From IMG/VR virus record IMGVR_UViG_2778261447_000019: DNA of 5,014 bases; one strand, written 5' to 3'. The translations under genes were made by a program, and so were the position numbers. Under the pieces are notes generated by a model that was given only the letters and a program-made list of their open reading frames with translations, was not told the origin of the DNA and searched no databases. Source of the stretch: a virus (lineage: Duplodnaviria; Heunggongvirae; Uroviricota; Caudoviricetes). This document shows, one piece after another, positions 1-5,014 of this stretch (positions within the stretch are counted from its first letter, which is position 1; the number at the start of each line of letters is the position of its first letter).

Positions 1-867
1 CTTGCGCGGGTCTTTTCCGGCTGCGTGCTCAAGCCATTTATGAAAGTTTGGCGCGTTATCGCGGATGTTCTCCCCTGGTACTGGCGGCGTGTACTCAATG
101 CCGTTGTGTGTGGTGATCCAGTTATCAGGCGAGTGCGGGGAAAATTCCCCTGTTTTCAGGTCAAGCACGCCATTAGCGAACGGCAGCAAATCACCGGACG
201 GCTCGCCCATTGGTTCGGCAATAACTTTTAACGCTTCAACGGCGTTACTGATTACGCGCTTGCTGAAAGTGGCCCTGTGCTCTGAATAGATCGCCACCAT
301 TTCGCGGCTCAGTTCCATTGTGCTGACCGGACACCATACCCCGCCGCGCCAGACGTGAACGATTTCACTTTCCGGATGCACACAAACGCCATCAAACCGA
401 CCAGCAAGCATCTGTGCGCGCTCACTGTCTGCCATCTGTGAAAGTTGTGCTTTTTTCTGCTCCGGCATGGTAAGCCCTGCGGCAATATTTTCACGCTCAG
501 CATTCAAATAGCGCCGCCAGTTCTCCACCTTCTGACCGTGCATTCCTTCAGAGTAAAAATTCGCATCCTGAATATCTGCCGCCGCCAGCTTCTGACCAAT
601 CTTTTTGGTCTCCACTAAATCCAGTTCTCCGGCCTGGTACAGCCTTACGCGTTTTTTTCCATCCGGAACAATTTTCAGCGCATCAAGTTCAGCAAGCTGA
701 TTTGGCCCAAGCCACACAGGCGGCACATTATCGCCGGATGCGGGACCGTCCTTCTCCTGCCACTGTTGTGCATGCGACCAGGCATCACTACCCGCGAAAA
801 TAATTACCTCTGTGTCTTTGTGTTTTATTCCGCGTGGCTGTTTTTTTACGTTCGGTGCCAGTTTCAT
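1..867 (-). CDS. Partial CDS (N-terminal 289 codons; C-terminus lies beyond window start): P4-family phage/plasmid primase-helicase-like replication protein
   Basis: The minus-strand frame is open from the ATG at 867-865 to position 1, with no TCA/TTA/CTA triplets in plus frame 1; the six-frame track omits it only because it has no stop inside the window. The ATG overlaps the upstream stop (ATGA at 867-864) and is preceded by a G-rich SD (cAGGGGtaaaa). The translation contains FANGVLDLKTGEFSPHSPDNWITTH...YTP followed by NFHKWLEHAAGKDP, which matches from memory the D5_N / P4-family primase C-terminal signature (NGxLDLxTGxxxxHxPxD...T, then FxxFL....GD). Confidence 0.7.
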   Translation of the reverse strand, partial: MKLAPNVKKQPRGIKHKDTEVIIFAGSDAWSHAQQWQEKDGPASGDNVPPVWLGPNQLAELDALKIVPDGKKRVRLYQAGELDLVETKKIGQKLAAADIQDANFYSEGMHGQKVENWRRYLNAERENIAAGLTMPEQKKAQLSQMADSERAQMLAGRFDGVCVHPESEIVHVWRGGVWCPVSTMELSREMVAIYSEHRATFSKRVISNAVEALKVIAEPMGEPSGDLLPFANGVLDLKTGEFSPHSPDNWITTHNGIEYTPPVPGENIRDNAPNFHKWLEHAAGKDPRK

Positions 868-1163
868 TTTTTACCCCTGAATCCGTTAATCATGGTTTTC
901 AGCTTCTGGATGTTTGCCCGTGCCCTGGCGTTGCTGGTGGGCACGTTATGCGGCGCGGTCTGTACCAGAGAAAAATCACGCCGGAACTGATAAACAGGCA
1001 TCACGCAGTCATATTCGTAGCCATCACGGCGGTAAGTGATGCGCCGTTCCTCCACGCCTTTAATCGTTACCGTGCCGCCGTAGTTATCACGGAAAATATC
1101 GCCTGGACGGATTTCAGGACGAGCGGGGCCGCTGGCATTAACGCCAGTATTTTTCTTTTTCAT
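864..1163 (-). CDS. Hypothetical small basic protein (99 aa); possibly a DUF4222-like phage protein
   Basis: Complete ORF whose stop overlaps the primase start (ATGA). A GGAG lies 10 nt upstream of the ATG. The core GDIFRDNYGGTVTIKGVEERRITYRRDGYEYDCVMPVYQFRRDF resembles the small phage-associated DUF4222 pattern; this is recall, not a search result. Confidence 0.6.
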   Translation of the reverse strand: MKKKNTGVNASGPARPEIRPGDIFRDNYGGTVTIKGVEERRITYRRDGYEYDCVMPVYQFRRDFSLVQTAPHNVPTSNARARANIQKLKTMINGFRGKK

Positions 1164-1168
1164 GTTTT

Positions 1169-1402
1169 TTATTCTCCGGTGTGCTGTTCTTTATATCTGT
1201 CGTGCAATAGGTCTATTTCCTGCAACTCTGTTATTACAGGTTCAAGGAGAGTTATCAGAGATTTAATAATCCGCGCATTCTTTACATCACGCTCATTATC
1301 GCCAAATGTATCCAGATACATTTGCAATATTTCGTACATACCTTCAGCGTAAGCAAGGGCACTAAATGCGCGGTCTATTGTTTCGTGGTAAATATCACGC
1401 AT
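1169..1402 (-). CDS. Hypothetical protein (77 aa, acidic, predicted helical)
   Basis: Complete ORF with ATG at 1402-1400, preceded by GGGGA with a 5-nt spacer. It starts 1 nt after the stop of the upstream gene (TAA-t-ATG) and ends 5 nt before the next ATG, which indicates operon coupling. Confidence 0.6.
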   Translation of the reverse strand: MRDIYHETIDRAFSALAYAEGMYEILQMYLDTFGDNERDVKNARIIKSLITLLEPVITELQEIDLLHDRYKEQHTGE

Positions 1403-1403
1403 A

Positions 1404-1856
1404 TTAATCCCCGTCCGTCGTTTTTCTTAAAACAGTTTCCGTTACGAAATCAGCATAATTAGCGGCGATATCAAGAATATTTAGCCCTGTATCCCTGTGC
1501 TCATCAGTGCAAAGAAAGAAAAAAGCCACCCGCATAATTTCAGATATTGACGAAAGCGCATCAGCCGCATTATCAGGAACGCCGGAAAATTCCTGTTTCA
1601 GGGAATTAAAACGATCATCACGCATAACCCCCCCATTTTCACAATCAGCAATCAGGATGGCTTTAGCCTCATTCAGCGCCATATCAGCGGTTAGCTGTGC
1701 GTAGGCCAGCGAATGCGGGATTATTGCCCCTGTATATTCCGGCTCTCTGGTAATGTGTTTTTCTGCGGTTGCTGCCGTGCATGAAATATCAATCAGCGCG
1801 TGCATTAGCGTTATGATGGCTTCGGCGGCTGCGTCCGGACGGATGTTATTGCACAT
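1404..1856 (-). CDS. Hypothetical protein (150 aa)
   Basis: Complete ORF with ATG at 1856-1854, preceded by GGGGG with a 6-nt spacer. It overlaps the upstream gene by 11 nt. Amino-acid composition is protein-like; no motif recognised. Confidence 0.65.
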   Translation of the reverse strand: MCNNIRPDAAAEAIITLMHALIDISCTAATAEKHITREPEYTGAIIPHSLAYAQLTADMALNEAKAILIADCENGGVMRDDRFNSLKQEFSGVPDNAADALSSISEIMRVAFFFLCTDEHRDTGLNILDIAANYADFVTETVLRKTTDGD

Positions 1857-2214
1857 GGCGCACCCCCTGAATAACCTGATATCCGCAACTGGTCAGCAAT
1901 TCGATAAATTCCGGCAGTGTGCCGAAACAGCAATCATCACGCAGCCGTTCGCAGGATACCTCGACGCCGTTTTCGTAGTGACTCACCATACATCCGGTAA
2001 AATGCAGATCATCATCGTGATGGCTCGTTGACGGCTTAATCAGTCGCGCACGTTCCGCCAGTTCCAGCAATGCTTGAACGCTTCCGGCAATTGCACCATC
2101 CGGCAGGTGATAATTACGCACTATGCGCCCGTTCTCCACATTGACGAGTAGCTGTCCGGTAAATTTCTCACGAAACTGAACGCGGTTAAGATCGGTAAGT
2201 GACAGGTTAATCAT
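1846..2214 (-). CDS. Hypothetical His/Cys-rich protein (122 aa from the ATG at 2214; the track's 161-aa version starts at a GTG at 2331)
   Basis: The ATG at 2214-2212 is preceded by a strong SD (AGGAGG, 6-nt spacer); the longer GTG-initiated form has no SD and would overlap the upstream gene. The C-terminal half has His65, His66, His71, His79 and Cys75, Cys88, Cys95, Cys96, Cys110 (SHHDDDLHFTGCMVSHYENGVEVSCERLRDDCCFG), suggesting a metal-binding site. Confidence 0.6.
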   Translation of the reverse strand: MINLSLTDLNRVQFREKFTGQLLVNVENGRIVRNYHLPDGAIAGSVQALLELAERARLIKPSTSHHDDDLHFTGCMVSHYENGVEVSCERLRDDCCFGTLPEFIELLTSCGYQVIQGVRHVQ

Positions 2215-2404
2215 GGCACACCTCCTGACGAATACGGGCGGCGAATACAGCGACACAACCGGACGGGCAACGGTTACGCGCTTCGCGTTCCGTCCAGGCG
2301 GTGACGTGGATAATTTGAGATTCTCCGGCACTCAGTGCCAGAAAACGCCACATAAAGGCGGTTTGTGTGTGCGCTAGTCGTGGGGTATGCTGTGTTCCAG
2401 CCAT
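2207..2404 (-). CDS. Hypothetical small protein (66 aa), first gene of the operon
   Basis: Internal ATG of the long 2207..3169 ORF at 2404-2402, preceded by AGGAG with an 8-nt spacer (aacAGGAGtaacgattATG). The long upstream extension is serine/cysteine-rich junk antisense to a better gene. The C-terminus contains CPSGC...CH. Confidence 0.5.
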   Translation of the reverse strand: MAGTQHTPRLAHTQTAFMWRFLALSAGESQIIHVTAWTEREARNRCPSGCVAVFAARIRQEVCHD

Positions 2405-2435
2405 AATCGTTACTCCTGTTAACGGTTTGGTTAGA

Positions 2436-2467
2436 CGCCCCGTTACTGCCGCAAACAGTTCGGGGCG
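2436..2467 (-). promoter_or_regulatory. Leader hairpin in the 5' UTR of the minus-strand operon (7-bp GC stem CGCCCCG/CGGGGCG with an 18-nt loop)
   Basis: Perfect inverted repeat CGCCCCG (2436-2442) and CGGGGCG (2461-2467), 32-63 nt upstream of the first ATG of the operon. No U-tract follows on the minus strand, so it is not a classical terminator. Confidence 0.3.
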
Positions 2468-2493
2468 TTGTCGTTTACATCCTCTTACTGAGG

Positions 2494-2569
2494 TGTGATT
2501 TAAATTAAATTCAACTGAATCACAGATCAAGTATTTTTTGTGATTCTTTTTTGTGTATACTGAATCACA
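2494..2569. promoter_or_regulatory. Divergent promoter/operator region with four alternating TGTGATT / AATCACA half-sites
   Basis: TGTGATT at 2494-2500 and 2539-2545; AATCACA at 2518-2524 and 2563-2569. An 11-bp perfect direct repeat ACTGAATCACA occurs at 2514-2524 and 2559-2569, 45 bp apart. The sites form inverted pairs (GAATCACA-N14-TGTGATTC) in an AT-rich stretch between divergent start codons at 2404 (minus) and 2592 (plus). A TATACT -10-like hexamer lies at 2556-2561. Confidence 0.5.
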
Positions 2570-2591
2570 TCTTTTGTTTAGGAGAATGCAC

Positions 2592-2897
2592 ATGGCAAAA
2601 AACACTATCAACGACAAATCAAAACAGATTTCAATTCGTATCCCACATGATGCTTTTGATGGCATGGAATCCGTAAAACTGGACGGCGAAAGCAACGCCG
2701 GATTCATAGTAACCGCCATGCGTGGTGAGATCGCCCGCCGCCAGGCAGAAGGAAGAGGAGAAAATCCCCTGGTTTCTTCGCTCGATGCACTGGCGCAGGT
2801 GGAAAAAATCGGTGTCAAAGCTGCCGAGGAGATCGGGCAACTCGTCGCCGTTGCGCGTGAAGAACTCCAGCGGCGCAAAGCCAAAGAACAGGAATAG
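2592..2897 (+). CDS. Putative ribbon-helix-helix (CopG/Arc-like) DNA-binding regulator, 101 aa
   Basis: The ATG at 2592 is preceded by GGAGA (2581-2585) with a 6-nt spacer; the track's longer ORF from 2553 lacks an SD. The N-terminus KQISIRIPHDAFDGMESVKLD...NAGFIVTAMRGEIARR has a beta-strand/helix/helix pattern typical of RHH repressors, and the C-terminus is a charged helix. An intrinsic terminator follows directly. Confidence 0.65.
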   Translation: MAKNTINDKSKQISIRIPHDAFDGMESVKLDGESNAGFIVTAMRGEIARRQAEGRGENPLVSSLDALAQVEKIGVKAAEEIGQLVAVAREELQRRKAKEQE

Positions 2898-2928
2898 CCC
2901 ACCAGCAAGCCAGCACACTGATCACATT

Positions 2929-2956
2929 GGCCACCGTGACAGGTGGCCTTTTCTTT
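2929..2956 (+). terminator. Rho-independent terminator of the RHH regulator gene
   Basis: GGCCACC (2929-2935), loop gtgaca, GGTGGCC (2942-2948), followed by TTTTCTTT (2949-2956). Confidence 0.6.
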
Positions 2957-2973
2957 GCCCGTTATCCGGCAAT

Positions 2974-3003
2974 TGTGGCGCTTCGCCACACGGTTGATAT
3001 AAT
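2974..3003 (+). promoter_or_regulatory. Candidate sigma70 promoter with an extended -10 (TGaTATAAT), overlapped by a 7-3-7 palindrome
   Basis: TG at 2995-2996 and a consensus TATAAT at 2998-3003. A perfect palindrome TGTGGCG-ctt-CGCCACA at 2974-2990 occupies the -35/spacer position, which is an operator-like arrangement. Confidence 0.4.
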
Positions 3004-3009
3004 TCCCCT

Positions 3010-3080
3010 GCTCAGATTCATTTTTTGCGCAGCAGGTAAATTGTTCAGAAAGGCGGCTCCTTATCGGGGCCGCTTTTTTT
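3010..3080 (+). ncRNA. Candidate small RNA (~70 nt) bounded by the extended -10 promoter and a strong intrinsic terminator
   Basis: No plausible ORF with an RBS. It contains a 6-bp stem CCTGCT/AGCAGG (3007-3012 and 3031-3036), an AU-rich linker, and the terminator hairpin. It lies between the regulator gene and alpA. Confidence 0.3.
3053..3080 (+). terminator. Rho-independent terminator (8-bp stem with one G-U pair, followed by T7)
   Basis: GCGGCTCC (3053-3060), loop ttatc, GGGGCCGC (3066-3073), then TTTTTTT (3074-3080). Confidence 0.65.
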
Positions 3081-3196
3081 ATGTCTGAAAAACCGCGATT
3101 TTGTTGTTTTTCAGTTTCACAAGGCCGAACGAAGCCCCGCCCCTGTTCGGGCGTATATCCAGTCTTCATGGTTAAATCTCTGTATTAGTGGATGGG

Positions 3197-3223
3197 TGGC
3201 GGCTGTGTGCCGCCAGTCTTTTT
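3197..3223 (+). terminator. GC hairpin with T5 tract abutting the alpA stop codon (possible convergent or bidirectional terminator)
   Basis: TGGCGGC (3197-3203), loop tgtgt, GCCGCCA (3209-3215), then gtcTTTTT (3216-3223). On the minus strand the hairpin sits immediately after the alpA stop but is not followed by a U-tract. Confidence 0.35.
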
Positions 3224-3410
3224 AGTGAACTGCCTCGCAGCTTTCCTTCCATGCCAGAACTTCGGATAAAGACCAGCCAACGGAACGACCGCCCAGCTTA
3301 CGCCGTGATGGGAATTGTCCGGCCTTTTCCAGGCGGTAGCGGCATGAGCGGCTAAGGCCTGTTAGCTTTTCGCATTCTTTTTCACGTATAAACCGATCAG
3401 TGCTTAACAC
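3222..3410 (-). CDS. alpA: AlpA-family phage transcriptional regulator / excisionase-like protein (62 aa)
   Basis: GTG start at 3410-3408, preceded by aGGGGG with a 5-nt spacer. The sequence KLTGLSRSCRYRLEKAGQFPSRRKLGGRSVGWSLSEVLAWKE matches the AlpA/Vis-type helix-turn-helix signature (TG.SRS..YR....G.FP...KLG.RSVGW...EV..W). It sits immediately downstream of an integrase, as in CP4-57 and P4-like elements. Confidence 0.85.
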   Translation of the reverse strand: MLSTDRFIREKECEKLTGLSRSCRYRLEKAGQFPSRRKLGGRSVGWSLSEVLAWKESCEAVH

Positions 3411-3570
3411 TATTGCCCCCTTTCGTTTCTTAAAGAGTTATTTCGTGTTCTATTGCGTTGGTATGTGTCTGATTGTGTCAGGGTGATTCAGAGTTGGCAA
3501 ATGTTGGTGGCGGGTATTTTACAGAAACGGGGTGATTTTAATAAAAAACATTTTAATTCAGTATTATACA

Positions 3571-3601
3571 AAGGCATAAAATCTCGTTTTATGCCTTTTT
3601 T
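3571..3601. terminator. 11-bp perfect hairpin flanked by an A-run and a T-run in the int-alpA intergenic region (likely int terminator, possibly bidirectional)
   Basis: AAGGCATAAAA (3571-3581), loop tctcg, TTTTATGCCTT (3587-3597), then TTTTTTCTC. The minus strand has an A-tract before the stem and a TATAAT (plus 3563-3568) immediately after it, which could act as a -10 for alpA. Confidence 0.4.
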
Positions 3602-3691
3602 CTCACTATTTAAAGCGTTATTCGCTAATGTATAAAAAACCAGTTGAGCATTAAAAATCATCAACTTATAAATCTGTATACTTTTTGGCCT

Positions 3692-3745
3692 CTTGTTCGT
3701 GGTTGTTTCACGTTGTTGCGTATTGTTGCACGTTGTATCTGTGCA
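3692..3745. repeat. Iteron-like array: five tandem TTGTw-containing units with 10-bp phasing
   Basis: TTGTT at 3693, 3702, 3712 and 3722, and TTGTA at 3732. Units are gttgtttcac / gttgttgcgt / attgttgcac / gttgtatctg. TTGTTtCACGTTGT (3702-3715) and TTGTTgCACGTTGT (3722-3735) match at 13 of 14 positions. The array lies 40-90 bp downstream of the integrase stop. Confidence 0.5.
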
Positions 3746-3784
3746 CTTATCCAGTATGCGCATACTGAAAAAACACGAAAAAAA

Positions 3785-5014
3785 TTATTTTCTTCTGGCT
3801 ACTGGTAGCGTGGTTACGTTTTCATGTGCTCCCGCCAGTATCTCCAACCGCTCCACCCACATATCCAGCGCATTGCGTTTCGCATCCAGATAACGGGAAT
3901 GATTATAAACTCGCTGCATCCCTGGCATCTGGTGGCCTGTAAGCTGCTCCACGACGTGAGGATCCACGCCTAAATCGTTCAGCATGGTTGTAAAGGTGCG
4001 CCGGATGTCATGCAGTGACCAGTGAGGGTGTTTAAGCCTCCTGTGCACTAATCTGCCGTACTGCGACACGCTGGTTTCCTGTTTCACTTCCCCCAGCAAT
4101 AAGCCCGTGTGCCTGTTCTGCTCCACCAGCTGCGTGATGAACGGCAGTATCGCTTCCGGTATGGGCCGGAATATGGCTACCTTCGTTTTGCTGTGCTCCT
4201 TCGGAACGGTCCAGAGCATTTCGGTAAAATCCCACTCGCCGATCTCCGATAACCTCAGTTCTACTGTCCGGCATCCGAAAACAATCAGGAGGCGGATTAG
4301 TGCGACGTAGTAAGGGGAAAATATTTTTTTGTCCAGTGCCTGCAATAATTCGCCCAGTTCTCTGGTGCTTAAGACACGTTCGCCTATATCCGGTTTTTTC
4401 CCAACGTCAGCCACACTCATATCATCAAGAACGTTGCTGATTGCATAGCGCCGCTTCCGGCAGAACTTAAGCGCCTGTTTGCATGTCTGTAGCAGGAACC
4501 CGGCGGAAACAGGGGCTTGCTTTGCCACCCGATCAAAACAGGCCAGCCAGTGCCGTAGCTCGCATTTATCCAGCGGCATAGGGCCAATGTGCTGTATTAC
4601 GTGATTATTTAGCCGCTTTTTCAGTGGGTCATAATCCACACGGTTTTCCTTTGCGTACGACTCAAGCCAGTAGGTGAGCGCATCGCCAACCGTTACAGGC
4701 TTTAACGCTTCCTGTACGGTGTAATTCATCTCATGACGTGGATTTTTCCCCTCAGCCAGCCATGCGCGACACTGGGCGGCTTTTTCCCTGGCTGATTTCA
4801 GGCTCAGATCAGGATAATTTCCCAGCTTAATGCGTTCCGGTGATGCCCCCCTTCCCGTTCCGGCCCTGTAAGTGAAATACCAGGTTAAAAGGCCGCTGGT
4901 TGAATGCCTGACGGTCAGGTTTCCACCGTCATTAAGAAAGACTGTTTTTTGGGCGGGTGTGCCGTTGATTTTCCTTAGCTGTGTATCACTCAGTTTGTTA
5001 AGTGCTCTGCGCAT
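3785..5014 (-). CDS. int: Tyrosine recombinase, P4-type phage integrase (409 aa)
   Basis: The N-terminus LSDTQLRK...DGGNLTVRHSTSG...WYFTYR is an arm-binding-like domain typical of P4-family integrases. The C-terminal catalytic box has HDIRRTF (H-x-x-R) and RVYNHSRY (catalytic Tyr). The start codon occupies the last three bases of the window, so the true 5' end and the adjacent att site or tRNA cannot be verified. Confidence 0.9.
   Translation of the reverse strand: MRRALNKLSDTQLRKINGTPAQKTVFLNDGGNLTVRHSTSGLLTWYFTYRAGTGRGASPERIKLGNYPDLSLKSAREKAAQCRAWLAEGKNPRHEMNYTVQEALKPVTVGDALTYWLESYAKENRVDYDPLKKRLNNHVIQHIGPMPLDKCELRHWLACFDRVAKQAPVSAGFLLQTCKQALKFCRKRRYAISNVLDDMSVADVGKKPDIGERVLSTRELGELLQALDKKIFSPYYVALIRLLIVFGCRTVELRLSEIGEWDFTEMLWTVPKEHSKTKVAIFRPIPEAILPFITQLVEQNRHTGLLLGEVKQETSVSQYGRLVHRRLKHPHWSLHDIRRTFTTMLNDLGVDPHVVEQLTGHQMPGMQRVYNHSRYLDAKRNALDMWVERLEILAGAHENVTTLPVARRK

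Follow-up and report, generated by a model that had tools for sequence, protein, structure and literature searches.

In the 5,014-nt window analysed here, the whole stretch of DNA from IMG/VR record IMGVR_UViG_2778261447_000019, the block at 864-2404 is tiled on the minus strand by five ORFs. The first of these, g1 (2207-2404), encodes an Icd-like/Kil-like small protein of 65 amino acids and is followed by g2 (1846-2214, 122 amino acids, family F9), g3 (1404-1856, 150 amino acids, family F6), g4 (1169-1402, 77 amino acids, family F3, a small helical protein) and g5 (864-1163, 99 amino acids), which encodes a DUF4222 protein. The last gene on this strand is a replication primase of the D5_N type, which starts at the ATG at 867 and is represented by its N-terminal 289 amino acids (1-867), the gene continuing beyond the window. 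On the other side of g1 lie a divergent control region shared with ylcI (2405-2552), the YlcI/YnfO family gene on the plus strand (2553-2897), taken as a regulatory partner, and, again on the minus strand, alpA (3222-3410; Pfam Phage_AlpA, 5e-18), the PICI master activator, and a tyrosine integrase gene (3785-5014; Pfam Arm-DNA-bind_3 and Phage_integrase).

The successive junctions from g1 to the primase are an 8-nt overlap, an 11-nt overlap, TAA-t-ATG, a 5-nt gap and ATGA, and a purine-rich SD lies 6-13 nt 5' of each start (AGGAG, AGGAGG, AGGGGG, GGACGGGG, GGAG and AGGGG). A sequence-only reading of this DNA had described this packing and a separate SD for every gene, and both descriptions were exact on re-check; the gene sizes it gave are correct for g2-g5, whereas g1 has 65 amino acids, or 66 codons with the stop. 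The five genes are more than chance ORFs because each matches a PHROG family (E 1e-28 to 1e-59), because pairwise dN/dS among homologues is 0.21-0.50 in every family, and because the NCBI annotation of the source contig contains the identical five gene calls. No terminator-like site was found on the minus strand within 864-2404.

By gene content and protein similarity, the window is assigned to an E. coli PICI of the EcCICFT073/CP-933C (OI-51) type. On the source contig the island adjoins roxA, the same site as in CFT073 and O157:H7, its integrase is 94% identical to the integrases of both strains, and int, alpA and the pri/rep gene are all transcribed in one direction. EcCICFT073 was described among the Gram-negative PICIs by Fillol-Salom 2018 (PMC6092414), where AlpA activates the downstream genes, and CP-933C by Flockhart 2012 (PMC3378721). 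Both the window and the source contig stop inside the primase; in close relatives, ssb, PerC, a major capsid gene and a decoration gene are present. The block corresponds to the usual first part of the early operon in a well-known PICI family and is not a new system. For comparison, 92 loci from IMG/VR and E. coli genomes were chosen on DUF4222, which is present in all 92 by construction, and 85 of them were tiled; a search of genome contigs with g5 gave two loci only.

The g1 protein matches the NCBIfam model NF033153 (phage_ICD_like) at 9.3e-18 and 64 bits (cut-off 25) and phrog_1743 at 2.7e-24. P1 Icd itself matches NF033153 at 3.4e-14 and aligns with g1 by hhalign at 96.3% probability (E 1.6e-9, 40% identity over 45 columns). 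In the eta/kil ORF of P4, residues 85-132 match NF033153 at 7.8e-21 and residues 73-137 belong to the same PHROG as g1, while the direct hhalign comparison between g1 and P4 is weak (30% probability). These profile matches make g1 a true homologue of both P1 Icd and P4 Kil. An Icd-like gene occurs in 85 of the 92 loci and heads 79 of the 85 tiled ones. A long form of g1 of 320 codons was rejected, as its 255-residue extension is without any match and runs antisense to the well-supported ylcI (NCBIfam NF041551, 6.6e-18; phrog_6522, 3.2e-57). The 'icd' named in the HE-PICI paper is isocitrate dehydrogenase and not the Icd-like gene.

The control region between g1 and ylcI holds a structured g1 leader (folding z-score -3.65), a hairpin at 2435-2468 and TGTGATTC operator-like repeats at 2489-2569; a terminator-like hairpin follows ylcI at 2929-2948. 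In P1, icd and ant1 share an ATGA overlap, and the P1 annotation marks icd as needed for ant to be expressed; the kil/eta logic of P4 has been described (PMC10111431). A search of the whole window against Rfam (E <= 1) gave no match to C4 or IsrK RNA, and an immunity RNA of this type upstream of g1 was rejected; the sole match, a sub-threshold isrD, corresponds to the ylcI terminator. An antisense RNA of the P1/P4 type, which in those elements controls icd/kil translation, was not detected here, so that g1 may not act as a leader or gate in the way its P1 and P4 counterparts do.

At the other end of the block, g5 matches Pfam PF13973 (DUF4222) with 88.7 bits (gathering score 27) and is 82% identical over 99 amino acids to the CP-933C protein ECs1581, with identical synteny, which identifies it by homology as the RgdR orthologue. 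ECs1581 and C1493 activate LEE1/T3S and repress motility, RgdR binds DNA non-specifically, and its residue 20 proved important for LEE activation (PMC3378721). Residues 20-22 of g5 are P20-G21-D22 and the RGD motif is not present; with PGD in place of RGD, an activity of g5 on LEE or motility is not to be assumed. The DUF4222 core was modelled as a KOW/Tudor-like barrel. In 84 of the 85 tiled loci DUF4222 directly precedes the replication gene, the start of which it overlaps by ATGA in most loci. The primase matches Pfam D5_N at 1.5e-16 and the DNA primase family phrog_864 at 6.9e-59; related islands have a full primase of 582-619 amino acids at this position.

The three genes in between have no Pfam family and no solved-structure relative, and none of them gave a tblastn match in a collection of 50,697 phage genomes, P4 among them; across all five families, sequence profiles gave no significant solved-structure relative. 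g2 matches phrog_340 at 2.6e-28 and gave no match in Pfam, NCBIfam or PADLOC; its 72 homologues are nearly all from E. coli, some being variants deleted between two FTG motifs. The N-terminal and C-terminal halves of g2 align with each other (hhalign 78%), the single-domain family F7 aligns with the C-terminal half (95%) and F10 with F9 (99.8%), and an AF2 model of low confidence (pLDDT 46) repeats the pattern E-E-H twice. Alignment and model together indicate that a strand-strand-helix ('FTG') domain of ca. 45 amino acids was duplicated in tandem to form g2. The 122-amino-acid protein had been singled out in the sequence-only reading as His/Cys-rich and suggestive of metal binding. The composition is as described (5 Cys, 6 His), whereas metal binding is not supported by a conserved ligand set: C75 and C88 are replaced by Arg in 14-15 of 20 full-length homologues, C95, C96 and C110 are conserved among close relatives only, no CxxC or HxH pair occurs in g2, and the Cys/His residues are absent from its homologous N-terminal repeat and from the single-domain relatives F10 and F7. 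Within the set of five, g2 is the only really optional member (F9, 14 of 85 loci). A paralogous relation between g2 and g3, prompted by a common PHROG match, was rejected (BLASTP E 0.18).

g3 matches phrog_2512 at 3.4e-59, and its halves match separate families, residues 1-73 phrog_5146 and residues 78-150 phrog_24341. It is an in-frame fusion of F4 (residues 1-76) and F5 (residues 78-150), each of which aligns with F6 at 100% (hhalign); the fused form is found in 20 of 85 loci, a separate F4 gene in 48 and a separate F5 gene in 42, so that g3 or its two halves are present in most loci. g4 matches phrog_2196 at 7.9e-34, has a distant relative in F11 (hhalign 94%), had no match in phage genomes or the PDB, and in a remote-homologue search retrieved only 9 clusters among 1.84 billion representative proteins. 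Its family F3 occurs in 61 of 85 loci, always as the penultimate gene, adjoining DUF4222 in 61 of 61.

The F4/F5 junction within g3 coincides with the only G7 run of the window (1628-1634, minus strand), in the context GAAAAT-Gn-TT-ATGCGTGATGA. Tracts of G7 and G10 give one fused ORF, those of G8, G9 and G11 two ORFs, and tract length, as read from the sequences, decides between fused and split F4/F5. Among IMG/VR sequences the counts are 0 for G6, 23 for G7, 34 for G8, 18 for G9, 4 for G10 and 2 for G11. The tract differs in 8 of 9 locus pairs with at least 99% identical flanks and, by up to 3 nt, in 5 of 20 pairs whose 250+250-bp flanks are 100% identical, differences to which sequencing error may contribute. 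These are the features of a homopolymer contingency locus: the run is long enough (7 nt or more), it sets the reading frame, and its length differs between sequences that are otherwise identical. If real, the tract would be an unusual variation mechanism for E. coli. One could go further and propose that the array is a phage-sensing toxic module, the specificity of which is tuned by the choice of cassettes and by poly-G slippage that fuses or splits F4 and F5. We consider this proposal distinctly unlikely; if true, the tract would be the first contingency locus of the homopolymer type reported from an E. coli phage satellite, and a clonal population could hedge which phages induce the island or are blocked by it.

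Across almost all of the 85 tiled loci the array begins with the Icd-like gene and ends with DUF4222 and then the replication gene. Between these ends lie one to five cassettes, mostly from about ten recurrent families, which make up 33 architectures in a fixed order. Of the 335 junctions, 94% fall within -14 to +6 nt, and the loci have a common junction motif, SD-N6-ATG with the stop of the upstream gene a few nt beyond. The order Icd, F9, F6, F3 was found in only 2 of the 85 loci, the present one and L006, so that the five genes are not passed on together as one unit. Of 5426 complete E. coli genomes, 1500 contain the block or some part of it.

These data bear on the interpretation preferred in the sequence-only reading, in which an open cargo hotspot here houses a novel system for defence or anti-defence and the stretch is the best candidate for an undescribed system in the window. 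Variable content between the Icd-like gene and DUF4222 and the lack of annotation for g2, g3 and g4 would fit that view, and the zone between AlpA and the replication gene has been termed 'dynamic' (PMC10111431). Against it, the middle of the array varies within a small pool of mainly about ten satellite-only families of 60-155 amino acids, with fixed order and uniform junctions, while the ends are conserved, and the exact five-gene order recurs too rarely for a system that is inherited as a unit. A search of the nine window proteins against PADLOC-DB 2.0.0 (E <= 0.1) gave no match, and Pfam and NCBIfam yielded no enzymatic domains, nor did Pfam show any known defence domain. Known PICI and P4 defence hotspots are located elsewhere. 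We regard a cargo hotspot as highly improbable, and the block does not stand as a candidate for a new defence system.

The other possibility raised in that reading, conserved satellite housekeeping genes analogous to P4 kil/eta, fits the evidence far better: g1 is homologous to P4 Kil, g4 is present in 61 of 85 loci and g5 sits next to the replication gene in nearly all. The analogy to P4 eps, orf151 and orf106 is positional only. Between g1 and the primase, homologues of eps, orf151 and orf106 were sought, and the genes belong to different PHROGs and Pfams, with hhalign probabilities of at most 21%; homology of these P4 genes to g2-g5 was rejected on profile comparisons and tblastn. A weak alignment of DUF4222 with the ORF151 N-terminus (hhalign E 0.002, 13% probability), unsupported by Pfam, is recorded as a lead. 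Nor does the statement that none of the five proteins is recognisable apply throughout, since g1 (Icd-like) and g5 (RgdR/DUF4222) fall, by homology, in named and partly studied families; it stands for g2-g4, which are satellite-only cassettes.

The close association with the replication gene raises another possibility, namely that the small proteins assist the initiator as replication accessories, in origin recognition, helicase loading or copy control. The proposed translational coupling, with the ATGA overlap of DUF4222, would suit such a role, as would the non-specific DNA binding by RgdR (PMC3378721), and DUF4222 co-occurs with the first ca. 140 amino acids of the replication protein across primase, RepA and DUF927 types. 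However, cassette content shows no association with the type of replication gene, a plasmid could be maintained with only pri and ori of EcCICFT073 (PMC6092414, Fig. 2 legend), RgdR alone alters host transcription (PMC3378721), and the homologues of g1 are growth inhibitors rather than replication proteins. We judge this explanation very unlikely.

An experimental link to phage infection comes from strain ECOR61, the growth of which is halted by orf24, an accessory gene of the T7 group (Silas et al., bioRxiv 10.1101/2023.04.06.535777). Suppressor transposon insertions mapped to an Icd-like gene and to the 186-nt and 192-nt genes behind it, removal of the Icd-like gene abolished the effect, and reconstitution required six linked genes including the primase and gave a muted effect; the same effect was obtained with P4, for which the authors suggested up-regulation of kil (bioRxiv 10.1101/2023.04.06.535777). 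Going by supplementary-table coordinates rather than aligned sequence, the ECOR61 locus appears to be a variant of the same array, with gene sizes and overlaps equal to the F2-F12-F8 layout of L002 and L008. The block and the primase might accordingly form a dedicated abortive-infection or superinfection-exclusion system, with small proteins that detect an early phage protein and then free the Icd-like toxin to halt the infected cell, and the orf24 arrest, the suppressors and the six-gene reconstitution all agree with this. The same outcome is expected, however, if orf24 merely induces the island, with its AlpA operon, its Kil/Icd-like protein and uncontrolled replication; induction of EcCICFT073 is indeed toxic (PMC6092414), and the P4 result and the muted reconstitution also count against a dedicated system. 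Moreover, the array matches no PADLOC model and belongs to the fixed backbone of the island rather than to a defence island that can be swapped; the cassettes involved in the ECOR61 test (F12, F8) are not those of the window. A dedicated system of this kind is therefore considered unlikely.

The reading we favour, with moderate confidence, places the block at the promoter-proximal end of the PICI early (replication) operon, as part of a translationally coupled chain ending in the replication initiator. A helper or other phage would switch on the AlpA-controlled operon, and ribosomes would pass from g1 across all junctions into the primase. By analogy with P1 (icd-ant) and P4 (kil/eta-alpha), whose g1 homologues are both growth or division inhibitors and translated leaders, the translation of which is needed for expression of the genes behind, g1 may have the same dual role. 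The g5 protein, a predicted KOW/Tudor-like barrel with a basic C-terminal helix, may act as a low-specificity regulator that binds DNA or the transcription machinery, possibly RNAP. The colinear optional cassettes g2, g3 and g4, of 60-150 amino acids, are most likely small proteins that bind targets in the host or the helper phage. In this way the arrest of growth, the reprogramming of the host and replication of the island would start together. Several points weigh against this operon model: g2-g4 are without a Pfam family or a solved-structure relative, the known RgdR phenotypes (LEE activation, motility) concern the host and not the island life cycle and this copy has PGD at the RGD position, the leader role of g1 is proposed where the P1/P4-type antisense RNA went undetected, and the correspondence with ECOR61 is one of gene lengths and overlaps, not of aligned sequence.

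The array occurs in about one in four complete E. coli genomes, O157:H7 and CFT073 among them, and only its last gene has been studied directly. Viewed as one colinear coupled unit, it would link P1 Icd and P4 Kil, virulence regulation by RgdR in EHEC and phage-triggered death in ECOR61, and it gives concrete hypotheses on the effects of a PICI on its host in the first minutes of induction. The new details are the g3 fusion across a G7-G11 tract, the g2 duplication and the barrel model of DUF4222.

Compared with known systems, g1 shares the NF033153 domain with P1 Icd and P4 Kil, the C-terminal part of Eta, and resembles them in size (65 amino acids, against 73 in P1 and 65 in P4 Kil) and in being the first translated gene of its operon, coupled to the next. 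In contrast to P1 and P4, a C4/CI-type antisense RNA was not detected upstream, and the genes behind are PICI cassettes and a primase instead of the P1 antirepressor or P4 eps, orf151 and orf106. g5 agrees with RgdR/ECs1581 in length (99 amino acids), identity (82%), Pfam domain and position directly before the island's replication gene, and differs by PGD for RGD at residues 20-22. Lambdoid nin and other small-gene regions likewise consist of tightly overlapping small genes with mosaic boundaries at gene junctions. The runs of small genes are similar in the array, but there is no sequence relationship, g2-g4 being absent from the 50,697 phage genomes.

The ECOR61 locus, described by its authors as 'prophage-encoded superinfection exclusion' and not as a PICI, is alike in its leading Icd-like gene, its overlapping 61- and 63-codon genes and its six linked genes ending in a DNA primase; its layout and junctions (-8, -1) equal those of F2-F12-F8 in the PICI arrays L002 and L008, whereas its cassettes, going by these coordinates, would be F12 and F8 instead of g2 and g3. 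Closest are EcCICFT073 and CP-933C, which share with the window the site beside roxA, 94% identity in integrase and AlpA, 82% in DUF4222, and the order int, alpA, divergent ylcI, Icd-like gene, small genes, DUF4222 and replication gene. They differ in cassettes, CFT073 having Icd, F8, F4, F5, F3 and O157:H7 Icd, F10, F6, F3, where the window has Icd, F9, F6, F3.

The block at 864-2404 consists of five packed minus-strand genes that run from the integrase side towards the primase: g1 (65 aa, 2207-2404), g2 (122 aa, 1846-2214), g3 (150 aa, 1404-1856), g4 (77 aa, 1169-1402) and g5 (99 aa, 864-1163). The integrase (3785-5014) and alpA (3222-3410) genes are encoded on the same strand, as is a D5_N-type primase gene that starts at 867 and leaves the window; a YlcI/YnfO gene (ylcI, 2553-2897) lies on the plus strand. 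Going from g1 to the primase, neighbouring genes overlap by 8 nt (g1/g2) and by 11 nt (g2/g3), meet at TAA-t-ATG (g3/g4), stand 5 nt apart (g4/g5) and finally join at ATGA. An SD (Shine-Dalgarno)-like run precedes every junction. This agrees with the layout and junctions of the sequence-only reading except that g1 encodes 65 rather than 66 residues. Each product matches a PHROG family (E about 1e-28 to 1e-59), pairwise dN/dS inside each of the five families is 0.21-0.50, and the NCBI gene calls for the source contig agree exactly; g1-g5 are therefore real genes. No minus-strand terminator-like site was found inside the block.

On E. coli contig NOCS01000105.1, the source of the window, the island adjoins roxA. 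Megablast against 5426 complete E. coli genomes gave partial matches to the 5-kb window in 1814 and matches to the 1.5-kb g1-g5 block in 1500, with at least 80% of the block covered in 281. The element type is already known: annotated relatives include CFT073, host of the prototype Gram-negative PICI EcCICFT073, and the cryptic O157:H7 element CP-933C (OI-51), which occupies the identical site. In EcCICFT073 the rightward genes are activated by AlpA (PMC6092414). Capsid-forming PICIs that encode an HK97 capsid, protease and portal carry the block too, as does an island inserted within a prophage terminase gene. Three kinds of replication gene are found downstream of it, encoding a D5_N primase, a RepA-type helicase or a DUF927 protein. 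Over its first ~125-142 residues (within residues 1-142; window 1-867) the primase shares 54-69% identity with the N-terminal parts of RepA-helicase-type and DUF927-type replication proteins in other PICIs (loci L006, L007, L008), and since this similarity crosses replication types, the DUF4222 gene (g5) and the replication-protein N-domain appear, from these alignments, to be a conserved block placed before swappable catalytic parts.

For a synteny comparison 85 loci (80 from IMG/VR, the others from E. coli genomes) were tiled from the Icd-like gene to the DUF4222 gene and their products were clustered into families. The Icd-like gene is first in 79/85 loci and DUF4222 last in 84/85, with one to five genes between them, most of which come from about ten recurrent families. 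These form 33 architectures in a fixed order: the g4 family, F3, is penultimate in all 61 loci bearing it, and either the g3 family F6 or F5, the family of one g3 half, is third from the end in 62/62 loci bearing either; the complete order of the window, Icd-F9-F6-F3-DUF4222, is shared only with locus L006. Both the fixed order and the small, satellite-only gene pool contradict the view that this stretch is an open cargo hotspot, from which the block had been proposed as a candidate undescribed system. The small genes might instead be replication accessory factors, a possibility weakened by the sufficiency of pri and ori in EcCICFT073 and by the lack of any association between the cassettes present and the kind of replication gene. 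The junctions are equally regular, with a spacing of -14 to +6 nt in 94% of 335 cases, and most share the motif CAGGrGGTGyrCC-ATG-nnnAATAA, which combines a strong SD, the start codon and, within codons 2-4 of the gene that begins there, the stop of the upstream gene. Each protein therefore owes its last few residues to the cassette that follows.

The first gene belongs to a known family. The g1 protein scores 64 bits against the NCBIfam Icd-like model (curated cut-off 25), which phage P1 Icd also matches, and it aligns with P1 Icd at 96% hhalign probability (40% identity over 45 columns), with the common motif FIWRF...TE.EAR...P.G..F.AR. In P1 the icd-ant1 overlap is ATGA, and the annotation states that icd is needed for ant expression. 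In the P4 'cI/eta' ORF, residues 85-132 match the NCBIfam model of g1 (E 7.8e-21) and residues 73-137 match its PHROG. We take P4 Kil to be the 65-residue C-terminal part of this ORF, an assignment that also rests on the description in PMC10111431. In the P4 record (NC_001609, CDS 8168-8584) the eta/kil ORF bore the old annotation 'cI gene product'. This is probably the origin of the label 'transcriptional repressor' that PHROG gives to the families matched by g1, and the label should not be taken as the function of Icd-like proteins. A 320-codon frame (2207-3169, minus) opens into g1 in frame and runs antisense over all of ylcI and both intergenic regions; its 255-residue extension matched no family. 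Long 'Icd-like' forms are sometimes called by annotation pipelines (157 aa in CFT073, 121 aa in ECOR61). The sole phage-collection record with an Icd-like match to g1 is LR881103.1 (H81, 'Escherichia phage vB_KppS-Ant'), whose 16.5-kb size and 'induced prophage' origin suggest that a packaged PICI was deposited under a phage name.

Searches with the three genes in the middle, g2, g3 and g4, gave no match in Pfam, NCBIfam or PADLOC, no profile match to solved structures, and no tblastn hit in 50,697 phage genomes, P4 among them. Nearly all of their homologues come from E. coli and a few come from Salmonella and Shigella; g4 is represented by only nine clusters in 1.84 billion representatives. 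The g2 protein is an internal duplication of a strand-strand-helix unit of ~45 residues: its N-terminal and C-terminal halves align with each other (hhalign 78%), the single-domain family F7 aligns with the C-terminal half (95%), family F10 aligns with the g2 family F9 (99.8%), and a low-confidence model shows the E-E-H pattern twice. Several natural variants (P0154, P0161, P0168 and others) have lost in-frame segments with ends in the two repeated FTG motifs, which suggests repeat-mediated deletion inside the duplicated gene. Metal binding, proposed from the His/Cys content of g2, is not supported, because most homologues have Arg in place of two of the five cysteines, and the Cys/His set is missing from the N-terminal repeat and from the single-domain relatives. 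The g3 protein is a fusion of two cassettes, its halves matching two different PHROGs and aligning with the separate families F4 and F5 (hhalign 100%).

The F4/F5 join within g3 is a G7 tract (1628-1634, minus). With G7 or G10 the frame is continuous and gives a fused product of ~150 aa; with G8, G9 or G11, F4 ends directly after the ATG of F5, giving two proteins of ~75 aa. Exact-pattern scans of IMG/VR counted 0 G6, 23 G7, 34 G8, 18 G9, 4 G10 and 2 G11 tracts, so that 27/81 copies are in frame, the one-third expected without selection on frame. Tract length differs in 5/20 locus pairs with identical 250+250-bp flanks, by up to three bases, and in 8/9 pairs whose flanks are at least 99% identical. 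The sequence around the tract therefore changes far more slowly than the tract itself. Homopolymer sequencing error could add to this variation, but differences of 2-3 nt are unlikely to arise from it. We found no description of this tract in the literature.

The g5 protein belongs to the known DUF4222 family and is 82% identical across its full 99 residues to its CP-933C counterpart, RgdR/ECs1581, which activates LEE1 and type III secretion, represses motility and binds DNA without specificity (PMC3378721). Residues 20-22 are PGD in g5 and RGD in RgdR; any partners of g5 are putative. The KOW/Tudor-like fold predicted for DUF4222 is a new descriptive point. The N-terminus of P4 ORF151 (L093, the P4 locus, 7440-7895; PGEIYRS...YRRKFSILV) aligns weakly to the DUF4222 core (PGDIFRD...FRRDFSLV; hhalign E 0.002, probability 13%), and Pfam gave no match; ORF151 may be a very distant relative.

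The block is best read as the front of the AlpA-dependent early operon of the island. An Icd/Kil-type growth inhibitor, g1, would also serve as the first translated link, followed by optional small, putative binding proteins, then an RgdR-type regulator and finally the replication initiator; as uniform re-initiation junctions join all genes, translational coupling would switch them on together. A hairpin directly after alpA (3195-3218) has a T-run on the plus strand only, which may let transcription of alpA continue towards g1. Another hairpin, the terminator after ylcI (2914-2954), is a sub-threshold isrD match. The divergent region between g1 and ylcI (2405-2570) contains four operator-like repeats (TGTGATTC/GAATCACA) together with a hairpin rich in GC (2435-2468). 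One copy of a 23-nt direct repeat covers the g1 SD, and the leader of g1 has a better predicted fold than shuffled sequence (z -3.65).

Whereas icd/kil of P1 and P4 follow a C4/IsrK RNA logic, g1 is preceded by the TGTGATTC repeats and a structured leader beside the divergent ylcI. This different control region, and a search of the window that found no C4/IsrK RNA, count against carrying the P1/P4 logic over whole to g1. An experimental parallel comes from E. coli ECOR61 (contig QOYT01000045.1, 8.9-9.7 kb), whose growth is halted by the phage accessory gene orf24; suppressor insertions hit an Icd-like gene and two small genes, six linked genes, a primase among them, were required to reconstitute the effect, and it was abolished without the Icd-like gene (Silas et al., bioRxiv 10.1101/2023.04.06.535777). 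According to the supplementary coordinates of that work, the genes measure 366, 186 and 192 nt and overlap by 8 and 1 nt, which equals the F2-F12-F8 family layout of PICI arrays L002 and L008, and from this we infer that the ECOR61 'prophage superinfection exclusion system' and the window array are sisters. The ECOR61 data would fit a dedicated abortive-infection system, but they would also fit simple island induction; P4 behaved similarly, for which the authors proposed kil up-regulation (bioRxiv 10.1101/2023.04.06.535777). This probable sister array has already been put to experiment. New descriptive points are the colinear arrangement of the cassettes with their uniform junctions, the g2 duplication and the poly-G switch between fused and split forms.

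Follow-up and report, generated by a model that had tools for sequence, protein, structure and literature searches.

Gram-negative PICIs and capsid-forming PICIs (cf-PICIs) are widespread phage satellites that move defence and virulence genes between species, and their induction has so far been explained only by the activator AlpA. In EcCICFT073, the prototype Gram-negative PICI, AlpA is a necessary and sufficient activator of induction: a reporter at ORF3 requires alpA, and excision and replication are induced by AlpA alone (PMC6092414). The same work calls a global repressor in Gram-negative PICIs "unclear" (PMC6092414). In the satellite P4, a long ORF coupled to an alpA homologue (eta/kil) contains a constitutive internal promoter and ends as Kil; translation of this ORF, which can start only from the upstream promoter, prevents termination (PMC10111431). 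According to the papers on cf-PICIs, induction needs alpA, and no repressor phenotype is mentioned there; a later preprint describes the gene downstream of alpA as variable and of unknown function. The searchable literature yielded no paper linking PICIs or satellites with ribbon-helix-helix (RHH) or CopG regulators and no experiment on the regulator gene described here, and it names YlcI, YnfO and DUF3950 in incidental mentions only. Among known RHH repressors, NikR places two dimers two helical turns apart, and Mnt and Arc of phage P22 act at divergent promoters.

Here we analyse a window of 5,014 bp (the whole stretch of DNA under study) that combines an alpA gene with a divergently transcribed small gene of the YlcI/YnfO family. 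Comparison with related loci indicates that this gene probably encodes an RHH repressor, which would act through four sites to shut the operon running from an Icd-like gene to the primase, regulate its own synthesis and keep the satellite quiescent.

The satellite and its regulatory region

The minus strand of the window carries genes for a tyrosine integrase, AlpA and an Icd-like protein, followed by three small ORFs, a DUF4222 gene and the start of a D5_N primase gene (Table 1). The regulator gene is the sole convincing plus-strand gene. The order int, alpA, regulator (plus strand), then Icd-like gene through to primase (minus strand) is shared by the window and 30 loci. DNA related to the window was found by megablast in 1,814 of 5,426 complete E. 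coli genomes, about one third, at up to six places per genome, and the regulator region is matched in 675 of the 5,426. In two relatives the same gene string runs on into genes for SSB, major capsid, head-decoration and connector proteins, and the window was therefore assigned to the cf-PICI-type satellites described earlier (10.1101/2022.09.08.507074). Judged by this gene content, it is the int-alpA-regulatory-primase end of an E. coli capsid-forming PICI-type phage satellite. The Icd-like families are labelled "transcriptional repressor" in PHROGs.

The same module lies between alpA and the Icd-like gene in EcCICFT073, where it consists of a 59-aa YlcI/YnfO gene and a 57-aa ORF on the opposite strand. 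The locus tags of the module genes (C_RS30120, C_RS30125 and C_RS30800) are late additions, which suggests that the genes were missing from the original annotation.

Table 1. Features of the regulatory region and its surroundings in the 5,014-bp window
Feature	Position	Strand	Basis or detail
DUF4222 gene	864-1163	-	
Icd-like protein gene, 65 aa, first of the leftward operon	2207-2404	-	NCBIfam NF033153, 64 bits against a cut-off of 25; PGAP annotation of relatives
320-codon open frame, in frame with the Icd-like gene	2207-3169	-	Crosses the operators and, in antisense, the entire regulator gene
Structured RNA, antisense to the Icd-like ribosome-binding site and start codon	2395-2480	+	Predicted from folding, G-U pairs and covariation
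Site 1, TGTGATTTA	2494-2502		Covers the final PL -10 base and the predicted PL start point
Predicted leftward promoter PL (Icd-like-to-primase operon)	2502-2530	-	-35 TTGATC 2530-2525; 17-nt spacer; -10 TAATTT 2507-2502
Site 2, TGAATCACA, reverse of TGTGATTCA	2516-2524		Abuts the PL -35
Predicted rightward promoter PR (regulator gene)	2533-2561	+	-10 TATACT 2556-2561; poor T-rich -35 at about 2533-2538
Site 3, TGTGATTCT	2539-2547		Abuts the position expected for the PR -35
Site 4, TGAATCACA	2561-2569		Covers the final PR -10 base and the predicted PR start point
Shine-Dalgarno AGGAGA of the regulator gene	2580-2585	+	Read from sequence; 6 nt before the ATG
YlcI/YnfO-family regulator gene, 101 aa	2592-2897	+	Stop codon included; RHH domain 1-54, long helix 59-100 (predicted)
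Intrinsic terminator after the regulator gene	2929-2954	+ only	Scan and folding
Second terminator	3053-3080	+	-21.6 kcal/mol, then U7
Third terminator, adjoining the alpA stop codon	3197-3222	+	Scan and folding
alpA	3222-3410	-	Pfam PF05930 (Phage_AlpA), 65 bits; known PICI activator (PMC6092414)
Tyrosine integrase gene	3785-5014	-	

A predicted ribbon-helix-helix regulator

An earlier note on this DNA had described a 101-aa plus-strand gene diverging from the small-gene operon over a 187-bp AT-rich region, and this arrangement is borne out: the intergenic region spans 2405-2591 with a GC content of 38.5%, compared with 49% for the window and 25% for the operator core. A GGAG-type motif is placed in related loci as it is here. 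The regulator matches the YlcI/YnfO model (NCBIfam NF041551, formerly DUF3950) over residues 9-50 with 65.1 bits against a cut-off of 30, and its database homologues bear the YlcI/YnfO name too. It is a small family: a set of 1.84 billion representatives yields 71 clusters at E <= 0.001, and many of its members are only 55-67 aa long, comprising the N-terminal domain alone. A tblastn search with the regulator against 50,697 phage records returned no match.

No Pfam RHH family reaches its cut-off with the regulator (the best, PSK_trans_fac, gives E = 0.021 and 16 bits against 28), and sequence and profile searches of the PDB gave no significant RHH match (best profile match 3no7, E = 0.2); membership of the RHH class therefore rests on the predicted fold. 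The AlphaFold model contains helices at residues 19-28 and 35-53, followed by the single long helix. In the predicted model the N-terminal strand and the two helices superpose on solved RHH domains, and the RHH domain modelled alone has a pLDDT of 88. DSSP calls no strand in the monomer models, as expected, because the RHH ribbon forms only in the dimer. The signature of the regulator reads I-S-I-R-I-P, helix, a D-G-E-S-N-A-G-F turn and a second helix, in line with a family pattern of an alternating strand ending in R-[IVF]-P, helix A, a G-E-S/T turn and helix B. Across the family E33 is invariant, position 34 is S or T, and R16 and P18 are conserved. The RHH-like N-terminus suspected earlier thus models as an RHH domain of the Arc/MetJ/CopG superfamily. 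The 42-residue C-terminal helix (pLDDT about 90) is predicted to stand unpacked from this domain and is conserved across site classes; the short family members of 59-67 aa lack it.

Candidate operator sites and predicted promoters

The 11-bp direct repeat reported previously, ACTGAATCACA, is present at 2514-2524 and 2559-2569, 45 bp apart. The heptamer TGTGATT occurs exactly four times in the 5,014-bp window, at 2494 (+), 2518-2524 (-), 2539 (+) and 2563-2569 (-), all confined to 2494-2569; shuffling predicts 0.8 copies, and four were reached in one of 200 shuffles. The composite TGTGATT-N17-AATCACA is found twice (2494-2524 and 2539-2569, again 45 bp apart), a result obtained in none of 200 shuffles even with two mismatches allowed. 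The whole 16.8-kb element contains no further operator copies.

A de novo search for the most repeated 9-mer returned four 9-bp units resembling TGTGATTCA, with centres 22, 23 and 22 bp apart and located at -98, -76, -53 and -31 from the regulator ATG. Nearly all related loci have these units at the same positions and spacing. The alternating half-sites of the earlier note therefore hold up in their number and regular phasing, but the term half-site is probably wrong, because the recurring units are 9 bp long at a centre spacing of 22-23 bp. Each 9-mer (TG-N5-CA-like) is probably a full site for one RHH dimer.

A promoter scan of the intergenic region of the window called nothing, since PL is weak here (7/12 matches) and PR has no recognisable -35; both promoters were placed by conservation and by scans of relatives. 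At the position homologous to PL the scan calls TTGACA-17-TAAAGT (10/12 matches) in one relative (L004) and TTGACG-17-TAATAT in another (L022). The PL register is conserved among loci, and the GTCAAG found in the spacers, when read on the opposite strand, gives a TTGAC -35. All site classes keep a TAnnnT hexamer at the PR -10 position. The region is mirror-symmetric about 2531.5, with site centres at 11.5 and 33.5 bp and -10 hexamers at 27 bp on either side. Each predicted -10 lies between two sites, one abutting the -35 and the other covering the -10 edge and the start point. Such a placement over both predicted promoters is a repressing geometry, reminiscent of NikR and of P22 Mnt and Arc.

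Co-variation of the regulator and the candidate sites

The comparison covered 17 loci of E. coli that sample the range of identities, 12 from other genera, EcCICFT073 and the induced satellite vB_KppS-Ant. In every one of them a YlcI-like gene faces an Icd-like gene over a spacer with a common scaffold: a GC-rich hairpin, a site, an AT-rich stretch, a site, GTCAAG, a T-tract and a third site, followed by a T-tract, a TGTGTATACT-like -10, a site, the Shine-Dalgarno motif and the ATG. In 30 related loci, which represent seven genera, every form of the predicted DNA-reading strand is paired with a repeated 9-mer of its own at the same positions (Table 2). Matched strands and sites were found in E. 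coli, Enterobacter, Serratia, Erwinia, Xenorhabdus, Photorhabdus and Phytobacter, and the pairing is also present in EcCICFT073 and vB_KppS-Ant. It is kept across genera despite diverged spacers between the sites. Changes in the variable residues of the strand (positions 11-15) go along with changes in the site sequence, part of this co-variation reflecting linkage because the protein gene and the sites adjoin.

Table 2. Variants of the predicted DNA-reading strand and the 9-mer site paired with each
Strand variant	Site
KQISIRI	TGTGATTCA
QSLTARI	TGTAAGnCA
QQLNARF	TGGTATTCA
QLTTVRV	TGTGTTTCA
QMTT(I/L)RV	TGAGATACA / TGATATACA
Q(L/V)KN(I/V)RI	GTGTGTATT
KKLEARV	GTGTCAGCC
AQKKIRF	GTGTACCCCCAC-type
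QALKARV (EcCICFT073)	GTGTGGCCCAC

The site of class C is GGTATTCA. A comparison of the window with one relative (L006) separates the paired elements from their surroundings: identity is 93-100% at 2234-2413 and 2730-2879 and 27-70% in 2474-2729, which comprises the operators and regulator codons 1-46. At the level of sequence this divergence acts as a natural swap of the operator and RHH cassette. By the same kind of comparison AlpA, the Icd-like protein and the regulator C-terminus do not track the site class. An identical AlpA (WP_000953271.1) accompanies two site classes (TGTGATT in L003, TGTTTCA in L010), identity among Icd-like proteins reaches 98% across classes and is 43-45% within class D, and the C-terminal part of the regulator is up to 97% identical between classes. 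The fold class of the regulator, its co-variation with the sites and the overlap of these with the predicted promoters are shown by comparison of loci, and the pairing of strand and 9-mer lends good support to the earlier proposal of an RHH regulator with cognate phased operators over divergent promoters.

Long open frame, terminators and a predicted plus-strand RNA

Two further layers at or near these coordinates were missed in the first reading of the DNA: a long minus-strand frame and a predicted antisense RNA at 2395-2480. Upstream of the Icd-like gene, its frame runs without a stop for 260 codons in the window, and in 19 of 28 loci it stays open over 200-540 codons; in loci where it is closed, a different minus-strand frame is open. 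Summed over 23 loci, the spacer contains 23 stops in the Icd frame and 123 and 140 in the other frames, and the stretch antisense to the regulator gene contains 27 compared with 83 and 102. The annotation of vB_KppS-Ant shows the long frame as a 324-aa protein and leaves out the antisense RHH ORF; the record with the 324-aa ORF is LR881103. On the evidence of these open frames, the regulator gene is embedded antisense in a conserved long frame running from alpA into the Icd-like gene. The N-terminal 255 residues of the long frame have no family match. Because their composition looks non-protein-like, it may be the act of translating the frame that matters and not its product.

The three terminator hairpins between the regulator gene and alpA have U-runs on the plus strand only. 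They would keep regulator transcripts out of alpA and int while letting alpA transcripts pass leftward. No Rfam family was found in the regulatory region, and neither C4 nor isrK was detected in the window at E <= 1. A match to isrD (22 bits, cut-off 37) is merely the terminator, at 2929-2948.

The predicted structured RNA opposite the Icd-like start, in the stretch up to site 1, folds into two hairpins that are under selection on the plus strand. Hairpin 1 (2399-2432) covers the complement of the Icd-like AUG, and its loop presents an anti-SD CUCC. A U-rich tail follows hairpin 2 (2434-2469), whose description as a terminator is tentative because this hairpin fails the strict U-tract rule of the scan. 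A -10-like TATGCT lies at 2385-2390, and a TAnnnT hexamer is found 7 nt before hairpin 1 in almost all loci, though the Icd-like N-termini differ. G-U pairs number 39 on the plus strand and none on the minus strand, and compensatory changes are present. Because all 39 G-U pairs are plus-strand, a role of the hairpin at 2434-2469 as a minus-strand leader or attenuator was rejected. The plus strand folds more stably in all 21 distinct loci (mean -34.5 versus -23.3 kcal/mol); in the window its fold has -32.3 kcal/mol and z = -4.4. These features suggest a cis-antisense RNA of about 80 nt directed at the start of Icd-like translation, or a long 5' leader of the regulator mRNA.

Proposed mechanism and alternative readings

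We infer repression, oligomerisation and a read-through bypass of the following kind. RHH dimers would read the 9-bp sites through the N-terminal strand, and the long C-terminal helix would probably join dimers and thereby couple binding at sites spaced by about 22 bp, or two helical turns. This model of oligomerisation is not general, since family members of 59-67 aa lack the helix and some loci (L002, EcCICFT073) have direct-repeat sites. Because the sites bracket the -10s of mirror-image, back-to-back promoters, their occupancy would shut PL, and with it the Icd-like gene, the small genes, the DUF4222 gene and the primase, and would limit PR, the promoter of the regulator itself. The satellite would thereby be kept quiescent.

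Induction could then proceed without direct removal of the repressor. AlpA-activated minus-strand transcription would read through from upstream, which is possible because only plus-strand terminators lie between, and would run antisense across the repressor gene, through the operators and into the operon. Translation of the long frame, continuing into the Icd-like gene, would protect the read-through transcript. This suggests that repression is bypassed by alpA read-through and not necessarily relieved by an anti-repressor. The Stl-like master repressor role assigned to the protein in the earlier note is plausible as a proposal but has to fit with induction by AlpA, and the arrangement of read-through and antisense elements would allow the two to be combined.

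The layers may belong to a single switch. In such a combined reading, the RHH gene is embedded antisense in a translated frame from alpA to the Icd-like gene; AlpA-driven transcription and translation silence the repressor convergently, sweep the operators and bypass the promoter block; the cis-antisense RNA of about 80 nt restrains Icd-like translation; and the operator and RHH cassette is the heteroimmunity determinant and the long-sought repressor of Gram-negative PICIs and cf-PICIs. We offer the four parts together only as a tentative possibility.

Of the alternatives, the most durable holds that the RHH protein is merely local, keeping a toxic Icd-like protein off and regulating itself, while AlpA and control at the RNA level decide whether the island is on or off. 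The sufficiency of AlpA for EcCICFT073 induction (PMC6092414) agrees with this, as does the presence of the predicted plus-strand structured RNA over the Icd-like start region in all loci. One relative (L013) carries C4 (77.6 bits) and isrK (66 bits) RNAs, the only such case among 19 related loci, and both are located between PL and the Icd-like gene; P4 runs an analogous operon on RNA immunity alone (PMC10111431). However, PL precedes every gene of the leftward string, the primase among them, and its repression should silence the replication genes too, because no other promoter or terminator was found between. Cassette swapping of the heteroimmune type is, moreover, typical of maintenance repressors. 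We regard a purely local role as unlikely.

The protein might instead activate one promoter, either by a dimer at site 3 replacing the missing PR -35 or by binding at PL that shifts RNA polymerase to PR, in the manner of P22 Mnt at Pant/Pmnt. Two observations would fit: site 3 occupies exactly the place of the missing -35, and it is degenerate in several classes. Site 4, on the other hand, occupies the PR -10 edge and start point and so mirrors site 1 at PL, an arrangement that favours repression and leaves activation improbable.

A pairing of the regulator with the Icd-like protein as a type II toxin-antitoxin system, in which the RHH domain autoregulates and the C-terminal helix neutralises, is very improbable and was rejected for want of co-variation: regulators identical at 99 of 101 positions stand beside Icd-like proteins of 45% identity. 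The two genes are also divergent and not co-transcribed, and short family members have no such helix altogether. It is barely credible that the ORF is unrelated to the repeats and that these are either replication iterons or targets of another factor (AlpA, host CRP, the Icd-like protein or a helper-phage protein): TGTGA/TCACA does resemble CRP half-sites and the PHROGs label of the Icd-like families does point to a repressor, but TGTGA and TCACA are separated by N21 compared with N6 for CRP and are replaced by unrelated sequences in other classes, the site class is tracked by the first 46 or so codons of the regulator and not by AlpA or the Icd-like protein, which were rejected as binders, and the PICI origin is reported downstream of pri (PMC10111431).

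The repressor reading, which we favour, amounts to the first proposed function for the YlcI/YnfO (DUF3950) family. The analysis attaches to the gene a predicted fold and a candidate DNA target, together with a predicted promoter arrangement and a proposed specificity code. The experimentally studied prototype islands also carry the regulator gene, which seems to have been absent from their original annotation. The quiescent state, the cross-immunity of co-resident islands and the tipping of the switch by helper phages are now testable, and matched protein/operator cassettes could serve as orthogonal repressor parts.

Comparison with known systems

Among the closest systems is the immI region of P22, where Mnt and Arc are found with the divergent promoters Pant and Pmnt and the sar antisense RNA. 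Mnt and Arc have no detectable sequence similarity to the regulator. The sites described here are 9 bp long, two helical turns apart and three to five in number, whereas P22 has one 21-bp operator, and the regulator gene is satellite-borne and antisense inside a long open frame, whereas Mnt and Arc belong to a phage. NikR binds as an RHH tetramer to one operator, GTATGA-N16-TCATAC, in contrast to the array of sites found here, and its C-terminal domain is a metal-binding ACT-like fold, in contrast to the single long helix of the regulator. The Omega repressor of pSM19035 recognises WATCACW heptads that are contiguous at 7 bp, whereas the spacing here is 22-23 bp; the match to the heptad sequence occurs in this one site class only and is probably coincidental.

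The fold of Stl is not RHH. With SaPI Stl and the Gram-positive PICI Rpr the locus nevertheless shares a regulatory region after int that diverges from the replication/packaging operon, and all of these proteins are proposed to keep their island silent. Stl is lifted by binding of a helper-phage protein (PMC6092414), whereas AlpA-driven read-through could bypass the regulator here.

Control of the P4 left operon involves PLL/vis, the nested eta and kil genes, PLE and the CI RNA. P4 immunity is exerted by the CI RNA without a protein repressor, and the antisense-embedded RHH gene has no described P4 counterpart. The length of P4 Kil is reportedly 65 aa, a figure said to go back to Forti et al. 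in 1999. In a tblastn search of 50,697 phage records, a collection that may not include P4, the Icd-like protein matched only vB_KppS-Ant, and homology to P4 Kil went undetected. The likeness to P4 lies in the architecture: in both satellites an alpA homologue is followed by a long ORF and an internal promoter, then by a short toxic C-terminal product and the primase (PMC10111431).

Predicted antisense RNA and surrounding features

The start of the Icd-like gene, the first gene of the leftward operon, is overlain by two hairpins that are selected on the plus strand: G-U pairs number 39 on that strand versus 0 on the minus strand, and the plus strand gives the more stable fold in all 21 of 21 loci. 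The pair lies antisense to the SD and AUG of the Icd-like gene, and a conserved -10-like hexamer precedes both hairpins. Together the hairpins may make up a cis-antisense RNA some 80 nt long; Rfam holds no family for the predicted RNA.

The three terminators predicted between the regulator gene and alpA are all oriented for the plus strand; read on the minus strand, none of the three hairpins has a U-run after it. A weak Rfam match to isrD in the window (22 bits) is simply the first of these terminators. The interval is highly mosaic among relatives; several of them carry an antirepressor-family gene there, and the window has no BRO-N or AntA/AntB gene in this interval.

Coordinates of features in the window and in related loci
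Feature	Locus	Position	Strand	Remark
Terminator 1	window	2929-2954	+	strong hairpin, U-run
Terminator 2	window	3053-3080	+	strong hairpin, U-run
Terminator 3	window	3197-3222	+	strong hairpin, U-run
Two hairpins with preceding -10-like hexamer	window	2385-2480	+	G-U pair bias, folding stability
Open frame, 320 codons	window	2207-3169	-	same frame as Icd-like gene
Short regulator, 59 aa	L032 (EcCICFT073)	8474-8653		
Short regulator, 59 aa	L002	8518-8697		
YlcI-like RHH ORF, 67 aa	L030 (LR881103, vB_KppS-Ant)	3619-3822	-	unannotated
BRO-N or AntA/AntB antirepressor-family gene	L007	2025-2603	-	
Same family	L012	1958-2536	-	
Same family	L013	from 2313	-	
Same family	L016	from 2175	-	
C4 (77.6 bits) and isrK (66 bits) RNAs, Rfam	L013	754-939	-	
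isrN sRNA, strong match (152.7 bits)	L020	1907-2049	+	downstream of regulator gene

Variation in related loci

The short regulators of EcCICFT073 and L002 lack the C-terminal helix, and in both the regulator gene is followed by another small ORF on the plus strand, 57-63 aa in length. Their predicted sites are direct rather than inverted repeats, with the third site absent or degenerate. The RHH ORF of vB_KppS-Ant, a satellite that is both induced and packaged, lies antisense within an annotated 324-aa ORF, and the element has an operator class of its own, GTGCACCCCCAC / GTGGGGGTACAC. In some classes a fifth site occurs a further 22-bp step leftward, within the leftward leader, at about -120 from the regulator ATG (L007, L010, L012, L014, L015, L017 and L028); it is absent from the equivalent position of the window, ~2472-2480.

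The C4 and isrK RNAs of L013 are placed in an 'ash family' pseudogene, between the leftward promoter and the Icd-like gene of that locus; the RHH/operator module can therefore exist alongside an RNA immunity module of the P1/P4 type. The contig bearing isrN is labelled Martelella alba, while the rest of it is enterobacterial in appearance, and may reflect contamination or mislabelling.

The long minus-strand frame traverses the AT-rich operator region and the entire regulator gene, to which it is antisense. Such a frame is kept open in 19 of 28 related loci, most of the remainder having a different frame open instead, and PGAP annotates parts of it as 'icd-like, pseudo'. Its nesting is similar to that of eta/kil in satellite phage P4, where a long ORF is nested with the short Kil product.

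Follow-up and report, generated by a model that had tools for sequence, protein, structure and literature searches.

The stretch of DNA analysed here (5,014 nucleotides, referred to as the window) is the left arm of a phage-inducible chromosomal island (PICI) of E. coli. Its gene set, with integrase, Phage_AlpA, Icd-like and DUF4222 genes (Table 1), is that of a PICI and not of a P4 satellite, the family brought up in an earlier sequence-only reading of this DNA. The features by which these islands are recognised were found, namely a co-oriented integrase, AlpA-family regulator and replication genes and a fixed chromosomal site. The related islands in O157:H7 and CFT073 occupy roxA-pepT-potA. 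The closest relatives, among them the O157 and CFT073 islands, are PICIs or capsid-forming PICIs, and in these the islands carry on with genes for a RepA helicase or primase, SSB, PerC and capsid proteins. For EDL933, a capsid-forming PICI has been described that harbours int, alpA and rep together with capsid and packaging genes (bioRxiv 10.1101/2022.09.08.507074), and the genes of the O157 island agree with this description.

Table 1. Genes of the window and features of the candidate small-RNA unit (positions refer to the window unless an accession is given).
Feature	Position	Strand	Remarks
DUF4222 gene	864–1163	−	Pfam DUF4222
Icd-like gene	2207–2404	−	NCBIfam Icd-like
YlcI/YnfO-family gene	2592–2897	+	
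T1	2929–2956	+	Intrinsic terminator of the ylcI/ynfO-family gene (2592–2897), terminator scanner; stem GGCCACC-N6-GGTGGCC with T-rich tail
Conserved segment TTGCC-N8-GGCAA(T)	2955–2973	+	About −55 to −37 from predicted start
Palindrome TGTGGCG-ctt-CGCCACA	2974–2990	.	Perfect 7-3-7; arms 2974–2980 and 2984–2990, 7 nt each, 100% complementary, 3-nt gap; centre about −28 from predicted start
Extended −10, TGaTATAAT (TGATATAAT)	2995–3003	+	Without usable −35
Predicted transcript, 5′ part	3010–3052	+	About 43 nt, without conserved secondary structure
T2	3053–3080	+	Intrinsic terminator; stem 3053–3060/3066–3073, strands GCGGCUCC/GGGGCCGC, one G-U pair, loop UUAUC; U7 at 3074–3080
AlpA-family regulator	3222–3410	−	Pfam Phage_AlpA
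Integrase	3785–5014	−	Pfam Phage_integrase
CFT073 counterpart of predicted start	NZ_CP058222.1, about 3,008,212	+	Predicted RNA about 3,008,212–3,008,282; −10 at 3,008,197–3,008,205

Between the ylcI-family gene and alpA, the sequence-only reading had listed two terminators, a palindrome and an extended −10 element. All of these features were recovered at their positions. The −10 element is the sole TGNTATAAT on either strand of the window. In dinucleotide shuffles TGNTATAAT occurred with a mean of 0.12 per window, and at least once in 22 of 200 shuffles (11%), so that the −10 in isolation is only mildly unlikely by chance. A single perfect 7-bp inverted repeat is at chance level, as 3.5 of them are expected per window; between 2880 and 3240 there are four against 0.2 expected, a number that was equalled in 1 of 200 shuffles. 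The case for the unit is carried by comparative evidence and not by the single sequence.

The predicted start, G3010, is located 7 nt past the −10, and the distance from the −10 to the plus-strand-specific T2 is about 50 nt. From G3010 to the T-run there are 71 nt, in which neither an ATG nor a Shine-Dalgarno sequence was found, in agreement with the distance of about 70 nt without a credible ORF that had been claimed before. The sole plus-strand ORF listed across the unit has a TTG start and 53 codons, and it runs through both hairpins. A 35-codon ORF at 3081–3188 was rejected, as it lacks a Shine-Dalgarno sequence and is part of the DNA that is specific to one context. We also rejected a leader or attenuator, because no plus-strand gene is present downstream. 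The terminator scanner called T1 in the window; it did not list T2 there, and the homologous hairpin was called in relatives. When 3010–3080 was folded, T2 dominated the structure (−27.1 kcal/mol, z = −4.0), and in a fold of 191 nt the segment at 2955–2973 was predicted to form a small hairpin.

Conservation of the −10 was determined in an unbiased set of 14 copies, consisting of the window, five BLAST-sampled genomes (L001, L128–L131), six further ones (L252–L257) and two metagenome contigs identified by a terminator pattern; the −10 played no part in the retrieval of any of them. About 30 copies from viral contigs were used for other features only; they were excluded from the −10 comparison because their retrieval pattern contains this element. 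GTTGATATAAT was invariant in all 14 copies: none of its 9 columns vary, compared with 63 of 152 (41%) overall, and it is the longest invariant run in the region. Directly 3′ of the −10, four of six positions vary. The −10 of the CFT073 island is identical to that of the window. In the upstream segment (2955–2973), 5 of 17 columns vary.

Both hairpins are retained as well. In relatives, the T1 hairpin is kept via paired changes (GGCGACC/GGTCGCC and GCGACC/GGTCGC) and wobble changes, and in the sequences compared T1 is found only in islands that also have the promoter. T2 exists as 15 hairpin variants, and each of them folds with 8 bp in the stem. Its changes comprise three wobble-compatible ones and one double change from C-G to A-U; three singleton variants each break one pair, and the loops vary freely. 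There are two architectures, one with a 5-nt loop and one with a GNRA tetraloop, separated by compensated indels, and the U-tail is U7 in the window type and UUUUUGUU in the other type. Most copies of the module (L128 2593–2620, L259 7096–7123 and others) were seen to have the GNRA tetraloop as GCAA, GUAA or GGAA. Owing to its G-U pairs, T2 gives a weaker hairpin when read from the minus strand, and it is not followed by a U-run there, which makes it a terminator of the plus strand. A restart of transcription between T1 and T2 would explain why two terminators are under selection on this strand at a distance of 100 nt.

In the RNAalifold consensus, columns 1–38 are unpaired and the terminator alone is paired. 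The unpaired 5′ columns hold invariant runs, with an invariant core around AGG-u-AAUuGUUC. Folding and covariation analysis in related islands, which had been proposed as a check, thus showed terminator hairpins kept by compensating changes and an unpaired 5′ part.

The stretch 2957–3085 matches 1090 of 5426 complete E. coli genomes, and at least 80% of it is present in 289. With the promoter half (2950–3030) as query, we found 289 of the 5426 genomes, 287 of them with at least 80% query coverage; these copies lie at 343 places, all of them chromosomal. As one unit, the module is present in about 5% of the complete E. coli genomes, with the CFT073 island among them, while about 800 further genomes have the 3′ block (from 3027) alone and no promoter similarly placed. 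When species-representative genomes were searched with AlpA as the anchor, 3 loci were obtained, of which only the one from Shigella is close. The sequence-only reading had held that poor conservation and lack of structure would speak against the candidate. The unit is conserved (289 of 5426 genomes) and its terminator is structured; the lack of structure applies to the 5′ part.

Homology between islands breaks sharply at 3026/3027, so that a breakpoint of homology or recombination falls inside the predicted transcript. The first 17 nt (3010–3026) go with a promoter cassette that is confined to one island class and consists of T1, the TTGCC-N8-GGCAA segment, the palindrome, the −10 and these first 17 transcribed bases. 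In the sequences compared, T1 and the promoter were either both present or both absent. From 3027 (GCGCAGCAGG...) to the terminator, the block is shared by every island class, and in most related islands homology begins only at 3027, leaving the 3′ block and terminator without promoter. In such promoter-less classes, exemplified by the islands of O157 E32511 and ATCC 25922, the block lies about 100 nt past the last plus-strand ORF and looks like the terminator region of a plus-strand operon. The only promoter-like match upstream of it (TTGCCC-17-TATCAT) is of a kind found at chance frequency. On the other side, at least five unrelated contexts were distinguished in the DNA that follows the terminator on the right within the cassette-bearing class. 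This change of right-hand DNA between islands means that the module is tied to the ylcI side and that its terminator marks its exact end.

Since the 3′ block is found without a promoter, the terminator and its flank also exist as a plain plus-strand operon end, and the conservation of 3027–3080 could be explained by shared ancestry. In the cassette-bearing islands, too, 3053–3080 might then be just the ancestral terminator of the ylcI operon, part of a tandem terminator or insulator, with TGaTATAAT being incidental or giving a functionless short transcript. We regard this as unlikely. It accords with the finding that block and terminator directly follow plus-strand ORFs without a promoter in most related islands, with a −10 that alone is only mildly improbable, and with the failure to find a target within the island (see below). 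However, the promoter-bearing operon already has the conserved T1, and a second selected terminator is needed only if transcription restarts. Furthermore, GTTGATATAAT is the longest invariant run of the region, and gain or loss of T1 goes along with that of the promoter.

The palindrome behaves differently from the −10. Of 42 distinct variants, 11 have it in perfect form and 10 have it with one G-T; most of the others are more degraded, and in 7 of the 42 it is replaced by a different dyad, TGGTC-N5-GACCA, which does not track with the ylcI gene type or with the alpA-side context. With 10 of 17 columns varying in the 14 unbiased copies it is the most variable upstream segment, although a dyad of some sort at about −28 is common among the variants. 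With so few perfect copies, the case for a conserved operator is weak, and the palindrome is the weakest point of the sequence-only reading. What stands of the regulated small-RNA gene suggested there is the independent small unit, with its invariant −10, kept terminators and cassette; regulation via the palindrome is not supported. By eye, CRP-like (TGTG-N9-CACA, with the wrong spacing) and IHF-like matches were noticed.

The changes in the palindrome are mainly C-to-T in the 3′ arm, and plus-strand G-U pairing is kept in 17 of the 31 non-perfect variants. This would fit a transcribed hairpin 5′ of 3010, as expected if the region were a 3′-UTR element of the ylcI-side mRNA, i.e. a stabilising hairpin or a processed small RNA supplied by read-through of T1, with the internal promoter being secondary. 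The same block as an approximately 100-nt 3′ UTR in the promoter-less islands points in this direction too. Nevertheless, T1 is a good terminator under selection, the −10 does not vary, and a mutational bias could account for the excess of G-U-compatible changes; we consider the 3′-UTR reading improbable. A role of the palindrome, be it as an operator or as a hairpin of read-through RNA, is conceivable, but none is supported.

The minus strand of the region is part of a 320-codon open frame (2207–3169). A coding function of this frame is extremely improbable, even though it is open across the entire region and PGAP annotation of several genomes includes a CDS or pseudo-CDS at this place. Most module-bearing islands have unrelated sequence in place of the DNA with its ATG (3169), the differences between the window and O157 are mostly non-synonymous in this frame (judged by eye), the frame crosses three hairpin terminators and runs antisense through ylcI, and the predicted protein sequence is of low complexity. 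The frame ends as the Icd-like gene, and PGAP labels pieces of it as pseudo 'Icd-like', 'ash family' or hypothetical. The long antisense 'Icd-like' pseudo-CDS over this region is probably a recurrent annotation artefact.

Taken together, the comparisons lead us to favour, with modest confidence, the reading that 2995–3080, within the regulatory region of the PICI, is a gene in its own right and encodes a non-coding RNA of about 70 nt. That a discrete RNA is made at all is, in our estimate, somewhat more likely than not. In this gene, a sigma-70 extended −10 would recruit RNA polymerase, with a start near G3010, and transcription would end in the U-run at 3074–3080. The predicted product has a conserved unstructured 5′ portion of about 43 nt followed by a terminator hairpin with a U-tail, an architecture typical of small RNAs that act by base pairing. 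In the promoter-less islands, the block would be the 3′ untranslated end of the plus-strand operon, and an equivalent RNA, if any, would arise by processing; for the O157 type it would extend from about GCGCAGCGGG to the terminator.

We then asked if the candidate corresponds to a known RNA. Rfam 15 gave no family match, neither for the whole window at E ≤ 1 nor for 2380–3240 at E ≤ 10 with lax filters, and the C4/CI RNA family was among those rejected in both searches. The best overlapping scores were 15–20 bits, compared with gathering thresholds of 44–100, and were driven by the terminator. A match to isrD (22 bits vs 37) merely reflects similarity to terminator T1, and a REP element was rejected because it has only TTATCCGGC in common and no partner arm is present. 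Six 15-mers of the candidate RNA had no match in a full-text literature search. In a phage collection we found no homologue, only chance matches of 22–24 nt at E ≤ 10.

Several described small RNAs could be set aside by their location. Esr41 is encoded on another island (SpLE1, O-island 43), the approximately 71-nt EcOnc33 is located in the lambdoid prophage Sp6, and sRNA-17 of E. coli K1 is 193 nt long and lies in a mEp460-like prophage. The Pas small RNAs have been described as prophage-encoded and likely Stx-phage-derived, and are probably not the candidate. The Hfq crosslinking catalogue of O157 Sakai holds no EcOnc entry assigned to Sp7, Sp8 or SpLE2 (PMC4104026) and no small RNA in this island (PMC4104026 Table S2); the Sakai island is probably of the promoter-less form, like that of the O157 strain we examined. 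In the papers on PICIs and capsid-forming PICIs that were consulted, no mention of a small RNA was found (PMC6092414, bioRxiv 10.1101/2022.09.08.507074). The unit is thus a credible candidate for an unannotated and apparently undescribed small-RNA gene.

In all annotated relatives, the unit is located 3′ of the plus-strand ylcI-side gene and is convergent with the alpA-type gene. The gap between T2 and the alpA stop codon measures 142 nt in the window and about 24 nt in the relative L128. In the window this interval (3081–3221) is non-coding, with about 85% identity to the O157 island, and contains hairpins at 3085–3114 (9 bp, perfect), 3125–3150 and 3197–3215. The sequence 3197–3222 resembles a third plus-strand terminator, the T-run of which is missing from O157. 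In CFT073, the module and the alpA-proximal region are separated by 180 additional nt (L259 7126–7310). On the minus strand, this insert resembles what is left of a BRO-N-type gene and continues into the small-RNA terminator; other islands (L130) have an intact BRO-N gene at that place.

On the icd side, a strong GC stem (ACGCCCCG...CGGGGCGU) was noted in the leader of the Icd-like gene (2405–2475, minus strand), with CUAACCAA and a Shine-Dalgarno sequence after it. The leader had no Rfam match; the stem is kept in the O157 island (L002, about 4425–4460), where the loop differs. In the divergent ylcI/icd region at 2505–2580, repeated TGAATCACA / TGTGATTC motifs have an operator-like appearance and may be a binding place of the YlcI-family protein. 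In relatives, good sigma-70-like promoters were noted on the minus strand 5′ of the icd operon, with TTGACG-18-TATAGT in the CFT073 island (L259 6424–6395) and TTGACG-18-TACATT in L128 (2128–2099). No equivalent was listed in the window.

Next we considered possible pairing partners. Outside its own locus, the best duplex of the candidate RNA in the window reached −28.1 kcal/mol, compared with a shuffle mean of −29.9. An exact-complement scan of six islands gave only matches of 9–10 nt, which are not at homologous places in relatives. A 10-nt A/U match in the window, at the helicase start region, is not conserved in relatives. The operon and alpA leaders, in which the sequence-only reading had suggested looking for complementarity, held nothing exceeding shuffled controls. 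Thus, no partner with above-chance complementarity was found within the island. Generic sequence traits of Hfq-type small RNAs are present in the candidate, namely a Rho-independent terminator with a U-tail and an accessible conserved pairing region.

If the RNA acts by base pairing, our best guess is that it does so through the conserved region from 3027 (GCGCAG..GGUWAAUUGUUC). The sole certain complement would be a minus-strand transcript reading from alpA towards the icd-replication operon, on which the RNA might act as a cis-antisense brake on RNA exiting alpA, in the manner of lambda OOP on cII. It has been reported that expression of a downstream ORF in PICIs is AlpA-dependent (PMC6092414). 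In L128, the interval from the alpA-type gene to icd is free of terminator-like sites on the minus strand, and those in the window and in CFT073 are weak and at chance frequency. An AlpA-dependent downstream ORF and the lack of a consistent minus-strand terminator would allow such an OOP-like brake. On the other hand, an apparent separate icd promoter in the CFT073 island and in L128 weakens the read-through model, and the RNA does not reach the alpA coding sequence. Action in trans, on a target of the host or of a helper phage, would be at least as likely as the cis-antisense brake. Overall, action in trans is a tentative possibility and action in cis on read-through RNA rather an unlikely one; the remainder of our estimates goes to a functionless or merely insulating unit.

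The unit has a notable position in E. coli PICIs, with alpA, the activator of induction, on one side and the replication operon on the other. AlpA is the activator of PICIs, and its expression is turned on by the helper phage (PMC6092414). How PICIs stay silent was called unclear by the authors who defined these elements, as was the existence of a repressor in Gram-negative PICIs (PMC6092414). It is conceivable, though improbable, that the ylcI-family gene and the small RNA are this missing quiescence device. A constitutive antisense RNA and a strong convergent promoter would then block leaky transcription from alpA into icd, replication and packaging genes, and this block would be overrun only once the helper phage switches alpA on. 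If true, this would be RNA-based immunity in a satellite family without a known repressor. If the RNA acts in trans, it would be one more horizontally spread regulator in E. coli networks. Small RNAs on mobile elements are already a known kind, and another one would by itself be unsurprising.

Among known systems, lambda OOP RNA is a 77-nt cis-antisense RNA against cII. By analogy, OOP and the candidate would both be short RNAs with their own constitutive-looking promoter and an intrinsic terminator, encoded just 3′ of, and convergent with, a key activator gene (cII and alpA, respectively). This convergence makes both complementary to RNA reading out of that gene. The OOP-type layout was found at the level of sequence only, with the same arrangement in all annotated relatives, and there is no sequence relationship between OOP and the candidate. 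Moreover, OOP extends into the 3′ end of the coding sequence of cII, whereas the candidate stops 142 nt before the alpA stop (about 24 nt in some relatives), so that pairing is possible only with a 3′ UTR or read-through RNA.

DapZ and MicL are 3′-UTR small RNAs with an internal promoter. The candidate resembles them in that the block would be an operon 3′ UTR in some islands and have its own promoter in others, sharing its terminator with a former mRNA end. Unlike in DapZ and MicL, the extra terminator T1 would fully uncouple the RNA from the upstream gene.

With the CI RNA of P4 and the C4 RNA of P1/P7, the candidate has in common that it would be a small RNA in the regulatory region of a satellite or phage bearing an icd-type gene. 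P1 couples c4 RNA with icd, and in the window the opposite strand has an Icd-like gene, preceded by a structured leader, at a distance of 600 bp. An immunity RNA of this type, pairing with sites in the icd-operon leader and blocking icd expression, is nevertheless very improbable here. CI and C4 arise by processing of an operon leader and control this operon by pairing with sites in the leader itself, whereas the candidate is encoded on the plus strand, opposite to the icd operon as the sequence-only reading had recognised, with its own promoter and −10, bracketed by two plus-strand terminators. The analogy with P4 CI RNA drawn in that reading is not supported: no covariance model matched, C4 included, even at E ≤ 10 on the short region, no matching target sites were found, complementarity to the leader is not above chance, and the element is a PICI and not P4.

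Finally, AsxR and AgvB are short Hfq small RNAs encoded by prophages of EHEC (PMC4104026). Like the predicted RNA, they are 50–70 nt long, lie on mobile elements convergent with their neighbours and end in an intrinsic terminator (PMC4104026). They occupy a 'moron' site in the late region of lambdoid prophages and are Hfq-bound, whereas the candidate is located in a PICI between alpA and the ylcI-family gene and is absent from the published list (PMC4104026). The two kinds also share a conserved 3′ part combined with a 5′ part that varies between copies, of 14–18 nt in AsxR and AgvB and of 17 nt (3010–3026) in the candidate.

What the first reader, a model, noticed from the sequence alone, without database searches (positions are those of the whole stretch)
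3692..3745. Phased iteron-like TTGTT(T/G)CAC array adjacent to the integrase 3' end
Five TTGTw units recur every 9-10 bp, one helical turn, placing them on one face of the DNA, with two near-identical 14-mers 20 bp apart. P4 alpha primase-helicase binds octamer iterons (TGTTCACC type) in ori and crr; that is recalled from the literature. The motif here (TGTTTCAC / TGTTGCAC) is similar, so this could be the replication origin or cis-replication region for the island primase encoded at 1-867. Alternatively it could be a binding array for AlpA or integrase controlling the alpA promoter.
Basis: partly seen in the sequence, partly recalled or inferred. Interest (0 to 1): 0.5.

Follow-up and report, generated by a model that had tools for sequence, protein, structure and literature searches.

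The report
Excisionase-type binding array, not an origin
The five evenly spaced TTGTT repeats between the integrase and alpA genes of this phage satellite island are real and conserved; they are not a replication origin but most likely the docking array for the island's small AlpA excisionase/activator, because the same repeats flank the island's attachment site.

Summary
Five TTGT-headed units lie exactly 10 bp apart at 3693-3742. No chain longer than 3 appeared in 2000 shuffles.

The window is the int-alpA-primase end of an EcCICFT073-family satellite (PICI). Its AlpA is 95% identical to EcCICFT073 AlpA.

The array is present in all 50 distinct int-alpA spacers collected. The TTGT cores are invariant while the spacers drift, and one variant gained exactly one 10-bp unit.

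The origin reading fails:
- Each relative has its own iterons immediately 3' of its replication gene.
- Those iterons differ with the replicase type and never occur near alpA.
- The TTGTT array stays the same throughout.
- The P4 iteron TGTTCACC is absent from the array.

The same phased motif occurs in both attachment-site arms. There it sits beside a doubled 12-bp motif built like the annotated P4 integrase arm repeats. In EcCIEDL933-type islands it also occurs upstream of the capsid operon.

This matches the layout of dual-purpose excisionases (186 Apl, P2 Cox, P4 Vis): direct repeats one helical turn apart, at att and at a promoter region. The published EcCICFT073 fragment that AlpA autoactivates contains the homologous array.

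Best reading: AlpA operator array (about 0.55). Integrase arm-domain binding is the main rival. No binding has been shown here.

The parts
3693..3742 (+). Phased array of five 10-bp direct repeats headed by TTGT(T). On the int/alpA sense strand it reads ...ACAA. Candidate AlpA (excisionase-type) operator array.
   Evidence: establish the array and its phasing. It is conserved in 50 unique homologous spacers: TTGT core columns are polymorphic in 0 of 20 cases against 12 of 30 spacer columns. It is the only PWM-scored array in the window.
3703..3736 (+). The two near-identical 14-mers TTGTTTCACGTTGT and TTGTTGCACGTTGT, 20 bp apart. The sense-strand 14-mer ACAACGTGAAACAA is shared with the att arm of the closest relative.
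   Evidence: family D1. (D1: L001 13837-13911 and 2417-2491 carry ACAACGTGAAACAA or GAAACAACGTGGAACAA).
3222..3410 (-). alpA: a 62-aa winged-helix protein of the AlpA/excisionase family, and the presumed binder of the array.
   Evidence: Pfam PF05930, E=5e-18. It is 95% identical to EcCICFT073 AlpA.
3785..5014 (-). Tyrosine integrase with an N-terminal arm-DNA-binding domain. It is the rival candidate binder.
   Evidence: Pfam PF13356 plus PF00589.
3472..3500 (-). Predicted sigma-70 promoter of alpA (TTGCCA-17-CACAAT). This is a consensus match only. The TGGCAA block is invariant, and in 49 of 50 spacers it lies 198-202 bp from the first array unit.
3463..3492 (+). Weak promoter-proximal phased units (ATGTGTCTG ATTGTGTCAG GGTGATTCAG) in the same orientation as the array, overlapping the predicted -10. 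This is a lead only.
   Evidence: Read. The homologous stretch in EcCICFT073 (L015 3943-3972) scores as a weak array, whereas the window copy stays below threshold.
3570..3598 (.). Conserved 12-bp-stem hairpin lying between the array and the predicted alpA promoter. The T-run is on the + strand.
   Evidence: (I2).

Best explanation
The array is an operator for the island's AlpA protein. AlpA is a small winged-helix excisionase-family protein that acts both as recombination directionality factor and as master activator of the satellite.

Proposed mechanism:
- AlpA monomers bind head-to-tail, one per TTGT-headed unit, on one face of the DNA.
- This forms a short bent nucleoprotein filament about 200 bp upstream of the alpA promoter.
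- The same kind of array next to the integrase arm sites in both att arms lets the same protein drive excision.
- In EcCIEDL933-type islands a further copy sits upstream of the capsid operon.
- Once some AlpA is made after helper-phage induction, one protein would therefore couple self-amplification of alpA, excision and, in some islands, late gene expression.

Shown here: the array, its phasing, its selective conservation, its recurrence at the att arms, its independence from the replicase, and its presence inside the published AlpA-responsive fragment.

Inferred: that AlpA rather than Int is the binder, and that binding activates rather than represses.
For: 1. The geometry matches the RDF binding mode. 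The array has five direct repeats exactly 10 bp apart. The described mode is head-to-tail binding to tandem repeats one helical turn apart, with relaxed specificity, and for dual-purpose RDFs similar sites at att and at a promoter region (PMC7498355; PMC11963761).

2. In whole islands, phased TTGT arrays of at least 3 units occur only in a few places. These are the int-alpA spacer, both att arms, and in L006 the region upstream of the capsid operon.

3. Integrase arm sites are better accounted for by a different motif. The doubled 12-bp motif GGTGTAGTTAAT x2 occurs only in the two arms, as four half-sites. It is built like the annotated P4 attP arm repeats, which are 12-nt tandem doublets in both arms, and like the doubled motif of HE-PICIs (PMC10111431).

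4. The array shows selective conservation. It is present in all 50 unique spacers. TTGT cores are polymorphic in 0 of 20 columns against 12 of 30 spacer columns, Fisher p=0.0014. One variant has a one-unit 10-bp insertion.

5. There is an experimental link. Window AlpA is 95% identical to EcCICFT073 AlpA. That AlpA autoactivates the PalpA-lacZ fusion pJP2038 and triggers int-dependent excision (PMC6092414). The pJP2038 primers span L015 3628-4083, which contains the homologous six-unit array.

6. Spacing to the conserved -35 block is 198-202 bp in 49 of 50 spacers and 210 bp in the remaining one.

7. P4 has three 10-bp tandem repeats 146-175 bp upstream of vis, its AlpA homologue.
Against: No binding data exist for this protein and site.

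AlpA and Int of this type always travel together in 878 E. coli genomes, so co-occurrence cannot separate them.

The cspD-site islands cut the other way. Their Int is 76% and their AlpA 60% identical to the window's. They keep TTGTTCG arrays in both arms, yet at the equivalent place downstream of int they carry a different phased array, AATATC x4. That pattern fits 'arm arrays follow Int, spacer array follows AlpA' at least as well as the present model.

The array lies about 200 bp from the predicted promoter, with a hairpin in between. That is unusually far for direct activation.

The published reporter fragment holds the whole spacer, so it does not localise the AlpA-responsive site. The published work also found no AlpA effect on Pint, although the int-proximal arm carries the motif.
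Confidence: 0.55

Rival explanations
1. The units are arm-type sites for the integrase N-terminal domain. Int made from the upstream gene would bind the array, and the weak promoter-proximal units. It would act as a roadblock or repressor that keeps alpA silent, or would tether this region to the intasome.
For: - Int carries an Arm-DNA-bind_3 domain.
- The motif is abundant in both att arms.
- In cspD-site islands the arm arrays persist with a 76%-identical Int whose arm-domain core is nearly unchanged. AlpA there is only 60% identical, and the spacer array has a different motif.
- Integrases are known to repress promoters through arm sites (KplE1 IntS, PMC2951348).
Against: - A separate doubled 12-bp motif, found only in the arms as four half-sites, is built like the P4 arm repeats. 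It is the better candidate for Int arm sites.
- About 12 TTGT units per attP plus 5-6 in the spacer is many for a tetramer.
- Strict 10-bp head-to-tail arrays are the signature of RDFs.
- An extra copy upstream of a capsid operon is hard to explain for an integrase.
Confidence: 0.2
2. The array is a replication origin or a crr-like second site, made of iterons for the island primase.
For: The motif superficially resembles the P4 type I iteron TGTTCACC. In P4 the ori does lie upstream of the AlpA homologue vis, and crr lies 3' of the primase gene. A second site near alpA is therefore positionally conceivable.
Against: - TGTTCACC is absent from the array even at one mismatch.
- Origin-type iterons flanking AT-rich DNA lie 3' of the replication gene in every relative. 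This is the layout shown experimentally for EcCICFT073.
- Those iterons differ by replicase: GGTAGAGGG, CTGTCTACC, TGCGGGTTA and TCCCCACTT. None occurs in the int-alpA spacer or in the window.
- The TTGTT array is unchanged across three replicase types.
Confidence: 0.02
3. The array is bound by some other protein, such as a helper-phage excisionase-type inducer or a host nucleoid protein, or it acts only as intrinsically bent DNA.
For: alpA expression depends on an unidentified helper-phage factor (PMC6092414). P2 Cox acts on 10-bp repeats upstream of P4 vis. Excisionase cross-talk between a PICI and its helper has been reported (PMC11773190).
Against: The same motif sits in the island's own att arms, where the island's own recombination proteins must act. 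The known helpers (lambda, phi80) have different excisionases. The array is 43% G+C, which is not typical for H-NS. It is not an A-tract array.
Confidence: 0.15
4. The array is a functionless relic of a duplicated att arm.
For: A 14-nt identity with the arm sequence could reflect an old duplication.
Against: The doubled arm motif is not duplicated along with it. The cores are invariant while the spacers drift, and the unit number changes in 10-bp steps. The distance to the promoter block is constant.
Confidence: 0.05

Closest known systems
Operators of dual-purpose excisionases: 186 Apl (pR-pL and attP), P2 Cox boxes, P4 Vis, ICEMlSymR7A RdfS
   Same: They are direct repeats spaced one helical turn apart, in sets of 3-7. 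Similar sets occur at the attachment site and at a promoter region. The sequence requirement is loose, with a short conserved core. The binder is a small winged-helix RDF encoded next to the array (PMC7498355, PMC11963761).
   Different: Apl and Cox operators overlap the promoters they repress. Here the array is about 200 bp upstream of the predicted promoter, and the published effect of AlpA on PalpA is activation. Both att arms carry the motif, not just one. Binding is untested.
Phage lambda Xis X1-X1.5-X2 microfilament
   Same: Head-to-tail phased sites next to an Int arm site, between the arm site and the core in the int-proximal arm.
   Different: Lambda Xis has three sites on one arm only and no known operator outside att.
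P4 PLL region: three 10-bp tandem repeats (CCACTTAAAG, annotated 'ori type 2 repeat') upstream of vis
   Same: A 10-bp tandem direct-repeat array about 150-280 bp upstream of the AlpA-family gene of a satellite.
   Different: The motif is different (TTAAAG against TTGTT). In P4 the repeats lie within the annotated origin, next to type I iterons. From the literature cited in PMC7498355, they are a target of the helper's Cox protein.
P4 ori/crr type I iterons (TGTTCACC) and Gram-negative PICI origins
   Same: Short repeated motifs, and a superficial resemblance in sequence (TGTT.CAC).
   Different: Real iterons here lie 3' of the replication gene, occur in both orientations around AT-rich DNA, and change with the replicase. 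The array is unidirectional, strictly phased, independent of the replicase, and lacks TGTTCACC.
Doubled attP motif of helper-embedded PICIs (tgTGTATTGCantgTGTATTGCa) and P4 attP arm repeats
   Same: Both are part of the same att architecture. In this family the doubled 12-bp motif GGTGTAGTTAAT x2 sits directly beside the TTGT arrays in both arms.
   Different: That motif is absent from the int-alpA spacer. The array studied here is the other, 10-bp-phased element.

Membership tests
Iteron-type replication origin (P4 ori/crr; Gram-negative PICI ori) | Repeats are the initiator's iteron (P4 type I TGTTCACC, or the island's own ori iteron) | tested here: not met
   No TGTTCACC in the array at up to 1 mismatch. 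The ori iteron of the closest relative (GGTAGAGGG) is absent from the window and from all int-alpA spacers examined.
Iteron-type replication origin (P4 ori/crr; Gram-negative PICI ori) | Lies immediately 3' of pri/rep, with two iteron sets flanking an AT-rich stretch | tested here: not met
   That structure exists elsewhere (L001 7581-7868; L015 8496-8785). The array lies between int and alpA and is unidirectional (PMC6092414).
Iteron-type replication origin (P4 ori/crr; Gram-negative PICI ori) | Repeat sequence co-varies with the replication protein | tested here: not met
   There are four different ori iterons for four replicases. The TTGTT array is constant.
Iteron-type replication origin (P4 ori/crr; Gram-negative PICI ori) | Supports replication when the initiator is supplied in trans | not testable with these tools
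   Requires a plasmid replication assay.
RDF (excisionase) operator array of the dual-purpose Apl/Cox/Vis type | At least three direct repeats about one helical turn apart | tested here: met
   Five units at exactly 10 bp. Relatives have 5-7 units, and one has a 10-bp unit insertion.
RDF (excisionase) operator array of the dual-purpose Apl/Cox/Vis type | [quoted passage not shown] | tested here: met
   Phased TTGT arrays occur in both att arms of L001, L015, L006, L007 and L010.
RDF (excisionase) operator array of the dual-purpose Apl/Cox/Vis type | The element encodes a small winged-helix RDF | tested here: met
   AlpA matches PF05930. RDF activity is inferred from AlpA-triggered, int-dependent excision of EcCICFT073, whose AlpA is 95% identical.
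RDF (excisionase) operator array of the dual-purpose Apl/Cox/Vis type | The array lies in a region whose transcription responds to the RDF | tested here: inconclusive
   The homologous array lies inside the AlpA-activated pJP2038 fragment. That fragment holds the entire spacer, and the predicted promoter is about 200 bp away.
RDF (excisionase) operator array of the dual-purpose Apl/Cox/Vis type | Cooperative binding and DNA bending by the RDF | not testable with these tools
   Needs EMSA, footprinting or bending assays.
Integrase arm-type sites | Located in the att arms at fixed distance from the crossover core | tested here: not met
   This copy is about 1.3 kb from the int-proximal arm, whose doubled motif lies about 25-50 bp upstream of the int start codon (L001 13842-13861, int start 13815). 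The motif itself does occur in the arms.
Integrase arm-type sites | Motif follows the integrase arm-binding domain across relatives | tested here: inconclusive
   Arm arrays persist in cspD-site islands whose Int arm domain is conserved and whose AlpA is only 60% identical. The doubled 12-bp motif also persists and fits the P4 arm-repeat layout better.
Gram-negative PICI, EcCICFT073 family (the island carrying the array) | int-alpA co-oriented, followed by a pri/rep gene with the ori 3' of it, and phage-type capsid or packaging genes. High identity to a characterised member. | tested here: met
   Gene order in the window and in L001. AlpA is 95% identical to EcCICFT073's. The nucleotide sequence from 3122 to 5014 (alpA, spacer and int) is 88.8% identical to EcCICFT073.

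The most novel reading that the evidence does not exclude
The array is the input site of the satellite's induction switch. A helper-phage excisionase-type protein would first bind these one-turn repeats and turn on alpA, as P2 Cox does on the 10-bp repeats upstream of vis in P4. AlpA would then take over at the same sites, at both att arms and, in capsid-forming islands, at the capsid operon. This would name the cis element through which the still unidentified helper signal of Gram-negative PICIs acts. A variant of the same idea makes constitutively produced integrase the missing repressor, sitting on this array.
Probability: 0.1. Interest if true: 0.75.

Novelty: new member of a known kind. 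Interest (0 to 1): 0.4.

Why it matters
In Gram-negative PICIs, AlpA is the master switch. It autoactivates, triggers excision and is turned on by helper phages. In the papers I could search, neither its DNA site nor the helper-responsive cis element has been defined.

A short conserved motif found at the alpA upstream region, at both att arms and, in one subfamily, upstream of the capsid operon gives a concrete and cheaply testable candidate for the AlpA regulon. It would explain how one 62-aa protein couples self-amplification, excision and late expression.

The result also corrects a tempting mis-annotation. Phased TGTT-type repeats next to a P4-like integrase are not origin iterons here.

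Tried and rejected
- **RNA explanations.** Rfam at a permissive threshold found nothing at the array. RNA folding shows the array mostly unpaired; the structure lies in the flanking palindrome and hairpin.
- **Coding.** The overlapping ORFs are not annotated in any relative. Indels of 10-11 nt within or next to the array would break any reading frame.
- **P. aeruginosa AlpA antiterminator model.** That protein is an unrelated, larger Q-like protein recognising GGGACG (PMC9371919).
- **DnaA boxes.** The conserved part is TTGT, not the CAC(A) half. This was judged from the unit table, with the DnaA consensus taken from memory.
- **Rho-utilisation site on the int 3' UTR.** The same motif works in other orientations and in untranscribed att arms, and indels keep helical phase rather than composition (inference).
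- **Separating AlpA from Int by co-occurrence.** This failed. The same 878 genomes carry both.
- **PDB.** One AlpA-family structure (8c3t) exists, without a DNA complex that I could trace.
- **Phage collection.** The window has no match in the phage collection.

Full report
**What is in the window.**
The window carries four main features:
- on the minus strand, a tyrosine integrase (3785-5014, Arm-DNA-bind_3 plus Phage_integrase domains);
- on the minus strand, a 62-aa AlpA-family protein (3222-3410, PF05930);
- a block of small genes;
- the N-terminus of a D5_N primase (1-867).

The closest complete relative is an island of about 11.6 kb in E. coli LH50-c (L001). It lies between allC and allE and carries int, alpA, primase, ssb, perC and capsid genes.

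The experimentally studied satellite EcCICFT073 (L015) belongs to the same family. Its AlpA is 95% identical to the window's. Its nucleotide sequence is 88.8% identical over the alpA-int stretch, 3122-5014. About 880 of 5426 complete E. coli genomes carry this int-alpA module.

**The observation.**
The units are TTGTTCGTGG, TTGTTTCACG, TTGTTGCGTA, TTGTTGCACG and TTGTATCTGT, starting at 3693, 3703, 3713, 3723 and 3733. The period is exactly 10 bp.

The 9-mer alone is not enriched, but the phasing is. In 2000 dinucleotide shuffles the longest exact-10 TTGT chain was 3, against 5 observed.

**Conservation.**
Six E. coli spacers of 79-99% identity keep the TTGT heads in register while the five or six bases between them change.

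Adding 66 IMG/VR loci found with the integrase gave 50 distinct int-alpA spacers.
- All have the array, with 5-7 units when one mismatch to TTGT per unit is allowed.
- One variant (L059) has gained exactly one 10-bp unit.
- A CFT073-like clade has six exact units extending over the place where the window has a palindrome.
- Among 35 ungapped window-like sequences, 0 of 20 core columns are polymorphic in at least two sequences. The figures are 12 of 30 for spacer columns (Fisher p=0.0014) and 27 of 98 for flank columns.

The sequences are related, so these are not independent events. Even so, the pattern is what selection on a short phased core would give. Ten-base indels and the absence of annotation argue against coding.

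**Not an origin.**
In Gram-negative PICIs the origin lies immediately 3' of pri-rep, with two iteron sets around an AT-rich stretch. This was shown functionally for EcCICFT073 (PMC6092414).

That structure is present in every relative, with iterons that follow the replicase type:

| Island | Replicase | Origin iteron |
|---|---|---|
| L001 | primase family | GGTAGAGGG |
| EcCICFT073 (L015) | primase family | CTGTCTACC |
| EcCIEDL933-type (L006) | DUF927 | TGCGGGTTA |
| L007 | RepA helicase | TCCCCACTT |

These iterons cluster only there. They are absent from the int-alpA spacers and from the window. The P4 type I iteron TGTTCACC does not occur in the array even with one mismatch.

The array is identical in kind across all these replicase types. 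A P4-like ori/crr pair would need the same iteron at both sites, as the P4 annotation shows. That is not the case here.

**Where else the motif occurs.**
Islands inserted at three different chromosomal sites share the sequence from the int start codon outward. This places the true island end about 175 bp beyond int.

Each att arm contains two elements.
- The first is a doubled 12-bp motif, GGTGTAGTTAAT x2. Its 8-mer core occurs exactly four times per island, only in the arms.
- The second, directly beside it, is three or four TTGT-headed units at 10-bp spacing, in the opposite orientation to the spacer array.

The arm and the window array share the 14-mer ACAACGTGAAACAA.

A de novo search for any phased 4-mer, and a PWM scan, both find such arrays only at three kinds of place: the spacer, the two arms, and, in the EcCIEDL933-type island, one more copy. 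That copy reads TTGTTCGTGGTTGTTCCACGTTGTTCACTG. It lies right after a terminator and about 210 bp upstream of the capsid gene.

**Which protein.**
RDFs share a binding mode: monomers bind head-to-tail, cooperatively, to tandem repeats one helical turn apart, with loose specificity, and they bend DNA. The dual-purpose RDFs Apl, Cox and Vis use similar site sets at att and at a promoter region (PMC7498355). RdfS binds both attP and its own promoter (PMC11963761).

The present layout fits that description point for point, and AlpA is the island's only protein of that family.

The integrase arm sites are more plausibly the doubled 12-bp motif. P4, whose integrase has the same arm domain, is annotated with 12-nt arm repeats as tandem doublets in both arms. 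An analogous doubled motif was described for helper-embedded PICIs and proposed to bind the four arm domains (PMC10111431).

There is also an experimental link. EcCICFT073 AlpA activates its own promoter fusion and, when overproduced, causes int-dependent excision and replication. Mapping the published primers shows that the fusion fragment (L015 3628-4083) includes the six-unit array.

I therefore rate AlpA binding at about 0.55.

**What speaks against it.**
AlpA and Int of this type never occur apart, so co-occurrence cannot decide.

Islands at the cspD site have an Int 76% identical, with a nearly unchanged arm-domain core, and an AlpA only 60% identical. They keep TTGTTCG arrays and the doubled motif in both arms. 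Downstream of int, however, they carry a different phased array: GAATAAATCG TAGAATATCG GAAAATATCT GCAAATATCT. That motif is found nowhere else in the island.

This is compatible with two readings.
- The arm arrays belong to Int and the spacer array to AlpA.
- Alternatively, both AlpA alleles keep the same core specificity. The residues R21, R24, Y25 and E28, which I infer to lie on one face of the recognition helix, and the wing motif GGRS are invariant between the two alleles.

I cannot resolve this computationally.

The mechanism of activation is also unclear. The predicted promoter (TTGCCA-17-CACAAT, a consensus match only) is about 200 bp away, with a conserved hairpin in between. The distance from the invariant TGGCAA block to the first unit is 198-202 bp in 49 of 50 spacers and 210 bp in one. 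The distance from that block to alpA varies by a 10-bp indel. This hints at a phase constraint and at bending or looping, but shared ancestry could give the same picture.

**Comparison with the known.**
The array works like an Apl/Cox/Vis-type operator set, and it is housed in a member of the EcCICFT073 PICI family.

P4 offers a positional parallel: three 10-bp tandem repeats lie 146-175 bp upstream of vis. According to work cited in PMC7498355, P2 Cox acts on sites in P4. That keeps open the more novel possibility that a helper-phage excisionase-type protein uses this array to switch on alpA.

The papers I could search define no AlpA site and no helper-responsive element for these islands.

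**Verdict.**
This is a real, selected, phased protein-binding array. It is a new member of a known kind, the RDF operator array, and not an origin. Interest is moderate: it gives PICI biology a precise, testable cis element.

Noticed in passing
window 3570-3605: A conserved hairpin (12-bp stem) is followed by a T-run on the + strand, antisense to alpA. It lies between the array and the predicted alpA promoter. Region 3500-3620 on the + strand folds with z=-3.6. It could terminate a short + strand RNA that diverges from the alpA promoter (TTGGCA, about 15 nt, TATTTT on the + strand).
   Followed up: partly
window 3753-3768: A perfect 16-bp palindrome, CAGTATGCGCATACTG, lies just downstream of the int stop codon. 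It is conserved in window-like spacers. In the EcCICFT073-like clade it is replaced by an extra array unit. It could be a site for a dimeric regulator.
   Followed up: partly
window 3430-3442 and 3610-3622: A 13-nt direct repeat, TTAAAGAGTTATT / TTAAAGCGTTATT, has its two copies 180 bp apart. One copy is in the alpA leader and one is upstream of the hairpin. Both are largely conserved in relatives. The TTAAAG core recalls the P2 Cox-box and P4 type 2 repeat motif.
   Followed up: no
window 2490-2570: Operator-like repeats (ACTGAATCACA twice, TGTGATT inverted) lie between the + strand YlcI/YnfO-like gene (2592-2897) and the minus-strand icd-like operon. This looks like a divergent promoter-operator region.
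   Followed up: no
window 2930-2955, 3052-3080, 3195-3215: Three + strand terminator-like hairpins lie in the roughly 320 bp between the YlcI-like gene and the 3' end of alpA. The first gives a weak isrD match below threshold. Small + strand transcripts are possible.
   Followed up: no
L006 8263-8313 (EcCIEDL933-type island): A fourth copy of the TTGTT array lies directly after a terminator and about 210 bp upstream of the capsid gene. It shares 19 nt with the int-alpA array of the same island.
   Followed up: partly
L008 3810-3905; L082 9490-9550; L072-L078: cspD-site islands carry a different 10-bp phased array, (G/A)AATATC x4, at the position equivalent to the window's array. Their att arms keep TTGTTCG arrays.
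   Followed up: partly
L001 2740-2780; L007 6958-6998: Another phased array, TGTCAC x4 at 10 bp, lies near the end of the island distal to int. In L007 it sits beside a small conserved ORF and the terminase small subunit gene. It is a candidate packaging (pac/cos) recognition site.
   Followed up: no
L013 11030-11200: TGCGGGTTAT iterons in both orientations surround AT-rich DNA near the distal end of a cspD-site island. This is the same iteron as the origin of the DUF927-type island L006, although L013's own primase gene lies elsewhere. It may be an orphan or second origin.
   Followed up: no
L001 ~2340 and ~13995: The island is inserted in the 5' end of allE (crossover core about GGGATAT). 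RefSeq therefore calls allE from a downstream start codon. Related islands use roxA/phoQ and abgR sites with similar short cores (GGACATATTT).
   Followed up: partly
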